Below, piece by piece: positions 1 to 64,000 of a stretch of DNA of 64,000 nucleotides. A program made the position numbers and the translations under genes. Every line of letters starts with the position of its first letter. Position 1 is the first letter of the stretch. The notes under the pieces are model-generated. The model did no database searches, was not told the origin of the DNA, and worked only from the letters and a program-made list of their open reading frames with translations. This stretch comes from Pseudomonadota bacterium (GTDB taxonomy: Archaea > Thermoplasmatota > SW-10-69-26 > JACQPN01 > JAJPHT01): the NCBI GenBank assembly GCA_021325135.1, contig JAJPHT010000033.1:15129-79128 (forward strand), written 5' to 3'.

Positions 1-56
1 GCCGGGGGGCTACGCGCGCGGAAGGCCGATCAGGCTGCCCGACGCTGGCCGCGCGC

Positions 57-488
57 ATGCGCAGCCTCGTCCCCCTGGCCGCCCTGGCCTCCCTCCTCGC
101 TCTCGCGCACCCCGTTGGCGCGGCGCTCCCGCCCAACGCGGTGTATGCCGCCCACGGCGCGGTCGCCACCGCGGACTTCGTCTACGACGGCCCCTGCGTC
201 GGCGAGGGCACCGTGACGCTCGTCGTCCACTCCGCGGGCGGCGACCAGACGCTCACCGCCGCCGTCACCAGCAGCGCGGTGGGCGCCACCTGCGGCTCGG
301 GCCTGCGCTGCAACGGCTGCCCGCCCGTCCCCGAGGCGTTCGAGTGGGAGCTCAAGGGCGACGGCGTCCTCCTCGTGGGCGGCGGCCCCGCCGTGTACGA
401 CACCTACGCCGACCGCCCCGTCGCGTTCCAGCTCCAGGGCACCTTCCTGGGCGGCGACTTGGAGGCCCACGGCACGATCCCGCTCTGA
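57..488 (+). CDS. Secreted hypothetical protein
   Basis: Signal peptide (MRSLVPLAALASLLALAHPVGA), GC3-rich codons, Cys cluster CGSGLRCNGC. Confidence 0.75.
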   Translation: MRSLVPLAALASLLALAHPVGAALPPNAVYAAHGAVATADFVYDGPCVGEGTVTLVVHSAGGDQTLTAAVTSSAVGATCGSGLRCNGCPPVPEAFEWELKGDGVLLVGGGPAVYDTYADRPVAFQLQGTFLGGDLEAHGTIPL

Positions 489-576
489 GCCCAGGTCATT
501 TCACAGGAGTTCTCCACATTTTCCCCGACACGGCTTTCTATTCCTCGGCGCTAGCCGCTGCGGGAGGCCCTCGTCC

Positions 577-2994
577 ATGAAGGCCGTCGTCGCGCTCATC
601 GCCACACTGACCCTGCTGCCCATCCTCCTTCCCGCCACCGTCGCCGACACCCCCACGGTGCCCATGCCCTCGTCGCTCTCGCCCCTCACCCCGCAGGTGA
701 GCGACCAGGGCGTCGCGCCCCTGGACCAGCCCGTCCGCGTCGTGGTGGGCCTGGACCTGCACGACAAGGCGGGCCTCGACGCGTTCCTCGCGCAGGCCTC
801 GGACCCCCGCTCGCCGGAGTTCCAGCACTTCCTCACGCAGGACCAGTTCAACGCGCGCTACGGCCCTAGCGCCGACCAGGAGGCGCGCGTCGTGGCGTGG
901 CTCACGCAGGCCGGCTTCCACGTCACGAAGCGCTTCCCCAACCGCCTCCTCGTCGAGGCGCAGGGCACCAACGCCGCGGCCCAGGCGGCCTTCGGCGTGC
1001 CCGTCCACAACGTCCTCTTCCAGGGCCAGCCCCACCTGGCGGTCCTGGAGGCGCCGCGCTTCCCGGCGGACGTCGCCGCGTTCGCCACCGGCGTCTTCGG
1101 CCTGGATGACCTCGTCCAGATGCAGCCCATGAACGAGCCCCGCGCCTCGGTGGGCGGAAGCTGCTGCTCCTTCGGGCCCAACGACATCGCGAACTTCTAC
1201 GACAACGGCAAGTCCTTCACGGGCTCGGGCCAGACCGTCGTCATCGCGGGCGCCTACGCCTGGAAGGACAGCGACAACACCGCGTACAACTCGCAGTTCA
1301 GCCTGCCCGCCATGCCCACCGGCACCGCCCAGGTGTGCGTGGGCTCCGGAAGCGGCTGCTCCTTCGACTCGTCGCAGTCCATCGAGATCGCGCTGGACGT
1401 GGAGATGGTCCACGCCGTCGCGCCCGCCGCCGTGATCAAGAACTACATGGCGCAGACGACGGCCCTCGCCGACTTCCCCACCATGTACAACCAGATCGTC
1501 ACCGACAACCCCGGCCACAGCGTCACCTCGAGCTGGGGCTCCTGCGAGTCCAACTCGGCCTCCAGCTACCAGTCGACCAACGACAACATCTTCGCCAACG
1601 GCAACGCCATCGGCCAGTCCTGGTTCGCCGCCTCGGGCGACCACGGCTCCAACGACTGCAACTCCCTCCTGGGCGGCACCAGCGTCGACCACCCCGCCAA
1701 CGCGCCCCACATGATGGGCGTCGGCGGCACGCACGCCAACTGCAGCCCCGCCATGACCAGCAGCGCGCCCACCTGCGCCGCCTACGGCAGCGAGACCGCC
1801 TGGAGCGGCAGCGGCGGCGGCGCGAGCGCCGTGTTCTCCAAGCCGAGCTATCAGACCGGGTGCAGCGTCCCCGCTGACGGCAAGCGCGACGTCCCCGACG
1901 TCTCCATGGAGGCCGACACCTCGCCTGGCAACTGGGTCATGTTCAACGGCGGCTGGAACGTCGTGGGCGGCACCAGCGACGCCGCGCCCCAGTGGGGCGC
2001 GAACTTCGCGCTTCTCAACCAGAAGCTCGGCGGCAGCGGCGTGGGCCTCCCCGGCACGCGCATCTACCAGCTCTGCGGCACCAGCTCCTTCCACGACGTG
2101 ACCAGCGGCAGCAACGGCGGCTTCTCGGCCGGCGTGGGCTACGACCGCGTGACGGGCGTGGGCACCATCGACACCAACACCCTGCTCACGAGCTGGGGCA
2201 GCGGCGGCTCCGCCTCGGCGCCCAGCGCGCCCGCGAGCCTCACCGCCACGCCGGGCAACGCGCAGGTGAGCCTCTCGTGGAGCGCGGCCGCCGACGGCGG
2301 CAGCACCGTCACCAACTACAAGGTGTACCGCGGCACGACCAGCGGCGGCGAGACGCTCCTCACCACGCTGGGCAGCGTGCTCAGCTACACCGACACGGGC
2401 GTGACCAACGGGCAGACGTACTACTACAAGGTCAGCGCCGTCAACAGCGTCGGCGAAGGCCCCAAGAGCGCGGAGGCCAGCGCCACCCCCTCGGCGCCCA
2501 CCACCGTGCTCCACGAGACGTTCGACTCCGGCACGGGCATCCCCTCCGGCTGGAACGTCACGGGCCTCTGGCACGTCGCGTCCGGCTGCCAAGGCGCCTC
2601 CTCGCCCGCGAACTCGCTCCAGTACAACCAGCCCAGCACGTGCAACTACGACACTGGAGCCACCAACACCGGCGACGCCACGACGCCGCCCATGAACATC
2701 GCGAGCCTCACCCTGCCGAACCTGACGTTCAAGACGAAGTACCAGGTCGAGCACTTCACCGTGGGCGGCCTCGACAAGATGCAGGTGCAGGTGCTCCCCG
2801 CGGGCAGCACGAGCTGGACCACCATCTGGGTCCAGGACAGCTCCACCGCCGCGCAGACCTCGTGGACGACGGTCACGCTGAGCCTCAACCTCTACAAGTC
2901 GACCGGCACCCAGGTGAGGTTCCACTTCGACACCGTGACCTCGCTGAACAACGGCTTCCCCGGCTGGGGCGTGGACGACGTGACCGTGGGCTGA
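577..2994 (+). CDS. Secreted S53 (sedolisin/kumamolisin-like) peptidase with pro-domain, fibronectin type III domain and C-terminal beta-sandwich domain
   Basis: Signal peptide; pro-domain (FLTQDQFNARYGPS); catalytic motifs EIALDVE, AASGDHGS, GGTSDAAP; GYDRVTGVGT; FN3 (VSLSWSA...YKVYR...YYYKVSAVNSVGEG). Confidence 0.93.
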   Translation: MKAVVALIATLTLLPILLPATVADTPTVPMPSSLSPLTPQVSDQGVAPLDQPVRVVVGLDLHDKAGLDAFLAQASDPRSPEFQHFLTQDQFNARYGPSADQEARVVAWLTQAGFHVTKRFPNRLLVEAQGTNAAAQAAFGVPVHNVLFQGQPHLAVLEAPRFPADVAAFATGVFGLDDLVQMQPMNEPRASVGGSCCSFGPNDIANFYDNGKSFTGSGQTVVIAGAYAWKDSDNTAYNSQFSLPAMPTGTAQVCVGSGSGCSFDSSQSIEIALDVEMVHAVAPAAVIKNYMAQTTALADFPTMYNQIVTDNPGHSVTSSWGSCESNSASSYQSTNDNIFANGNAIGQSWFAASGDHGSNDCNSLLGGTSVDHPANAPHMMGVGGTHANCSPAMTSSAPTCAAYGSETAWSGSGGGASAVFSKPSYQTGCSVPADGKRDVPDVSMEADTSPGNWVMFNGGWNVVGGTSDAAPQWGANFALLNQKLGGSGVGLPGTRIYQLCGTSSFHDVTSGSNGGFSAGVGYDRVTGVGTIDTNTLLTSWGSGGSASAPSAPASLTATPGNAQVSLSWSAAADGGSTVTNYKVYRGTTSGGETLLTTLGSVLSYTDTGVTNGQTYYYKVSAVNSVGEGPKSAEASATPSAPTTVLHETFDSGTGIPSGWNVTGLWHVASGCQGASSPANSLQYNQPSTCNYDTGATNTGDATTPPMNIASLTLPNLTFKTKYQVEHFTVGGLDKMQVQVLPAGSTSWTTIWVQDSSTAAQTSWTTVTLSLNLYKSTGTQVRFHFDTVTSLNNGFPGWGVDDVTVG

Positions 2995-3047
2995 AGCGGG
3001 CCAAATCTGGGAAAACGCTCCTGGCGCGGGCGCGCGGTGAAAGCCGC

Positions 3048-3635
3048 GTGCCCGCGCTGGTCGAGCTCTTCACCTCCGAGGGCTGCTCCAGCTGCCCGCC
3101 CGCCGACGCGCTCCTCGCGCGCCTCGCGGACGAGCCCGCCGTGGCCGCCCTCTCCCTCCACGTCGACTACTGGGATGGCCTCGGCTGGCGCGACCCGTGG
3201 AGCGCGCGCTTCGCGACGGAACGCCAGCGCGCCTACGCGCGACGCCTAGGCGAGCGCAGCCTCTACACGCCCCAGATGATCGTGGACGGGACCGACGCAT
3301 TCGTGGGCAGCGACGCGCGCCGCGCCAGGGACGCGCTCGCCCGCGCCGCCCGAGCGCCCAAGGCCAGCCTCGCCCCCGACGGGGACGCCCTCATCGTGCG
3401 CGACCTGCCCATCCCCCGCGCCGAGGCCTGGCACGCGCGCGTGCGCCGCGAAGCCACCACCCGCGTCGAGCGCGGCGAGAACGCCGGCGCCACCCTCCGG
3501 CACGTCGCCATCGCGGAAGCCCTCACGCCCCTGGGAACCGTCGCCGAAGGCGCGCGCCTCGACCCGCCAGGGCCCGGCCTCGTCGTGCTCCAGGAGCCCG
3601 GGCCCGGCCGCGTCGTGGGCCTCGCCCGCCTCTGA
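3048..3635 (+). CDS. DUF1223-family thioredoxin-like protein
   Basis: LVELFTSEGCSSCPPAD, LSLHVDYWDGLGWRDPW, YTPQMIVDG, RGENAG motifs; GTG start inferred inside ORF 1992..3635. Confidence 0.88.
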   Translation: MPALVELFTSEGCSSCPPADALLARLADEPAVAALSLHVDYWDGLGWRDPWSARFATERQRAYARRLGERSLYTPQMIVDGTDAFVGSDARRARDALARAARAPKASLAPDGDALIVRDLPIPRAEAWHARVRREATTRVERGENAGATLRHVAIAEALTPLGTVAEGARLDPPGPGLVVLQEPGPGRVVGLARL

Positions 3636-3639
3636 GCCC

Positions 3640-3960
3640 TCACCACGACCGCGACCCCACGTCGTCGTGCGCGCCCTCCAGCGCCACCAAGACCGCCCGC
3701 CCCGCCGCCGTGAGCGCATACCCGTCCCCTGCCCGCGCCCACGTCCGCCTCGCCAGCCCCAGCCCCACCAGCGACAGGCTGGGCTTGTACCGCGGCAGGC
3801 CCCCCTCCATCACGTCGCGCACCTCCGGCACGCGCACCCCGATGCCGCGGGCCAGCTGCGCCGACGTCGCGAAGCCCAGGCGGCCCAGCTCGCGAAGGCC
3901 GCGAAGGCGATTGCGGGAACGGCGGAAGGAGAGCAGAACGGTCTCGTCGGGGAGGTTCAT
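3640..3960 (-). CDS. Winged-helix transcription regulator, EarA/DUF1495-like
   Basis: SFRRSRNR...QLARGIG...PRYKPSLSLVGLGL...YALTAAG matches the pattern of the archaellum activator EarA family. Confidence 0.65.
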   Translation of the reverse strand: MNLPDETVLLSFRRSRNRLRGLRELGRLGFATSAQLARGIGVRVPEVRDVMEGGLPRYKPSLSLVGLGLARRTWARAGDGYALTAAGRAVLVALEGAHDDVGSRSW

Positions 3961-4052
3961 CGGGGGGTGATGGGCGTGGAGGACGTGAAGGCTCTCCGGC
4001 GATCACACCACGTTGGGCCTGCTCGGGCCACGAGGGCTGACATGTCCGAACG

Positions 4053-4127
4053 TGAGCGAAGGTGGGCGCAGGTGCGGGCGCGTGGCCCGACCTGCCCCGA
4101 CGTTCGCCCCCTTGCCCCGACGTGGAC
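4053..4127. repeat. Dispersed GC-rich repeat, inverted copy of part of the element at 9561-9659
   Basis: TGAGCGAAGGTGGGCGCAGGTG (4053-4074) matches the reverse complement of 9638-9659 at 21/22 positions; weaker similarity continues downstream. Confidence 0.6.
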
Positions 4128-4129
4128 CC

Positions 4130-5617
4130 TCACCAGTCGAACGGCGTCTCCGCAGGCGGCATGTTGAGCACGATGGTCTGCACGCGGGTCATCTCCTCGA
4201 TGGAGGCTCCGATGCCTTCGCGTCCCATGCCGGACTTCTTGTTGCCGCCGAAGGGGAAGTGGCCGACGCCGTGGGCGGGGTAGCCGTTGATGGTGACGGC
4301 GCCGTCCTCCAGCCTCTTCGCGACGCCCCAGGCCTTGTTGACGTCGTTGGTGAAGACGCTGCTGTCGAGGCCGTACTCGCTGCGGTTGGCGAGGTCGAGC
4401 ATCTCCTCCACGCTGTGCACGCGGATGACGGGGAGGATGGGGGCGAACTGCTCCTCCCAGGCGATGCGCATGTCCGGCGTCACGCGGTCCAGCACGGTGG
4501 GCTCGTGGTACTGGCCCACGAAGCCGCCTCCGGCGAGGACCTTGGCGCCCTTGCTGCGCGCGTCGAGGACGAGCTCCTGCGCGTAGGCGACGGCCTTGGG
4601 CGTGATGAGGGGCCCGATGGCGGTCTTCTCGTCGCGGGTGTCGCCCATGGGGTACTTGGCGACCTCGGCAAGGAGCCTGGCGACGAAGGCGTCGGCGACC
4701 TTCTCGTGGACGAGGACGCGGCTCACGGCGTCGCAGCGCTGGCCCTGGAAGCGGAGGCCGCCGCGGGCGATCTCCTTGGCGGCGAGGTCGAGGTTGGCGT
4801 CCTCCAGCACGAGGGCGGCGCCCTTGCCTCCAAGCTCCAGCGCGAGGTGCTTCATGCCGGCCTTGCTGGCGATGCGCTCGCCCACGGCGGTGCTGCCGGT
4901 GAAGCTGATCATGTCGATCCGGGGGCTCTCGGCGAGGACGTCGCCGATCTCGCGGCCGCGGCCGGTGACGATGTTGAGCGCGCCCGCAGGCAGGCCGGCC
5001 TCCTCCATGGCCTTGGCGAAGAAGAGCATGGAGAGGGGGGTCTCGGTGCTGGGCTTCACGACGACGGTGTTGCCCGCGACGAGGGCGGGGGCGACCTTGG
5101 CGGCGGCGATGAAGAGCGGGTAGTTGAACGGCGTGATGGCGGCGACGACGCCACGCGGGACGCGGCGCACGACGGCCATCTTGTTCTTGGTGTCCTCGAC
5201 CCAGTCGCCGGGGATGTACTCGCCGTGCATGCTGCGGGCCTCCTGCGCGGTGAGGCGGAGGCGCTCCAGCGTGCTCTTGACCTCGCCCTTGGCGACGGCG
5301 ACGGGCTTGCCGCTCTCGGCGACGACGACGTCCACGAGGAGGGAGCGGTCGGCCTCCAGCAGGTGGGCGGCGCGCTCCAGGAGCTCGATGCGGGCGATGG
5401 CGGGGACGTCGCGGATCTTGCGGCGCGCGGCGTGGGCGGCGTCGATGGCGGCCTCCACGTCCTTGCGCGCGAGGGCGGGCACGTGGCCCACGACGGAGCC
5501 GTCGGCGGGGTTGGTGACGTCGATCCACTTGTTGTCGCTTGAGGGGACCCACTTGCCGTTGATGAACGCGGGGTAGCGTCGGGCGCCGCCCAGCGTGGGG
5601 GGCTCCAGCTTCGTCAT
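4130..5617 (-). CDS. gapN: Aldehyde dehydrogenase, likely non-phosphorylating NADP-dependent glyceraldehyde-3-phosphate dehydrogenase
   Basis: ITPFNYP, SFTGST, LELGGK, GQRCDA (GapN-like catalytic Cys), EEQFAP, FPFGGNKKSG; start at 5617 or 5626. Confidence 0.8.
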   Translation of the reverse strand: MTKLEPPTLGGARRYPAFINGKWVPSSDNKWIDVTNPADGSVVGHVPALARKDVEAAIDAAHAARRKIRDVPAIARIELLERAAHLLEADRSLLVDVVVAESGKPVAVAKGEVKSTLERLRLTAQEARSMHGEYIPGDWVEDTKNKMAVVRRVPRGVVAAITPFNYPLFIAAAKVAPALVAGNTVVVKPSTETPLSMLFFAKAMEEAGLPAGALNIVTGRGREIGDVLAESPRIDMISFTGSTAVGERIASKAGMKHLALELGGKGAALVLEDANLDLAAKEIARGGLRFQGQRCDAVSRVLVHEKVADAFVARLLAEVAKYPMGDTRDEKTAIGPLITPKAVAYAQELVLDARSKGAKVLAGGGFVGQYHEPTVLDRVTPDMRIAWEEQFAPILPVIRVHSVEEMLDLANRSEYGLDSSVFTNDVNKAWGVAKRLEDGAVTINGYPAHGVGHFPFGGNKKSGMGREGIGASIEEMTRVQTIVLNMPPAETPFDW

Positions 5618-5743
5618 GTGCTCCATCCGGATCGGTCGCCCCTGGGTCCTTCTGATGATAAGTGGCACGGGAGTGTCACCTTCGGACCAGCGGCGTTGGG
5701 CTTGCTTGGTTCCGCGCGGCGGGGCTCGACGAAATGACATAGG

Positions 5744-5751
5744 ATTTAAGA
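5744..5751 (+). promoter_or_regulatory. Putative archaeal TATA box for the cox operon
   Basis: ATTTAAGA in a GC-rich background, ~50 nt upstream of the coxC start. Confidence 0.4.
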
Positions 5752-5800
5752 GCAGCCTTCCGGTTGCCGCGCGCAAGACTCCCCTGGAGGGAGGCGGACC

Positions 5801-6637
5801 TTGGCGCACCCAGCATCGCCCGCACCCGATCATGCGCACGCCGCGGAGCACGCCGGCCACCACGACGCGCACCACGGCAGCTTCATGCCCCTGTGGCTGA
5901 CCCTCGGCACGACGCTTTTCCTCGTGGCGATCCTCGCGCCCCACGGAGTGCGCGCCGACGGAACGTCCTACGACTACCGCGCCTTCGCCATGCTCCCGGG
6001 CTTCCTCATCATGGTGGCCTCGGTGGCGGGCTGGGTCCGCGAGGACGTGGACGAGCTTTCCCACAAGCCCTACCAGGAGGGCATCTCGGACTACCTCGTG
6101 GGCACCATCGTGCTCATCCTCTCCGAAGTCATCCTCTTCGGCTGCCTCTTCACGTTCTTCTTCTGGAGCCGCGCGCACACCTCGGAGTTCTACCCCGAGT
6201 TCTTCCCCCACGGCTCGACGCTGACGCCCATCATCGCCAACACGGTGATCCTCCTCAGCTCGGGCGGCACGGTCCACATGGCGCAGCTCGCCCTGAAGAA
6301 GGACCAGATGAGGACGTTCCGCATCTGGCTGGGCGCCACCATCCTCCTGGGCGTCGCGTTCATCGCGGGCCAGGCCATCGAGTACCGCAATCTCGTGGGC
6401 GAAGGCCTCCTCCCCACGGCCAGCGTGTTCGGCACGTCGTTCTTCTCCCTCACGGGCGTCCACGGCCTGCACGTCATCATGGGCATCGTCGCGCTGACGA
6501 CCATCTGGGGCCTCTCGTGGACGGGCTTCATCCGCAAGGAGCGCGCGAGCGGCGTCGAAGGCGTGTTCATCTACTGGCACTTCGTCGACGCGATCTGGAT
6601 CCTCGTCTTCTCCATCGTCTACCTGAGGCTGATCTGA
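5801..6637 (+). CDS. coxC: Heme-copper oxidase subunit III
   Basis: ILSEVILF, NTVILLSSG, FFSLTGVHGLHV, YWHFVDAIW. Confidence 0.93.
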   Translation: MAHPASPAPDHAHAAEHAGHHDAHHGSFMPLWLTLGTTLFLVAILAPHGVRADGTSYDYRAFAMLPGFLIMVASVAGWVREDVDELSHKPYQEGISDYLVGTIVLILSEVILFGCLFTFFFWSRAHTSEFYPEFFPHGSTLTPIIANTVILLSSGGTVHMAQLALKKDQMRTFRIWLGATILLGVAFIAGQAIEYRNLVGEGLLPTASVFGTSFFSLTGVHGLHVIMGIVALTTIWGLSWTGFIRKERASGVEGVFIYWHFVDAIWILVFSIVYLRLI

Positions 6638-6638
6638 G

Positions 6639-7577
6639 ATGCTTGTCATCGCCGACGTCACCTCCGTGAGCGAGGACCGCTGGTCGGGCCTCTTCGACCT
6701 CTACCTCACCATCGCGCTCATCGTGGGCGCGCTCATCATCGGGTGGCTCCTGGTGAGCCTCGTGCGCTACCGGGCCCGCCCCGGCGCGCCGCGCCCGCCC
6801 GACGCGCCCCTGCCCGGCATGCTCCAGCCCGAGCGCGGCACGGTGCTCTTCAGCTGGATCATCGCGCTCACCATCGCGGCCATCATGTTCGGCCTCGCGT
6901 TCTCCACCATCCACGCGGTGGACGCCATCGAGAACCCGCCCCCCAACGACCCCAGCAACCCGTCCATTCACGTCGTGGTCACGGGCTTCCAGTTCGGCTG
7001 GAAGTACAACTACACGGGCGAGGGCGGCGTCCCCTTCCAGACCATCACGGAGTGGACGATCCCCGTGGACACGGTGATCACCATCGACGTGAAGAGCCAG
7101 GACGTCTGGCACAACTTCGCGTTCCCCAACGGGCGCATCCGCGTCGACGCCATCCCCGGCGAGACGAACCACCTCTGGTTCAAGGCCACCAGCATCGGCG
7201 AGGACCGCAACGCCTGCGTGCAGATCTGCGGCGCGGGCCACGCCACGATGCACGCGGCCATGCACGTCGTGAGCCAGGCCGACTTCAAGACGTTCCTCCA
7301 CGACAGCTCGCAGGCGGCGTACAAGACGCTCGCGGGCAAGAGCCTCGTCAACGCCACCTTCGACGGCTCGGCCTTCGCCATCGCGGGCCACGCCGCCGGC
7401 AAGGCCAGCGCGCTCAACGTGACCAACGCCGGCGCGCAGCCCGCCACCTTCCACCTGCAGGGCTCCGACGCCAGCGTCACCGTGCAGCCCGGCCAGTCCG
7501 GCTACCTCTACATCCCCGCCGCGACCGGCACGCAGACCGTCGTGGCCTCCAGCGGCGCCACCGGGACGGTGAGCTGA
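6639..7577 (+). CDS. coxB: Cytochrome c oxidase subunit II (CuA) with C-terminal extension
   Basis: Two TM helices, GFQFGWKYNY, DVWHNF, DAIPG, CVQICGAGHATM. Confidence 0.92.
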   Translation: MLVIADVTSVSEDRWSGLFDLYLTIALIVGALIIGWLLVSLVRYRARPGAPRPPDAPLPGMLQPERGTVLFSWIIALTIAAIMFGLAFSTIHAVDAIENPPPNDPSNPSIHVVVTGFQFGWKYNYTGEGGVPFQTITEWTIPVDTVITIDVKSQDVWHNFAFPNGRIRVDAIPGETNHLWFKATSIGEDRNACVQICGAGHATMHAAMHVVSQADFKTFLHDSSQAAYKTLAGKSLVNATFDGSAFAIAGHAAGKASALNVTNAGAQPATFHLQGSDASVTVQPGQSGYLYIPAATGTQTVVASSGATGTVS

Positions 7578-7578
7578 G

Positions 7579-9264
7579 ATGAGCGAGAACGTCGTCCACC
7601 CCCACGCGTACAGCGGCCCCACCCGGAAGCCGGCCTACGGCCAGGGCTGGAAGCACTGGCTCTCGACCACCAACCACAAGGAGGTCGGCATCCTCTACCT
7701 CGTCACGTCGCTGGCCTTCTTCGTGCTGGGCGGCACGTTCGCGCTGCTGATGCGCACGCAGCTCTTCACGGCGAACAACACGTTCCTCGACGGCGAGACG
7801 TACAACCAGTTCGTGACGATGCACGGCATCGTCATGATCATCTTCTTCCTCTCGCCCTTCGCATTCAGCTTCGGCAACTACATCATGCCCATCCAAGTGG
7901 GCGCCAGCGACCTCATCTTCCCGCGCTTGAACGCGCTCTCGTACTGGATGTACCTCGCCGGCGGCCTCACCGCCGTCTCGGGCTTCTTCTTCGGCGGCGC
8001 GGCCGCGGGCGGATGGACCATCTACACGCCCCTGTCCAGCTATCACTTCATGCCGCGCATCGGCGTGGACCTCGTCGCCATCGGCATCGTCCTCTTCGTG
8101 GTGGGCGTCACCGTCTCCACCATCAACTTCCTGGCGACGTTCTTCCTGCTGCGCGCGCCGGGCGTGAAGATGATGCACATGCCGGCGTTCAGCTGGGCCA
8201 TCTTCTGGACCGTCGTCATCATGCTCTTCGCCTTCCCGGCGCTGGGCGCGGCGGGCCTCATGCTGGTCATGGACCGGCAGTTCGGGTTCCACTTCTTCGA
8301 CATCGCCAACGGCGGCGCGCTCCTCTGGGCGCACCTCTTCTGGTTCTTCGGCCACCCCGAGGTGTACATCCTCCTGCTGCCGGGCCTGGGCGCCGTCCTG
8401 GACATCATCCCGACCTTCAGCGAGCGCCCCCTCTACGGGAAGCGCACCGTGGTCTGGGCGCTGGGCATCGCGACCGCGCTCTCCTTCGTCGTGTACATCC
8501 ACCACATGTTCACGACGGGCATCAACCCGCAGCTTCGCGAGGTGATGGTCATCACGACGGAGATGATCTCGATCCCCTTCGGCGTCATCTACCTCTGCAT
8601 GATCGGCACCATGTGGAAGGGCCGCATCCGCTTCGAGGTGCCCATGCTCTTCGCGCTGGGCTTCATCACGCTCTTCCTCGTGGGCGGCCTGACCGGCGTG
8701 TTCCTCTCGTCGGTGGCCATCGACTACGGCATGCAGGGCTCCTACTGGGTCGTCGCGCACTTCCACTACGCGGTGCTGGGCGGCGGCGTGTGGGGCGTCC
8801 TCGCGGGCCTCTACTACTGGTATCCGAAGATCACGGGCCGCATGTTCAGCCGCCGCTGGGGCGTCATCCACTTCTGGAGCGGCTTCATCGGGTTCAACCT
8901 GCTCTTCCTGAGCATGTTCTTCTACGGCAAGATGCCCCGCCGCATCTACACCTACGAGGACATCCAGTCCTACGCGGTGGGCGGCAACCTCAGCCTGCTC
9001 AACGCCATGGCCACCGTGGGCGCGTTCACCTTCGGCCTGGGCATCATCCTGATGCTCGTCAACTTCGTCGTGAGCCTCTGGACCGGCGAGAAGGCCGGCC
9101 CCGACCCGTGGGGCGGCAACGAATTGGAGTGGACCATCAGCAGCCCGCCGCCCCCCGAGAACTTCACGCGCACGCCCGTCCTCGCGGAGCACCCCTACAC
9201 GCTGGAGAAGCGGCAGGGCGACGCCGCGGCGGGCAGCGTCGTGACGGGCATCTTCAAGAGGTGA
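7579..9264 (+). CDS. coxA: Cytochrome c oxidase subunit I, A1-type
   Basis: NHKEVGILY, TMHG, GWTIYTPL, WFFGHPEVY, HHMF, VAHFHY, MPRR. Confidence 0.96.
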   Translation: MSENVVHPHAYSGPTRKPAYGQGWKHWLSTTNHKEVGILYLVTSLAFFVLGGTFALLMRTQLFTANNTFLDGETYNQFVTMHGIVMIIFFLSPFAFSFGNYIMPIQVGASDLIFPRLNALSYWMYLAGGLTAVSGFFFGGAAAGGWTIYTPLSSYHFMPRIGVDLVAIGIVLFVVGVTVSTINFLATFFLLRAPGVKMMHMPAFSWAIFWTVVIMLFAFPALGAAGLMLVMDRQFGFHFFDIANGGALLWAHLFWFFGHPEVYILLLPGLGAVLDIIPTFSERPLYGKRTVVWALGIATALSFVVYIHHMFTTGINPQLREVMVITTEMISIPFGVIYLCMIGTMWKGRIRFEVPMLFALGFITLFLVGGLTGVFLSSVAIDYGMQGSYWVVAHFHYAVLGGGVWGVLAGLYYWYPKITGRMFSRRWGVIHFWSGFIGFNLLFLSMFFYGKMPRRIYTYEDIQSYAVGGNLSLLNAMATVGAFTFGLGIILMLVNFVVSLWTGEKAGPDPWGGNELEWTISSPPPPENFTRTPVLAEHPYTLEKRQGDAAAGSVVTGIFKR

Positions 9265-9473
9265 GGAGGGCGCGCGCGATCACCGGCGAGACGCGCGGGT
9301 TCCTCCGCAACGTGGGCGGCCTCCTCGCGGGGTTCGCCCTCGTCATGCTCCTCCTGGACTTCGTGTTCCACCTCCAGGGGATGCTCCTCTGGATGGACGT
9401 GCCCATGCTGCTGGGCGGCCTCGGCGTGCTGCTCTACGCTTGGCGCGCGCCGAAGACGAGCGAGCTGTCCTAG
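9261..9473 (+). CDS. Small two-TM membrane protein, possible oxidase accessory subunit
   Basis: GTG overlaps the coxA stop (GTGA); two hydrophobic segments. Confidence 0.6.
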   Translation: MRRARAITGETRGFLRNVGGLLAGFALVMLLLDFVFHLQGMLLWMDVPMLLGGLGVLLYAWRAPKTSELS

Positions 9474-9476
9474 GCT

Positions 9477-9521
9477 CGCGCGTGTGGGGAAGAAACCCCA
9501 ACCTCAGACCCCACACGCGCG
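9477..9521. terminator. Hairpin after the cox operon (terminator-like or REP-like)
   Basis: CGCGCGTGTGGGG...CCCCACACGCGCG inverted repeat followed by GGTTTTCTTG. Confidence 0.55.
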
Positions 9522-9560
9522 GGTTTTCTTGTCCGTTCAACTCTCGACGGCTTCACGCGC

Positions 9561-9659
9561 CTGGGCGCGGGTGGGCAAGGGTTCGGCCTGTTGGGGGCAA
9601 GTGCCCGAAGGGCCGCCCACGCGGCCCCAGGTGTGCCCACCTGCGCCCACCTCCGCTCA
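9561..9659. repeat. Palindromic intergenic element
   Basis: GGGCGCGGGTGGGCA ... TGCCCACCTGCGCCC arms; related to 4053-4127. Confidence 0.55.
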
Positions 9660-9739
9660 AAGTCGAACCCGTCAACTGTAGCGCCCCCCTCGCGGCCCAA
9701 CCCCAAAGCCCCCGGCGGCCGCGGATGCTCGGAGGTTCG

Positions 9740-11146
9740 TCAGAGGAGGCTCGTTCCTTCGACCGTGACGAAGCGGATCTCCGTGGGCTTCACGGCGACG
9801 CCCAGCCCCGTGCCCAGCGTGCTCTGCGCGAAGGCGACGACGGGCTGCCCGTCGAGGCCGATGGCGACCTCGAAGAAGTCCAGCATGCTGCGGTCCGCCG
9901 CGAGACAGCCCGTGCCGCTGGTGCAGAGGGACCCCACGTGGTTGGGCGTCTTGGTGAGCGTCGCGACGACGCCCTTGGGCGCCCCGCAGGCGCCCGCTTG
10001 CGACGGATCGCATCCGCCGGCGTCCAGCGACTCGTAGAGCTTCACGTTCCACTCGTCGGGCACCATCTCGCCGGGCGTGCCGCGCACGTTCTCGTACCAC
10101 ACCACCGCGATGCGGCCGGGCGCGCCCGCGGCGATCCACGGGAAGCGCGCGTCCTTGGCCGCGTCGGAGAGAAGGAGCGGCTTCGTCCACGTCGCGCCCA
10201 GGTCGTGGGACGTCTGGAGGTAGATGCCGTAGAGGCCCGCCTCCTCGGGGGGCGTCACGCCGCCGGGCGTCGTCGCGGAGTCCGCGGAGTAGACGAGGTA
10301 GAGCGTGCCGTTCCCGTCGAATGATAGCACCGGGAAGTCGGACGCGTAGCCGTTGGGCTCCGCGGGGCTCGTGCGGCCCAGATTGGCGGTGTCGTGGCCC
10401 GCCCACGTCTTGCCCGAGTCGTTGGAGACGTAGACGTGCACGACGGGCGCGTCGGTGCCGGTGGTGGCGGCCTGGTCCACGACGGGGATCGCCAGCGCGC
10501 CGGTGACGGGGTCGTGCACCACGGGGCCGCCGTCGCCATCGGGGCCTACGGTGACCTTGCCCCGCCAGGACGCGCCGCCGTCGGGCGAGCCGTTGAACTC
10601 GATGCCGGTCTTGCCGCGCCACGTCGCCGCGATGCCGCCCTCGGGCGTGACGTCGATCCACTCGCGATCCTTGCCTCCGCCCTCGGCGAGGTCCACCGCC
10701 TTGCTCCACGTCTCGCCGCGGTCGTGGCTCGCCAGGAACGGGATCGTGCGCCCCTCCTTGCCCAGGAGGCCCAGGTAGTAGACCGTGCCGTTGCGGTCCA
10801 CCGCGACGTCGCCGTCGCCGCCCCCTTCGAGGCCCGCGTTGCCGGGGTGCTGCCACGTCTTGCCGCCATCGTCGCTGCGCCACACGTCGCCCGGGTTCCC
10901 CACGTAGAGCGTCTTGCCGTCGTAGCCCGCCGCGACGTTGGGCTCCGCGAAGCCGGGCGTCGCCACCGGCACGTCGGGCTGCGCCGCGGGCGGCTTCAGG
11001 TCCGCGCTGCCGCTGGCCTGCCGCGGGTGGAACGGATCGCCCGCGGGCGCGGGGGGCGCCGCGCTGGGGGCCTTCGTCGCCGCGGGCTGCGCGCACCCCG
11101 CCAGGAGAAGGGCAAGGAGAAGGATGGGGACGAGGCGGGGCTGCAT
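9740..11146 (-). CDS. Lipoprotein with BNR/Asp-box repeats (sialidase-like beta-propeller)
   Basis: Lipobox LLAGC; repeated SxDxGxTW motifs. Confidence 0.85.
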   Translation of the reverse strand: MQPRLVPILLLALLLAGCAQPAATKAPSAAPPAPAGDPFHPRQASGSADLKPPAAQPDVPVATPGFAEPNVAAGYDGKTLYVGNPGDVWRSDDGGKTWQHPGNAGLEGGGDGDVAVDRNGTVYYLGLLGKEGRTIPFLASHDRGETWSKAVDLAEGGGKDREWIDVTPEGGIAATWRGKTGIEFNGSPDGGASWRGKVTVGPDGDGGPVVHDPVTGALAIPVVDQAATTGTDAPVVHVYVSNDSGKTWAGHDTANLGRTSPAEPNGYASDFPVLSFDGNGTLYLVYSADSATTPGGVTPPEEAGLYGIYLQTSHDLGATWTKPLLLSDAAKDARFPWIAAGAPGRIAVVWYENVRGTPGEMVPDEWNVKLYESLDAGGCDPSQAGACGAPKGVVATLTKTPNHVGSLCTSGTGCLAADRSMLDFFEVAIGLDGQPVVAFAQSTLGTGLGVAVKPTEIRFVTVEGTSLL

Positions 11147-11193
11147 GCCGCCTCAGAGCGCGGTGGGGGCCATGAACGCTGTGGCGGCGGCCT

Positions 11194-12543
11194 TCAGCGC
11201 TTCCCGCTCACCGCGAACTGCGCGAGCCGGCGCGCCTCGTTCCCCGAGAGGAACTCGCGCGGGTCGGTGAGCTTTCCCTCGATGGCGGTCACGGCCGCCG
11301 TGGCGGGGCTCACGAGATAGCTCTTGCTCTTGATGTGGCCCATGCGGCCCGGGAAGTTGCGGTTGGAGGTGGAGACGCAGACCTCGCCCTCGTCGAGCAC
11401 GCCGCCCATGCCGCCGAAGCACGCGCCGCACGAGGCCGTGTTGAAGCTCCCGCCGGCCTCGGTGATGGTCTCGATGATGCCCTCGCGGAGCGCCTGCATG
11501 TAGATGCGCGTGGACGCGGGGAACACCACGAGGCGCGTGCCCTTCTTCACCTTGTTGCCCTTGAGGATGGACGCCGCGACGCGCAGGTCCTCCAGGCGCG
11601 CGTTGGTGCACGAGCCGATGAACACCTGGTCCACGCGCCCCGAGTCCGTGCTCTTCACGGGGTGCACGTTGTCCGGGCTCATGGGGCACGCGACCAGGGG
11701 CTCCAGCCGGTCGCCGTCGATGGTCACGACCTTCTCGTACTTCGCGCCCTTGTCCGCGCGCAGGTCCGCGTGGTCGCGCACGTGCGCCTTGCGGCCGTTC
11801 TTGATCTCGGGAAGCGACTCCAGGTAACGGATCGCCTCGCCGTCCGCGGGGATGACGCCCGCCTTGGCGCCAAGCTCCGTCGTCATGTTGGAGAGCGTGA
11901 AGCGCTGGTACATCTCCAGCTTCTCGATGGCGCTGCCCCCGAACTCAATGGCCTTGTACGCGCCCCCCTCGGTGGTGAGCTGCCGCAGCGCCTCCAGGAT
12001 GATGTCCTTGCCGGACACGGGGAACTCCAGCGTGCCCGTGACCTCGACCTTGATCGTCTCGGGGACCTTCAGCCAGATGTCCCCCGTCGCGAACACTGCC
12101 GCCTGCTCGGTGGGGCCGATGCCCACCGCGAACGCGCCCAGGGCGCCCGCCATGTTGGTGTGCGAGTCGGTGCCCGTCACCATGTCGCCCGGCAGCACGA
12201 ACCCCTCCTCCACGAGGATCTGGTGGCAGATGCCGTGGTTCCCGATGTCGTAGAAGTGGGGAAGGCCGTGCTTCTCCACGAACTTGCGGATGCTGTGGTG
12301 CAGCTTCGCCGACGCCTCGCTGCTCGCCGGGACCCAGTGGTCGATGGGGATCACGATCTTGTTGCGGTCCCACACCTCGGTCGCGCCCATCTGCTCGAAG
12401 GGCCGGATGAGCTGCGCGCACGCCTCGTGCGCCATCGCCACGTCCACCGGCACCTCGACGATCTCGCCGGGGCGCACGTGCGCCTTCTTGGCCTTCAAGG
12501 CGAGGATCTTCTCGGGCAGCGTCATCGGGGCGGACGAGGCCAT
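11194..12543 (-). CDS. leuC: 3-isopropylmalate dehydratase/homoaconitase large subunit (LeuC/HacA family)
   Basis: DH, GICHQ, DSHT, IGSCTN, CGACFG, STSNRNFPGRMG, SPATAA; substrate not resolvable by eye. Confidence 0.88.
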   Translation of the reverse strand: MASSAPMTLPEKILALKAKKAHVRPGEIVEVPVDVAMAHEACAQLIRPFEQMGATEVWDRNKIVIPIDHWVPASSEASAKLHHSIRKFVEKHGLPHFYDIGNHGICHQILVEEGFVLPGDMVTGTDSHTNMAGALGAFAVGIGPTEQAAVFATGDIWLKVPETIKVEVTGTLEFPVSGKDIILEALRQLTTEGGAYKAIEFGGSAIEKLEMYQRFTLSNMTTELGAKAGVIPADGEAIRYLESLPEIKNGRKAHVRDHADLRADKGAKYEKVVTIDGDRLEPLVACPMSPDNVHPVKSTDSGRVDQVFIGSCTNARLEDLRVAASILKGNKVKKGTRLVVFPASTRIYMQALREGIIETITEAGGSFNTASCGACFGGMGGVLDEGEVCVSTSNRNFPGRMGHIKSKSYLVSPATAAVTAIEGKLTDPREFLSGNEARRLAQFAVSGKR

Positions 12544-12627
12544 GGGGGCGGGATGGGGACCCCTCACTTATAGGCGTTGCCCGGGCGGGGACGGGTGGCG
12601 CCGCGCGGCGCCAGCCGGGCGCGGCCG

Positions 12628-12691
12628 GAGCCGGGCGTGCACGGGTGCGCCCGGGCGTGCACGCCCGGGCGCACCCGTGCACGCCCGGCTC
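12628..12691. repeat. Perfect 64-bp palindrome
   Basis: GAGCCGGGCGTGCACGGGTGCGCCCGGGCGTG|CACGCCCGGGCGCACCCGTGCACGCCCGGCTC is its own reverse complement. Confidence 0.95.
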
Positions 12692-13606
12692 ACCGCGGCC
12701 CCATCGGCCGCCGCCCCCACCACGGGCCTTCGGGCCCGCCCGAGGGTCGGGGCCGGCGGGGGCGCGGGGCGGAGGAGGGCGCGGTGGGGTGCATCGCGCA
12801 GGGGAGGGCGCGTCTGGAGATGAACGGCGCGGGCGGCGCCGAAGGGGCGCGTCGTCGCGGGGGCTCAGCGCACGAGCATCTCGATGAGGAAGGAGGCGAG
12901 CCAGCGGCGGACGGCCGGGCGGGCGGGCCCGTGGCGCGCCTGCATCGCGGTCATCTTGAGCTGCTTGCGCTGGCGGCCGCTTCGTGGCGCGGGGCGGATC
13001 TCACAGGCCAGGAGGACACCCCCGGGTAGGGGGCGCCCCGCCGGCCGTCGCGCAGGGGCTCAGGACGCGGCGCGTTCCACGCGCGGCGCCTGGCCCGTGC
13101 TGGCACGGGCTGGGCATTCGGAACCAGTCTCCGCCCTTGGCTCGACGACGATCCTTAAGCCGTTGGCGCAACGGGGTGGAAGCGGAAGCGTCCCCAGGGC
13201 GGTTCATCCGTGGGCGGGCGTCGTTGCGGGGGGCTTCGGCCTGTTGGCTGGAAGGCCGGAATGCCCGAAGAAGGGGCGAAGGCGGGGCTCAGCGCGACCG
13301 GCGCCGGAGGCGGGCGAGGATGCCGCGCCGGAGGGGCTGCTCGTGGCACATGCGGGGGCTGTGGCGGGCCATGGGGTCACGCGCCGAGCGTCTTGCGCTC
13401 GTGGGCCATGCGGACGCCGGTCCGCCGGGGGAGGCGGGGAAGGAGGCGCATGGCCGACGCGGGACTGGCGACCCGGATTTCAACCTTTGGGCGGAGTTCC
13501 TAGTCGGGTCCACCCCCAAGGGGGTTGAAGGCCGCCATACGCCCGTCGGTGAAGGCGCAAACTACAGATAGGCCACAGGGAGCATCCGGCCGCGGGTGGA
13601 GACCCC

Positions 13607-14437
13607 TTGAGCCGCACCACTGTCGCGATCCGACGATCCGTCGCAGGGTTCCTGACGCTGCTTGCCCTGACGAGCCTCGCGCAGGCCGATTCGCCCTGGT
13701 GGATGCAGAACGACGCCGGCAGCGGGCACGATGCGAGCGGCTCCTGGCTCTCCCCGCTCGCCCTTCCCGACTACGGGAGCTACTCCGGCACGCTCGTGGA
13801 GCACGACTCGGACGCCTACGCCGTCCGGCAGGCGTCGACCTCGCCCGCGTGCCTCAACTTCTCGTTCACGCCCACCAGCAACGACGTCCTCACGGTGAAG
13901 ACCACCAGCGGGGGCGTCGACAAGGCGGCGACGCTCAACTCCCCGGCGGGCGTCACCCAGCGCGGCGGCATCGCGACCAACGCCTACGACTGGGCGGGCC
14001 TGCGCGCCACGCTGGCGAACCCCGAGCAGGAGGGCGCGAACGACTACTCGTTCACCCTCCAGCGCGTGGACGCGACCTCGTCCGTGCCGGCGCCGGGCCA
14101 CACGATCTCCACCGCGACGCCCCTTCCCAGCCCCTGCACCGCGGGGGTCATGTCCGCCGTCAGCCTCGCGGCGACCAACACCTACAGCCTCGGCCCGCTC
14201 CCCGCGGGCACGAACCTCGTGGCGTCCCTGGCGGCCACGGCCTCCAGCCTGTCGCTGCAGGTCCTCGACGCGGGCGGCAACCCCATCGCGCAGACCAGCG
14301 TGAACGGCGTCACCACCGCGACCACGCCCTCGGCTGGCAACTACTACCTCAGCGTCCAGCGCACGGACCTGGGCGTGGGCGACGTCCAGTACCTCATCGG
14401 AGTGATCGTGTCCCCAGGCTGCAAGCCGGCGTGTTGA
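13607..14437 (+). CDS. Secreted PPC-like beta-sandwich protein ending in SPGCKPAC
   Basis: Signal peptide (SLAQA|D), QNDAGSGHDA and DSDAY motifs, LSLQVLDAGGNPI...GNYYLSV; TTG start. Confidence 0.8.
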   Translation: MSRTTVAIRRSVAGFLTLLALTSLAQADSPWWMQNDAGSGHDASGSWLSPLALPDYGSYSGTLVEHDSDAYAVRQASTSPACLNFSFTPTSNDVLTVKTTSGGVDKAATLNSPAGVTQRGGIATNAYDWAGLRATLANPEQEGANDYSFTLQRVDATSSVPAPGHTISTATPLPSPCTAGVMSAVSLAATNTYSLGPLPAGTNLVASLAATASSLSLQVLDAGGNPIAQTSVNGVTTATTPSAGNYYLSVQRTDLGVGDVQYLIGVIVSPGCKPAC

Positions 14438-14531
14438 CCCATCCACCCTCCAAGAGGCATGGCTCATCTGTCCGCAAGGGTTGGCGAAATGTTTAACTCG
14501 TACGCCGGAGAGTGCTCTACGAGGCTGTCAG

Positions 14532-14726
14532 ATGCGCACCCTTGGAGTTATCCTTGTCGTGATGTGCGCGACGCTTGTGCTGGCCTCTCTGCCTTCGGCT
14601 TTGGCAGACGGCTCGACATCCTCAGACAGCACAAGCTCCACCACCACGACAAGCTCGGGCTCGTCGAGCCTGGGAACCTCCGACACGAGCCCAGGCTGCA
14701 AGCCGGCCTGCCTCGGAACCTCGTGA
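14532..14726 (+). CDS. 64-aa secreted Ser/Thr-rich peptide precursor with SPGCKPAC core
   Basis: 25-aa signal peptide ending ALA|D, S/T linker, motif shared with the upstream protein; TTTAA ~40 nt upstream. Confidence 0.75.
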   Translation: MRTLGVILVVMCATLVLASLPSALADGSTSSDSTSSTTTTSSGSSSLGTSDTSPGCKPACLGTS

Positions 14727-14850
14727 CGCAACCAGAGCAACACCCTTGCTGCGTTCAACGAACCTTTATTCCTTCTCAGGTCACCTGCCGTTTCCATTCT
14801 GGCGGGCGGTTTACGGTGACGAAGCGTCGCTGCGGCGGGGGAGCTTGCCC

Positions 14851-16938
14851 ATGAATGTTATCGCGTTGAGCAGCTTCTGGGCCCTCGCCAGCGCCCTGGG
14901 CGTGGTCATCCTCGCGACGGTCTGCCTCTTCGGCGGCTCGGCGCGCCCGCGCGGCGCCCTGGCGTTCGGCGCGTTCGGCATCGCGTGGGGCCTCCAGGTG
15001 GCCTTCGGCAACCTGGCCAACCTCACCAGCTCGGCGGGCGTCGCCTCGCTGCTCTTCATGCTCTTCCTCGTGGCGCTGCTCGTGGCGCCCTACCCCCTCG
15101 TCGAGTTTGCCGCCGCGCAGGGGGAGGCGCGCCCCGGCGCGGGCTGGCGCGCCCTGCGCATCCTCACCGCGGGCCTTTCCATCCTGGGCGCCTGCCTGCT
15201 GGCGCTGAAGCCGGAGTGGTTCCTCGCGGGCGTCACCCGCAGCGACTCCTTCTACGCCGCGAACTGGGGCCCCCTGTACGCGCCCCTCGTCATCCTCCCC
15301 TTCTACCTGGCGTGGGCCATCGCCATCGTCGCCCTGGCCCAGGCCTACTGGAGCGCCGCGACGCCGAGGCTGGCCATCCGCAGCCGCACGCTCCTCGTGG
15401 GCATCGGGCTGTTCATCGCCTCCATCACCAGCAACTACGCCGCCTTCTACACCGGCCAGGTCGTCCTGGGGAATGCCAGCGGCCCGAACCTCCTCTACGC
15501 GCTCGTGTTCGACGGCCTCGCCCTCCTGGTCGTGTGGGTCGTGGCCGGCTCCTTCGCCCGCGCGCGCGAAGCCGGGCACGCCCTGGACCGCCGCACGCTG
15601 CGCCAGACGGCGTGGGCCCTGAGCATCCCTCTCGGGCTGGGCCTCGTGGAGGGCGCCCTGAGCCTCGTCTACACCGACGACTTCTACACCATCGGCCTCT
15701 GGCGCCTTGCGGGCGTCGGGGTCATCGTCTACGGCCTCCTGCGCTGGAGGGTCCACGACCTGCCCCAGCGCGCGGCGACGGCGGCCTCCTCCGCGGGCGG
15801 CGTCGCGCTCGCCACCGCCGCCGGCGCGCTGGCGTTCGGCGTGGGCCTCGCCGCGAGCCCCTCCCTCGCCCTCCCCTCCACGTTCGCCGCGCTCATCGCC
15901 GGCGGCTCGCTGTTCCCGGCGGTCCGCTTCACGCGGCGCCTCTTCGGCGTGCAGCCGCGCACGTCGACCCGCGCCGCGGACGACGCCGTGTACGGCCAGC
16001 GCATCGACGCCTATCGCGCCGCGCTGGAGGCGTCGTTCGCCCGCGACTCCATGGAGGAGGACGCGGACTTCCTCGGCGCGCTGCGCGAGCGCTTCGGCAT
16101 CAGCGAGGCGGAGGACCGCGTGCTGCGCCACTACGCCAAGAGCAGCGTCATCGTGGCGCGCGACCGCAAGGCCAGCGAGGCCTTCGAGCGGCTGCGCCTC
16201 CTTGGCGAAGGCGGAGGAGGACGCACCTGGCTCGCGCGCGACCGGCAGCGCGACCGCCTCGTCGTCCTCAAGGAGCCGCTCCAGCAGTGGCAGCAGGACC
16301 CGCAGACGCGCGAGGCCGTGCTGCGCGAGGCGCGCCTCGCCGCCAAGGTCCGGCACCCCAACGTCGTCTCCGTGGAGGAGGTCGTCGAAGGGAAGGGCAG
16401 CCCCATCATCGTCATGGAGTACCTGGAGGGCGGAAGCCTCTCCGACCTGCTCCGCTCCCGCGGCACGCTCCCCTGGCGCGAGGCCGTTCCGCTCGTCATC
16501 GACGTGGCGCGCGGGCTGGAGGCGGTCCACAGCGCGGGCATCGTGCATCGCGACGTGAAGCCCAGCAACATCCTCCTCAACGGCGAGGGCGCGCCCAAGG
16601 TCGCGGACTTCGGCATCGCGCTGCCCGTCGTCAGCACGCGCACCGTGCTCGACGTGGGCTCCACCGCCCGCGCGGGGACGCTCTTCTACATGGCGCCCGA
16701 GGTCCGTGCGGGCATGAGCGCGGGCGACCGGCGCGCGGACGTCTACGCGTGCGCGGCCGTGCTCCACGAGTGCCTCTACGGCGCGCCGCCCGGCGCGAAC
16801 GCGCCCGTCATCCTGCGCAGCGACGTGCCCCCCGCGCTCTCCGCGCTCCTGGCCCGCGCGCTGGCGGAGCGCCCCGAGGAGCGCGTCCCCACGGCGCGCG
16901 CCTTGGCGGAGGACCTCTCCCGCGTCCTGCGGGCATAG
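14851..16938 (+). CDS. Polytopic membrane Hanks-type Ser/Thr protein kinase (receptor-like)
   Basis: ~10 hydrophobic segments, then LGEGGGGRTW, VVLKE, HRDVKPSN, DFG, GTLFYMAPE, DVYA. Confidence 0.92.
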   Translation: MNVIALSSFWALASALGVVILATVCLFGGSARPRGALAFGAFGIAWGLQVAFGNLANLTSSAGVASLLFMLFLVALLVAPYPLVEFAAAQGEARPGAGWRALRILTAGLSILGACLLALKPEWFLAGVTRSDSFYAANWGPLYAPLVILPFYLAWAIAIVALAQAYWSAATPRLAIRSRTLLVGIGLFIASITSNYAAFYTGQVVLGNASGPNLLYALVFDGLALLVVWVVAGSFARAREAGHALDRRTLRQTAWALSIPLGLGLVEGALSLVYTDDFYTIGLWRLAGVGVIVYGLLRWRVHDLPQRAATAASSAGGVALATAAGALAFGVGLAASPSLALPSTFAALIAGGSLFPAVRFTRRLFGVQPRTSTRAADDAVYGQRIDAYRAALEASFARDSMEEDADFLGALRERFGISEAEDRVLRHYAKSSVIVARDRKASEAFERLRLLGEGGGGRTWLARDRQRDRLVVLKEPLQQWQQDPQTREAVLREARLAAKVRHPNVVSVEEVVEGKGSPIIVMEYLEGGSLSDLLRSRGTLPWREAVPLVIDVARGLEAVHSAGIVHRDVKPSNILLNGEGAPKVADFGIALPVVSTRTVLDVGSTARAGTLFYMAPEVRAGMSAGDRRADVYACAAVLHECLYGAPPGANAPVILRSDVPPALSALLARALAERPEERVPTARALAEDLSRVLRA

Positions 16939-17000
16939 CGCGTCGTCGCGACGTCGTCTCCAGCAAGGCTATCCGCAGCCGCCCCCTTGATCGCCGGGGA

Positions 17001-19373
17001 TTGACCGCGACCCACAACCAGGACCGCCTCGGGCGGCTGCGAGCGTTCGGCCTCTCGGACTACGCCGCGCGCGCCTACCTCGCGCTCCTGGACCTGGGCA
17101 TCGCGGAGGCGCGCGACGTCTCCACCCTCTCCAAGGTCCCGCAGGCGAAGATCTACGCCGTGCTGGAGCAGCTCCAGGAGAAGGGGCTCGTCCTCGTGCT
17201 CCCCGAGTTCCCCAAGAAGTACGCGCCCGTGCCCTTCGAGGAGCACCTCCAGCGACTCTTCGAGGAGCACACGCGCGCCGCGGCCACCATCGAGCGCGAG
17301 CGCGAGGAGCTGGCCGCCCTCTTCCGCGTCGTGGGCGACGCCGAGGTGGGCGACCGCGGCTTCTTCACGGTGCTGCGCGGCCGCCGCAACGTGCTGGGGC
17401 GCCTGGAGGAGATCGCCGAGGCGACGCGCCGCACGCTGCTGGTCCTCGCGACGCCCGGCTCCCTCGCCCGCGCCGACAGCCTGGTCCCCACGCTCGCCGC
17501 CGCGCGCGCCCGCGGCGTGGACGTGCGCGTCGTGGCGCCCATCGAGGCCGCCACGCTTCCCGCCCTCGCGCGCCTCGCGCCCCACGCGCGCGTCCGCGCC
17601 CGCGACCTGCGCGAGGACCACAAGGGGGACACCGTCGCCATCGTCGTCTCCGACGCGGAGCGCGCCTTCCTCATCCACTTCGTGCCCGACGACGGGAGCC
17701 TGGAGGAGGGCAAGGACGTCGGCGTGCACACGGACCAGGACGCCATGGTCGCGGCGATCCTCGCCATCCTCGACCCCCTGTGGGACCGCGCGACGCCCTA
17801 CGAGACGCGGCGGGAGGAGATCGAGGCGGGGCGCCTGCCCGCCTTCACGCGCGTCCACCCGTCGGGCGCCGAGGCGTGGCGCGCGTTCCAGGACGCGCTC
17901 CAGCGCGGCGGCCGCGAGGTCCGATATCTCGACGGAAGCCCCGCGGGCGCGCCGCTGCCGGACGCGGAGGCCATCGCCGCGACGCTGGAGGCTCGAGGAG
18001 GCTCCCTGCGCGCGGTCCTCAACCTGCCGACCCCCTCCGTCGTAAGCGCCTACGAGGCCCTGGAGCGCGCGCACCCCGGCCTCTCCATCCGCCACCTCTC
18101 GCCGCAGGTCTCCGCGCGCTGCTGGCTCCTGGACGACCGCGAGGGGTTCTTCGCCATCGCGCCCATGGACGGCCGCGGCCAGATCGTCGTCCACACCAGC
18201 GAGCCCGCCGCGCTGAGGTCCATGATATCATCCTTCGACGCCGCGTGGGACCTCGCCGCGCCCCTGCCGCTGCGCCGCCAGGAGCTGGAGATCTTCCCGC
18301 GCCTCCAGCCGGGCGACCTGGGCATCGGCATGCTGTTCAACCTCCTGGGCGACGCGGTCGTCGTCGCGGACTCCCACGGGCGCGTCGTCCTCTGGAACCC
18401 CGCCGCGGAGGAGACGTTCGGCTACGACGTGCAGGAGGCGTTGGGCCTCCACCTGGGCGCCCTCGTGCCGCCCGAGGAGCGCGAGCGCAGCCTCGGCTGG
18501 CTCGCCCGGCGCCCCGCTCGCAGCGAGCGGCTCGACCCCGACCGCGTGCGCCACGCGCGCGGCCTGCGCAAGGACGGCTCCATCATCGACCTGGAGGTGA
18601 TGGCCCGCCAGATCGACGCGCCGCGCAGCGGCGGCCCCTACGCGCTCGTCGTGCTGCGCGACGTCACCGCGCGCCTCGCCGCCGCGGACGCCGAGCGCCG
18701 CTCCCGCGACCGCATCCTGCGCATCTACGAGAGCATGCAGGACGCCTTCTTCGCGCTGGACCGCGACTGGCGCCTCATCTACATGAACCCGGTCGCGGAG
18801 CAGATGCGCACGGCCCCCAAGGAGAGGGTCCTCGGCCAGGTGCTCTGGGAGGCGTTCCCCGACCTCAAGGGGTCGCGCTTCGAGACGGAGTACCGCCGCG
18901 CGATGCGCGACAACGTCGCCGTCTCCGTCGAGGAGCACTACCCGCGCATGGGGCGCTGGTTCGAGGCGAAGGCGTACCCCGGGGAGGAGGGCCTCTCCGT
19001 CTACTACCGCGACGTCACCGCACGCAAGGAGGGCGAGGCGCGCTTCGCCCGCGCCTTCGAGAACGCGCCCCTGGGCGTCGTCATCGTGGGCGAGGGGGGC
19101 CGCTTCCTCCAGGCGAACCGCGCGTTCTGCCGCATGGTGGGCCTCGACGAGGCCGCGCTGCGCGAGCGCGCCCTGGAGGACGTGACCGCGCCCGCGGACC
19201 TCCACGCCAGCCGCGCCGCCGTGGGCGAGCTCGTCCACAAGGGCGCCGCCAGCGCCGTCCTGGAGGAGGGGTACGTGCGCCCCGACGGAAGCGTCGTGCG
19301 CGCGCGCACCACCCTCTCGCTGGTCCGCCGCGATCCCCTGGAGGTCGTCGCGCACGTGCAGGAGATGGGGTAG
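17001..19373 (+). CDS. TrmB-family HTH regulator fused to effector-type domains and three PAS domains
   Basis: FGLSDYAARAYLALL...SKVPQAKIYAVLEQLQEKGLV; PAS motifs WNPAAEETFGY, MNPVAEQ, ANRAFCRMVG; TTG start inferred. Confidence 0.85.
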   Translation: MTATHNQDRLGRLRAFGLSDYAARAYLALLDLGIAEARDVSTLSKVPQAKIYAVLEQLQEKGLVLVLPEFPKKYAPVPFEEHLQRLFEEHTRAAATIEREREELAALFRVVGDAEVGDRGFFTVLRGRRNVLGRLEEIAEATRRTLLVLATPGSLARADSLVPTLAAARARGVDVRVVAPIEAATLPALARLAPHARVRARDLREDHKGDTVAIVVSDAERAFLIHFVPDDGSLEEGKDVGVHTDQDAMVAAILAILDPLWDRATPYETRREEIEAGRLPAFTRVHPSGAEAWRAFQDALQRGGREVRYLDGSPAGAPLPDAEAIAATLEARGGSLRAVLNLPTPSVVSAYEALERAHPGLSIRHLSPQVSARCWLLDDREGFFAIAPMDGRGQIVVHTSEPAALRSMISSFDAAWDLAAPLPLRRQELEIFPRLQPGDLGIGMLFNLLGDAVVVADSHGRVVLWNPAAEETFGYDVQEALGLHLGALVPPEERERSLGWLARRPARSERLDPDRVRHARGLRKDGSIIDLEVMARQIDAPRSGGPYALVVLRDVTARLAAADAERRSRDRILRIYESMQDAFFALDRDWRLIYMNPVAEQMRTAPKERVLGQVLWEAFPDLKGSRFETEYRRAMRDNVAVSVEEHYPRMGRWFEAKAYPGEEGLSVYYRDVTARKEGEARFARAFENAPLGVVIVGEGGRFLQANRAFCRMVGLDEAALRERALEDVTAPADLHASRAAVGELVHKGAASAVLEEGYVRPDGSVVRARTTLSLVRRDPLEVVAHVQEMG

Positions 19374-19376
19374 GCC

Positions 19377-19892
19377 TCAGCGCGGCCTCGCGCTGGCGAT
19401 CTCCATGGCGAGGAACGTCGCGCTCACGTCCACGAGCCCGAGATAGCGGTCGAACGCGAGCCGCAGCGCGACCAGGAGCACGCTCGCCGAGGCGCTCCAC
19501 GCGGCGACGCGCGCCAGCAGCGCCCGCGTGAGGGCCACGTCCTGGGCGAGGGCCGCGGGGAGGCTCACCACCTGCACGACGCCCGCGAAGGCCGCCGTCA
19601 CGACGCCCAGCGCAAGGAGGAGCGTCACCGCCGAGCGGAGGCGCTGCACGCGCACCGCGTGGGTCACGGCCTTGCAGAAGCGCTCGCGCAGCGCGGGCTC
19701 GTCGCGCGACTCGGGCGCGCTCTCCAGCTCCCCCAGGAAGCTCGCCATGAGGCGATACTTGCTGCGCAGGAACCAGCGCGCGAAGTCCAGGGCGCCGTTG
19801 CCCAGGCGCCGCGCCGCGCCGTGGTGATCCTCGCCGAAAAGGGGCTGCCGGCGCGCGAGGCGCCGCTCCTTCCGGCCAGCGGTCTGGGGCAT
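19377..19892 (-). CDS. Hypothetical membrane protein
   Basis: ATG start, two TM segments, GC3 bias. Confidence 0.65.
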   Translation of the reverse strand: MPQTAGRKERRLARRQPLFGEDHHGAARRLGNGALDFARWFLRSKYRLMASFLGELESAPESRDEPALRERFCKAVTHAVRVQRLRSAVTLLLALGVVTAAFAGVVQVVSLPAALAQDVALTRALLARVAAWSASASVLLVALRLAFDRYLGLVDVSATFLAMEIASARPR

Positions 19893-19954
19893 CGCGACGC
19901 AGGTTGCGCAGGCGGGGGGTCAGGCGTTGTGGCCGAGGGGTCGATGGGCGCGCC

Positions 19955-20617
19955 CTACGCGGGGGTGAACGTCGTGGGCCTCGGCCGGTGGCCCAGCGCC
20001 GCGACCATGCCGCCCAGCGCCCACGCGTCGGCCGCCGCGAGGAGGCCGGGCGCGCTGGTCGCCTTCGCCGCGAGGACCGCCGCCAGCGCCACGGCGGCGC
20101 CCGCCAGCAGCGCGGGGCGGGCCACGACGCCGGGCTCGTAGAAGAGCTGCGTCCAGGGACGCTGCGAGACGCGCCCCATGATCGCCGTCGCGAGCGTCCG
20201 CGCGCACACGAGCAGCGCGGCCGCCAGGCCCGCGGCGAGGAGGAGCCACGCGGCGAAGCCTCCAGGGGGCCGCGCCAGCGCCAGGGCGACCCCGACCCAC
20301 GCGGCCGCGGCGCCCAGCCCGCACTGGAGGATGAGGACGGGGCCGATGGCGCGCTCCAGCATCGCGCCGGAAAGCTCGCGCCCCGCCAGCGCGGTCGCGA
20401 GGCCCGCCACGACGGGGATTGCGAGGAGGACCAGGGCGAGCGCTTGGATCAGCAAGGGGAAGGAGAAGTCCTGGGCGAAGCCCAGCGCCGCCGCTCCGAC
20501 GAGGCTGGGGTCGTAGGCGAGGATCGCGACGCCGACCGCGACGGGCGCCATGACGAAGTCGGCGACGCCCACGCGCAGCAGCACGCGGCCCACGCGCCGC
20601 AGCCCGGGCACGCTCAC
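19955..20617 (-). CDS. Hypothetical polytopic membrane protein
   Basis: Hydrophobic C-terminal part of ORF 19955..21622; GTG overlaps the upstream gene stop. Confidence 0.65.
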   Translation of the reverse strand: MSVPGLRRVGRVLLRVGVADFVMAPVAVGVAILAYDPSLVGAAALGFAQDFSFPLLIQALALVLLAIPVVAGLATALAGRELSGAMLERAIGPVLILQCGLGAAAAWVGVALALARPPGGFAAWLLLAAGLAAALLVCARTLATAIMGRVSQRPWTQLFYEPGVVARPALLAGAAVALAAVLAAKATSAPGLLAAADAWALGGMVAALGHRPRPTTFTPA

Positions 20618-21924
20618 CACCGGAACGTCCTCTCCGCGACGCCTGCGGGGGGAGACTTCCCGGTGACCTCCTTCACGATGCGCCAGAAGGTGGGGTTGTC
20701 CACGCCGTTGTGCTCGACGTCCCACCTGCGGTAGCGCTCGACGAACGACGCGACGCCGCCCTTGCTCTGCCCCTCGGTGTGGGCCTTGATGCGGTTCGCG
20801 ATCTCCAGGAGCTGCTCCTTGGGGACGTTCGCGAGGCCGTTCTTCTCCAGGCGGTCCGCGACCGCGGTGGTGCCGGTGTGCTTGCCGAAGACGAAGCGCC
20901 GCTCGCGGCCCAGGTCCTCGGCCTGGATGGGCTCGTAGGTGGCGGCGTTCTTGATGACGCCGTCGGTGTGGATGCCGCTCTCGTGGGTGAACGCGTTGTA
21001 GCCCACGACGGGCTGCGTGAGCCCCACGGGGATGCCGCTGGCCATCTCGACGGCGCGGCTGAGCTCCATGAGCTTCTCCACCTTGATGTTGGTCTTGACC
21101 TTGTAGAGGTCGCGCAGCGCCATGACGACCTGCTCGAAGGCGACGTTGCCCGCGCGCTCGCCGATGCCGTTGATGGTGCAGTTGATGACCGGGATGCCTT
21201 CCTCGATGGCGGCGAGGGCGTTGGCGGTCCCGAGGCCGTAGTCGTTGTGGTTGTGGAAGCCGAACTCGGCCTTGCTGCTGACGCGGCGCTTGATCTCGCG
21301 GAACCACCAGCGCGTGGCGGCGGGCGTCATGACGCCCACGGTGTCGCAGAAGAGCGCGCGGTCGGCGCCCGCGTCGATGCAGCGGTTGTAGAGCGTCTGC
21401 ACGACGTCCAGGTCGGCGCGCACGGTGTCCTCGGTGACGATGGTGGTCTTCAGGCCGTGGCTCTTGGCGTACTCGACGCTCTTCACGGCCATCTCGATGG
21501 CCTCCTCGCGCGTCTTCTTGAGCTTGAACTTCAGGTGCACGTCGCTGATGGCGATGAAGGGGGAGACCTCGTCCACGTCCGCCTTGAGGCAGGCGTCGAT
21601 GTCGCTCTGCACGGTGCGGCACGCGCCCAGGACGCTCGCGCGGAGCCCCTCCTTGGCGATGGCCTTCACCGCCGCGACCTCGCCGGGCGAGATGGCCGGG
21701 ATGCCGCAGTTGAGGATGTCCACGCCGATCTCGTCGAGCATCTTGGCGAGGCGGACCTTCTCCTCCAGCGTGTAGTAGACGCCCGGCGTCTGCTCGCCGT
21801 CGCGCAGCGTCTCGTCCCAGAAGACCACGCGCTCCGGGAGCGTGCGCGGCAGGCCGGCCTCCAGGTTGTAGTTGTGGACGAGGATCTCGTCGCGCCGCGC
21901 CGGGGTCTCGTGGGGAGCCGACAT
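20614..21924 (-). CDS. DRE-TIM acyltransferase (homocitrate/isopropylmalate/citramalate synthase family) without the C-terminal regulatory domain
   Basis: DETLRDGEQTPG, HNHNDYG, GIGERAGN, HESGIHTDG, GKHTG. Confidence 0.9.
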   Translation of the reverse strand: MSAPHETPARRDEILVHNYNLEAGLPRTLPERVVFWDETLRDGEQTPGVYYTLEEKVRLAKMLDEIGVDILNCGIPAISPGEVAAVKAIAKEGLRASVLGACRTVQSDIDACLKADVDEVSPFIAISDVHLKFKLKKTREEAIEMAVKSVEYAKSHGLKTTIVTEDTVRADLDVVQTLYNRCIDAGADRALFCDTVGVMTPAATRWWFREIKRRVSSKAEFGFHNHNDYGLGTANALAAIEEGIPVINCTINGIGERAGNVAFEQVVMALRDLYKVKTNIKVEKLMELSRAVEMASGIPVGLTQPVVGYNAFTHESGIHTDGVIKNAATYEPIQAEDLGRERRFVFGKHTGTTAVADRLEKNGLANVPKEQLLEIANRIKAHTEGQSKGGVASFVERYRRWDVEHNGVDNPTFWRIVKEVTGKSPPAGVAERTFRW

Positions 21925-22332
21925 GCGTCTCTTCGCGGACGATGGGGGCGGCATGTTTTCAACGTGTCGCCCCCGGGGGCACGCCGGCCTGGGCGCTGCG
22001 CCCGCCTCCACGAAGCGACCCCAGCGGAGATGCCGAGGGCGGCCTTGTCCTCCTCGGCGTGCCTGACGCGCAAGGACGGCAAGGCGATGGTCTGCGACAT
22101 CCTCGGCGTCAAGGTCGGGGGCCGGGGCCGCTGCCTCGGCCGAACCGGGTCACCCGCTTCGTCGCCTGAGCCGCGCTGGCGGCCTGCCCTGCCGCGACGC
22201 TCACGCTCACGAGCGTCACCCCGCCCAATACGCAATGCTTAATACGCGCACGGACCGCTTGATGCTTGAGCGGACAGCGCCGCACCGACGCGCCCGCCCG
22301 GGGGGTTGGAAGGCCCCCGTGGTGAACCCCGC

Positions 22333-22680
22333 ATGAAGACGATGCTCATCGTGGAGAACTCGCAGGGCCGCGAGCGCCTCTTCCGGGCAGCGGAGGAGTC
22401 GCTTGGCGAGAACGAGGCGATCGTCAAGATCACCGACACCATCAGCCTCGAGTCCTCCACCCTCACGGTCCCCCTCAGCCACAACGCCGAGGTCGTCGCC
22501 CGGGAAGCCCCCAAGCTGCTCCCCGGCGGCGTGACCGCGCTCATCTCCTACGTCAAGGTCCCCGCGGACGCCCTCAAGGCGACCGAATACCGCATGGAAG
22601 GCACCGAGATCATCGGCTCCCGCGAGGTCAACCTCCAGGCCGAGCGCATCGGCCGCAAGCGCGACGAAGCCTCCGCATAG
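22333..22680 (+). CDS. Hypothetical protein
   Basis: 115-aa ORF with typical codon bias; ATG at 22333. Confidence 0.7.
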   Translation: MKTMLIVENSQGRERLFRAAEESLGENEAIVKITDTISLESSTLTVPLSHNAEVVAREAPKLLPGGVTALISYVKVPADALKATEYRMEGTEIIGSREVNLQAERIGRKRDEASA

Positions 22681-22757
22681 GCGCCCGCTCGGCCGCTGCC
22701 AAACGCGGGGCTCGCTCCCCTGGTGTTTTGGTCGTCTGCTGGAACGTTTCCTTCACG

Positions 22758-22856
22758 TCAGGGGGCTTCGCCCCCTGAAACCCCCTCGGGTCGCCGCGCT
22801 GCGGCGCGGCCGGACGACGATTTGCTTCGGGGGGCCGCGCCCCCCGAACCCCCCGC
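22758..22856. repeat. Two REP-like GGGG-hairpin-ACCCCC motifs
   Basis: GGGGGCTTCGCCCCCTGAAACCCCC and GGGGGCCGCGCCCCCCGAACCCCCC. Confidence 0.6.
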
Positions 22857-22901
22857 TTTTGTCCGCTTAGTTCTTGACCCATTCGCGCCATCGCGGCGCG
22901 C

Positions 22902-24407
22902 TTGCCACCCTTCTGGGCCCAGGTCCGCGAACGCTACCTCGCCCGCAAGCCCCCCTCCGCCATGCGCCGCCAAGCGCAGGAGAGCCAGCTGGCCCGCACG
23001 CTGGGCGTCTGGGAACTGACCGCGCTGGGCATCGGCGGCATCATCGGCGCCGGCATCTTCACCACGACGGGCATCATCGTGGGCGCCTACACGGGCCCCG
23101 CCATCGCCGTCTCCTTCATCATCGCGGCCGTCGTGAGCGCGCTGGCCGGCCTCGCCTACGCCGAGCTTTCCGCCATGATGCCCCTGGGCGGAAGCGCGTA
23201 CACCTACGCCTACGCGAGCTTCGGCGAGCTGACCGCATGGGTCCTCGGCTGGGCGCTCCTCCTGGAGTACGCCATCGGCAACATGGCCGTGGCCTCGGGC
23301 TTCAGCGCCAACTTCAGCGCGCTCCTGGACGCCGCGGGCGTGCATCTCCCCACCGCGCTGCGCGCCGCGCCCTGCGTCGCGCCCCCGTGCACGGCCAGCG
23401 GCATCGTCGACCTGCCCGCGTTCCTCATCGTGATGCTGGTCACGCTCCTGCTCCTGCGCCCCGTGAAGGAGAGCGCGCGCACGAACCTCGTCCTCGTCGT
23501 GACGAAGATCGCCATCATCGCGCTCTTCCTCGTCATCGCGCTGCCCAACGTCAAGGCGTCCAACCTCTCCCCCTTCGCGCCCTTCGGCGTGGGCGGCGTC
23601 CTCGCGGGCGCGGCGCTCATCTTCTTCTCCTTCATCGGCTTCGACGCCGTGAGCACGGCCGCCGAGGAGACCCGCAACCCGCAGCGCGACGTGCCCCGCG
23701 GCATCCTCCTGAGCCTCGGCGTCTGCACCGTCTTCTACATCCTCGTGGGGCTGGGCCTCACGGGCGTCGTCAACTACAAGGCCCTCGCCGGAAGCGGCGA
23801 TCCCCTGGCCGCGGTGCTCAACGCCGCGGGCCACCCGAGCGTCGCCATCGTCATGAACCTCGGCGGCATCCTCGCGACGGTGAGCGTGCTCCTGGTCTTC
23901 CAGCTGGGCACGAGCCGCATCTTCTTCACCCTCGCGCGGGACGGCCTGATCCCCGCCGCGTTCACGCGCGTGAGCCCCCGCTGGAAGACGCCCACGCGCA
24001 TCACGCTGGTGAGCGGCGCGTTCGTGGCGGTCTTCTCCGCCCTCCTGCCGCTGAACCTCCTCCTCCAGCTCACCAACATCGGCACGCTCTTCGCCTTCGC
24101 GATCGTCATGGCGGGCGTGCTCTACCTGCGCAAGAAGGACCCCGACGTGCCGCGCCCCTTCCGCATGCCCGCCACGCCCTGGAGCGTCTTCCTGGGCATC
24201 GCCCTGTGCGTGGGCCTCGTGGCGTCGCTGCCCAACCTGCCCCTCACCCTCATGGGATTCCTCATGTGGATGGGCATCGGCCTCATGATCTACGCCGGCT
24301 ACGGCGCGCGGCGGTCGCGCCTCCGGGCCGGCGTCGTGGTGCCTGGCCCCGTGGCCCCGGACGACCCGGGAGCCATCGAGAAGGAGATCGCGCTTGGAGA
24401 AGGGTAG
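22902..24407 (+). CDS. APC-family amino acid permease
   Basis: GIGGIIGAGIF, GSAYTY, FIGFDAVSTAAEE, RDGLIP; ~12 TM segments. Confidence 0.93.
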   Translation: MPPFWAQVRERYLARKPPSAMRRQAQESQLARTLGVWELTALGIGGIIGAGIFTTTGIIVGAYTGPAIAVSFIIAAVVSALAGLAYAELSAMMPLGGSAYTYAYASFGELTAWVLGWALLLEYAIGNMAVASGFSANFSALLDAAGVHLPTALRAAPCVAPPCTASGIVDLPAFLIVMLVTLLLLRPVKESARTNLVLVVTKIAIIALFLVIALPNVKASNLSPFAPFGVGGVLAGAALIFFSFIGFDAVSTAAEETRNPQRDVPRGILLSLGVCTVFYILVGLGLTGVVNYKALAGSGDPLAAVLNAAGHPSVAIVMNLGGILATVSVLLVFQLGTSRIFFTLARDGLIPAAFTRVSPRWKTPTRITLVSGAFVAVFSALLPLNLLLQLTNIGTLFAFAIVMAGVLYLRKKDPDVPRPFRMPATPWSVFLGIALCVGLVASLPNLPLTLMGFLMWMGIGLMIYAGYGARRSRLRAGVVVPGPVAPDDPGAIEKEIALGEG

Positions 24408-24454
24408 GCCCACCTCGGACTCCGCCTGAGGGTCTGCTCTTTTCGTCACCCCTC

Positions 24455-24508
24455 AACGCGACGACGCCACGATTCCCCAAGCGTTGCGTCGTGGCGTCCA
24501 GTGGTAAC
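24455..24508. repeat. 8-mer-based dispersed repeat ending TCCAGTGGTRAC
   Basis: AACGCGACGACGCCACGATTCCCCAA...TCGTGGCGTCCAGTGGTAAC; related copies at 34141, 37550 and 44840. Confidence 0.7.
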
Positions 24509-24555
24509 GAAGCATCAAACCCGAGAAGGCCCCGAGCAGGCCAGCCCTCTCAGAC

Positions 24556-25125
24556 TCAGACCTCGCCCCAGAGCCCGACCTGCCCCTCGGCGATGAGGGA
24601 GTCCAGCGCGCGGCTGAAGGTGCTCACCCAGCGGAAGGTCCACGCGGCGCGGCCGGCGAGGGCGCCCAGGACGATGCCGTTGGCGACGGTGACGCCCGCG
24701 CCGAAGGGGAGCGCCCAGGGCTGGTCGGCCCAGAGCGCGCCGAAGAGGACGGCGTTGGCCACGAGGAGAGCGGTCCAGGCGATGGCCTCGACGCGCATCG
24801 CGGGGCCCTTCTGGCGGACCGCGCGCTCGACGTCCGAGAGGCGCCCCGCGGTGAGGGACATGCGCATCCAGGCGTTCCACCCTTCGCGCAGGCTCGCCTC
24901 GTGGCGGCGCGTCTCGAAGCGCCCGACAAGCGCGCCCAGGCCGCCGCCCAGGAGGAGGGCTCCGGCGCCCATCCAGACGATCCACCCCAGCAGGGGCTGG
25001 TCCGTCAACTCCGCCATGAAGTAGGCGGGGACGGCGAAGAGGGCCATGAGGACGAGCGTGCGGGCGTGGGCCTTGCGCTCGCGCTTGAGCAGGGAGAGGA
25101 ACTGGTCGGTGACGCCGCGGGGCAT
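24556..25125 (-). CDS. Hypothetical four-TM membrane protein
   Basis: ATG start, four hydrophobic segments. Confidence 0.75.
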   Translation of the reverse strand: MPRGVTDQFLSLLKRERKAHARTLVLMALFAVPAYFMAELTDQPLLGWIVWMGAGALLLGGGLGALVGRFETRRHEASLREGWNAWMRMSLTAGRLSDVERAVRQKGPAMRVEAIAWTALLVANAVLFGALWADQPWALPFGAGVTVANGIVLGALAGRAAWTFRWVSTFSRALDSLIAEGQVGLWGEV

Positions 25126-25135
25126 GGGAGGGACC

Positions 25136-25360
25136 TCAGGTGTTGCGGGCGCGGTAGAGCCGGGTCGCGAGGACTCCGTCGATGCGCTTCAGGTCGGCCT
25201 GCACGCGGCCCACGTCGGGGGCCTCCACCTTCAGCGCGATGGCGTTGGGGTAGAGGAGGCTCCGGTGGGTGATGGCCGGGATCCGGGCGAGGGCCTCAAG
25301 GACCTGGCCTTCGCGTCCTGGCAGGGTCTCAAGGAGGAGAAAGCCGCTGCTCACGTGCAT
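25136..25360 (-). CDS. Stand-alone Lrp/AsnC ligand-binding (RAM) domain protein
   Basis: GFLLLETLPGREGQVLEALARIP...IALKVEA...LKRIDGVLATR pattern. Confidence 0.65.
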   Translation of the reverse strand: MHVSSGFLLLETLPGREGQVLEALARIPAITHRSLLYPNAIALKVEAPDVGRVQADLKRIDGVLATRLYRARNT

Positions 25361-25476
25361 CCATCCGATCCCTGGGCACTTCGCCAGGGGTTATGGGCTT
25401 TCGCTTTTGGAACTCCCGCGGACCTTCCGGGCCCCTGGCAGGAAAACCTTGATAAGCACGCGCATGGCGTCCGGGG

Positions 25477-26415
25477 GTGATGTCCCGAGGCTTCGGCGCC
25501 CGGGCCGGCCTCCTCGTGGCGCTGGCCCTCCTGCTCATCGCGTCCTTCGCCCCCCTGGCGGCGGCGGACCACTCGTTCTCCCACCGCTACCTGATCTACG
25601 GGCGCGTCGTGGACGCCAACCACAACCCCGTCCAGAACGTGACCGTGAGCGTGGGCTACGACGACGTGTTCGCGGGCAACCTGGAGGGCCCCTGCGCCAA
25701 CCAGCCCGACACCGAGACCGAGGCCTACGGCGTGACGAAGACCGTCCCCGTCACCAACCAGTACGGCGAGTTCATGTTCTGCTTCCACCACCACGGGCTC
25801 TCCCGCGGCCTGCCGGGCAAGATCACGCTGCGCATCGACGAGGAGAACAACTACTCGCGCACGTTCGACGTGGACCCGTACTTCCGCATCACGCAGACCA
25901 CGGAGCAGCTCGACCACGTGAGCGCGCACGCGAACCCCGACGCGCTGAACTCCTCCTACGTCATCCAGGGCCGCATCTGGCGCCCCGCGGGCAAGACCGT
26001 GTACGTCGAGGGCAACCCCGTCTTCGGCAACACCGTCAACAACGAGGCCGTCAACATCACGTTCACCCACGACGGCAAGACGGAGACGTTCTCCACGCGC
26101 ACCAACAACTACGGCGACTTCGCGTACCGCGTGAACGTCACGCAGATGCCCACCTCGGGCACGGTCGCCATCCAGAGCGTGGGCGAGACGCACACGTTCA
26201 ACGTGGACCCCGCCTCCCCGGGCGTCCTCTCGGTGGAGATCAACGCCGCGTCCCCGGCCGACCCCTTCCTGCGCGGCATGCTCATCGCGGGCGGCGTCGT
26301 CGTGGGCCTCGCCGTCATCGGCGGTGGCGGCTGGTACGGCTTCAAGAAGATGAGCTCCCGCCGCGAGGAGCAGGCGATGCGCGACCGCGCGACGCGCAAG
26401 CGCGCGAACAAGTGA
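25477..26415 (+). CDS. Secreted protein with C-terminal membrane anchor and two prealbumin/carboxypeptidase-regulatory-like repeats
   Basis: Signal peptide; YLIYGRVVD...TNQYGEF and YVIQGRIW...TNNYGDF; C-terminal TM plus basic tail. Confidence 0.8.
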   Translation: MMSRGFGARAGLLVALALLLIASFAPLAAADHSFSHRYLIYGRVVDANHNPVQNVTVSVGYDDVFAGNLEGPCANQPDTETEAYGVTKTVPVTNQYGEFMFCFHHHGLSRGLPGKITLRIDEENNYSRTFDVDPYFRITQTTEQLDHVSAHANPDALNSSYVIQGRIWRPAGKTVYVEGNPVFGNTVNNEAVNITFTHDGKTETFSTRTNNYGDFAYRVNVTQMPTSGTVAIQSVGETHTFNVDPASPGVLSVEINAASPADPFLRGMLIAGGVVVGLAVIGGGGWYGFKKMSSRREEQAMRDRATRKRANK

Positions 26416-26419
26416 GACC

Positions 26420-27280
26420 ATGCGGCGCCTCGCGGCCGCCCTCGCCCTCCTCGCGCTCCTCGCGCCCCTCGCGGCGGCGCAGGAGCGCATCAACCCCATC
26501 CAGGGGGCCTACGGGGAGGTCTACGTCATCGCGGGGCGCGCCCTCGACGCCGACGGCAACCCCATCGTGCGCGGCACGGTGACCGCCTCCCTGGACTCGC
26601 CCGGCGTGCAGGCCACGCCCCTCTCCATCGGGACCGACTGCTACGGCACGTTCTTCGGCTACTACACGCTCCACGCGGTGAACCCCAAGGGCTCCATCAC
26701 GGTCGCGATCAAGGGGCCCGACGGCGAGGGCTCGCAGAGCAAGGGGCTGGACCCGTTCTTCCGGCGCTCCGACTTCCTGCTGCGCTACCCGGGCCACACG
26801 CAGGGCGCGTGCCCCGACGCGCAGCCCACCCCGTGGGGCTCGCGCGCCACCGTGAGCGGCCGCCTGCTGGAGCGCGTGCCCTCCTACGACCCTGGCACCG
26901 GGAGCCTGGACGCGCGGCCCTTCCAGGGGTACGTGCGCCTCGCCCTCGTGCTCAAGGACGGCAGCCGCTTCTGCCCGCCCTCGCAGCAGGGCGCCACGCT
27001 CTGCGAGCCCATCCCCGTGGACGAGCGCGGCGACTTCCGCTACTCGTGGACGTTCAACGACGCGTTCAACGCCACGGGCCACGTGGAGGTCGTCGCGGGG
27101 AACCGCACCTTCAACGAGACGCTGGACCCCGTCTACCGCATCGCGTGGGCCGACGAGGAGACCACCGGCCAGGGCCCTCCCGCCCCGGCGCCCACGCCCT
27201 TGCCGCCGGTCCTGGCGCTCGCGGCCGTCGCGGTGGCGGCCTTCGCGGCCCGAAGGCTTCTTCCCGGGCACCCCCGATGA
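26420..27280 (+). CDS. Secreted paralog of the upstream protein with a C-terminal sorting-signal-like tail
   Basis: YVIAGRALD...TDCYGTF...DPFFR; tail TPLPPVLALAAVAVAAFAARR. Confidence 0.8.
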   Translation: MRRLAAALALLALLAPLAAAQERINPIQGAYGEVYVIAGRALDADGNPIVRGTVTASLDSPGVQATPLSIGTDCYGTFFGYYTLHAVNPKGSITVAIKGPDGEGSQSKGLDPFFRRSDFLLRYPGHTQGACPDAQPTPWGSRATVSGRLLERVPSYDPGTGSLDARPFQGYVRLALVLKDGSRFCPPSQQGATLCEPIPVDERGDFRYSWTFNDAFNATGHVEVVAGNRTFNETLDPVYRIAWADEETTGQGPPAPAPTPLPPVLALAAVAVAAFAARRLLPGHPR

Positions 27281-27287
27281 GCCGCGC

Positions 27288-28502
27288 GTGAACCTGCCCA
27301 CCCTCGCGGACGTCGAGGAGGCGCGCAAGCGCCTCGCGGGCGTCTCGCACCACACGCCCCTGGAGCCCTCCGGCACCTTCAGCGAGATGACGGGCGCCGA
27401 CGTGTGGCTGAAGCTGGAGAACCTCCAGCGCACGGGCTCGTTCAAGATCCGCGGCGCGTACAACAAGATCGCCAGCATCGACCCCGCCGCGCGCGCCCGC
27501 GGCGTCGTGGCCGCCAGCGCGGGCAACCACGCGCAGGGCGTCGCCCTCGCGGCGAAGCTCACCGGCGTCCCCGCCACCATCGTCATGCCCGAGCGCGCGA
27601 GCCTCGCCAAGGCGGAGGCGGTGCGCGGCTACGGCGCGGACCTCATCCTCTTCGGGAAGGACTACAACGAGGCCGAGGCCAAGGCCAAGGAGGTGGGCGC
27701 CCAGCGCGGACAGACCTTCGTCCACGCCTTCGACGACCCCCTCGTCATCGCGGGCCAGGGCACGCTGGGGCTGGAGATCCTCGACGACCTGCCCGACGCG
27801 CAGACCATCATCGTGCCCGTGGGCGGAGGCGGCCTCATCGCGGGGGTCGCCACCGCCATCAAGGCGAAGCGCCCCGACGCGCGCATCGTCGCCGTGGAGC
27901 CCACCGGCGCGGCGAAGCTCCCCGACTCGCTCCACAAGGGGACCATCCAGACGCTCAGCGGCGTCAACACCATCGCGGACGGCCTCGCCACGCGCCGCGT
28001 GGGCGAGCTGACGTTCCCCATCATCCGGCGCCACGTCCACGAGACGGCGACGGTGGACGACGACGTCATCGCGCTGGCGACGCTGCTCCTCCTGGAGCGC
28101 GCCAAGACGCTGGTGGAGGGCGCGGGCGCCGCCGCGCTGGCGGCCCTCATCTCGGGCAAGGTCAAGGTGGAGAAGGGGGAGAAGGTCGCGGTCGTCTGCT
28201 CGGGCGGCAACATCGACGTGACCCTTCTCGACCAGGTCATCCAGCGCGGCCTCGCGCAGACGGGCCGCGCCGTGCGCCTGCGCACCGTCCTCGACGACCG
28301 CCCCGGCGCGCTGCGCGATCTGCTGGCCACCGTCGCGGCGACGGGCGCCAACGTGGAGAGCATCGAGCACGACCGCGCCCGGGGCGACGTCGCCCTGGGC
28401 AAGGCCGAGGTGCTCCTCAAGCTCGACACGCGCGGCCCCGACCACGTCGCGCAGGTCATCCGCGCGCTGGCCGAGAAGGGCTACCGCGTCGCGCGCGAGT
28501 GA
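27288..28502 (+). CDS. ilvA: Threonine ammonia-lyase with ACT domain
   Basis: KLENLQRTGSFKIRGA, SAGNHAQG, VGGGGL, SGGNID, LDDRPG. Confidence 0.95.
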   Translation: MNLPTLADVEEARKRLAGVSHHTPLEPSGTFSEMTGADVWLKLENLQRTGSFKIRGAYNKIASIDPAARARGVVAASAGNHAQGVALAAKLTGVPATIVMPERASLAKAEAVRGYGADLILFGKDYNEAEAKAKEVGAQRGQTFVHAFDDPLVIAGQGTLGLEILDDLPDAQTIIVPVGGGGLIAGVATAIKAKRPDARIVAVEPTGAAKLPDSLHKGTIQTLSGVNTIADGLATRRVGELTFPIIRRHVHETATVDDDVIALATLLLLERAKTLVEGAGAAALAALISGKVKVEKGEKVAVVCSGGNIDVTLLDQVIQRGLAQTGRAVRLRTVLDDRPGALRDLLATVAATGANVESIEHDRARGDVALGKAEVLLKLDTRGPDHVAQVIRALAEKGYRVARE

Positions 28503-28508
28503 GGGCCC

Positions 28509-29171
28509 TCAGAAGCCCAGCGTCGTCGCGGGGAAGTCGGAGGGCACCGTGGCGGGCTCGGGCGGCGTGAGGATGATGCGCACCAGCTCCGCGGCGCGCG
28601 CGGGCTCCTGGACGGGCAGCATGCGCTCCTCGCCCTCGCCGGTCGCCACCGCCTCGAACACCTGGCAGAAGCGGTCCACGACGCCACATTGGAAGCTCGC
28701 GCGGTGGCGGATGAGCGTCTTCGTCACGGCCTGCTCGTCCAGCAGGCGGTAGATGCTCTCGCGGCCGCGCGGCTCGCGCCCCAGCACCTCCGCGTCCACC
28801 ATCTTCGCCAGGTGGAACGAGAGCGTGGAGGGGCTCACGCCGACGTGCTCCAGGATCGCCTTGTGGCTCATCTCCTTGCGGAACAGCAGGAGGATCGCGA
28901 TGGTGCGCGGCACCTCGTGGCGCAGGACGCTGATCACGTCCTTCTCCTTGCGGCCGATGAGGTTCTTCACGAAATAGCGGCTGAACTTCCCGTCCTTCTT
29001 GACGACGACGAGGTCCAGCTTCTCGAGGTAGTTGAGGTGATAGAGGACCTGGCCGAAGGGAAGCTTCACCGCGCGGTGCACGCCCCGCAGGTGCGTGCCG
29101 GGCGTCGCCAGGATGTACTCGTAGATCTGACGGCGCGCATCCAGCTCGAGGGCTTCTTCCTTGGTCTTCAT
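28509..29171 (-). CDS. Double winged-helix transcription regulator (archaeal ArsR-like)
   Basis: RRQIYEYILATPGTHLR...YHLNYLEK; second HTH SPSTLSFHLAKM. Confidence 0.85.
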   Translation of the reverse strand: MKTKEEALELDARRQIYEYILATPGTHLRGVHRAVKLPFGQVLYHLNYLEKLDLVVVKKDGKFSRYFVKNLIGRKEKDVISVLRHEVPRTIAILLLFRKEMSHKAILEHVGVSPSTLSFHLAKMVDAEVLGREPRGRESIYRLLDEQAVTKTLIRHRASFQCGVVDRFCQVFEAVATGEGEERMLPVQEPARAAELVRIILTPPEPATVPSDFPATTLGF

Positions 29172-29403
29172 TGGGCATCCCTGTGAGGCTCTGCGCCAAC
29201 GCCCGTGGGAGTCTCCTCAAGCGTTTTGGAGCAACCCTCGGGGGGACTCGCTCGCCAGGCGCCGATCCTTCGACGCCTGTCCAGTACGTGCGCCGGAGCC
29301 GCAGCGTGCAGGCGGGCGCAGGGCCCCTCTCCGCGCGGGCCCGCGCCCCCGCGCCAAAGGCTTATAGCCGGGAAGTCCGCCTCCCCGCGAGAGCCCCCGT
29401 CCC

Positions 29404-30522
29404 ATGGCCATCGACGACGACATCGCGGCCATCGAGGCCGAGATCGGGAAGACCCAGTACAACAAGGCCACGCAGGGCCACATCGGGAAGCTCAAGGCCA
29501 AGCTCGCGCGCCTGCGCGAGGAGAAGGAGAAGCGCGCCGCGGCGGGCGGCGGCGGGGGGCAGGGCGGCTACGACGTCAAGAAGAGCGGCATGGCCTCCGT
29601 CGCGCTGGTGGGCTTCCCCAGCGTGGGCAAGTCGACGCTGCTCAACAAGCTGACGGGCACCGAGAGCGAGGTCGCGGCCTACGCGTTCACGACGCTCACG
29701 TGCATCCCGGGCATGCTGCACCACAAGCACGCCGACATCCAGATCCTCGACCTTCCCGGCCTCATCCGCGGCGCGGCGGGCGGCAAGGGTCGCGGCCGCG
29801 AGGTCATCGCCGTCGTGCGGACGACCGACCTCGTGCTGCTGGTCGCCGACGCGCTCCACCCCGAGCAGATCTTCGTCATCGTGGACGAGCTCTACGACGC
29901 GAACATCCGCCTGAACCGCCAGCCGGCGGACATCAAGCTCTACAAGTCGCGCCAGCGCGGCGGCATCAACGTGAGCTTCACCGTCCCGCAGAGCAAGGGG
30001 CTCGACGAGGACGTCGTCAAGGACATGGTCAAGGAGTACGGCATCGTCAACGCCGACGTGGTCGTGCGCCAGGACGCGACGGTGGACGAGCTCATCGACG
30101 TGCTGGCCGGCAACCGCACGTACATCCAGGCCATGGTCGCCCTCAACAAGGTCGACCTCCAGGACCTCGACTACACCAAGGCCACCATCAAGATGTTCCA
30201 GGACCGCGGCTGGCCCGTGGCCCCCATCGCCGCGAAGAAGGGGCTGGGCATCGACCAGCTCAAGGACGTCATCTACGACGAGCTTCGCTTCATGCGCGTC
30301 TTCATGAAGCCCCAGGGCGGCGAGGCCGACATGGACGTGCCCCTCGTCATCAAGAGCGGCAGCGACGTGGGCCTCGTCTGCGACGCGCTGCACCGCGACT
30401 TCCGTCTCAAGTTCCGCTACGCCATCGTGACCGGGCCCTCGGCCAAGTTCGCCAACCAGATCGTGGGGATCGATCACGTTTTGCGTGATGGGGATGTGCT
30501 GACGCTCGTCCTGAGGCGGTAG
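29404..30522 (+). CDS. DRG/Rbg-family OBG GTPase with TGS domain
   Basis: [37 protein letters not shown]. Confidence 0.95.
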   Translation: MAIDDDIAAIEAEIGKTQYNKATQGHIGKLKAKLARLREEKEKRAAAGGGGGQGGYDVKKSGMASVALVGFPSVGKSTLLNKLTGTESEVAAYAFTTLTCIPGMLHHKHADIQILDLPGLIRGAAGGKGRGREVIAVVRTTDLVLLVADALHPEQIFVIVDELYDANIRLNRQPADIKLYKSRQRGGINVSFTVPQSKGLDEDVVKDMVKEYGIVNADVVVRQDATVDELIDVLAGNRTYIQAMVALNKVDLQDLDYTKATIKMFQDRGWPVAPIAAKKGLGIDQLKDVIYDELRFMRVFMKPQGGEADMDVPLVIKSGSDVGLVCDALHRDFRLKFRYAIVTGPSAKFANQIVGIDHVLRDGDVLTLVLRR

Positions 30523-30678
30523 CCGAAGGACGAGAGCGTCAGCACATCCCCATCACGCAAAACGTGATCGACAGGCCGAACCCGACGAGCGGCCCTTGGG
30601 CCGCGAGGAGAGGAATTCGGCCGTGTCGACCACGTCCTCAAGGGCGGGGACGTGCTGACGCTGGTTCTCAGGCGTTGG
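30470..30678. repeat. Three copies of the GTPase 3' end (direct, inverted, diverged direct)
   Basis: 30470-30507 is a perfect 38-bp inverted repeat of 30534-30571; 30625-30678 encodes [18 protein letters not shown]. Confidence 0.92.
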
Positions 30679-30696
30679 AACCACGGGCGAGCCTTC

Positions 30697-32238
30697 ATGG
30701 TGAAGGCCCCATGGGGGAGCGCCGTGGCCAGCCCCACCCTCTCCGAGCGGGCCTTCGCCCAGCTCCTGGAAGCCGCCCCCGACGCCATGGTCATCGTGGA
30801 CCACGGGGGGAGCATCGTGCTCGTCAACGCGCAGGCCGAGCGCCTATTCGGCCGCCCCCGCGAGCGGATGCTCGGCCAGCCCCTGGAGACGCTGCTGCCC
30901 CACCGTTTTCGCGGAGCGCACGCGGAGCATCGCGCCGGCTTCTTCGCCGACCCGCGCGTGAGGCCCATGGGCGCGGGGCTCGACCTCTGGGCGCTGCGCG
31001 AGGACGGCTCGGAGATCCCCGTGGAGATCAGCCTCTCGCCGCTTCGCACCGACGAGGGGACGCTCGTCACGGCGGCCATCCGTGACGTGTCGGAGCGGCG
31101 AGGCGCCGAGGCCAAGTTCCGCGGCCTGCTGGAGTCGGCGCCCGACGCCATGGTCATCGTGGACGCGGAGGGGCGCGTCGTGCTGGCCAACGCGCAGGTG
31201 GAGACGATGTTCGGCTGGCGCCGCGAGGACCTCCTGGGCCAGCCCGTGGAGGCGCTCATCCCCGAGCGCCTGCGCGGCCGGCACGTGGGGCACCGCGGCG
31301 CGTTCTTCGCCGCGCCGCGCGTGCGCCCCATGGGCGCCGGGCTGGAGCTCTACGGCCTGCGCCGCGACGGCTCCGAGTTCCCCGTGGAGATCAGCCTCTC
31401 GCCCCTGGAGACGCCGGAGGGCACGCTGGTCACGGCCGCCATCCGCGACGTCACGCAGCGGCGGCGCGTGGAGGAGGCGAACTCGCGCCTGGCCGCCATC
31501 GTCGCCGGCTCGCTGGACGGCATCGTGGGCAAGGACCTGGAGGGGCGCATCACAAGCTGGAACCCCGGCGCGGAGCGCCTCTTCGGCTACGCGGCGGAGG
31601 AGGTGCTGGGGAGGTCCGTCATGCTCCTCGTGCCCCCCGAGCGGCGCGAGGAGGAGCAGCGCATCATGGATCGCGTGGGCCGCGGCGAGGCCATCCACGA
31701 GCTGGTCGTCGAGCGCGTCCGCAAGGACGGCTCGCGCGTGCCCGTCGCGCTCACGGCGACGCCCATCCGCGACGCCTCGGGGCGCGTCGTGGGCGTCGCG
31801 TCCATCAAGCACGACATCACGGAGCGCCTGCGCGCCGAGAAGGCCATGCGCGCCCAGACGCTCGCGCGCCCGCTGGTCGTGCGCATCATGGGCGCGCTCC
31901 TGGAGCGCGTGGCCACGCCGGGCCCCGTCGTCGCGCAGATCGGCCGCGACCTCGCGCGGGAGATCCGCCTCACGACGCCCGAAGAGTACGCCGAGGCGTT
32001 CACGTCGCTGGGCCTGGGGCGGCTCGCGCTGGAGTCCATCTCCGGCAGCACGTACTCGTTCACGGGGGACGACCTCCTGGGTCGCGTCGCCCGCTCCTCG
32101 CAGCCCACCTGCCACCTGGCGCTGGGCTTCCTCGAAGGCGCGGTGGCGATCATGCACGGCCGGCCCGCGCTGGGGGCCGAGGTCCGCTGCCAGTCGCAGG
32201 GGCACGAGCACTGCCGCTTCGTGGTGAAGCCGCGCTGA
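30697..32238 (+). CDS. Triple-PAS sensor with C-terminal V4R domain
   Basis: Repeated APDAMVIVD...NAQ...FG...[12 protein letters not shown]; V4[12 protein letters not shown]...[14 protein letters not shown]; start uncertain (30697 or 30724). Confidence 0.87.
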
Positions 32239-32241
32239 GCC

Positions 32242-32490
32242 TCACATGCGCGGCATGGGCCGGCGCGCGGAGGAGCGCCAGCCGCCGCGCGTGCGGGGCC
32301 GCAGGAAGAAGAGCGCGAAGAGGAGCGCCCACGTGGCAAGCTGCCACAGGACGAGGGGGACGACCACCTCGGGCGGGAGCGGCAGGTGTCGAAGGACGGG
32401 CGGCACGTAGCTTCCAGCCAACGCGCCCAGGACGACGAGGCCCGCGCCCAGGACGAGGAAGAAAGAGCCCACGACGGGATGGGAGCGCAC
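32242..32490 (-). CDS. Small two-TM membrane protein
   Basis: Two hydrophobic segments, GTG start. Confidence 0.6.
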   Translation of the reverse strand: MRSHPVVGSFFLVLGAGLVVLGALAGSYVPPVLRHLPLPPEVVVPLVLWQLATWALLFALFFLRPRTRGGWRSSARRPMPRM

Positions 32491-32529
32491 GGCCCCCTCT
32501 CCAGCCGACAGAGGGAACTCGCTTCTGGT

Positions 32530-34065
32530 TCAGAAATCGCTGAGGCTCCTCTGCCGCTTGCCTGCTTCCTTGGGCGCCTCCTTCGCGGCGGCCTTCGCGG
32601 GCGCCGCGGGCTTCGGGGGCTCCTCGTCCTCGTCGGCCGCGGCGGCGGGGGGCGCGGCGGAGTCGTCCTCCTCGTCCTCCACGGGCGCGGCGTCCTCGTC
32701 CTCGGACCCCGCGAAGCGCGAGAAGGCGGCGGAGCCCTGCAGGATGCGCACGGGCACGCTGAACTTCTTGGGCGCCTCCTCCAGGATGCGCTTCACGCGC
32801 GGGCTCGTCGCCTTGTCCTCCAGGAGATAGGCCAGCTCCTCGGCGGTCAGCTCCAGGCGCCACGCGGCCCACGTGGCGAACGCCTCGTCCTGCATGAGCG
32901 CCTTGAGGTAGGGGAGCTGGTCCGCGAGGACGCGGTGCGGGCTCGTGTGGATGGCGGCGCCGATCTTCGTCGCGACGCCGTCGCGCAGCGCGCGCGCCGC
33001 CTTGCTGGCGCTCTGCTTGGAGAGCCAGCGCGGGAACGCGGGGCGCGCGCCGGCGGGGCGCTGGTGCTTCGCCGCCGCGACGCCGCTGGTCATCAATTCG
33101 CCCGCGTAGCTCCACATGCCGTAGTCCTGCCGCCGCTGGCGCCGGCCCAGGAACACGTCCGCCTTGGAGAGCGCCTTGTAGCCATCCGCCAGGTCGGCCT
33201 TGTCCAGGTAGAAGAGGGGGAGGTTCTCGTCGATCCAGAGGGCCAGCTCCTCCGGCGTGAGGTCCAGGTCCCACGAGCCCTTGCGCGCCTCGGCCGCGTC
33301 CTTGGCGAAGAACACGCTGGGGATGTACCCCCAGATGTCGCCCGACGTGTCGCGCTTGCCCATGGCCTTGACGGCCTCCAGCGTCACCTCGGAGCGCCCC
33401 ATGGCGAGCGCCTGGAGGTCGCGCACCGCGGCGCGGATGTCGCCCCCCGCGTTCTCGGCGAGCGCCTTGTCGACGCCCTCCTCCAGGTGGATGCCCTCCT
33501 TGGCCGCGATGCCGCGCAGGGCCTTGGGGATGCTCGTGGAGGGGCGCGTGAACTTCACCGTGCGGCAGAGCGTCTTCAACGACGAGCCGCGGCGCGTCAA
33601 TTCGTAGTAGTCGTTGCAGATGAGGATGACCGGCTGCTTCGCCTCGCGCAGCGTCTCCGTGATGGCCTTCATGCCGCCGCGGTCGGCGTTGCCGAAGAGG
33701 TTGTCCGCCTCGTCGAGGATGACCACCTGCCGGCCGCCCGCCTTGGCGTTGAACGTGCCGTCGGCGCCGAAGGCGCGGTTGGTGGCGCCCGTGCCGGCGA
33801 TGCGCTTGATGACCTCCTCGTTCCTCGTGTCGGAGGCGTTGAGCTCGATGACGCCCCACCCCATGTCGTGGGCAAGCGCGTGCGCGGCGCTGGTCTTCCC
33901 GATGCCCGGCTCGCCCGCGAGGATGAGGCCGCGCTCCTCGGGCGCGCCCTTGGCCCACAGGCCGGCCCACTCCTTCATCGCCGCGACGGCGGGGCCGTTG
34001 CCCACGATCTCGTCCAGCGTCTTGGGGCGGTGCTTCTCCGTCCAGTCAAGCACGGCCGCGCTCAC
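32530..34065 (-). CDS. rfcL: Replication factor C large subunit
   Basis: DWTEKHRPKTL, GEPGIGKTS, ELNASDTR, ILDEADN, GDIRAA, WIDEN, C-terminal PIP box QRSLSDF. Confidence 0.95.
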   Translation of the reverse strand: MSAAVLDWTEKHRPKTLDEIVGNGPAVAAMKEWAGLWAKGAPEERGLILAGEPGIGKTSAAHALAHDMGWGVIELNASDTRNEEVIKRIAGTGATNRAFGADGTFNAKAGGRQVVILDEADNLFGNADRGGMKAITETLREAKQPVILICNDYYELTRRGSSLKTLCRTVKFTRPSTSIPKALRGIAAKEGIHLEEGVDKALAENAGGDIRAAVRDLQALAMGRSEVTLEAVKAMGKRDTSGDIWGYIPSVFFAKDAAEARKGSWDLDLTPEELALWIDENLPLFYLDKADLADGYKALSKADVFLGRRQRRQDYGMWSYAGELMTSGVAAAKHQRPAGARPAFPRWLSKQSASKAARALRDGVATKIGAAIHTSPHRVLADQLPYLKALMQDEAFATWAAWRLELTAEELAYLLEDKATSPRVKRILEEAPKKFSVPVRILQGSAAFSRFAGSEDEDAAPVEDEEDDSAAPPAAAADEDEEPPKPAAPAKAAAKEAPKEAGKRQRSLSDF

Positions 34066-34140
34066 GGACCGCGCAGGCCGCTCCTCGGGGAAAAAGGTGC
34101 GCCGCCTGCGGGGGGCCTTGATCGTGGGCTTTCCTTCTCT

Positions 34141-34196
34141 TCGTCGCGTCCAGTGGTGACGGAGGAGGAGCAAGTGGTGACGGAGGAGGAGCAAGT
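34141..34196. repeat. Dispersed repeat copy plus exact 21-bp tandem duplication
   Basis: TCGTCGCGTCCAGTGGTGAC; AGTGGTGACGGAGGAGGAGCA at 34152-34172 and 34173-34193. Confidence 0.85.
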
Positions 34197-34924
34197 CAAG
34201 GTGCCTGCGGCGGAAGGCGCCATGGAGAGGGGGGCCCGCGCTCGTCCAGGTGGCGGATGCGCCGGAGCAGGCGCGCGACAGCGTAGAGGGCGAGGACCAT
34301 GGCCAGCGCCACCGACCAGGCCGCGTCGATGCCCGCGACGGCGTTGTAGAGCGCGTGCAGCCCGATGGCCGCGACGAGGCCGCCCAGCCACGAGCCCTGC
34401 ACGGTGTGGAAGCGCGACGCCCAGATGCCGTACCCGCTGAGGGCCGTGGCCGCCGCGTGGATGCCCACGGTGGCGACGCTGCGGTAGAGCGCGGTGGCCA
34501 GGGCGAGGTCCCGCCCGCCCAGGAGGAACGCGCCGCCCACGTAGAACAGGTTCTCCACCGCCGCGAAGCCCAGGCCCGCCGCGGCGCCGTAGACGAGGCC
34601 GTCCTCGGGCTCGGGGTCCGCGTCGCGGATGGTCAGGAGGCCCATGGCCTTGGCGGACTCCTCGACGATGGGCGCGACGACGACGGAGAGGAGCGACACC
34701 TCGCCCACGAGGGTCGGGTCCGCGCCGAGGCTTCCGGCCAGCCACTCCTCGACGAGGATGGAGAGGGTCGCCGCGCCGATGGCGCCCCAGAGGAAGGCCT
34801 TGACGATGGCGCGCCACGGCTCGCGGCGCGAGCGCTCCGCGTTGCGGATGCGGACGGCCAGAAGGAGGGGCGGAATGAAGGAGACGGCGAGGAGGAGCGC
34901 GACCAGGACGAAGGCCTGGGCCAC
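34196..34924 (-). CDS. prsW: PrsW-family intramembrane metalloprotease
   Basis: REPW, APIVEESAK, DGLVYGAAAGLGFAAVENLFY, H...HALYN. Confidence 0.9.
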   Translation of the reverse strand: MAQAFVLVALLLAVSFIPPLLLAVRIRNAERSRREPWRAIVKAFLWGAIGAATLSILVEEWLAGSLGADPTLVGEVSLLSVVVAPIVEESAKAMGLLTIRDADPEPEDGLVYGAAAGLGFAAVENLFYVGGAFLLGGRDLALATALYRSVATVGIHAAATALSGYGIWASRFHTVQGSWLGGLVAAIGLHALYNAVAGIDAAWSVALAMVLALYAVARLLRRIRHLDERGPPSPWRLPPQAP

Positions 34925-34931
34925 GGGCGCC

Positions 34932-35117
34932 TCACGCGGCCTTGGGCTGGGCGAGGCTCACCAGCGTCCCCACGAGGCCGAAGCCGATGAGGGTCACGCC
35001 GACGGCGTAGACGCCCACGTCGGTCCAGTTGGAGTGGGTCGCGCCCTGCCAGACCCAGAAGATCACGCCGAGGGCCAGGAGGATGAGGGAGAGGACCGTC
35101 CAACGGTTGAACGCCAT
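34932..35117 (-). CDS. Small two-TM membrane protein
   Basis: 61 aa; AT-rich TATA-like segment ~30 nt upstream. Confidence 0.7.
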   Translation of the reverse strand: MAFNRWTVLSLILLALGVIFWVWQGATHSNWTDVGVYAVGVTLIGFGLVGTLVSLAQPKAA

Positions 35118-35177
35118 GGGAGTCGGCGGGGACTTCCGTTGGACCTAATTAAGGATTTCCCCGCCGGAGGGAGCCCC

Positions 35178-35891
35178 TCACGCGATGCCCAGGCACGAGG
35201 GCTCGCCCGCGCCGAGGCCCCACGGGGAGGGCATGGAGCAGGAGGGGTCGCTGGCGGGGCCCTCGCCGACGCCGGTCACGGCGCTCACGGCGTAGCGGTG
35301 GTCCGAGAGGGGCGTGAGGCCGTGGTCGGTCCACGAGGTGGCCGCGCCGTCGAGGGTCGCGACAAGCGCGCCGTCGCGGTACACGTCGAACGAGACGACG
35401 GGCATGCCGCCGTCGTTGGCGGGCGCGGACCACGAGAGGGCCACGTCGCCCACGCTGCCCGCGGGGCCCGGCGCGGCCTGCACGTCCTGGGGCGCGGAGG
35501 GGAGCGAGAAGGTGGTCGCGCTGGCGGGGTCGCTGGCGGGGCCCTCGCCGGTGGGGTCCGTGGCGGTCACGACGTAGGTGAAGGTGGCGCCGTTGGGAAG
35601 GCCCGCGTCGGCGAACGAGAGGGTCGACGCGTTGGTCTGGCCCGCGGGGGAGAGGGTCCCGTCGGGGGCCACGCGGTAGACCGAGTAGGAGGTGACGCCC
35701 AGGAGGCTCGTGGCGGGGCCCCAGGAGAGCGTGATCTCGCCCGCGCCGGGGCCCGCGGAGGCGGCGAGGCCCTGGGGCGCGCCGGGGCCCACGGGCGAGG
35801 GCGCGGCGGCCCACGCGAGGGGCGCCAGGAGGGAGACGGAGAGCGCGGCGACGAGGAGGGAGCGCTTGGAGAGGGGGTTTCGGGGGAGCAT
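35178..35891 (-). CDS. Secreted protein with two fibronectin type III domains
   Basis: Signal peptide; ITLSW...YSVYR...YVVTA..GEGPAS repeated twice. Confidence 0.85.
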   Translation of the reverse strand: MLPRNPLSKRSLLVAALSVSLLAPLAWAAAPSPVGPGAPQGLAASAGPGAGEITLSWGPATSLLGVTSYSVYRVAPDGTLSPAGQTNASTLSFADAGLPNGATFTYVVTATDPTGEGPASDPASATTFSLPSAPQDVQAAPGPAGSVGDVALSWSAPANDGGMPVVSFDVYRDGALVATLDGAATSWTDHGLTPLSDHRYAVSAVTGVGEGPASDPSCSMPSPWGLGAGEPSCLGIA

Positions 35892-36053
35892 TGCTATCAG
35901 CCCGCGTTGGGCAAGCCCTCGCGCCGCCTTCCGGGGGCATGCCTTGATCGGCCGGCTCCCTGGATCGTCCGGCTTCCGCAGGCCGCCAACGGGCCTGCTC
36001 CTCCCCGCGTGCAAGGCTTTTCAAGGAGGGGCCGCATCCCCGCCCGAAGCCCC

Positions 36054-37484
36054 GTGCCCGGTCCCAAGCGCTTCTCCGACATGCCGCTCTCCGCCGACGT
36101 GCTCGACGCGCTGGCCGCCATGGGCTTCGAGGAGCCGACGCGCATCCAGCGCGAGAGCATCCCGGTGGCGCTGGCCGGGCGCGACCTCATCGGCCAGGCG
36201 CAGACGGGCACGGGCAAGACCGCCGCCTTCGGCATCCCCATGGTCGAGAAGTGCGACCCGGCGCTGAAGAAGGTCCAGGCGCTCATCCTCGTGCCCACGC
36301 GCGAATTGGCCGAGCAGGTCGCGGGCGAGATCAACGAGATCGGCCAGTTCAAGGCGATCCACGCGGTGCCCGTCTACGGCGGCGCGTCGTTCACGCCGCA
36401 AATCCGGGCCTTCAAGGAGGGCACCGCCATCGTGGTGGGCACGCCCGGCCGCGTCATGGACCACATGCGCCGCGGCAACCTGCGCCTGGACGCCGTGAAG
36501 CTGTTCTGCCTCGACGAGGCGGACCGCATGCTGGACATGGGCTTCATCGAGGACATCCAGTGGGTCATGGAGCGGCTCCCCCCGCGCGTGCAGGTGCAGC
36601 TCTTCAGCGCCACCATGCCCACCGCCATCGTGAACCTCACCGAGACGTTCATGCGCAACCCGCAGACCATCGTGGTCAGCGAGGACAAGCTCACCGTGGA
36701 CTCGGTGGAGCAGGTCTACTACACCGTGGGCTACCGCAACAAGCTCTGGGCCCTCTACCGCGTGCTGGAGGCCGAGCGTCCCGAATTGGCGTTCGTCTTC
36801 TGCCGCACCAAGTTCGAGTGCGACAAGGTCGTGCACCAGCTCAAGGCCCACGGCTTCCGGGCCGAGGCGCTCCACGGCGACATGGCGCAGAAGGCGCGCA
36901 ACAAGGTGCTGGACGCCGCGCGCGACGGCAAGGTGCGCATCGTCGTCGCCACCGACGTGCTCGCCCGCGGCATCGACGTCTCCCACTGCTCCCACGTCAT
37001 CAACTACGACATCCCCGAGGACCCCGAGTGGTACGTCCATCGCATCGGCCGCACGGGGCGCATGGGGAAGCTGGGCAAGGCCATCACGTTCGTCACGCGC
37101 GAGGAGGGCCGCGCCCTGCTCGACCTGGGCGACATCGCGGGCGGCGACCTGCGCCTGGAGGACGTGCCCGAGATCGAGGAGCGCGACCGCGTCAAGAAGG
37201 TCCTCGACTGGAAGGAATTGTCCGACAACACGGGCATGGTCAAGTTCGAGCTTGACGTCGGCAAGGACTCCGGCCTCAAGATGGTCGAGATCTTCAAGGC
37301 CGTCAACAAGGCGTGCGGCTTCGACGAGAGCACGCTGGGCCAGGTCAAGATGCACGAGGCCCACACGACCTTGGAGGTCCCCTGGCAGGTCGCGGGCCGC
37401 TTCTGGGGCCGCTTCGAGAAGGGCAAGCTCCTCGACCGCGACGTGCGCGGGCAGGTCGTCGCGCTCAAGAAGCCGACGGGCTGA
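36054..37484 (+). CDS. deaD: DEAD-box RNA helicase with DbpA-type C-terminal RNA-binding domain
   Basis: Q motif GFEEPTRIQ, AQTGTGKT, PTRELA, DEAD, SAT, ARGID, HRIGRTGR; GTG start inferred. Confidence 0.93.
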   Translation: MPGPKRFSDMPLSADVLDALAAMGFEEPTRIQRESIPVALAGRDLIGQAQTGTGKTAAFGIPMVEKCDPALKKVQALILVPTRELAEQVAGEINEIGQFKAIHAVPVYGGASFTPQIRAFKEGTAIVVGTPGRVMDHMRRGNLRLDAVKLFCLDEADRMLDMGFIEDIQWVMERLPPRVQVQLFSATMPTAIVNLTETFMRNPQTIVVSEDKLTVDSVEQVYYTVGYRNKLWALYRVLEAERPELAFVFCRTKFECDKVVHQLKAHGFRAEALHGDMAQKARNKVLDAARDGKVRIVVATDVLARGIDVSHCSHVINYDIPEDPEWYVHRIGRTGRMGKLGKAITFVTREEGRALLDLGDIAGGDLRLEDVPEIEERDRVKKVLDWKELSDNTGMVKFELDVGKDSGLKMVEIFKAVNKACGFDESTLGQVKMHEAHTTLEVPWQVAGRFWGRFEKGKLLDRDVRGQVVALKKPTG

Positions 37485-37549
37485 CGAGGTTGGCCCGCCA
37501 GAACCCGCGTGGCCTCGGACCTGCCGCGCGTCACGTCTTGAAGCGACGG

Positions 37550-37593
37550 TTGGGAATCGTCGCGTCGTGGCGTCGTCGCGTCCAGTGGTGACC
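37550..37593. repeat. 8-mer-based dispersed repeat copy
   Basis: TTGGGAATCGTCGCGTCGTGGCGTCGTCGCGTCCAGTGGTGACC. Confidence 0.75.
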
Positions 37594-37650
37594 GACCGAT
37601 ACAGCCTCATCGAGCGCCGCCCCCGGAGCAAGGGCCCCGCAGAAGGAGCG

Positions 37651-38400
37651 CTACGAGAACATGGGCACGCCCGGCGCCTGCTGCTGATATCGTTCCCGCA
37701 TCTGGCGCGCCTGCGCCTCGATCTCCTCCGCGGCGCGGGCGAGCTTGCCGGGCTCCAGGTCGAGGGTGGGGAGCGCGGGGCCCAGCGCGCGCACGATGGC
37801 CGCCGCGCCGCGGGCGTCGGGGATCTGGGGGCGCACCTCGCCCAGGATGCCCACGGTGTCGAGGCCCTCCCGCGCGCCGGCCTCCAGGAGCGCCGCGGTG
37901 AAGCCGACGACCGTGCCCGTCTCCAGGGGCGCCACGCCGATCTCGCCGAGGAACGCGAGCGCCGCGTCGCTGCTGGCCACGCCGCGCGTCGCGCGAGCCT
38001 CCGTCTCGGCGAAGGTGGGCGCGCCGTCGGGCACGACGAGCATGCGCGTGTCGCGCTCGCGGGCCCAGCGCGCGACGGCCTCCGCGAAGCGGCGCTGGAG
38101 CGGCGGTGGCGGGGGGAACTCGCACGCCAGCACGAGGAGGCGCGAGCACGCGATCCCCGCGCCGCAGGAGGCCGCGAGGGCGTGGAGGCGCACCGCCGGC
38201 ACGGGGCGCCCCGCGCGCACGGGCATGAGGAGGGGGAAGGCCGGCGACTCGACGCGCCCCGCGAGGGGCATCGCGAGGGCGTTGACGAGGTGCTGCGCGA
38301 CGATGGCGCCTGCGAGGCCCAGGGTGGGGCTGCCGACGACGAGCAGGCCCTCGTCCAGCGGGGCGCGGCCCTCGACGTGGAAGGCGATCTCGATGGCCAC
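37651..38400 (-). CDS. PAC2-family proteasome assembly chaperone
   Basis: GSPTLGLAGAIVAQHL, PDARGAA, C-terminal helix ending PMFS. Confidence 0.85.
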   Translation of the reverse strand: MAIEIAFHVEGRAPLDEGLLVVGSPTLGLAGAIVAQHLVNALAMPLAGRVESPAFPLLMPVRAGRPVPAVRLHALAASCGAGIACSRLLVLACEFPPPPPLQRRFAEAVARWARERDTRMLVVPDGAPTFAETEARATRGVASSDAALAFLGEIGVAPLETGTVVGFTAALLEAGAREGLDTVGILGEVRPQIPDARGAAAIVRALGPALPTLDLEPGKLARAAEEIEAQARQMRERYQQQAPGVPMFS

Positions 38401-38444
38401 GCGCGGACGTGGCGTCTCCAAGGCTTGAACCGCGCGTGCGGCGG

Positions 38445-39059
38445 TCAGCGGCGCTGCAGGCGCCACCGGTGGCTGGTGGCCTTCTTGCCGTAGCGGCGCT
38501 CGCCGGCGCCCTCCTCGGCGGCGCGGGCGCGGGCGGCGACCTGCTTGCGCTCGGCGTCCAGCTCGTCGGCGGCCTCCGTGAGCGCGCTGCGGACGCCCAG
38601 GTCGCGGCTTTCGCGGGCGCGGCGCCGCACGCGGATGGCCTCCTTGCGCAGGCGCTCCTCCTCCAGGCGCAGGTCGCGCAGGAGCGTCACCTCCTCGGGC
38701 TCGCCCCGCTCCTTGAACGGCTCGTACTCGGCGCGGCGGCCCAGGAGGGGGAACGCGCCGCGCAGCAGGGCGACGACGAAGAGCGCCGCGCAGAGGGACC
38801 CCAGGACGATCTCCAGCACGGGCGCGCCCGTCTGGCTGCCCTGGAACCAGCCGCGGCCGCCGACACCTCCGGGCAGGAGGCCCAGCACGGTGCCCACGAC
38901 GATGAGGATGGCCACGCTGGCGACCACCGAGAGCGCGGGGAGCGCCACGGCGTGGAAGGGGCCGAAGTAGCGGCGGCCGGGGAAGAGGGCGGAGAGGAGC
39001 AGGAAACCGGGGGCCAGGAAGAGGAGCACGACGCCCCCCACGATGGTCAGCGGGTTCAC
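38445..39059 (-). CDS. DUF1616-like membrane protein with C-terminal coiled coil
   Basis: LLFLAPGFLLLSALFP, LSVVASVA. Confidence 0.7.
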   Translation of the reverse strand: MNPLTIVGGVVLLFLAPGFLLLSALFPGRRYFGPFHAVALPALSVVASVAILIVVGTVLGLLPGGVGGRGWFQGSQTGAPVLEIVLGSLCAALFVVALLRGAFPLLGRRAEYEPFKERGEPEEVTLLRDLRLEEERLRKEAIRVRRRARESRDLGVRSALTEAADELDAERKQVAARARAAEEGAGERRYGKKATSHRWRLQRR

Positions 39060-39084
39060 ACGCGCCCAACCCCGCAGCGGTATA

Positions 39085-41565
39085 TCAGCGCTCCGCGGCG
39101 CGCGCGAGGGGCTCCTCGGGCTGCGCGACGGGGACGCGCCGTCCGCGCCCTTCGAGGCGGGCGCCCACGAGGACGAGGAGCATGCCCAGGAGCATGCCCC
39201 AGAGGCCGGCCCACACGAGGCCCACCATGGGGAGCACGCTCACGCTGAACGACACGGCGTCGACCGCGCCCGCGGGCGCCTCCGTGCCCGCGCTGTTGGC
39301 GCCCACCCAGCCCGCGGAGGTGTGGAACGCCAGGGGCGTCACGTACACGTCCTCCAGCAGCGCGCGGCGCACGTGCAGGTCGCCCGCGTAGTGGTTGCCC
39401 GACCACGAGAAGGAGAGCGGGATCGCGCCGCCGGAGTCCACCTGGATGGGCACCTCCACCGAGGCAAGGCCGCCCGAGGCGTCGGTCCGCGTCTGCGCGG
39501 CCGCCAGGGCGAAGGCGTGCCCGCCCGCGCCCACCCGTGCGTCCATGGGCTCGGCGGCGAAGACCTGGCGGTCCTGGCTGTAGGTGCTCGCGGCGTAGCC
39601 CAGAAGGCCCAGCAGGAGCGCGAGGTGGAGCGCGTAGACGCCCGTCTCGCGCAGGCGCGCGCCGAGGCTGCGCCAGCGAGGGGGCTCGAAGCGGCGGCGC
39701 TCCGCGACGACGAGGGCCGCGGCGGCGAGGCCCATGGCGAGGCCCACGCCGTAGCCCAGCGTCAGCGCGGAGGCCAGCGAGCCCGCCAACGCGAGCGGGT
39801 ATGCGCGCCCGCGCCACGCGACGAAGGCGCCCGCGAGGCCCAGGGCGGAGAGCGCGACGCCCACGAAGCCCAGCGCGAGGGAGAGCCCCTCGGGGATGGC
39901 GAGGCCCGAGACCCATGTGGGCGGGTTGCCCCAGAGCGCGAGGCCCAGGAGCGAGGCGATGCCTGATAGCAATCCCGCGGCCTTGAGGCGCGCGCCGCCC
40001 GCGGGGCCCTGCACGTGGGCGAGCTTGAGGAGCGCGGCGGCCAGCGCGGCGGCGAGGGGCGGCGCGGCGAGGGCCAGCACGCGGGCCTGGGGGAAGAGGA
40101 GGAAACCGGCGACGCCGCCCAGGAAGCCCGCCCCCGCGAGGAGGGTGGCGCCGCGCTTTCCCAGCGGGCCCACGGAGAGGACCAGCGTGAGGGCCGCGAT
40201 GACGGGGAGGACGAGGACGGGCGCGCGCTCGTCGAAGAGGCGGCGGTCGGGGCCGTTGACCACCTGCACGTCCAGGAGGAGCGCCACCGCGAGGCCGATG
40301 GCCAGGAGGGCGACGGCGATGGAGAGAAGCGTGCGCTGGTCCAGGGCCAGCTTGCGGCGCGATTCGTCCGCGCGCAGGAAGACGGCGACCGGGGGCGCGC
40401 CCAGGAGGAGCGCCGCGAGGATGGCGAGGCCGAAGGGCGCGAGGCTTCCCGCCTGGAGCGCGAGGCCCCAGACGAAGGCGGGGTCCAGCGCGGCGGCGCC
40501 CGCGAGGGCGAGGAGCAGCGCGGCGTGCAGGCGCAGGCCCCAGCCGCGGGCGTGGCGGAGCGCGAAGAGGGCCATCCCTGATAGCACCGTCGCGGTAAGG
40601 AGGCCCAGGAGGAGGCGGCTCTCGGGGCTGGCGCCCAGGATCGCCAGGAGGCGCAGGCCCGCGTCGGGCTCGAAGCGGTTGGTGGGGTCGGTGAACGCGT
40701 GGACGCTCACCCAGAGGCCGCTTCTCGTGGCGAAGGTGGCGAAGAGCGTGAGCGCATGCGCGCCGAAGGCCAGGAGGGGCGCCGCCACGGGGTGGTCGCC
40801 GCGCTGCGTGAGCCCCTTGCCCGCGTGGAGGAACGCGGTGAGGGCGAGCCACGGGAGGAGGTTCGACGTCTCCACGGGGTCCCACGCCCAGTAGCCTCCG
40901 AACGATAGCACGTAGTAGGCCCACAGGGCGCCCAGGCCGAGGCCCAGCGTCGCGAAGAGCCACGCCACGCGGGCCCACCGGAACGCGGGGCCCGCCCACG
41001 AGCGGTCGTCACGCTCCGGGCCCCACCAGCCAGCGAGGGCGTAGGCGGCGGGCACGGCCATGAGCGCGTAGCCCACGAACTGCACGGGAGGATGGATGAC
41101 CATGAGGGGTGTGAGCAGCACGTCCGCGAGGCCGCGCCCCTGGGGCGCCAGCGCGAGCTTCGCGGGGTCGGTGGCGTCGAAGGCGCCCGCCAGGAGGTTG
41201 ACCAGCGCGAGCGCGCCGCCCATGGCCAGGAGGAAGCCCGCCGCGCGGCGGTGGAGCGCGCCCTCCTTGCGGAGCACGAGGACGAGGAAGGCCGCGACGG
41301 CCGCGTTCCAGAGGAGGAGCGTCCCTTCCTCGCCGCCCCAGAGGCCGGCGAGCTTGTAGGGCAGCGCGTAGTCCTGGCGCGTGTGGTCCCAGACGTAGGC
41401 GTAGCCCAGGTCGCCCGCGAGGAAGGCGACGAGCATCACGGCGAACGCCAGCAGCACCGCCGTCGCGTGGGCGCGCGCGAGGAGCAGCCGCCAGCGCCCG
41501 GGCGCCGCGAGGGCCGCGCCGGCGAGGAGCGCGGCGGCGAGGAGGAGGATGGCGCCCAGCGTCAT
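39085..41565 (-). CDS. ccmF: Cytochrome c maturation heme lyase (CcmF/NrfE family)
   Basis: WGGEEGTLLLW, IHPP, GGYWAWDPVE, TRSG..SVHAF; ATG overlaps the upstream stop. Confidence 0.92.
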   Translation of the reverse strand: MTLGAILLLAAALLAGAALAAPGRWRLLLARAHATAVLLAFAVMLVAFLAGDLGYAYVWDHTRQDYALPYKLAGLWGGEEGTLLLWNAAVAAFLVLVLRKEGALHRRAAGFLLAMGGALALVNLLAGAFDATDPAKLALAPQGRGLADVLLTPLMVIHPPVQFVGYALMAVPAAYALAGWWGPERDDRSWAGPAFRWARVAWLFATLGLGLGALWAYYVLSFGGYWAWDPVETSNLLPWLALTAFLHAGKGLTQRGDHPVAAPLLAFGAHALTLFATFATRSGLWVSVHAFTDPTNRFEPDAGLRLLAILGASPESRLLLGLLTATVLSGMALFALRHARGWGLRLHAALLLALAGAAALDPAFVWGLALQAGSLAPFGLAILAALLLGAPPVAVFLRADESRRKLALDQRTLLSIAVALLAIGLAVALLLDVQVVNGPDRRLFDERAPVLVLPVIAALTLVLSVGPLGKRGATLLAGAGFLGGVAGFLLFPQARVLALAAPPLAAALAAALLKLAHVQGPAGGARLKAAGLLSGIASLLGLALWGNPPTWVSGLAIPEGLSLALGFVGVALSALGLAGAFVAWRGRAYPLALAGSLASALTLGYGVGLAMGLAAAALVVAERRRFEPPRWRSLGARLRETGVYALHLALLLGLLGYAASTYSQDRQVFAAEPMDARVGAGGHAFALAAAQTRTDASGGLASVEVPIQVDSGGAIPLSFSWSGNHYAGDLHVRRALLEDVYVTPLAFHTSAGWVGANSAGTEAPAGAVDAVSFSVSVLPMVGLVWAGLWGMLLGMLLVLVGARLEGRGRRVPVAQPEEPLARAAER

Positions 41566-42479
41566 CACGCGGCGCGCCTCCTCAGGAGCAGGGCGAAGGC
41601 GCCGAGGCCCGCCGCGAGGCCCGCCGCGGCCCACGGGCCCACGGGCTGGAGGTAACGCGCGCCGGCGGACTGCGCGGCGGGCGCGTCGCGGGCGGCCAGG
41701 AGCGAGACGGCGGCGTCGCCCGGCGAGCAGGGCTCGCACCACGTCGCGGTGAGGCGCTCGACGAGGACGGCCTTCTCGGCCTGGTGCGTGGGGCCCGCCT
41801 GGCGCGCCGTCCACGAGGCGGCCTGCACGACCTCGCCGGGCTCGCGCGCGGGGTCCGAGGGGTCGACGACGCGCAGCGCGACGACGACGCCCACGCGCGC
41901 GGGGTCGGTGCCGTTGGGCAGGGCGATCTCGCGGTGGAGGCCGAACGAGGCTCCGACCGCCGAGAGGTTGGCGCGCTCGGCGGGGGCGCTGGCGCGCGCG
42001 ACGTGGCGAAGCATCTGCGTCCCGCCGCCCGCGTCGAAGGGGATGCCGTCCTCCACGAGGACGACGCGCGCCTCCACGAGGCCCAAGGGCTCCTGCGCGG
42101 TGACGTTCACGTCCACGGCCAGCGCGCCGGGCTGGAGCGCGCCGTCCACGTCCAGCGTGGCGGGCGAGCCGGTGGCGGCGCGCAGGTCGACGAGGCGTTG
42201 CAGCTCGCGCACCTGCGTCACGGCGGAGTCGGGGTTCCCCTCGGGGGCGGGATCGGCGTCGAGCACGCCGTCGGCGCGCGTCGCGGGCAGGCGCTCGGCC
42301 GGAAGGCCGGGAAGGGGCAGCGCGTCGGGCGAGCTGAAGGGGTCCGCGTCGGGGCGGCCCGCCTCGGGGTCGGGCCAGGCGTGGTACACGACGAGGACGG
42401 GGGCTCCGGAGGGCTGCTGCGCGGAGGCCGGGGCCAGCGCGAGGAGGATGAGCCCCGCCACGAGCGCGACGCGCAGCAC
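41565..42479 (-). CDS. Secreted, membrane-anchored thioredoxin-like (Omp28/DUF1223-like) protein with C-terminal CxxC
   Basis: Signal peptide, VVYH, LVED, RHVAR, GEVVQAA, then VLVERLTATWCEPC and a TM tail. Confidence 0.75.
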   Translation of the reverse strand: MLRVALVAGLILLALAPASAQQPSGAPVLVVYHAWPDPEAGRPDADPFSSPDALPLPGLPAERLPATRADGVLDADPAPEGNPDSAVTQVRELQRLVDLRAATGSPATLDVDGALQPGALAVDVNVTAQEPLGLVEARVVLVEDGIPFDAGGGTQMLRHVARASAPAERANLSAVGASFGLHREIALPNGTDPARVGVVVALRVVDPSDPAREPGEVVQAASWTARQAGPTHQAEKAVLVERLTATWCEPCSPGDAAVSLLAARDAPAAQSAGARYLQPVGPWAAAGLAAGLGAFALLLRRRAA

Positions 42480-42547
42480 GGCCAGGCCACACGGCGCGGC
42501 CCCATAAGGGTTGACGGGGCGACGTCGCGGCGGGACCCCCCGGGCGT

Positions 42548-42558
42548 GAAAATATATA
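42548..42558 (+). promoter_or_regulatory. Putative BRE/TATA for phoU
   Basis: GAAAATATATA ~40 nt upstream of the ATG in a divergent intergenic region. Confidence 0.5.
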
Positions 42559-42595
42559 CTTTGAGATAATTCTCGATACTGCGAGGCCCAAGTTC

Positions 42596-43675
42596 ATGTC
42601 CGTCGAAAGCCGGAAGGTCCAGAAAGTAGGCACGTCGACCCTCAGCGTCAGCCTGCCCAAGGAGTGGGCCGAGCGCACCGGGATCGAGAAGGGGGACATC
42701 CTCCTCTTCGAGGACCTGCGCGACGGCAGCTTGCGCATCGCCCCCAGCAAGCTCGGCGGGCCGCGCATCCGCGACGCCGTGTACGTCGTGAACGCGGACA
42801 TGGCGACGGACAAGGGCATGCTGGGCCGCATCGTCGTGGGCAACTATGTGATTGGCCGCAACCACCTGGTCATCAAGAGCAAGACGCGCATCCGCAGCGA
42901 GCACATCCAGGAGGTGCGCACATCCGTGGCCAAGCTCATGGGCCTGGGCATCATGCTGGAGACGCCCGACACCATCGAGCTGCAGTGTAGCATCGACGCG
43001 TCGCGCTTCCCCATGGAGACGGTGATCAAGCGCCTCTACACCATCGGCTCCACCATGCAGAAGGAGGCCATCGAGGCGTTGACCACCCGCGAGCCGCGCC
43101 TCGCGCAGGACGCCCGCGGCCGCGAGGACGAGGCCGACATGGTCTACTGGCTCGCGCTTCGCCTGCTCCTCACCGCGCAGGTCGATCCGCAGGTGGCCGA
43201 GCAGATCGGCATCGTGGACCAGCTCCCCATCGTGGGCAACCGCCTCATCTGCAAGAACCTGGAGCACGTCGCGGACTACGCCGACAACATCGCCAAGAGC
43301 GTGCTGGACATCCTGGAGAGCGGCGCCGAGATCGAGACGCCCCTGGTGAAGCGCATCCAGCGCGTGAGCGACGTCTCCGCGCGCATCGTGCAGGACGGGC
43401 TTGCCTGCATCTTCAGCCACGACCTCAAGCTCGCCAACAAGGCCATCGAGGCGCAGGGCGAGGTGGAGCGCATCGAGGAGGAGGTCCTCACGGACATCCT
43501 CAAGAAGCACGACGACCCCGCCCTCGTCGCCAGCCTGCGCAGCGTCGCGTGGAGCATCCGCCGCATCGCGGAGTACGGCAGCGAGATCGCCGTCATCGGC
43601 ATCAACCGCTACCTGGAGCGCGAGTCGTCCATCTGCAAGCGCGCCGAGGAAGGCGCGCTGCACCGCTTCGCGTGA
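42596..43675 (+). CDS. phoU: Archaeal phosphate uptake regulator (AbrB N-domain plus PhoU repeats)
   Basis: RKVQKVGTSTLSVSLPKEWA, REDEAD, LEHVADYA, RRIAEYG. Confidence 0.92.
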   Translation: MSVESRKVQKVGTSTLSVSLPKEWAERTGIEKGDILLFEDLRDGSLRIAPSKLGGPRIRDAVYVVNADMATDKGMLGRIVVGNYVIGRNHLVIKSKTRIRSEHIQEVRTSVAKLMGLGIMLETPDTIELQCSIDASRFPMETVIKRLYTIGSTMQKEAIEALTTREPRLAQDARGREDEADMVYWLALRLLLTAQVDPQVAEQIGIVDQLPIVGNRLICKNLEHVADYADNIAKSVLDILESGAEIETPLVKRIQRVSDVSARIVQDGLACIFSHDLKLANKAIEAQGEVERIEEEVLTDILKKHDDPALVASLRSVAWSIRRIAEYGSEIAVIGINRYLERESSICKRAEEGALHRFA

Positions 43676-43713
43676 AGCGGGGGCATCCCGCGCGGGAGCC
43701 TTCGCGACGGGGC

Positions 43714-44157
43714 CTACCCGTCTCCGCCGCGCCCGAAGGCCCGAGCCACGTCCCGCGCCTGCGCGACGCGCCGCTTGCGGGAGGCCAGGGCATCGCGCAC
43801 GGCGCCCGCGAACTCGGCCAGGTCGGGGGGCTTGCGGAGGAAGCGCTCCACGCGGGCCTCGTTGATGGCGCGCAGCGCGACGCCCTGGTCCGCGAAGGCG
43901 GTCATCAGCAGGCGCGACGTGGCGGGGGCGAAGACCGACGCGCGGGCGAGGAAGGAGATGCCGTCCTCGCCGGGCATGCGGAAGTCGCACAGGACCAGGT
44001 CGACCTCCCGCGACGCCATGGCCTTCTCGGCCTCCTCGGCGCTGGAGGCCTCCATGATCTCCACGTCGCCCAGCTCGAAGGCGAGCCACTGGGCCAGGCT
44101 CTCCCGGATGTCCGGCTCGTCGTCCACGACGAGGAGGAGGGGCTGGCCGCCGCCCAT
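43714..44157 (-). CDS. Stand-alone response regulator receiver
   Basis: LVVDDE, LCDFRMPGEDG, MTAF, FLRKP. Confidence 0.88.
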   Translation of the reverse strand: MGGGQPLLLVVDDEPDIRESLAQWLAFELGDVEIMEASSAEEAEKAMASREVDLVLCDFRMPGEDGISFLARASVFAPATSRLLMTAFADQGVALRAINEARVERFLRKPPDLAEFAGAVRDALASRKRRVAQARDVARAFGRGGDG

Positions 44158-44257
44158 GGGGCTGGATTGGCCTCCCTGTCCTTCAAGTCCGTGTCGGTAC
44201 TCCACCCTTGGGCCCGCCGCCAGCACGGCTTTCCGGCGGGCCCGCGTTGAGCCTCCC

Positions 44258-44764
44258 GTGATCGTGCGCCGCGCCCGGCCCGAGGACCTCCCCGCCATCG
44301 CGCGGCTCATGGAGGAGCTGGCCCGCTTCGAGCGCATGGAGCCCCCCTCGCCGGAGGCCGCCGCGCGCCTGCGCGCCGACGCCTTCGAGCGCGGCCGGCT
44401 GGAGCTGTTCGTCGCGGAGCGCGAGGGCCTGGTCATCGCCTACGCGGCCGCGTTCGAGACGTACTCCACCTTCCGCGCGCGGCCCATCCTCTACCTGGAG
44501 GACCTCTTCGTCACCGAGGCCGAGCGCCGCCACGGCGCAGCCCGTGCCCTGGTGGCCCACCTCGCGCGCGAGGCCCTGCGCCGCGGCTGCGCGCGCCTCG
44601 CGTGGGTCGTCCTGGACTGGAACGCGGAGGCGCAGCGCTTCTACGACCGCCTCGGCGCGCGCCGCCAGCCCCAGTGGTGGCCTTACACGCTGGAGGGCCA
44701 GGAGCTGGAGGAGCTTGCGGCGCCCATGGACGGCGCGGGGCTCGACGACCGCGACGCGTCGTGA
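44258..44764 (+). CDS. GNAT N-acetyltransferase (SSAT-like)
   Basis: YSTF, LYLEDLFV, RRHGAA, VLDWNAEAQRFY. Confidence 0.9.
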   Translation: MIVRRARPEDLPAIARLMEELARFERMEPPSPEAAARLRADAFERGRLELFVAEREGLVIAYAAAFETYSTFRARPILYLEDLFVTEAERRHGAARALVAHLAREALRRGCARLAWVVLDWNAEAQRFYDRLGARRQPQWWPYTLEGQELEELAAPMDGAGLDDRDAS

Positions 44765-44839
44765 GCGCGACCCGCGTGAGCGATCTTCCTCTCATCAAGC
44801 CCGAGCAAGCGGCCTCCCCAAGCGCGTTTCTCCCATCAA

Positions 44840-44963
44840 CGCGACGACGCCACGGCGCCACGACGCGACGCCGGGAGAGGCTCGTGTTATTTTCCTCGTC
44901 CGTCGCGTCGTGGCGCCGTGGCGTCGTCGCGAAGCAGGGGGTTTGGGGGATGCAGTCCCCCAA
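44840..44963. repeat. 31-bp perfect inverted repeat of 8-mer units followed by a REP-like motif
   Basis: 44840-44870 is the reverse complement of 44901-44931; then GGGGGTTTGGGGGATGCAGTCCCCCAA. Confidence 0.9.
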
Positions 44964-44970
44964 GTGAGCC

Positions 44971-44990
44971 AAGAAAAACAGGAAAAAAAG
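44971..44990 (-). terminator. U-rich archaeal terminator of the substrate-binding protein gene
   Basis: CTTTTTTTCCTGTTTTTCTT on the minus strand ~40 nt after the stop. Confidence 0.55.
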
Positions 44991-45028
44991 TTGGAGCCCC
45001 AGAAAGGGCCCCCGAAGCGTCGAGCCGC

Positions 45029-46375
45029 CTACGCGGTCAGGTCGGTGGCGATGATCTTGGTCGTGCCGTCGGTCTGGACCTGCCACTCGGAGTAGATGCC
45101 CGTCTTCGGCTCGTGCTTGTCGTCGAACTGGAAGTCGTGGGCGTACCCCTTGTAGTCGATGTCCGTGCCGGCCTTGACCAGGAGCGCGCACTCGGCGAAC
45201 GCCTGGCAGGAGGTGCCGGGCGGGTTCGCGATGGTGAGCATCTGCTTCTGGATGTCGTCGCCCTTGACGCTGCCCGCCTTGAGGGCCGCCAGGGCGATGT
45301 ACATCACGCCGTCGTAGCTCTCGGCGCTGTACTGCTGCGGGTCGTGGCCGTACTTCGCCTTGAACTTCGCGTTGAACGCGGAGAGGTTGCCGCTCTGGGG
45401 GTTCGTGCCCTTGATGCCCGCGGCGAGCCAGTTGCCCGAGGAGTCCTGGCCGGCCTTGGTGGGCAGGCCCGCGCTGGACTCCGAGGAGTAGAGGCCCTCG
45501 GAGCCGTAGATCTTGAACTTGGAGAGGCAGCTCTGCTTCTGCATCTCCTTGAGGATGTTCGCGCCGTCGTTGATGTAGCCGAAGATGACCAGCGCGTCGG
45601 CGGTCTTCTGGCAGACGGCCGTGACCTGCGAGGAGAAGTCGCCGGTGTTCTGCTCGTTGTACGCCTGCGCGGTGACCACGTTGGAGGCGCCGAAGGTCTG
45701 CGTGAAGACCTTGTTGAGGCCGTTGCCGTAGGCGTTGTTCACGTAGATGATGACGACCTTCGTGTTGTTGTCGTTCTTCACGATGGCCGCATCGACCTTG
45801 CCCTGCACGGCGTCGCTGGGGCTGACGCGCCAGAAGAAGCCCTGGTTGTCGCGGTCCAGCGTGAGCGTGGGGGAGGTCGCGCTGGGCGAGGCGACGACGA
45901 TCTGGTTCTGGACGGCGAGGTCCAGGACGGAGGCCGTCACACCCGAGCAGCAGGGGCCGACGACGGCGGTCACGCCCTCGCCCGCGAACTGGTTGAACTT
46001 GTTGGGGTCGCCTGAGGAGTCGGTGGTGCCGTCGTCCTTGACGTCGGTCGTGATGTGCAGGCCGAGGTTGGCCGCGTTGATCTCGTCAACCGCGAGGAGC
46101 GCGCCGTCGCGCATGTCGGGGCCCAGCGTGTTGAGGGCGCCGGTGAGGGGCATGAAGACGCCCAGCTTCAGCTCCAGGGGCGTCGTGGAGGGGGTCGTGA
46201 TGACCGGCGTCGAGGTCACGGGGGTCGACGTGGGGGTCGAGGAGACCGGCGTGCTCGAGGTGGTCGTCGACGACGTGGGCGTGGTCGTCGTGTTGTTGGT
46301 GGCGCAGCCCGCCAGGATGGGAGCGCCCACCAGCGCGAGCGCCGCGATGAACAGGATCCGCTTCGAGACAGTCAT
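45029..46375 (-). CDS. Branched-chain amino acid ABC substrate-binding lipoprotein (LivJ/K-like)
   Basis: Lipobox ILAGC, S/T linker, PLTG, SPSATSP, FFWRVSPSD, YDGV. Confidence 0.9.
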   Translation of the reverse strand: MTVSKRILFIAALALVGAPILAGCATNNTTTTPTSSTTTSSTPVSSTPTSTPVTSTPVITTPSTTPLELKLGVFMPLTGALNTLGPDMRDGALLAVDEINAANLGLHITTDVKDDGTTDSSGDPNKFNQFAGEGVTAVVGPCCSGVTASVLDLAVQNQIVVASPSATSPTLTLDRDNQGFFWRVSPSDAVQGKVDAAIVKNDNNTKVVIIYVNNAYGNGLNKVFTQTFGASNVVTAQAYNEQNTGDFSSQVTAVCQKTADALVIFGYINDGANILKEMQKQSCLSKFKIYGSEGLYSSESSAGLPTKAGQDSSGNWLAAGIKGTNPQSGNLSAFNAKFKAKYGHDPQQYSAESYDGVMYIALAALKAGSVKGDDIQKQMLTIANPPGTSCQAFAECALLVKAGTDIDYKGYAHDFQFDDKHEPKTGIYSEWQVQTDGTTKIIATDLTA

Positions 46376-46474
46376 GATCGCATCTCCATGATGCTGGGTC
46401 GCGAAAACGACGTCGGACGGGTAAGAACGTTCCGGGAAGCCGCGGAGACGCGGTTTATACTGCGATCAAAAATG

Positions 46475-47362
46475 TCATCGCGCGCGCCAGCGCAGGCGCG
46501 GGCCCTCCAGGAACGGCTCGACGCGCCCCGCGCGCTCCATCGCCGCGAGATAGCCCCGCACGGTGGCGAGGTTGAGCGCGTGAAGCTCCAGCGAGCGGGC
46601 CGTGGCGGGGAAGCGGTCCATGAGCGCGGCGTGCAGCTCCTCGTCCTCCGCGGGGCCCTGCCGCAGCCGCGCGAGGAGCGCGTCCTCGGCCTCGCGCATC
46701 GCGTCCGCGTTGGCCTTCACGGCGCCCGCGAGGTCGGAGACGAGCCCGCCGTGGTACGCGACGACGTGCGCCGGAGCGAGCTGCAGCAGGCGCTCCGTGC
46801 TCGCCCGCGCGGCGACGGGATCGACCGCGAAGACGAGCCCGTATTTCGATAGCACCTCGGGGGGCAGCACGGCGTCGCCCACGAAGAGGACGCCGTCCAC
46901 CTCCACGCCCATCTGGCGGACGCTGTGCCCCGGCAGCGCGTGGAAGCGCACCTGGAAGCCCGCGACGTCCTGCGTGCCCTCGCCCCCGACGGCGTGGTCC
47001 ACGCGGCTGGGCTGCGCCTGGAGGAACTTCCCCTGGAGCGCGCGGGGCGGCGCCGCGCCGAAGAGCGTCCAGGGCTCCAGGTCGGGCCGCTCGATGAAGA
47101 AGTGCTCGTAGTGCGGCGCCACCACTTTGGCCCCCGTGCGCTTCACGGCGAAAGCGTTGCCCCCGATGTGGTCGGCGTGGGCGTGGGTGTTCACGATGGC
47201 GCGCACCGTGCGCCCTTCGTTGGCCAGGGCGTTCACCACCTTGCGCACGAGGTTCTCGTCGAGCCCCGTGTCCACGAGCAGCGCGTCGGAGCCCCGCGTC
47301 ACGACGCCGATGGCGGTGGGGGCCTTCGCGTAGCGCACGGTCTCCGTGACCTGCTCGAACAC
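46475..47362 (-). CDS. MBL-fold metallo-hydrolase
   Basis: VDTG, THAHADHIGG, PGHS, GDA, YHG. Confidence 0.9.
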   Translation of the reverse strand: MFEQVTETVRYAKAPTAIGVVTRGSDALLVDTGLDENLVRKVVNALANEGRTVRAIVNTHAHADHIGGNAFAVKRTGAKVVAPHYEHFFIERPDLEPWTLFGAAPPRALQGKFLQAQPSRVDHAVGGEGTQDVAGFQVRFHALPGHSVRQMGVEVDGVLFVGDAVLPPEVLSKYGLVFAVDPVAARASTERLLQLAPAHVVAYHGGLVSDLAGAVKANADAMREAEDALLARLRQGPAEDEELHAALMDRFPATARSLELHALNLATVRGYLAAMERAGRVEPFLEGPRLRWRAR

Positions 47363-47387
47363 GGCCCGACCATGGCGCGTCCTGCGC

Positions 47388-47819
47388 TTAAGCGAGGAGT
47401 CGGGTCCGCCCGCACACCGGGCAGGCGATGCGGAGGGGCCGCGCCGCGCTCACGGAGAGCATGGCGCCGCAGCCGGAGCACGCGCCCTTGGTGCGGCCGG
47501 GGGGCGCGGGCCCCACCTGGCGGCGCGCCCACTCGGTGGGGATGGGCTCGGGCGCGGGGGGAGGCGCGGAGCGCCCCTGGCGCAGGATGGGCGGGAGCGG
47601 CATGGGGCCGCGCGCCTCCTCCTCGACGGGCGTGAAGGCGACGGCGTCCATGTCGGCGACGGGGACGGGCGTGGCCGCGGGGACCAGCTCGAACTCGATG
47701 GGCATGTCGGGCTCGGCGCGGGCGGAGCGGCGGGCGCGCAAGGCCAGGGCCACGAGGACGCCCGCGCCGCCCGCGGCGACGAGGGTCCCGGCTGCGAGGA
47801 GGGCGTCCTGCGCGTGCAT
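47388..47819 (-). CDS. Membrane-anchored protein with C-terminal zinc ribbon
   Basis: N-terminal TM; CSGC...CPVC. Confidence 0.7.
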   Translation of the reverse strand: MHAQDALLAAGTLVAAGGAGVLVALALRARRSARAEPDMPIEFELVPAATPVPVADMDAVAFTPVEEEARGPMPLPPILRQGRSAPPPAPEPIPTEWARRQVGPAPPGRTKGACSGCGAMLSVSAARPLRIACPVCGRTRLLA

Positions 47820-47831
47820 CCGGCGGTGCAG

Positions 47832-48959
47832 TCACGCGGGGCGCAATTCAAGCTTGCGGATTGCGCCGCGGGAGCGCCAGCGCATCGCGGGCGCCTCCAC
47901 GAGGCGGTACGACGCCCAGCCGGCCGCGACGGAGAGCCCCACCATGGCGACGGAGTTGGGGAGGAGCCACGAGGCCCCTTTGTGGAGCAGCCAGCCGCGC
48001 TTGGCCAGCTCGATCATGAGCGGCTCGTGCCAGAGGTAGACGCTGTAGGAGATGGCGCCCAGGAAGGAGAAGGGCGCGCTCCCCAGGACGCGCTCCCAGG
48101 GGCCCTCCGCTCCCTTGCGCGCCACGCTGGGCGCGAGGACGAGGGCGAACCCCAGCGCGCTGGCGGCGTGGAAGAACGCCTGCCACGCGGGGGCGGCGTC
48201 GTGGCGCGCGAAGGCGATCCCCAGCACGGCGAGGCCCGCGAGGCGCAGCGGGGCCGGCGCGCGCAGGCCCGCAAGGCGCGCGACCGCCAGGAGCATGCCG
48301 GCGGCGAACCCGTCGGCCCGCGCGGGGAGGCCGAACCAGACGGTCCACCGGTCCATGGGCGCGTGCCACACCCAGAGCGCCCAGGCTTTGAAGGCGAGGC
48401 TCGCGAGGCCCACGATCAGGGGGAGGGCGGCGAGGAGCGCCAGCCGGCCGGCGCGCGTCCGGAGCCTGGCGCACGCCGCGTAGGCCAGGGCGCCCAGCGC
48501 GGGCAGCAGGAGGTAGAAGCCCACCTCCACCGCGAGGCTCCAGGCGGGCCCGATGGTCCAGAAGACGTGGGCCTGGCTGAACGTCTGCGTGAAGGTGAGG
48601 TGCTCGACGAGGTCGACGCGCTCCTCGGCCAGCCCGTCGTAGCGCGAGGCCCACACCAGGAGGATCGCGACGTAGTAGAGGGGGAGGATGCGCAGCGCGC
48701 GCTTGGCGAAGAACGCCCGCGTCGAGGGGCGCCCGTCCTGCTCCAGCGCGGCGCGGGCGAAGGGCAGGTAGAGGAGGAGCCCCGAGAGGACGAAGAACCA
48801 GGCGACGCCCGCCTCCAGGCTCCGGAGCACGAGGTAGAGCGGCGTCCCGGCCAAGGCGCCGGCGTGGGTCGGGCTCGCGTGCTGCCAGGCGTGGTACACG
48901 ACGACGAGGAGGGCCGCGAGTCCGCGGTAGCCGTCCAGGGCGGGGAGGCGGTCCGGCAT
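47832..48959 (-). CDS. Acyltransferase family 3 (OafA-like)
   Basis: LDGYRGLAA, FFVLSG, RALRILP, WSLAVEVGFY, ISYSVYLWH. Confidence 0.93.
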   Translation of the reverse strand: MPDRLPALDGYRGLAALLVVVYHAWQHASPTHAGALAGTPLYLVLRSLEAGVAWFFVLSGLLLYLPFARAALEQDGRPSTRAFFAKRALRILPLYYVAILLVWASRYDGLAEERVDLVEHLTFTQTFSQAHVFWTIGPAWSLAVEVGFYLLLPALGALAYAACARLRTRAGRLALLAALPLIVGLASLAFKAWALWVWHAPMDRWTVWFGLPARADGFAAGMLLAVARLAGLRAPAPLRLAGLAVLGIAFARHDAAPAWQAFFHAASALGFALVLAPSVARKGAEGPWERVLGSAPFSFLGAISYSVYLWHEPLMIELAKRGWLLHKGASWLLPNSVAMVGLSVAAGWASYRLVEAPAMRWRSRGAIRKLELRPA

Positions 48960-49010
48960 GCCCCGGGCGCGGGGCCCTCTGGACCTGGCGGTTCTGGCCG
49001 CGGGATCGCT

Positions 49011-49520
49011 TCAGGGGACGCTCACGGCGGCCCGGACCTCCAAGGGCTCGCCCACGAGGCCCGTCCCTGCGTGGACGACGTAGGTCCCCCGCGGCGCGGG
49101 CCAGCCCGCCAGCTCGCCGTTCCACGACGCGAGGCGCGCGTGGACGCCGGGCTCCAGCACGGCGGGGACGAGGGCGCATGCGCCCACCGCCTCGGGCTGC
49201 GCGAGGTCGGGCAGCCACGCGCGCGTGCCGTTGGCTTCAATCCAAGCGTCCACGAGGTCGCCGGGGCAGCCGCGCAGCGTGACGCGGACCGGCCGATCGA
49301 CGACCAGCTTCACCAGGAACGTGACGTTGGCGCCCGGCTGCGTCCTCGTGGGCTGGAGGCTCAGGTGGAGCGGGCCGCGGTCGGCGGCGCCCGCTGTGGC
49401 GGGCCAGCCGTCGGGCGTCTGGGGCTCGGGGCCCGAGGGGAGGATGCGCGCGCCGTCGAGCCCCTGGAGGCAACCGGAAGCGACGAGGGAGGCGAGGAGG
49501 AGCCCGGCGGCGCGTCGCAC
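49011..49520 (-). CDS. Hypothetical lipoprotein
   Basis: Lipobox-like VASGC; Ig-like C-terminus; GTG start inferred. Confidence 0.65.
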   Translation of the reverse strand: MRRAAGLLLASLVASGCLQGLDGARILPSGPEPQTPDGWPATAGAADRGPLHLSLQPTRTQPGANVTFLVKLVVDRPVRVTLRGCPGDLVDAWIEANGTRAWLPDLAQPEAVGACALVPAVLEPGVHARLASWNGELAGWPAPRGTYVVHAGTGLVGEPLEVRAAVSVP

Positions 49521-49582
49521 GCACGCCAGGCGGCCTGGCCGAGGATAGGGGCTCGCTTTCGGGTGGGCGCGCGCCGAACGGC

Positions 49583-50956
49583 CTACGCCTTGCGGCCGGC
49601 CAGCTGCTCGCCGATGGCGTCGTCGGCGGCCGCCAGGAACTCGTCCCGCTTCGCGCGGGGGATGGTGGCGCCCGCCGCGGGCGCGTGGCCGCCGCCGGCC
49701 CCGCCCACCTTGCCCGCCGCGACGCGCATGACCTCGGCGAGGTTGACGCCCGCCGCCACGAGGGAGCGCGCGGCGCGGCCGCTGACCTTCACGTGCTCCG
49801 CGTCGGCCTCGGCGAAGGCGAAGATGGGCAGGTCGCGGCGCACGCCTGCCGCGTTGTACATCATGCCCGCGACGATGCCCACGATGGTCTCGCGGATGCC
49901 GCTGCCCGCGTCGAACCACTGGAGGTGGTTGCGCTCGGTCAAGCCCTTCTCCTTGACGAGCTGGATGCCGGCCACGAGGTTCTGGCGGTGCCCCTTGAGG
50001 AGCTCCAGGCCGCGCGCGTACATCTCGCCGCGGTCGCCCAGCGCGATGGCGAGCCCCACGTCGGCCGCGCCGTAGCGCGCCGTGCTGTTGAGCAGCGTGG
50101 CGAACTCCTTGGCGTCGCGCACGGGCTCGCCCTGCGCCTCGCCGGGCAGCACGTACACCTCGCCCACGAGCCTGCGCACCGCGCGGTGGCCGTACCCCTT
50201 GGAGAGGAGGCTCTTGGCGATGGCGCTGAGCACGCGCCGCCGCTCCTCCGTGGAGAGGTGGCCCCAGCGGCGCTCGTCCTCGCCGTGGTGGTGCGCCACG
50301 TGCAGGCCGTCGAGGAACTGCGCGCACGCCTCGCCCCGGCCCGAGACGCCGGGCACGCACGGGTCGTCCGCGTACTGGAGGATCTTCACCAGCGAGCGCG
50401 TCTCGCGGCCGAAGTAGCGCGTGTCCACCGCGGCGAGCATGCCGGCGGCGCGCGCGTCTTCCACGATGGCGGCGTTCATGCCCACGAGGCGCCCCGCGTC
50501 GGTGTCCTGGAGGTCGCCCACGCAGCCCACGACGGCCACGGGCGCCATGTCGCGGTTCGCCCGGTCGATCGCCCGCGCCACGAGGTAGGTCGTCGTGCTC
50601 CCGGAAAGATATCGCGAGCCGTCCTCCCCCGAGAAGTGGCAGTTGAGGTGATAGCGTCCGCCCGCGGTGGGGACGTGGTGGTCGGTGATGACGGGCTCGA
50701 CGTCCGAGAGGAGCGCCGCCGCGCCCGCGCCCAGGTCGGTGAACCAGAGCGTGTCGGGGTTCTCGTCCTTGAGGCGCTCCACGTCGGGCGGGCGCAGGCT
50801 CTTGAGGAACTCGACCTCGTAGGGCTTCCCCAGGCGCTCCAGCGCGCGCACGGCGACCGCGGCGCTGGTGAGCCCGTCCGCGTCGATGTGGCTCACCACC
50901 TTCACCGACCGCGCGGAGCGCAGCCGGTCGGCGAGGACCGCGGCCTGGTCGAGCAT
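49583..50956 (-). CDS. Archaeal RecJ/GAN-like DHH-DHHA1 nuclease
   Basis: HIDADG, TDLG, DHH, GDLQD, GGGH. Confidence 0.92.
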   Translation of the reverse strand: MLDQAAVLADRLRSARSVKVVSHIDADGLTSAAVAVRALERLGKPYEVEFLKSLRPPDVERLKDENPDTLWFTDLGAGAAALLSDVEPVITDHHVPTAGGRYHLNCHFSGEDGSRYLSGSTTTYLVARAIDRANRDMAPVAVVGCVGDLQDTDAGRLVGMNAAIVEDARAAGMLAAVDTRYFGRETRSLVKILQYADDPCVPGVSGRGEACAQFLDGLHVAHHHGEDERRWGHLSTEERRRVLSAIAKSLLSKGYGHRAVRRLVGEVYVLPGEAQGEPVRDAKEFATLLNSTARYGAADVGLAIALGDRGEMYARGLELLKGHRQNLVAGIQLVKEKGLTERNHLQWFDAGSGIRETIVGIVAGMMYNAAGVRRDLPIFAFAEADAEHVKVSGRAARSLVAAGVNLAEVMRVAAGKVGGAGGGHAPAAGATIPRAKRDEFLAAADDAIGEQLAGRKA

Positions 50957-50984
50957 CGAGTCCTGGGTTATGCCTTCCCAGGCT

Positions 50985-51653
50985 TCAGGGTTGTCCGGGC
51001 GTCACCCGTGCTTCTCCTGGAACGTGGCCGCATCGGAGGCAGGCCGCCAGGGGGCCGGCCGCGCCGCGCGCCGCGCCGCAGGCGTGGCAGAAGGCGCCTG
51101 GCCGGGGCGCCGAAGGGCTGCGTCGCGCTCCCGCCACGAGGAGGAAGCCCACGAAGGGGACGGCGCACGCCAGGAGGAGCAGCGGCGCGAAGGCCACGAA
51201 GAGGACTCCCAGGAGGAGGGCCGCGACGCCCACCGCGCCCAGGAGGGCGATGCCGTCGCGGGGCGGCGCCGCGGGGTCCATCATGCGGCCCAGCGCCCAC
51301 GCCTCGGCGAGGCCCGCGGGGAGCGCCAGGAGGAAGCCGAGGATCGCCACGACGTGCGCCAGCGCGGCGAGGGCGAAGAGCATGGCGTTGAAGACGAGGA
51401 TCACGCCGAAGGTCAGGAGGATGAGCCACCACGGGGGCGTCTGCGCGGCCTGCGTCTCGATGGCGCGCGCCATCGCCTCCGCGCCGAAGGCCAGGAGGAC
51501 GAGGGAGGCGGGCAGGAGGTACACCGAGACGCGGCAGAGGACGAGCCCCACGCGCTCGCCCCCCTCCGCGGAGCCGGGAAAAGGCCCCAGCGCGCCGCGG
51601 CGCACGTCCTCGACGAAGTCGGCCATGGCAGGCGGGCTGGCGGCCAGGCTCAT
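50985..51653 (-). CDS. Hypothetical membrane protein with C-terminal zinc ribbon
   Basis: Hydrophobic segments; CHAC...CLRC; ATG overlaps the upstream stop. Confidence 0.65.
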   Translation of the reverse strand: MSLAASPPAMADFVEDVRRGALGPFPGSAEGGERVGLVLCRVSVYLLPASLVLLAFGAEAMARAIETQAAQTPPWWLILLTFGVILVFNAMLFALAALAHVVAILGFLLALPAGLAEAWALGRMMDPAAPPRDGIALLGAVGVAALLLGVLFVAFAPLLLLACAVPFVGFLLVAGARRSPSAPRPGAFCHACGAARGAAGPLAACLRCGHVPGEARVTPGQP

Positions 51654-52426
51654 CAAGCCTTCGGGGCCACGTCGAAGGCGCGCCCGGGGGAGGCCATCTC
51701 CACCGGCCCGCCGAAGCTCTCCTGGGCCTGCCGCGCCGACACCGCGGGGTCGAGGTTGTCGCGCAGGTGCGTGAGCACGAGGCGCTTGACGCCCGCCTTG
51801 CGCGCGACCTCGCCGGCCTCGCGCGCCGTCATGTGGTGGTCGCGGGTCTTCTCCGGCGTCTGCGCCTCGCGGAGGTCCTGGAAGGTGGCCTCGAAGAGGG
51901 CCAGGTCCGCGCCCTGGGCGGCCTCCTCCAGGAGCGCCCCGGCGCGCGTGTCGCCGGAGTAGACGAAGCGCCGGCCGTCGGCCTCCGCCCGCAGCGCGAG
52001 GCACGCGACGTTGTGCTCCACCGGGCACGCCATGAAGCGCATCTCGCCCAGGGTGTGCACGGTCCACTCGGGCATCTCGGTGATGCGCAGCGCCTCGACG
52101 TAGGGGTCGGGGTCGGAGGAGAAGAGGCTGAACCAGCGGTAGAGCAGCGTGCGCGTGCCCGGGGGGCCGAACACGGGGAGCGGCCGCTTCGTGAAGCGCG
52201 CCCAGAGCGCGATGGGGTAGAGGTCCGCCACGTGGTCGTGGTGCAGGTGCGAGAGGTACACGCCCGAGAGCGCGGAGAGCGGCGCGTGGCGCACGAGCTC
52301 CCCCAGCACGCCCCCGCCCGCGTCCACCAGGAGCCGCACGTCGCCGTGCTCCAGCAGGTGGCCGCTCCCGGCGTCGCCCGGGCGCGGCACGCCCGCCGCC
52401 GCGGTGCCCAGCGTGATGAGGCGCAT
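51653..52426 (-). CDS. RNase Z/BN-like MBL-fold hydrolase
   Basis: SHLHHDHVAD, VEH, YSGDT, EATF, HMT, LTHL. Confidence 0.88.
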   Translation of the reverse strand: MRLITLGTAAAGVPRPGDAGSGHLLEHGDVRLLVDAGGGVLGELVRHAPLSALSGVYLSHLHHDHVADLYPIALWARFTKRPLPVFGPPGTRTLLYRWFSLFSSDPDPYVEALRITEMPEWTVHTLGEMRFMACPVEHNVACLALRAEADGRRFVYSGDTRAGALLEEAAQGADLALFEATFQDLREAQTPEKTRDHHMTAREAGEVARKAGVKRLVLTHLRDNLDPAVSARQAQESFGGPVEMASPGRAFDVAPKA

Positions 52427-52475
52427 CGGACGCGGGGAGGGGTCCCTTGCGCTTGAAGCTTCGGCGTCTCTTGCT

Positions 52476-52585
52476 GGGGGCTCCGCCCCCTTTCCCCTCG
52501 GGAAAGACGCGAATCTCCGAATCACAGAATCTCCGACGGGGATTCCGAGATTCGGAGATTCGGGGTTTCATGGGGCGGAGCCCCC
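52476..52585. repeat. ~110-bp nested palindromic element (MITE/REP-like)
   Basis: 14-bp perfect terminal IR GGGGGCTCCGCCCC; inner 14-bp IR CGAATCTCCGAATC built of 8-mers. Confidence 0.8.
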
Positions 52586-52647
52586 GGCGAGGCCACGCGA
52601 CGACGGGAAAGGCCACCTTGAAGCGGGGGCCCCGCGCTGGCAGGCCC

Positions 52648-53469
52648 ATGAAGGACCGCCGCATCGCGGTGCTGGGCGCGGGCAACATGGGCCGGGCCCT
52701 CCTGCGCGGCATGCTGAAGGCCAACGGCGCGAAGCCCGCGAACGTCGTCGCCACCACGCGCAGCCGCGAGCGCGCCGACGCGCTGGCCCGCGAGCTTGGC
52801 ATCGACGCGCACACGGACAACCTCAAGGCGGCCGCGTGGGCCGACGTGCTGGTCCTCGCCGTGAAGCCGCAGATCCTTCCGCAGATCCTCGCCGAGATCC
52901 GCCCCGCCGTGCCCGCGGGCCGGCTGGTCATCAGCATCGCGGCGGGCGTCCCCACCTCCGTCATCGAGGAGGCGCTGCCCGGCGCCAGCGTCGTGCGCAC
53001 GATGCCCAACCTGCCCGTCCTCGTGGACGCGGGCGCCACGGCGTACTGCTTCGGCGCGGGGGCCGACCCCAAGGACGAGGCCACCGTGCGCGCCATCTTC
53101 GAGGCCGTGGGCACCGCGCACAAGGTGGACGAGTACCTCATGGACGCCGTGACCGGCCTCTCGGGCACGGGCCCCATGTACGTCTTCCAGTTCATCGAGG
53201 GCCTCTCGGACGCGGGCGTCAAGGTGGGCCTCTCCCGCGACGTCGCCAACGCCCTCGTGCTCCAGACCGTGCTGGGCGCGGCGAAGATGGCGATGCAGAC
53301 CCGGGAGCACCCGGCGCAGCTCAAGGACCGCGTCACCTCCCCTGGCGGCACGGCCATCACCGCGCTCCACAGCATGGAGCGCAGCGGCCTGCGCGCGACG
53401 CTCATCGACGCCGTGGAGGCCGCCACGAAGCGCAGCGAGGAGCTGGGGAAGAAGGCAAGCGGAAAATGA
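52648..53469 (+). CDS. proC: Pyrroline-5-carboxylate reductase
   Basis: GAGNMG, LAVKPQ, RTMPN, SGTGP, VTSPGGT. Confidence 0.95.
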   Translation: MKDRRIAVLGAGNMGRALLRGMLKANGAKPANVVATTRSRERADALARELGIDAHTDNLKAAAWADVLVLAVKPQILPQILAEIRPAVPAGRLVISIAAGVPTSVIEEALPGASVVRTMPNLPVLVDAGATAYCFGAGADPKDEATVRAIFEAVGTAHKVDEYLMDAVTGLSGTGPMYVFQFIEGLSDAGVKVGLSRDVANALVLQTVLGAAKMAMQTREHPAQLKDRVTSPGGTAITALHSMERSGLRATLIDAVEAATKRSEELGKKASGK

Positions 53470-54626
53470 ACCGAGGGTCCATCACGGAAGACGAGGTCGA
53501 GGCGAGCGTAGCCCGCGCGTTCGGACCCGACTTCGTCTTCCGGTCCCCCAGGCTCTCGGACGGCCACGAAGCCACGGACATCCTCGTCGTGTACGACGAC
53601 GTCCGGGTCGTCGTCGAGGTCAAGTCGCAGGCGGAGCCTTCGGCGGACGCGCCCCGGCGCGATGCCGAGGCGTGGGCGCAGAAGGCCCTCTCCAAGGCCT
53701 GCCGGCAGGTCGAGGGCGCGATCAAGTCGCTCCGCGCGGGGCGCGTCGCGCGCGTCGCCAACGCAAGACGCGGCGAGATCAGCGTCGACGTGGAGAATGC
53801 GCAGCTCCTCATCGGCCTCGTCGTCCTGCGGTGCGACGCCGAGACGTTCCCCGTGGACGTGGATGCGGACCTCCACGTCCTCTCGTTCGAGGACTTCACG
53901 CGCGTCTCGGCGCTCCTCGACACCCCCCGCGACCTCGTCAGGTATCTCGTCCATCGATCGAGGATCGCGCCGGACCGGCGCCCCGCCTTCGGCGACGAGG
54001 CGCCCGCCCTCGATGCCCACTGCCGCATGCTGCGCCGCGAAGCCTACGAGCTTGCGGAAGAGCCGGGCGCAGATGACCTCACGCCGGAGGTGGTCCAGGA
54101 ATACGTCGGCCACCTGAAGGGCCAGCGTTCCCGCCTTGGGAGCCTGATCGACGACGTCATCGAGGCGCTCCACCGGCAGGACCCTGCCATCCCCGGGATG
54201 CGCCATTTCCTGCTCGACGTCCCAGCCGCGGGCCCGGACTACGTGAAGGTCGGCATCTGGCTCGCCCGGCTGTCCCGCCTCCAGCGGATCGGCCTGGGGA
54301 AGGAATACGCCGCGACCTTTCGCCGGGCGATCCGGGGAGACGGCTCGGGCCAAGGCCTCTCGGCAAGCCACGCGGAGAGCCTTTGCATCGTGTTCTTCGT
54401 GGCTCGCGCCGACCTGCCCCGGGAGGAGCGCGCGTCGACGCTGACCTCCATGCTGATGATCGCGCAGCAGGCGCTCCAGACCCGGAACGGGATCGGCATC
54501 GCCACCAGCGGGCCTCCCGAAGCGGGCAAGACGCTCGACGTGGTCTGGCTGGGCGCGGCCCTTCCCTACGACCCGTTCGTCGAGGACCTCGCCCGGTCGC
54601 TGTTCGGACGCCCGCAAGACGACTGA
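53466..54626 (+). CDS. Hypothetical protein with N-terminal NERD/PD-(D/E)xK nuclease-like motif
   Basis: EATDILVVYDDVRVVVEVKS, A.RQV; ATG overlaps the proC stop. Confidence 0.65.
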   Translation: MNRGSITEDEVEASVARAFGPDFVFRSPRLSDGHEATDILVVYDDVRVVVEVKSQAEPSADAPRRDAEAWAQKALSKACRQVEGAIKSLRAGRVARVANARRGEISVDVENAQLLIGLVVLRCDAETFPVDVDADLHVLSFEDFTRVSALLDTPRDLVRYLVHRSRIAPDRRPAFGDEAPALDAHCRMLRREAYELAEEPGADDLTPEVVQEYVGHLKGQRSRLGSLIDDVIEALHRQDPAIPGMRHFLLDVPAAGPDYVKVGIWLARLSRLQRIGLGKEYAATFRRAIRGDGSGQGLSASHAESLCIVFFVARADLPREERASTLTSMLMIAQQALQTRNGIGIATSGPPEAGKTLDVVWLGAALPYDPFVEDLARSLFGRPQDD

Positions 54627-54648
54627 TCCGCAGGCCGGCACGGCGACC

Positions 54649-55251
54649 CTATCGCCTCGCGCTGCGCCCCAGGTGCGCCGCCAGCGCGTCGAGGGTCCGC
54701 GCACGGGCGGCGAGGGGCGCCTCGGAGGCGAGCACGAGGAGGGAGCCGCCCACCTCGCGCACGACCGCGGGGGCGGAGCGGATGCGCTCCTCGCCGAGGC
54801 GTTGCACGTGCGCGGGCCCCAGCAGCATGATGGGCCACGCGAGCTTGCGCGGGTCGGCGTTGGCGTTCTCGCGGAGGTGGTGCTCCGTGTCGGCGAACGC
54901 GAAGGAGAGGGGCAGCGCGTCCCCCATGGCCGCGAGGTAGTCCCCCAGCCAGAGGGCCTCGGCGGGGTCGTCGAAGGGGAGCGCGCAGACGAGATGCAGC
55001 CAGGAGGCGGGCGCCACGCCGCGCAGCTTCACGGCGGAGGCCTGGAGCGAGAGGCTCACGCGCACGAGGCGGCCGCCGGGGCCGGGCACGTCCCACGCGT
55101 AGGCCTGCGCCCAGCCGCTTGCCTCGGCGGCGTCGGCCCAGCGCGCGCGGTCGGCGGCTGTTACCGCCGCGCCGCGGCCCTGATATCGCGCGGGCCCGCA
55201 GCGCTCGAAGAGGCGCAGCGCGCGCTCCCGGTCCAGCCCGCCGTGCTCCAC
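54649..55251 (-). CDS. Hypothetical protein, immunity-protein-like C-terminus
   Basis: WPIMLLGPAHVQRLGEERIRSAPAVVREVGGSLLV; start uncertain. Confidence 0.5.
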   Translation of the reverse strand: MEHGGLDRERALRLFERCGPARYQGRGAAVTAADRARWADAAEASGWAQAYAWDVPGPGGRLVRVSLSLQASAVKLRGVAPASWLHLVCALPFDDPAEALWLGDYLAAMGDALPLSFAFADTEHHLRENANADPRKLAWPIMLLGPAHVQRLGEERIRSAPAVVREVGGSLLVLASEAPLAARARTLDALAAHLGRSARR

Positions 55252-55353
55252 GAGGACGTGAGTGCCGCGGCCCGCCACGGCCGCCGCAAGGCGGGCCTCC
55301 CGTAAGGACCCCTCGGGAACCCTTTTCCGGCGCGGCGGCCCTGGTCGGCCCCC

Positions 55354-56091
55354 ATGTGCCGCATGCTCGGCGTCGTGGCCCCCGGCGGCGTGCCCGCCGA
55401 CCTCTTCTCCCGCTTCCGCGGGCAGGCCTCGGAGGGGCGCGTGGGGAAGGGCATGGCGCCGGGCCACCGCGACGGCTGGGGGATCGTGCGCTATCAAAAC
55501 GGCGAGCCCTCCTACGCGGGCCGCTCCGCGCAGGACGCCGCGGCGGACCCCGAGTACCTTCGCGCGCTGGGGGCGCTGCGGGACGCGCGCGGCGTCGCGC
55601 TGGGGCACCTGCGCAAGGCCAGCGCGGGGGCGAGGGACGTCGCCAACAGCCACCCGTTCGTGGAGGGGCGCTGGGCGTTCTGCCACAACGGCACCGTCTG
55701 GGGCGTCGCGCCGCCGGGGGAGAGCGACTCTCGCGCCCTGTTCGCGCGGCTGCTCGCGTCGCTGCGGGCGGGCGCGGAGCCGGAGGCCGCGCTGGAGGCG
55801 TTGGCGCGGGAGGTGGACGCCTCGTGCCGCTACACGTCGCTCACGTGCCTGCTCACCGACGGGCGCGGCCTCTGGGGTCTGCGCAAGGTGGGCAACGACC
55901 CCGTCGCGTGCGCGGACGACGCTTGCCCCGCGGAGTATTACACGCTGGGCGTCGCGCGCGTCGGCGGCGCGACGGTGGTAAGCCAGGAGCACGAGTTCCT
56001 GGGGCTGGGCGGCGCCGCGTGGGCCGCGGTGCCCGACGGGGGCATCGTCTCGGTGGACGCCTCGGGCGCCTTCCACGTCAAGGGGCCCTGA
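55354..56091 (+). CDS. Class II glutamine amidotransferase (YafJ/EgtC-like)
   Basis: N-terminal MCRMLG, HRDGWG, HLRKAS, NSHPF, HNG, SDS. Confidence 0.9.
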   Translation: MCRMLGVVAPGGVPADLFSRFRGQASEGRVGKGMAPGHRDGWGIVRYQNGEPSYAGRSAQDAAADPEYLRALGALRDARGVALGHLRKASAGARDVANSHPFVEGRWAFCHNGTVWGVAPPGESDSRALFARLLASLRAGAEPEAALEALAREVDASCRYTSLTCLLTDGRGLWGLRKVGNDPVACADDACPAEYYTLGVARVGGATVVSQEHEFLGLGGAAWAAVPDGGIVSVDASGAFHVKGP

Positions 56092-56131
56092 GGGCGAAGC
56101 GCTCAAGACCGATGCCGCGCCATGGGCCGCC

Positions 56132-57052
56132 GTGACCTCCTGCCGCTGCGGCGCCCCCGCCGTGCACCACGCGCGCTACAGCGGCGAGCACCTCTGCGCC
56201 ACGCACTTCCAGGAAAGCGTCGAGCGGCGCGTGCGGCGCGAGCTTCGCCAGCAGGGGCCCTTCAAGCGGGACGTCTCCATTGCGGTCGCGCTCTCGGGGG
56301 GCAAGGACAGCGTCGTCGCGCTGCGGCTGGTCCACGAGACGTTCCGCGACAACCCCCTCGTCCGCGTGAGCGCGCTCACGGTGGACGAGGGCATCGCGGG
56401 CTACCGGCCCCCGTCCATGGAGATCGCCGCGGCCCACTGCCGGGAGATCGGCGTCGAGCACCTGGTCCTCTCCTACGAGGAGACGGCGGGGCTCACCATG
56501 GACCGCGTCGCGGCGGACCCGCGGCGGCAGCACCTTCCGTGCGCGTACTGCGGCGTGCTGCGGCGGCGCAACCTCAACGAGGGGGCGAAGCGCCTCCGCG
56601 CCACGCACCTCGCGACGGGGCACAACCTGGACGACACGGCGCAGACCATCCTCATGAACCACCTGCGCGGCGACGTGGACCGCCTGGGCCGCATGGGGCC
56701 GCACCGGCCCGAGCACGTGCAGCCGGGGCTCGTGCCGCGCATCCTGCCGCTGCGCTCCATCCCCGAGAAGGAGGTCGCGCTCTACGCGATCCTGCGCGGG
56801 TGGGCGTTCCACGACGGCGAGTGCCCCTACAGCCTCGACGCCACGCGGGGCCGCTACCGCGACCTGCTGCTGGACCTGGAGGAGAAGGAGCCCGGGACGC
56901 GCCACGCGCTCCTCGCGGGGTACGACCGCCTCCAGCCGCTCCTCTCGGGGGGCGCGAAGATCGGCGCGTGCGGCAAGTGCGGCGAGCCCACCAGCGGCCC
57001 GGTCTGCCGCGCGTGCCAGCTGGTGGCCGAGGTGGGCGGCGCGCTGCGCTGA
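56132..57052 (+). CDS. tRNA 2-thiolation protein (TtuA/Ncs6, TIGR00269 family)
   Basis: Zn fingers at both ends, PP-loop SGGKDS, CAYCGVLRR, TGHNLDD, CPY. Confidence 0.92.
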   Translation: MTSCRCGAPAVHHARYSGEHLCATHFQESVERRVRRELRQQGPFKRDVSIAVALSGGKDSVVALRLVHETFRDNPLVRVSALTVDEGIAGYRPPSMEIAAAHCREIGVEHLVLSYEETAGLTMDRVAADPRRQHLPCAYCGVLRRRNLNEGAKRLRATHLATGHNLDDTAQTILMNHLRGDVDRLGRMGPHRPEHVQPGLVPRILPLRSIPEKEVALYAILRGWAFHDGECPYSLDATRGRYRDLLLDLEEKEPGTRHALLAGYDRLQPLLSGGAKIGACGKCGEPTSGPVCRACQLVAEVGGALR

Positions 57053-57128
57053 CGCGAACAGGGTCCCACGAGGCATCAGAAACCGTCCGCCGGGAATCCT
57101 TCTAATAGGGCCCGCCCCTCCGGCTCCC

Positions 57129-58340
57129 GTGCCGCGCGCTCCCCGGAGGATCCTCGCCGTCGTGGCCGCGCTCGCGCTCCTGGCGCCCTGGGCCTTCGCC
57201 GCCGCGCCGCCCGACCCGTGCGCGCCCCTCGTGGGCGGCGTCCAGCCGTGCGCGCCCCCCGAGGAGCGCGCGCACGACGAGGAGGTCCGCCAGCAGGTGG
57301 ACGAGCACGCGGACGCCGCGCTGCGCGTCGACGCCGCCATGGCCACCGCGCAGTTCGACTTCCACGCGCCGGCGCTCATCTTCGACTCGCAGGCGGAGGG
57401 CGCCTCCTGCACGACGTGGCGCTTCACCGGCGACCCCGAGGGCTCGCTCGCCCTCCGCATGACCCAGGGCAACGGCCTCTCGGGGGAGGCGCTCGTCTCG
57501 GGCGGCGCCGCCGAGAGCCAAGGCACGGTGGCGCGCGAGCGGTGGACCGACGTGCGCGCCTTCGGCGTGATCCTCGCGGAGTCTGCCCACGAGCGCTCGG
57601 ACCCGGCCCCTTCGGACCCCATGGACGCCTACTCCTTCAACGCCTCGCCCAGCGCGACGTGGGCCCTCAACGCCTCGGGCCTCACGGGCGACTTCACGCG
57701 CTGCACGACCTCCCAGGGGGGCCTCGCCACCGAGCATTTCACCTACGCGGCCCTCCCGGACGACGTCGCGGCGGAGACGCCCAGCTTCTCGGGCTCCGGG
57801 ATCGCGGCGTCCGCGCGCGTCTCGTTCAACGGCGCCATCGACCACCCGACGTCGCGCCCCCTCACGGCCGCGCTCGTGGCGCCCGCCGCGCCCGAGGCGT
57901 TCGTCCTCGCGCGGGGCGGCCTCGTCGTCGTCCACGCGGAGTACGCGGACGGCCTGGCCTCGACGAAGGTGGGGTTCACGCAGCTGGCCGGGCGCGACGG
58001 GGGCCCTTCGCACCGCTTCGAGGCGGGCGCGACCTGCACCGAGTGGGACGGCGACTTCACGGAGGTGCTCGTGGAGGCCACGACGAAGGCGCGCGCGGGC
58101 AACGCAAGCCTCGCGGTGACGGGCTTCGACGCCGCGACGCCGGGCGCCTTCGCGCTCCGCGACGCGCCCGGCTTCACCGCGGACCTCCAGGGGCCGCCGG
58201 GAGGCATCCGCGGCTCGCTCCTCGTGTGCGACAACCCCTCGGGGCCCGGGAGCGCGACGTTCACCGGGACCGTCCACGCGCTGGCGCCCGCGCCGGCGGG
58301 GCTCGTGGTCGTGCGCGTCACGCCGGAGGGGTCGCCGTGA
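57129..58340 (+). CDS. Secreted hypothetical protein
   Basis: Signal peptide, GC3 bias. Confidence 0.7.
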   Translation: MPRAPRRILAVVAALALLAPWAFAAAPPDPCAPLVGGVQPCAPPEERAHDEEVRQQVDEHADAALRVDAAMATAQFDFHAPALIFDSQAEGASCTTWRFTGDPEGSLALRMTQGNGLSGEALVSGGAAESQGTVARERWTDVRAFGVILAESAHERSDPAPSDPMDAYSFNASPSATWALNASGLTGDFTRCTTSQGGLATEHFTYAALPDDVAAETPSFSGSGIAASARVSFNGAIDHPTSRPLTAALVAPAAPEAFVLARGGLVVVHAEYADGLASTKVGFTQLAGRDGGPSHRFEAGATCTEWDGDFTEVLVEATTKARAGNASLAVTGFDAATPGAFALRDAPGFTADLQGPPGGIRGSLLVCDNPSGPGSATFTGTVHALAPAPAGLVVVRVTPEGSP

Positions 58341-60115
58341 AGGCCGCGCTTGCCCTCGCGCTCCTCCTCGCGGCCCCCCTCCCCGCCAGCGCGGTCCATG
58401 GCCTGCCGCCCGGGGCGATGCTCGCGCAGGTGGCGGCGCTGGGCGGCATCCGCGCCCAGGACGAGCCCGCTCCCGGTGATATCACGCTGCGCGCCGCGAT
58501 CCTCGACCTCTACGCGCTGGAGGGCGCGCAGCCGACGCCCCGCGGGCTCCTCGGCCTGGACGCCTCGCTGGCGAAGGTCCCCGCGTCGATCCAGGAGCCC
58601 GCGGCGCGCATCCTCGCGGCCATGAACGAGGCCGCGCGCCTGCGGAACGAGGCGTTCGCCCGCGTCGGCGTGGACGACGCGCGCTTCGCCCGAGACGCCA
58701 CCCTCTCCGGCGCGCCCCTTTCAGCCCGGGACGAGGCGCGGCTCGCGGACGTCCTCTCGCGCCTCGACGAGGCGAAGATGGTGGGCGCCGCGCGGCTCGT
58801 GCTTGACGCCGTGGACGCGGCGCGCGTCGACCTCAAGGCGGCCGTCGAGCGCGGCGACGCGGCGGGCGTCTCCTTCGTGGACCCGTTGCGCTCGGTGGAG
58901 ATCGCAGGGACAGGGAACGACGTGCACGCCGAGGACCGCACGCTCCTCATCGACCTGGGCGGCGACGACGACTGGCAGGACAACGCGGGCGCGGCCATGC
59001 CCGACTTCGTCATCCAGGCGTTCCCCGGCTGCGTCACCACGGGCGCCCTGGACTGCACGCCCCTCTCGCCCGACCGCAACGGGCCCTCCACTGGGGCGCT
59101 CCTGGGGCGCGCGTGCTCCGCGGACGCGACCCAAGCGCCCTTCCTCGCCGAGGCCTACGGCCAGGACGTGGGCGATGAGCTGGCCTCGCAGGAGACGCAG
59201 GCGAGCCTCCCCGAGGCGGAGCGCTTCGTCGCGGACCCGGGCGCGCCCACGCAGCAGCGCGCCGCGCAGCTTGCCGCGTCGCCCGCGCCGGACGCCGGGT
59301 GCCTCCCCCAGGGGCCGGGCGACGCGCCGGCGTGGGCGTCGGACTTCTACACCCGCGGCATCCTCACCGACGGCGACGAGCACGTCGTCGCGGTGGGGCT
59401 CGACCTCTCGGGGAACGACCGCTTCGCGCCGCCCAAGGGGTTCACCGGCGTCAACGACGGGGGCAACGCGGCGGGGTGCGACACGCGCGCCATGGGCGAT
59501 GCGGGCGAGACGTGGACGCGCAACCTCACCGCGGGGGCCGCGTTCGCGGGCATCGGCGTCCTGTGGGACGACGGGGGCGATGACTTCTACGGGGGCCGCA
59601 GCCTCACGCAGGGCGTGGGGCACGTGGGCGGCGTGGGCGTCCTCGTGGACGCGGGCGGCGACGACCGCTACTCGGGCGTGCGGCTCGCGCAGGGGGCCGG
59701 CATCTTCGGCTCCGTGGGGCTGCTGGACGACGAAGGCGGGAACGACGTCTACGCCCTGGAGAACGACGCGCCCTTCTTCAACGAGTTCGAGGCGTTCGTG
59801 GGGTGCGACGTCTCGACGCGCGACGGGCAGGGGCGCTCGAACTTCGACGCCGTGGGCGCGCTGGTGGACGCGGCCGGCGACGATCGATATCAGGTCCAGG
59901 CCCACGGGGCGGGCGTGCCCGGCGCCAGCCGCGACGACCCCGCGACGACGCAGGGCTCCACCGGCGCGCGCCTCAACCTGGGCCCCAGCCCCGCCAACGA
60001 GGCCGCCGCGCTGGGCGTCGGGCTCCTCTGGGACATGGGGGGCCACGACGCGTACTCGCGTCCCGGGCGCGCCGACGACGCGACCGACCCCGCGGGGACC
60101 TTCGTCGACCAGTAG
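58337..60115 (+). CDS. Secreted protein with DxGGxDxY glycine-rich repeats
   Basis: Signal peptide; DLGGDDDW, DDGGDDFY, DAGGDDRY, DEGGNDVY, DMGGHDAY. Confidence 0.75.
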   Translation: MKAALALALLLAAPLPASAVHGLPPGAMLAQVAALGGIRAQDEPAPGDITLRAAILDLYALEGAQPTPRGLLGLDASLAKVPASIQEPAARILAAMNEAARLRNEAFARVGVDDARFARDATLSGAPLSARDEARLADVLSRLDEAKMVGAARLVLDAVDAARVDLKAAVERGDAAGVSFVDPLRSVEIAGTGNDVHAEDRTLLIDLGGDDDWQDNAGAAMPDFVIQAFPGCVTTGALDCTPLSPDRNGPSTGALLGRACSADATQAPFLAEAYGQDVGDELASQETQASLPEAERFVADPGAPTQQRAAQLAASPAPDAGCLPQGPGDAPAWASDFYTRGILTDGDEHVVAVGLDLSGNDRFAPPKGFTGVNDGGNAAGCDTRAMGDAGETWTRNLTAGAAFAGIGVLWDDGGDDFYGGRSLTQGVGHVGGVGVLVDAGGDDRYSGVRLAQGAGIFGSVGLLDDEGGNDVYALENDAPFFNEFEAFVGCDVSTRDGQGRSNFDAVGALVDAAGDDRYQVQAHGAGVPGASRDDPATTQGSTGARLNLGPSPANEAAALGVGLLWDMGGHDAYSRPGRADDATDPAGTFVDQ

Positions 60116-60136
60116 GCTCATGAGCGCCCCCGCCCG

Positions 60137-60793
60137 GTGCCCCGCGTGGCGTTGAAGCTCGTTTCCTTCGACCTGGACGGCACGCTCATCCACCCCGCGA
60201 TCTTCAACGCCGTCGCGGACGCCCTGGGCTTCGGCGAGAAGCTGGAGGAGACGACGCGCGCCTACTTCGAGGGGCGCATGAGCGCCGACGAGACGTTCCA
60301 CGCGGACTACAAGCACTTCGTGGGCCGCGAGGTGGCGCCCATGCGCGAGGCGCTGCGCGCGAGCGACCGGTGGACGCCCGGCCTCGCGGAGGCCATCGGG
60401 CGCCTCCACGACGCGGGGCTCCACGTCGTCGTCACCACCGACCAGCCCGACTGGCTCGCCGCCGCGACGCAGGAGCTCTTCGGCGTCGACGGGCTCGTGT
60501 GCAGCCACGGCGACCTGCGCCACGGCCGCGTCGCGGGGACCTACCGGCTGGAGCACGACAAGTGGGCCAACCTGGAACGATATCTTTCCGCGCGCGGCGT
60601 CGCCCCCAGCGAGGCGTGCCACGTGGGCAACGGGCGCAACGACGTGCCCGTCTTCCGGCGCGTGGGGTGGAGCCTCGCCGTCTGGCCCATGCACGACGAC
60701 GTGCGCCGCGGCGCAGCCGAGACGCTGGAGAAGCCCCGCGACGCGGACGAGATCGTGGAGCGCATCCTCGCGGCGGCCAAGCGGATGCGCTGA
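60137..60793 (+). CDS. HAD-superfamily hydrolase (phosphoserine phosphatase-like)
   Basis: FDLDGTL, K, VGNGRND. Confidence 0.88.
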   Translation: MPRVALKLVSFDLDGTLIHPAIFNAVADALGFGEKLEETTRAYFEGRMSADETFHADYKHFVGREVAPMREALRASDRWTPGLAEAIGRLHDAGLHVVVTTDQPDWLAAATQELFGVDGLVCSHGDLRHGRVAGTYRLEHDKWANLERYLSARGVAPSEACHVGNGRNDVPVFRRVGWSLAVWPMHDDVRRGAAETLEKPRDADEIVERILAAAKRMR

Positions 60794-60795
60794 GC

Positions 60796-62037
60796 CTACG
60801 ACGGCCTGCGCACGACCATCCGCTCCGAGAGAAGGTAGACGCAGTAGCCAGCGTCGCCGGGAAGCGTCGCCCCTCCGCAGCCGAACTCACGTGCGGGGTA
60901 CGCGATGCGGGCGAGCCCTTGGGCATCGTGGCGGACCGAGAGCGAGCCCACGGCGCCTCCGGGCGGCGCGGGAGGGTCTCCCACCGGGCCCCCGGCGACG
61001 AAGGAGCCCCCTGGGTCGTAGCGGGCCACGCTCACGACCCACGTCTTCTGGATCGACTCGTTCTGGACGGCGACCGTGAGGCCGCCGTCCTGGCGCGCGT
61101 CCACCGCCAAGGCGGGGGGCGATCCCAGCGTGACGTTCTGGAAGGCGGGGACGATGGCGGGGCTCCACGACGCGCCCAGGTCGTCGGACTGAAGGAGAAG
61201 GACATCCGTGCCGTTGTCGCGCCGGACGGGGACCGGAAGCGAGAGGCGCCCCTGCGCATCGCCCGCGATCTCGGGGACGAAGCCGGCCACCGCGGCCCCC
61301 GGCAGGTCGATGGGCTTCTCGTTCCAGATGCCCAGCCCCGAGAGGACGTGGAGCCGCAGGCCCGGGCTCGCGCCGTCGAGGCGGACCGCGACCGCGACCG
61401 AGCCGCTCGCCTCCACCGGTCCGCCTGCGCGACCGGTGGCGAGGATCGTGGGCGCCACCAGCGTGTCCTCGGTCCACGTCTGGCCCCCGTCCTGCGACCG
61501 GGACGCGAAGAGAGCGTAGGGGCCAGAGACGGACTCGGAGGTGACGAGCAGCGCATCGCGCGTCGCAAGGAGGCGCGGGTGGTCGCGCACGGGTGCGCCC
61601 ACGCGCGAGGCGGTGGCGACGACCCACGAGGCGCCCCCGTCTCGCGAGACGGCGACGACGATCCCTCCGGCCGACGCGTAGGCGACGTAGAGGCTCCCCT
61701 GCGGCCCCGCGGCCACGTCGCAGCCCGACGCGGGTGGCACGCCCAGGATGGACACCGAGGTCCAGTTGCGGCCGTCGCGGGAGATCCAAGTGGGCGAAGG
61801 CCCCTTCATCCCGCCATTGCCGCAGGCCAGGAGCACGCCCGAGGGCGAGGTCGCCAGATGCGCCTCGCCCTCCCCGCCGGCGCCCACGAGGACGACCTCT
61901 GCTGCGTGGGGAATGATGCCGTGGAGGGTCTCTCCCACGGAGCCTTCCGGGCTGGTGACCGGCGTGGGCGCCGCGCAGCCGGGCAGCGCGAGCAGCAGGA
62001 GCAGGACGAGGACGTCACGGGCTCGCAGGGCGGCCAC
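60796..62037 (-). CDS. Lipoprotein with BNR/Asp-box repeats
   Basis: Lipobox LPGC; SRDGRNW, SRDGGASW, SQDGGQTW, SDDLGASW. Confidence 0.8.
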   Translation of the reverse strand: MAALRARDVLVLLLLLALPGCAAPTPVTSPEGSVGETLHGIIPHAAEVVLVGAGGEGEAHLATSPSGVLLACGNGGMKGPSPTWISRDGRNWTSVSILGVPPASGCDVAAGPQGSLYVAYASAGGIVVAVSRDGGASWVVATASRVGAPVRDHPRLLATRDALLVTSESVSGPYALFASRSQDGGQTWTEDTLVAPTILATGRAGGPVEASGSVAVAVRLDGASPGLRLHVLSGLGIWNEKPIDLPGAAVAGFVPEIAGDAQGRLSLPVPVRRDNGTDVLLLQSDDLGASWSPAIVPAFQNVTLGSPPALAVDARQDGGLTVAVQNESIQKTWVVSVARYDPGGSFVAGGPVGDPPAPPGGAVGSLSVRHDAQGLARIAYPAREFGCGGATLPGDAGYCVYLLSERMVVRRPS

Positions 62038-62533
62038 GCCGGCTCACCTTCCTGACCAGGCGGACGAGAAGGACGAGGGCGACGCCGAGCAGCGCCATGA
62101 CGAGGACCGGGCGCAGCAGGCTGCGCAGCTGGCCCGCCAGGTGGAGGAGGTCCAGGAGGCCGTCCACCAGGGAGCCGAGGCTTCCCAGGAGGCCCGCCAG
62201 CGCGGCGAGGGGGGCCGTGAGCGCCTGGACGGCCAAGGTGAGGGCGGCGATGCTGGCGATGAGCGTCTGGATGGAGGCGTCGAGCCGGCTCACCGAGCCT
62301 TGCAGCGCGTCCTGCGTGGAGGGCACGGGCGCCGGGTCGTAGGAGCCAGCCTGCGTGGCCTCGAAGCTGCCCACGGGGGTGGGCGCCTTCTCCGGAGGAT
62401 GCGCGGGCTCCTCCTGGGACGGGGAGAAGGCCGCATAGAGCGACGCGACGACAAGGGCGACGACGAGGACCAGGGGCACAATCCACAACGCGCGCCGCCA
62501 CGCGGGCTTCCGGGGCGAGGGGGGACCGGCCAT
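62015..62533 (-). CDS. Hypothetical membrane protein
   Basis: N- and C-terminal TM segments with an amphipathic middle. Confidence 0.55.
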   Translation of the reverse strand: MAGPPSPRKPAWRRALWIVPLVLVVALVVASLYAAFSPSQEEPAHPPEKAPTPVGSFEATQAGSYDPAPVPSTQDALQGSVSRLDASIQTLIASIAALTLAVQALTAPLAALAGLLGSLGSLVDGLLDLLHLAGQLRSLLRPVLVMALLGVALVLLVRLVRKVSRRGRPASP

Positions 62534-62893
62534 GCGCGCGCAGCGGACCTGGTGCCGGAAATAACCGCCAGGAGGCGACCTCTAACAACGGAAGGGCGGA
62601 GAAAAGTGAGGAGCCGCGCCCGCGTGCATCCCATCCCGTCGTTGATGGGCGCGGCTCCGGCGACCGTGATTCCTTATCGCGTCGAACCGTCCACGCACGT
62701 CGCCTGGTGGCAGGGGGTGTTGTCCCGGCCTGTCAGGGTTGAGGGCCTCGGGTGTGAGGCGCTCTCCAGCCGCTCGTGCATTCCATCCCTTGTTGTTCGC
62801 GGCTTGGTGGCGTGTTCGGATCCCTTCGATTCGGCATCCCCGTCGCGCTGGCAACCGTTGCCTGTTGCCTGCTCCCGCCCGCAGCGGGAGCAT

Positions 62894-63140
62894 GGGATGG
62901 GCGAGCACTGAAGCCCGGCCCATCTCGGGGGAGACTGGCTTTCGATGAACGGGGAGAGCAGCGAAGCCCTCTCCCGTCCGGGGGAGACTGGTTTTCAAGG
63001 GGATGGGCGAGCAGCGAAGCCCGGCCCATCTCGGGGGAGACTGGCTTTCGAGGAGACCTCGCCGCCATGACGCGGAGCGGGTCCCGTGGAGACTGGCTTT
63101 CGAGTCCCGCGCCCGGGAGCGAACCGGACGGGCGCAGGCG
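62894..63140. repeat. Tandem array of hairpins separated by conserved GGAGACTGGCTTTCGA linkers
   Basis: Linkers at 62930, 62983, 63036 and 63088 (periods 53, 53, 52). Confidence 0.9.
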
Positions 63141-63157
63141 GAGTGTTCAGGCTCTCG

Positions 63158-64000
63158 TCATCCGACCCACGGGAGGTCGAGGCCCTTGGGGGCCGCGGGC
63201 GATCCCTGGGGCGTGAAGGTGGCCTTGTTGGCCTCCTTGTTGGTGACCGCGCCGATGATCTGCGGGCTGTGGATGCCCGTCATGATGGCCATGACGCGCA
63301 GGCGGCCCTCGAACTCGGGCATGATGCGGGCGCCCCAGATGACGTTGGCGTGGGCGTCCAGCTCGTAGGTCAGGTTCTGCGCCACGGCCTCCGCGGCGCT
63401 GAGGCTCAGGTCCGGCCCGCCGGTCATGTGCACCAGGGCGCCGGTGGCGCCGCGGTAGTCCACGTCGAGGAGCGGGTGGTTGAGGGCCTCGTGCACGACC
63501 TTCTGGGGGTCGCTGCTCTTGCTCTCGCCGTAGAGCATGACGGCGACGCCGCCGCAGCCCATGATGGTGCGGACGTCGGCGTAGTCGAGGTTGATCAGCG
63601 AGGGCTGCGTGATCGTCTCGGAGATGCCCTTGACGGTCTCGGCGATGAGCGTGTCCATGACGCTGAACGCCTGGTCGATGGGCAGGTTCGGGACGTACTT
63701 GAGGAGGCGGTTGTTGTCGAGCACGATGACCGTGTCGGCCTCCTTGCGGAGCTTGTTGAGGCCTTCCTCGCCCTTCACGAGGCGGGCGCGCTCCACGTTG
63801 AAGGGGGTCGAGACCATGCCGATGACGATGGCGCCCTTCTTCTTGGCGGTGCGCGCGACGATGGGCGCCGTGCCGGTGCCGGTGCCGCCGCCCATGCCCG
63901 CGGTGACGAAGACGAGGTCCGCGCCTTCGAGGAGCTCCTCGAGGGCGGGCTGGGCCATCTCGGCGCAGCGCTCGGCCACCTCGGGGTAGCCGCCGGCGCC
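63158..64000 (-). CDS. ftsZ: Cell division protein FtsZ (5' end outside the window)
   Basis: [32 protein letters not shown]. Confidence 0.97.

Follow-up and report, generated by a model that had tools for sequence, protein, structure and literature searches.

The question raised by this locus is whether a Ser/Thr receptor kinase of an archaeon reads a peptide secreted from the genes next to it. The window, i.e. the whole stretch of 64,000 nucleotides that was analysed, harbors four co-oriented genes for which a preliminary description had proposed the roles of peptide ligand, receptor and possible output regulator. All four open reading frames were found, including the secreted 276-aa protein with signal peptide and the octapeptide SPGCKPAC at its end (13607-14437), the secreted 64-aa peptide in which the same octapeptide is followed by four residues (14532-14726), and as fourth gene a regulator in which TrmB HTH, TrmB effector-like and three PAS domains were recognized. 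Judged from comparison of sequences, we put the probability at about two in three that this cassette encodes a ligand-receptor pair in which a short tag is read by the co-encoded receptor kinase. The relevant features, all on the + strand, are as follows.

13338..13351, +, possible operator, conserved element in the non-coding DNA before the cassette
13607..14437, +, candidate long ligand carrier gene, 276 aa, TTG start, signal peptide, C-terminal SPGCKPAC
14411..14434, +, CxPxC tag copy 1, end of the 276-aa gene
14484..14497, +, BRE/TATA-like element, putative promoter of the 64-aa gene, with SD-like GAGG at 14521
14532..14726, +, candidate short ligand precursor gene, 64 aa, with signal peptide, Ser/Thr linker and CxPxC tag before a tail of 4 residues
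14688..14711, +, CxPxC tag copy 2, within the 64-aa gene
14851-16938, +, receptor kinase gene, 695 aa
14851..15942, +, receptor domain of 11 predicted TM helices, related to HisKA_7TM and GPCR-like in topology over residues 1-300
15967..16146, +, helical linker (YRAALE ... LRERFGI), cytoplasmic, conserved in alignments A1/A2
16183..16938, +, Ser/Thr kinase domain of Hanks type with intact catalytic motifs and a Thr-rich activation loop
about 17001..19373, +, TrmB-PAS regulator gene, 790 aa, TrmB HTH, TrmB effector-like and 3 PAS domains

Secreted proteins of the cassette

The long carrier consists of a signal peptide, two PPC-like beta-sandwich domains and a flexible C-terminal CxPxC tag. Its Pfam PPC match is weak; PPC clusters of the Atlas were matched as well, and the tandem collagen-binding domain of ColG was among the best matches of the fold search, with low TM. 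The structural model has a pLDDT of 89.9, dropping below 50 in the tail. Residues D36, D67, D69, C82, C177, C272, P274 and C276 are invariant, and the two further conserved cysteines outside the tag probably form a disulfide.

The small open reading frame has a GC3 of 0.75 and the called genes 0.95-0.98; long overlapping open reading frames on other frames, such as 14985-19373, were rejected as high-GC shadows. In favor of the small frame as a real gene are orthologues that were annotated as genes in two other assemblies, contigs from an independent study with zero differences to the window across 14549-14783, and the promoter-like elements: a BRE/TATA-like element and a Shine-Dalgarno-like motif at equal spacing precede, as judged by eye, most of the homologous peptide frames. 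Its product is likely cleaved after Ala25. Homologues with their own locus-matched tags occur in genomes G001, G002, G003, G005, G011 and G012 and on two Logan contigs. The short peptide is an optional member of the cassette, present at about 9 loci, the commonest tag carrier being the long PPC-like protein. Bracketing of the tag core by conserved LGTS sites was considered and rejected, the LGTS before the core not being retained in homologues; in close relatives it is only the (L/F)G(T)S-like tail after the core that is seen again. Pfam and NCBIfam offered no name for the receptor domain or for most of the ligand carriers.

The element at 13338..13351 is kept in 6/6 aligned genus-level loci and has a single further match in the genome at <=1 mismatch; it is possibly the operator of the cassette. 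A shared palindromic operator upstream of the ligand genes was looked for and not found, Rfam gave no matches in 12500-20000, and a bacterial promoter/terminator scan, a method ill-suited to archaea, was empty.

The CxPxC tag and its distribution

The octapeptide is the sole notable similarity between the two secreted proteins of the window, and PGCKPAC occurs at only these two places in a six-frame translation of the 3.77-Mb genome. The tail had been described as PGCxxxC-like; comparison of loci gives a C-x-P-x-C tag instead. The scaffolds that bear it are unrelated, comprising PPC-like proteins, short peptides, membrane-tethered peptides and one precursor with four tandem copies, and the tag is C-terminal on proteins of 117-330 aa and on short peptides, N-terminal on TM-tethered peptides. 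Within a locus, tags agree at 5.9/8 variable residues, as against 1.1/8 between loci, and the bodies of same-locus carriers are merely 26-41% identical despite their matched tags. The carriers of one locus are not necessarily sister sequences: the AU test gave p 0.005 and 0.03 in two pairs and 0.08 in another. Close relatives whose bodies are 61-68% identical differ in their tags, and in each of them the peptide matches the tag of its own locus.

At the DNA level the two copies in the window differ by 4 nt, all silent, around an identical core of 18 nt, which means that copying of DNA may contribute to the match. Across 23 pairs about half of the shared tag codons differ silently, with 9/11 codons doing so in one G001 pair.

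Beside homologues of the receptor, a search for secreted-tag genes was positive: a secreted C-x-P-x-C protein adjoins 52/60 close receptor homologues, compared with 1/37 distant homologues and 1.1% of random genomic sites. These counts are not independent, since the genomes are related. Eight close receptors have no tagged neighbour. Among 15 loci first obtained after the motif definition was fixed, 11 have one. The metagenome pattern scan contains at least one weak locus among the matches listed. The tag tracks the receptor domain and not the kinase, for it is likewise found beside one version fused to a PAS-histidine-kinase and beside one that lacks a kinase. By sequence, cassettes of this kind recur across the Thermoplasmatota class SW-10-69-26 and in some further families of that phylum. 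Elsewhere the genome of the window encodes about 20 orphan secreted CxPxC proteins, and the motif is thus not confined to receptor loci; these peptides could be further signals. The host lineages are uncultured archaea from soil and sediment.

The receptor kinase

A membrane protein of about ten helices fused to an intact Hanks kinase had been proposed, of which the kinase part was borne out and the helix count was not: the AlphaFold model (pLDDT 91.7) has 11 membrane helices. The positive-inside pattern indicates an N-out/C-in orientation. The kinase retains all motifs of the Hanks-type Ser/Thr family, namely the Gly loop, Lys474, the alphaC Glu, HRD, DFG and APE (Pkinase E 1e-43). The helical linker before it also forms the end of kinase-less homologues. 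In the receptor domain an extracellular beta-hairpin lies at about residues 120-142, residues W46, N54, E267, W284 and R285 are conserved, and the outer loops diverge faster than the inner loops (0.31 versus 0.45).

The nearest Atlas clusters are HisKA_7TM, in the structure search (TM up to 0.71 by the match) as well as in the feature search (28/30 matches). A direct Pfam search of the window protein with PF16927 (HisKA_7TM) gave no match at E 0.1, nor is the receptor included among the PF16927 matches across the genome; the sequence link is transitive, through proteins that the family profile detects and that exceed the Pfam cut-off of PF16927, such as the G009:C17 protein, for which profile A4 gave 2e-35. 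The best 50 VIA matches in the structure comparison are almost all GPCRs, at Z 10-12, values which lie below the bar for helical bundles and can be attained by such bundles without kinship. The GPCR alignments have an rmsd of about 4.5 A over about 220 residues and Foldseek E values of at least 0.018, and no sequence match to a solved structure was found for the receptor. In the models the receptor has 11 helices, is related to HisKA_7TM and resembles GPCRs in fold, and it is joined to an intact Hanks kinase.

Is the tag a ligand?

The proposal of a peptide ligand and a kinase receptor gains support from the co-occurrence and from the within-locus matching of tags, on which binding of the tag to the receptor is inferred; it gains none at the level of residues. 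Covariation of peptide and receptor was not detected beyond relatedness (partial rho 0.07, p 0.21, 23 pairs), and Mantel-type covariation and per-column charge tests of the receptor outer face against the tag gave nothing convincing. A co-fold of the receptor domain with a 30-residue peptide (ipSAE 0.02) was counted neither way.

A plausible course of events would start with export of the long and short precursors and removal of their signal peptides. The two cysteines of the tag would then be joined by a disulfide, giving a ring of 5 residues with the invariant proline at its center; the ring and the preceding 3-8 residues would make up the locus-specific tag, which would bind the HisKA_7TM-type receptor of the cassette on its outer face. 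The short peptide may be a diffusible form and the PPC-domain protein a form held at the surface or in the matrix. By analogy with the established biochemistry of Hanks kinases and FHA proteins, the kinase would autophosphorylate on Thr and recruit or phosphorylate a wHTH-FHA factor. The quick divergence of tags among close relatives suggests self/kin or density sensing.

Matching within loci would be accounted for equally well if the tag bound its receptor in cis, as a resident inhibitor or tethered ligand whose loss is the signal. Proteolysis, detachment or a failed disulfide would then report on envelope, surface or redox state, which is surveillance and not cell-cell talk. The commonest carrier, a folded adhesive-type protein of 280-330 aa, fits this arrangement, as do the membrane-tethered carriers and a subtilase that adjoins one receptor without tag. 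We nevertheless consider it improbable: the soluble short precursors with promoter-like elements of their own and the four-copy polyprotein look built for bulk release, and a purely cis sensor needs no rapid divergence between close relatives. It is very improbable that the CxPxC proteins are instead products of the kinase/FHA regulon, such as secreted effectors, adhesins or halocin-like peptides. Other kinase/HTH-FHA pairs in the genome do flank Cys-rich secreted genes and orphan CxPxC peptides are numerous, but this reading leaves unexplained why unrelated scaffolds of one locus share 8-12 residues and why the tag stands beside histidine-kinase or output-less receptors; a tag that is both ligand and target (autoinduction) fits the ligand-receptor model.

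Cysteine pairs often bind metal, and CxPxC might be a generic metal-binding, redox or sorting motif kept identical within loci by conversion between neighbouring genes. The shared 18-nt core in the window agrees with this, but the silent differences in the 23 pairs argue against it, as does the position of the tag, which may be N-terminal, internal or C-terminal and is usually without TM anchor; no sortase-type gene was seen, and among the conserved residues of the receptor there is no Cys with which thiols could be exchanged. We give this reading hardly any weight.

Possible output regulator

The TrmB-PAS protein had been put forward as a possible output, a role that the comparison of loci does not favor. 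It follows the kinase in 6/46 loci, all from the genus of the window and one sister genus, compared with 35/46 for a wHTH-FHA regulator of about 235 aa with an ArsR-like wHTH. An orthologue of the latter, 68% identical, is encoded on another contig of the genome (G000:C33:224108-224818) and keeps the pThr-binding residues GR, SxxH and NGT. Since this gene is retained elsewhere and given the locus counts, TrmB-PAS is probably not the main output; the likeliest output in this genome would be the unlinked orthologue. Direct control of TrmB-PAS by the kinase, in replacement of HTH-FHA in this genus, is unlikely, although TrmB-PAS follows the kinase in all five genus loci examined and the HTH-FHA gene is gone there. 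The protein has no FHA domain and is missing from 40/46 loci, the gene order in G005 is ligands-kinase-HTH/FHA-TrmB/PAS, and three genomes of the genus still have the HTH-FHA orthologue, with 68-70% identity. In G000 and G004 the relocated HTH-FHA gene lies head-to-head with another TrmB gene, and TrmB proteins may therefore be linked to the pathway. TrmB-PAS is a lineage-specific neighbour, with a possible link to the pathway that would be secondary only.

Relation to known signalling systems

In the agrBDCA and comCDE systems of Firmicutes the peptide gene lies beside genes for a polytopic membrane receptor and a transcription factor; the peptides contain a small Cys-containing ring, and specificity groups diverge between relatives. 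By analogy, the cassette resembles these systems in its receptor-linked peptide gene and its specificity groups, and would do so in the small Cys-containing ring. Unlike them, it has a Hanks kinase and FHA protein in place of histidine kinase and receiver (one homologue has a histidine kinase), its precursors have classical hydrophobic signal peptides, not a double-glycine leader, with no AgrB/ComAB-type gene in the loci listed, and its tag has two cysteines (putative disulfide) instead of a thiolactone and is found on large, folded carriers too. Within the cassette no gene for a conserved processing enzyme or transporter was seen, nor, near the loci listed, a conserved RiPP-type modifying enzyme of the kind that marks a RiPP precursor. 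The ligand-to-kinase logic would be that of plant peptide/receptor kinase pairs, whose receptors are single-pass proteins with an LRR ectodomain whereas the cassette receptor has 11 TM helices. Peptide GPCRs and fungal pheromone systems are similar in 7TM topology as far as the models go, in the outer beta-hairpin, in the putative Cys-ring peptides and, in one locus, in a multi-copy precursor; the output of the cassette receptor is a fused kinase and not a G protein.

The mycobacterial PknH-EmbR pair likewise combines a Ser/Thr kinase with a DNA-binding FHA protein, but there the kinase is N-terminal with a single TM helix and an extracellular sensor, and the regulator is of the SARP type, unlike the C-terminal kinase behind 11 TM helices found here. 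In Sulfolobus, kinase STK_15650 pairs with the FHA protein STK_00829 (PMC5007285). Unlike both pairs, the cassette co-encodes a putative ligand, and its regulator is an ArsR-like wHTH-FHA protein. HisKA_7TM is common in archaeal histidine kinases, and the papers describing this name no ligand for it (PMC5847659, PMC6944256); the receptor family seen here differs by extra helices and by consisting mostly of Hanks-kinase fusions. Haloferax volcanii responds to a secreted signal, DFS, via QarABC; DFS is chemically undefined and called a small molecule, and QarB is a cytosolic histidine kinase (PMC13464002). The shared theme would be the response of an archaeon to a secreted signal.

Implications

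The cassettes probably represent a gene-encoded peptide signal and its receptor in archaea, a system of which no description was found in the literature searched, most subscription journals being outside its coverage. Whether diffusible, matrix-bound and tethered disulfide-ring tags make up a peptide-hormone-like language, received by GPCR-fold receptor kinases with FHA output, we regard as evenly balanced. Most of the signals that pass between archaeal cells have yet to be identified, and that of Haloferax quorum sensing is still chemically undefined (PMC13464002). The receptor family supplies dozens of sequence-matched natural candidate ligand/receptor pairs, and because peptides of 8-12 residues can be synthesized and the kinase offers a simple readout, the questions of archaeal signals and of HisKA_7TM ligands are testable without culturing. 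If the model of such a language is true, Archaea would have a ligand-receptor pair specified by genes, the HisKA_7TM sensor family would gain a ligand, and 7TM peptide sensing would have a parallel or forerunner among prokaryotes. The system also bears on how 7TM receptors acquired peptides as signals, and orthogonal peptide sensors could be derived from it.

Cassette in the window

The preliminary description of the window listed four ORFs, and inspection showed all of them to be present as claimed:

13607-14437: long secreted carrier, 276 aa
14532-14726: secreted peptide, 64 aa
14851-16938: receptor kinase
~17001-19373: TrmB-PAS regulator

The octapeptide SPGCKPAC is common to both secreted ORFs, as described, and pairwise comparison showed it to be the sole notable similarity between them. 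Six-frame translation of the whole 3.77-Mb genome, in which the window lies on contig C17, revealed no further occurrence. The two copies have 4 nucleotide differences, all silent.

The cassette DNA was also found in a soil sequencing run, which may be its source, and in a mine metagenome from another study. One Logan contig of the soil run is 2 nt short in a stretch of CG dinucleotides at window position 15559, which would shift the kinase frame; a contig from the independent study matches the window here, and the loss is probably an assembly artefact. The upstream non-coding stretch (13300-13600) is strongly conserved in four close loci and includes a 14-nt element retained in 6/6 loci compared; Rfam gave no match for this stretch. 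A short minus-strand ORF (~50-60 aa) between leuC and the ligand genes (L047-L051) recurs in genomes G001, G002 and G003.

Secreted C-x-P-x-C proteins beside the receptors

Nearly all close receptor homologues have a secreted C-x-P-x-C protein encoded upstream, rarely with the variant C-H-Y/F-x-C. Close receptors were defined by a score >150 bits, and a single rule served for every locus. The scan proposed earlier found a secreted tagged neighbour at 52/60 of these receptors, as compared to 1/37 homologues of lower score, and at 1.1% of sites drawn at random from the window's genome. The genomes counted are related, so that independence is overstated; the difference from the null is nonetheless large. 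By our count, 11 of the 15 loci first retrieved after the motif definition was fixed have such a neighbour. The expected Cys-tail ligand candidates were found, with the motif C-x-P-x-C instead of the predicted PGCxxxC-like one.

The commonest carrier is a two-domain PPC-like protein of 265-330 aa, in which the tag forms a flexible tail after the last strand. Other carriers are proteins of 117-230 aa, peptides of 58-80 aa with a Ser/Thr linker, and C-terminally anchored proteins of ~70 aa in which the tag directly follows the signal peptide. Genome G008 encodes a secreted 180-aa polyprotein (L052:6596-7135, minus strand) with four tags in tandem, each preceded by a hydrophobic-Leu-Gly-Pro-Asp site; it resembles a multi-copy pheromone precursor. 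Since the tag also occurs beside a histidine-kinase fusion and beside a kinase-less receptor, it goes with the sensor domain. One close receptor (L121:5213-9034, minus strand) has no CxPxC neighbour and adjoins a large subtilase gene. The window's genome also harbors ~20 orphan small secreted Cys/Pro-rich CxPxC ORFs, mostly not close to detected receptors of this family, which are possible further signals or effectors:

Contigs C7, C12, C21, C23, C24, C33, C36, C39 (three in a row, 80984-82615), C42, C45: orphan CxPxC ORFs

Tag matching within and between loci

Tags of one locus have on average 5.9 of 8 variable positions in common (23 pairs), against 1.1 of 8 for tags of different loci (1,252 pairs). 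The bodies of same-locus carriers are only 26-41% identical, and about half of the shared codons show silent differences. Three of the four poorly matched same-locus pairs come from two-receptor loci. In a tree of carrier bodies with the tail removed, one G001 carrier groups with that of another organism (support 100/100) and another same-locus carrier with that of a different genome. When same-locus pairs were constrained as sisters, the AU test excluded two of them (p 0.005 and 0.03) and not a third (0.08), the groups having been picked after the first tree had been seen. Three close relatives, their bodies 61-68% identical, all differ from one another in the tag, and in each the neighbouring peptide has the same tag as the carrier. 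In genome G017, different carriers at L057 and at L063/L108 bear the same tag; the carrier at the second locus precedes a kinase-less receptor.

The simplest reading of these sequence comparisons is that all tags of a locus have to fit a single partner, which is itself changing. The receptor encoded with them would be the obvious candidate, and its outer loops diverge faster than the inner ones; the direct test of the proposed peptide/receptor co-variation was negative. DNA copying may contribute to within-locus tag identity, because the two tag copies of the window have 18 nucleotides in common.

Receptor kinase

The AlphaFold model of receptor residues 1-440 is confident (pLDDT 91.7) and shows 11 membrane helices, a beta-hairpin on the outer side (~120-142) and a helical linker in the cytoplasm. 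From the alternation of basic loops between the two sides, the N-terminus lies outside and the C-terminus inside. The ~10-TM protein first described thus gains a helix, and its Hanks kinase motifs are indeed intact. Over residues 1-300 the model can be aligned to GPCR 7TM bundles at Z 10-12; by itself, such a score could come from a frequent helix arrangement and need not mean kinship. Atlas groups the domain with HisKA_7TM both by structure and by features; the window receptor itself does not reach the PF16927 cut-off, which is passed by proteins retrieved with the receptor-domain profile.

The membrane domain occurs in 18/20 other genomes of the uncultured Thermoplasmatota class to which the organism belongs (search with the single window protein) and in 49/401 genomes of the phylum (profile search). 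More than 1,100 representatives score under 1e-10; of the best 150, most have a Ser/Thr kinase attached, a few have a histidine kinase instead, and ~35 are short proteins, either kinase-less or cut.

Probable output regulator

An ArsR-like wHTH-FHA protein of 225-250 aa adjoins 35/46 kinases, whereas TrmB-PAS, suggested earlier as the output and indeed neighbouring the window kinase, adjoins only 6/46 (five loci of the window's genus and G005). That TrmB-PAS is the direct output of the window kinase, a question separate from the ligand model, is unlikely. The gene order in G005 is ligands, kinase, HTH-FHA, TrmB-PAS. The window's genome (C33:224108-224818) and two more from the genus retain orthologues of the G005 HTH-FHA regulator (68-70% identity), but unlinked. 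The C33 protein retains GR, SxxH and NGT, and is the likely partner of the window kinase, since six of the seven Pfam FHA matches in this genome adjoin its other polytopic kinases and only that on C33 has no kinase neighbour. Its gene stands head-to-head with one for a TrmB protein, after which comes a gene for a SNF2-type helicase (the whole arrangement spans L159:6746-10619). G004 has the same layout, as does G002 judging by its ends; TrmB proteins may therefore be connected to the pathway at the level of regulation. Seven of nine further polytopic Hanks kinases in this genome have an HTH-FHA-like neighbour, and several adjoin Cys-rich secreted genes:

Contigs C48, C37, C15 (two), C12, C23, C3, C21, C36: further polytopic Hanks kinases

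Proposed mechanism and relation to known systems

Gene content, the intact kinase, the 7TM-type sensor, the conservation and matching of tags and the usual FHA partner are directly supported. The precursors would be exported, the tag cysteines would form a disulfide ring, and the tag would bind the outer face of the receptor; the kinase would then autophosphorylate on Thr and recruit the FHA protein, leading to a transcriptional response. We give this ligand-receptor model with signalling in trans a probability of about two in three. It is improbable that the tag instead acts in cis, as inhibitor or tethered ligand, and rather more so that the tagged proteins are output only; least probable is that CxPxC is a generic motif. 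The genes around the cassettes vary between loci, and neighbour comparison gave no pointer to what the signal controls.

In its input the cassette works much as agr/Com peptide signalling does, in its output much as PknH-EmbR, but its architecture differs and it is a member of neither. The output side is also similar to the Sulfolobus kinase/FHA pair (PMC5007285), and the receptor is not a plant-type receptor kinase. In Haloferax quorum sensing the signal is undefined and the histidine kinase is cytosolic (PMC13464002). The literature searched contained no description of a tag/receptor-kinase system. The system is real and widespread, apparently undescribed, and comparison between genomes strongly favours a matched pair of peptide tag and receptor.
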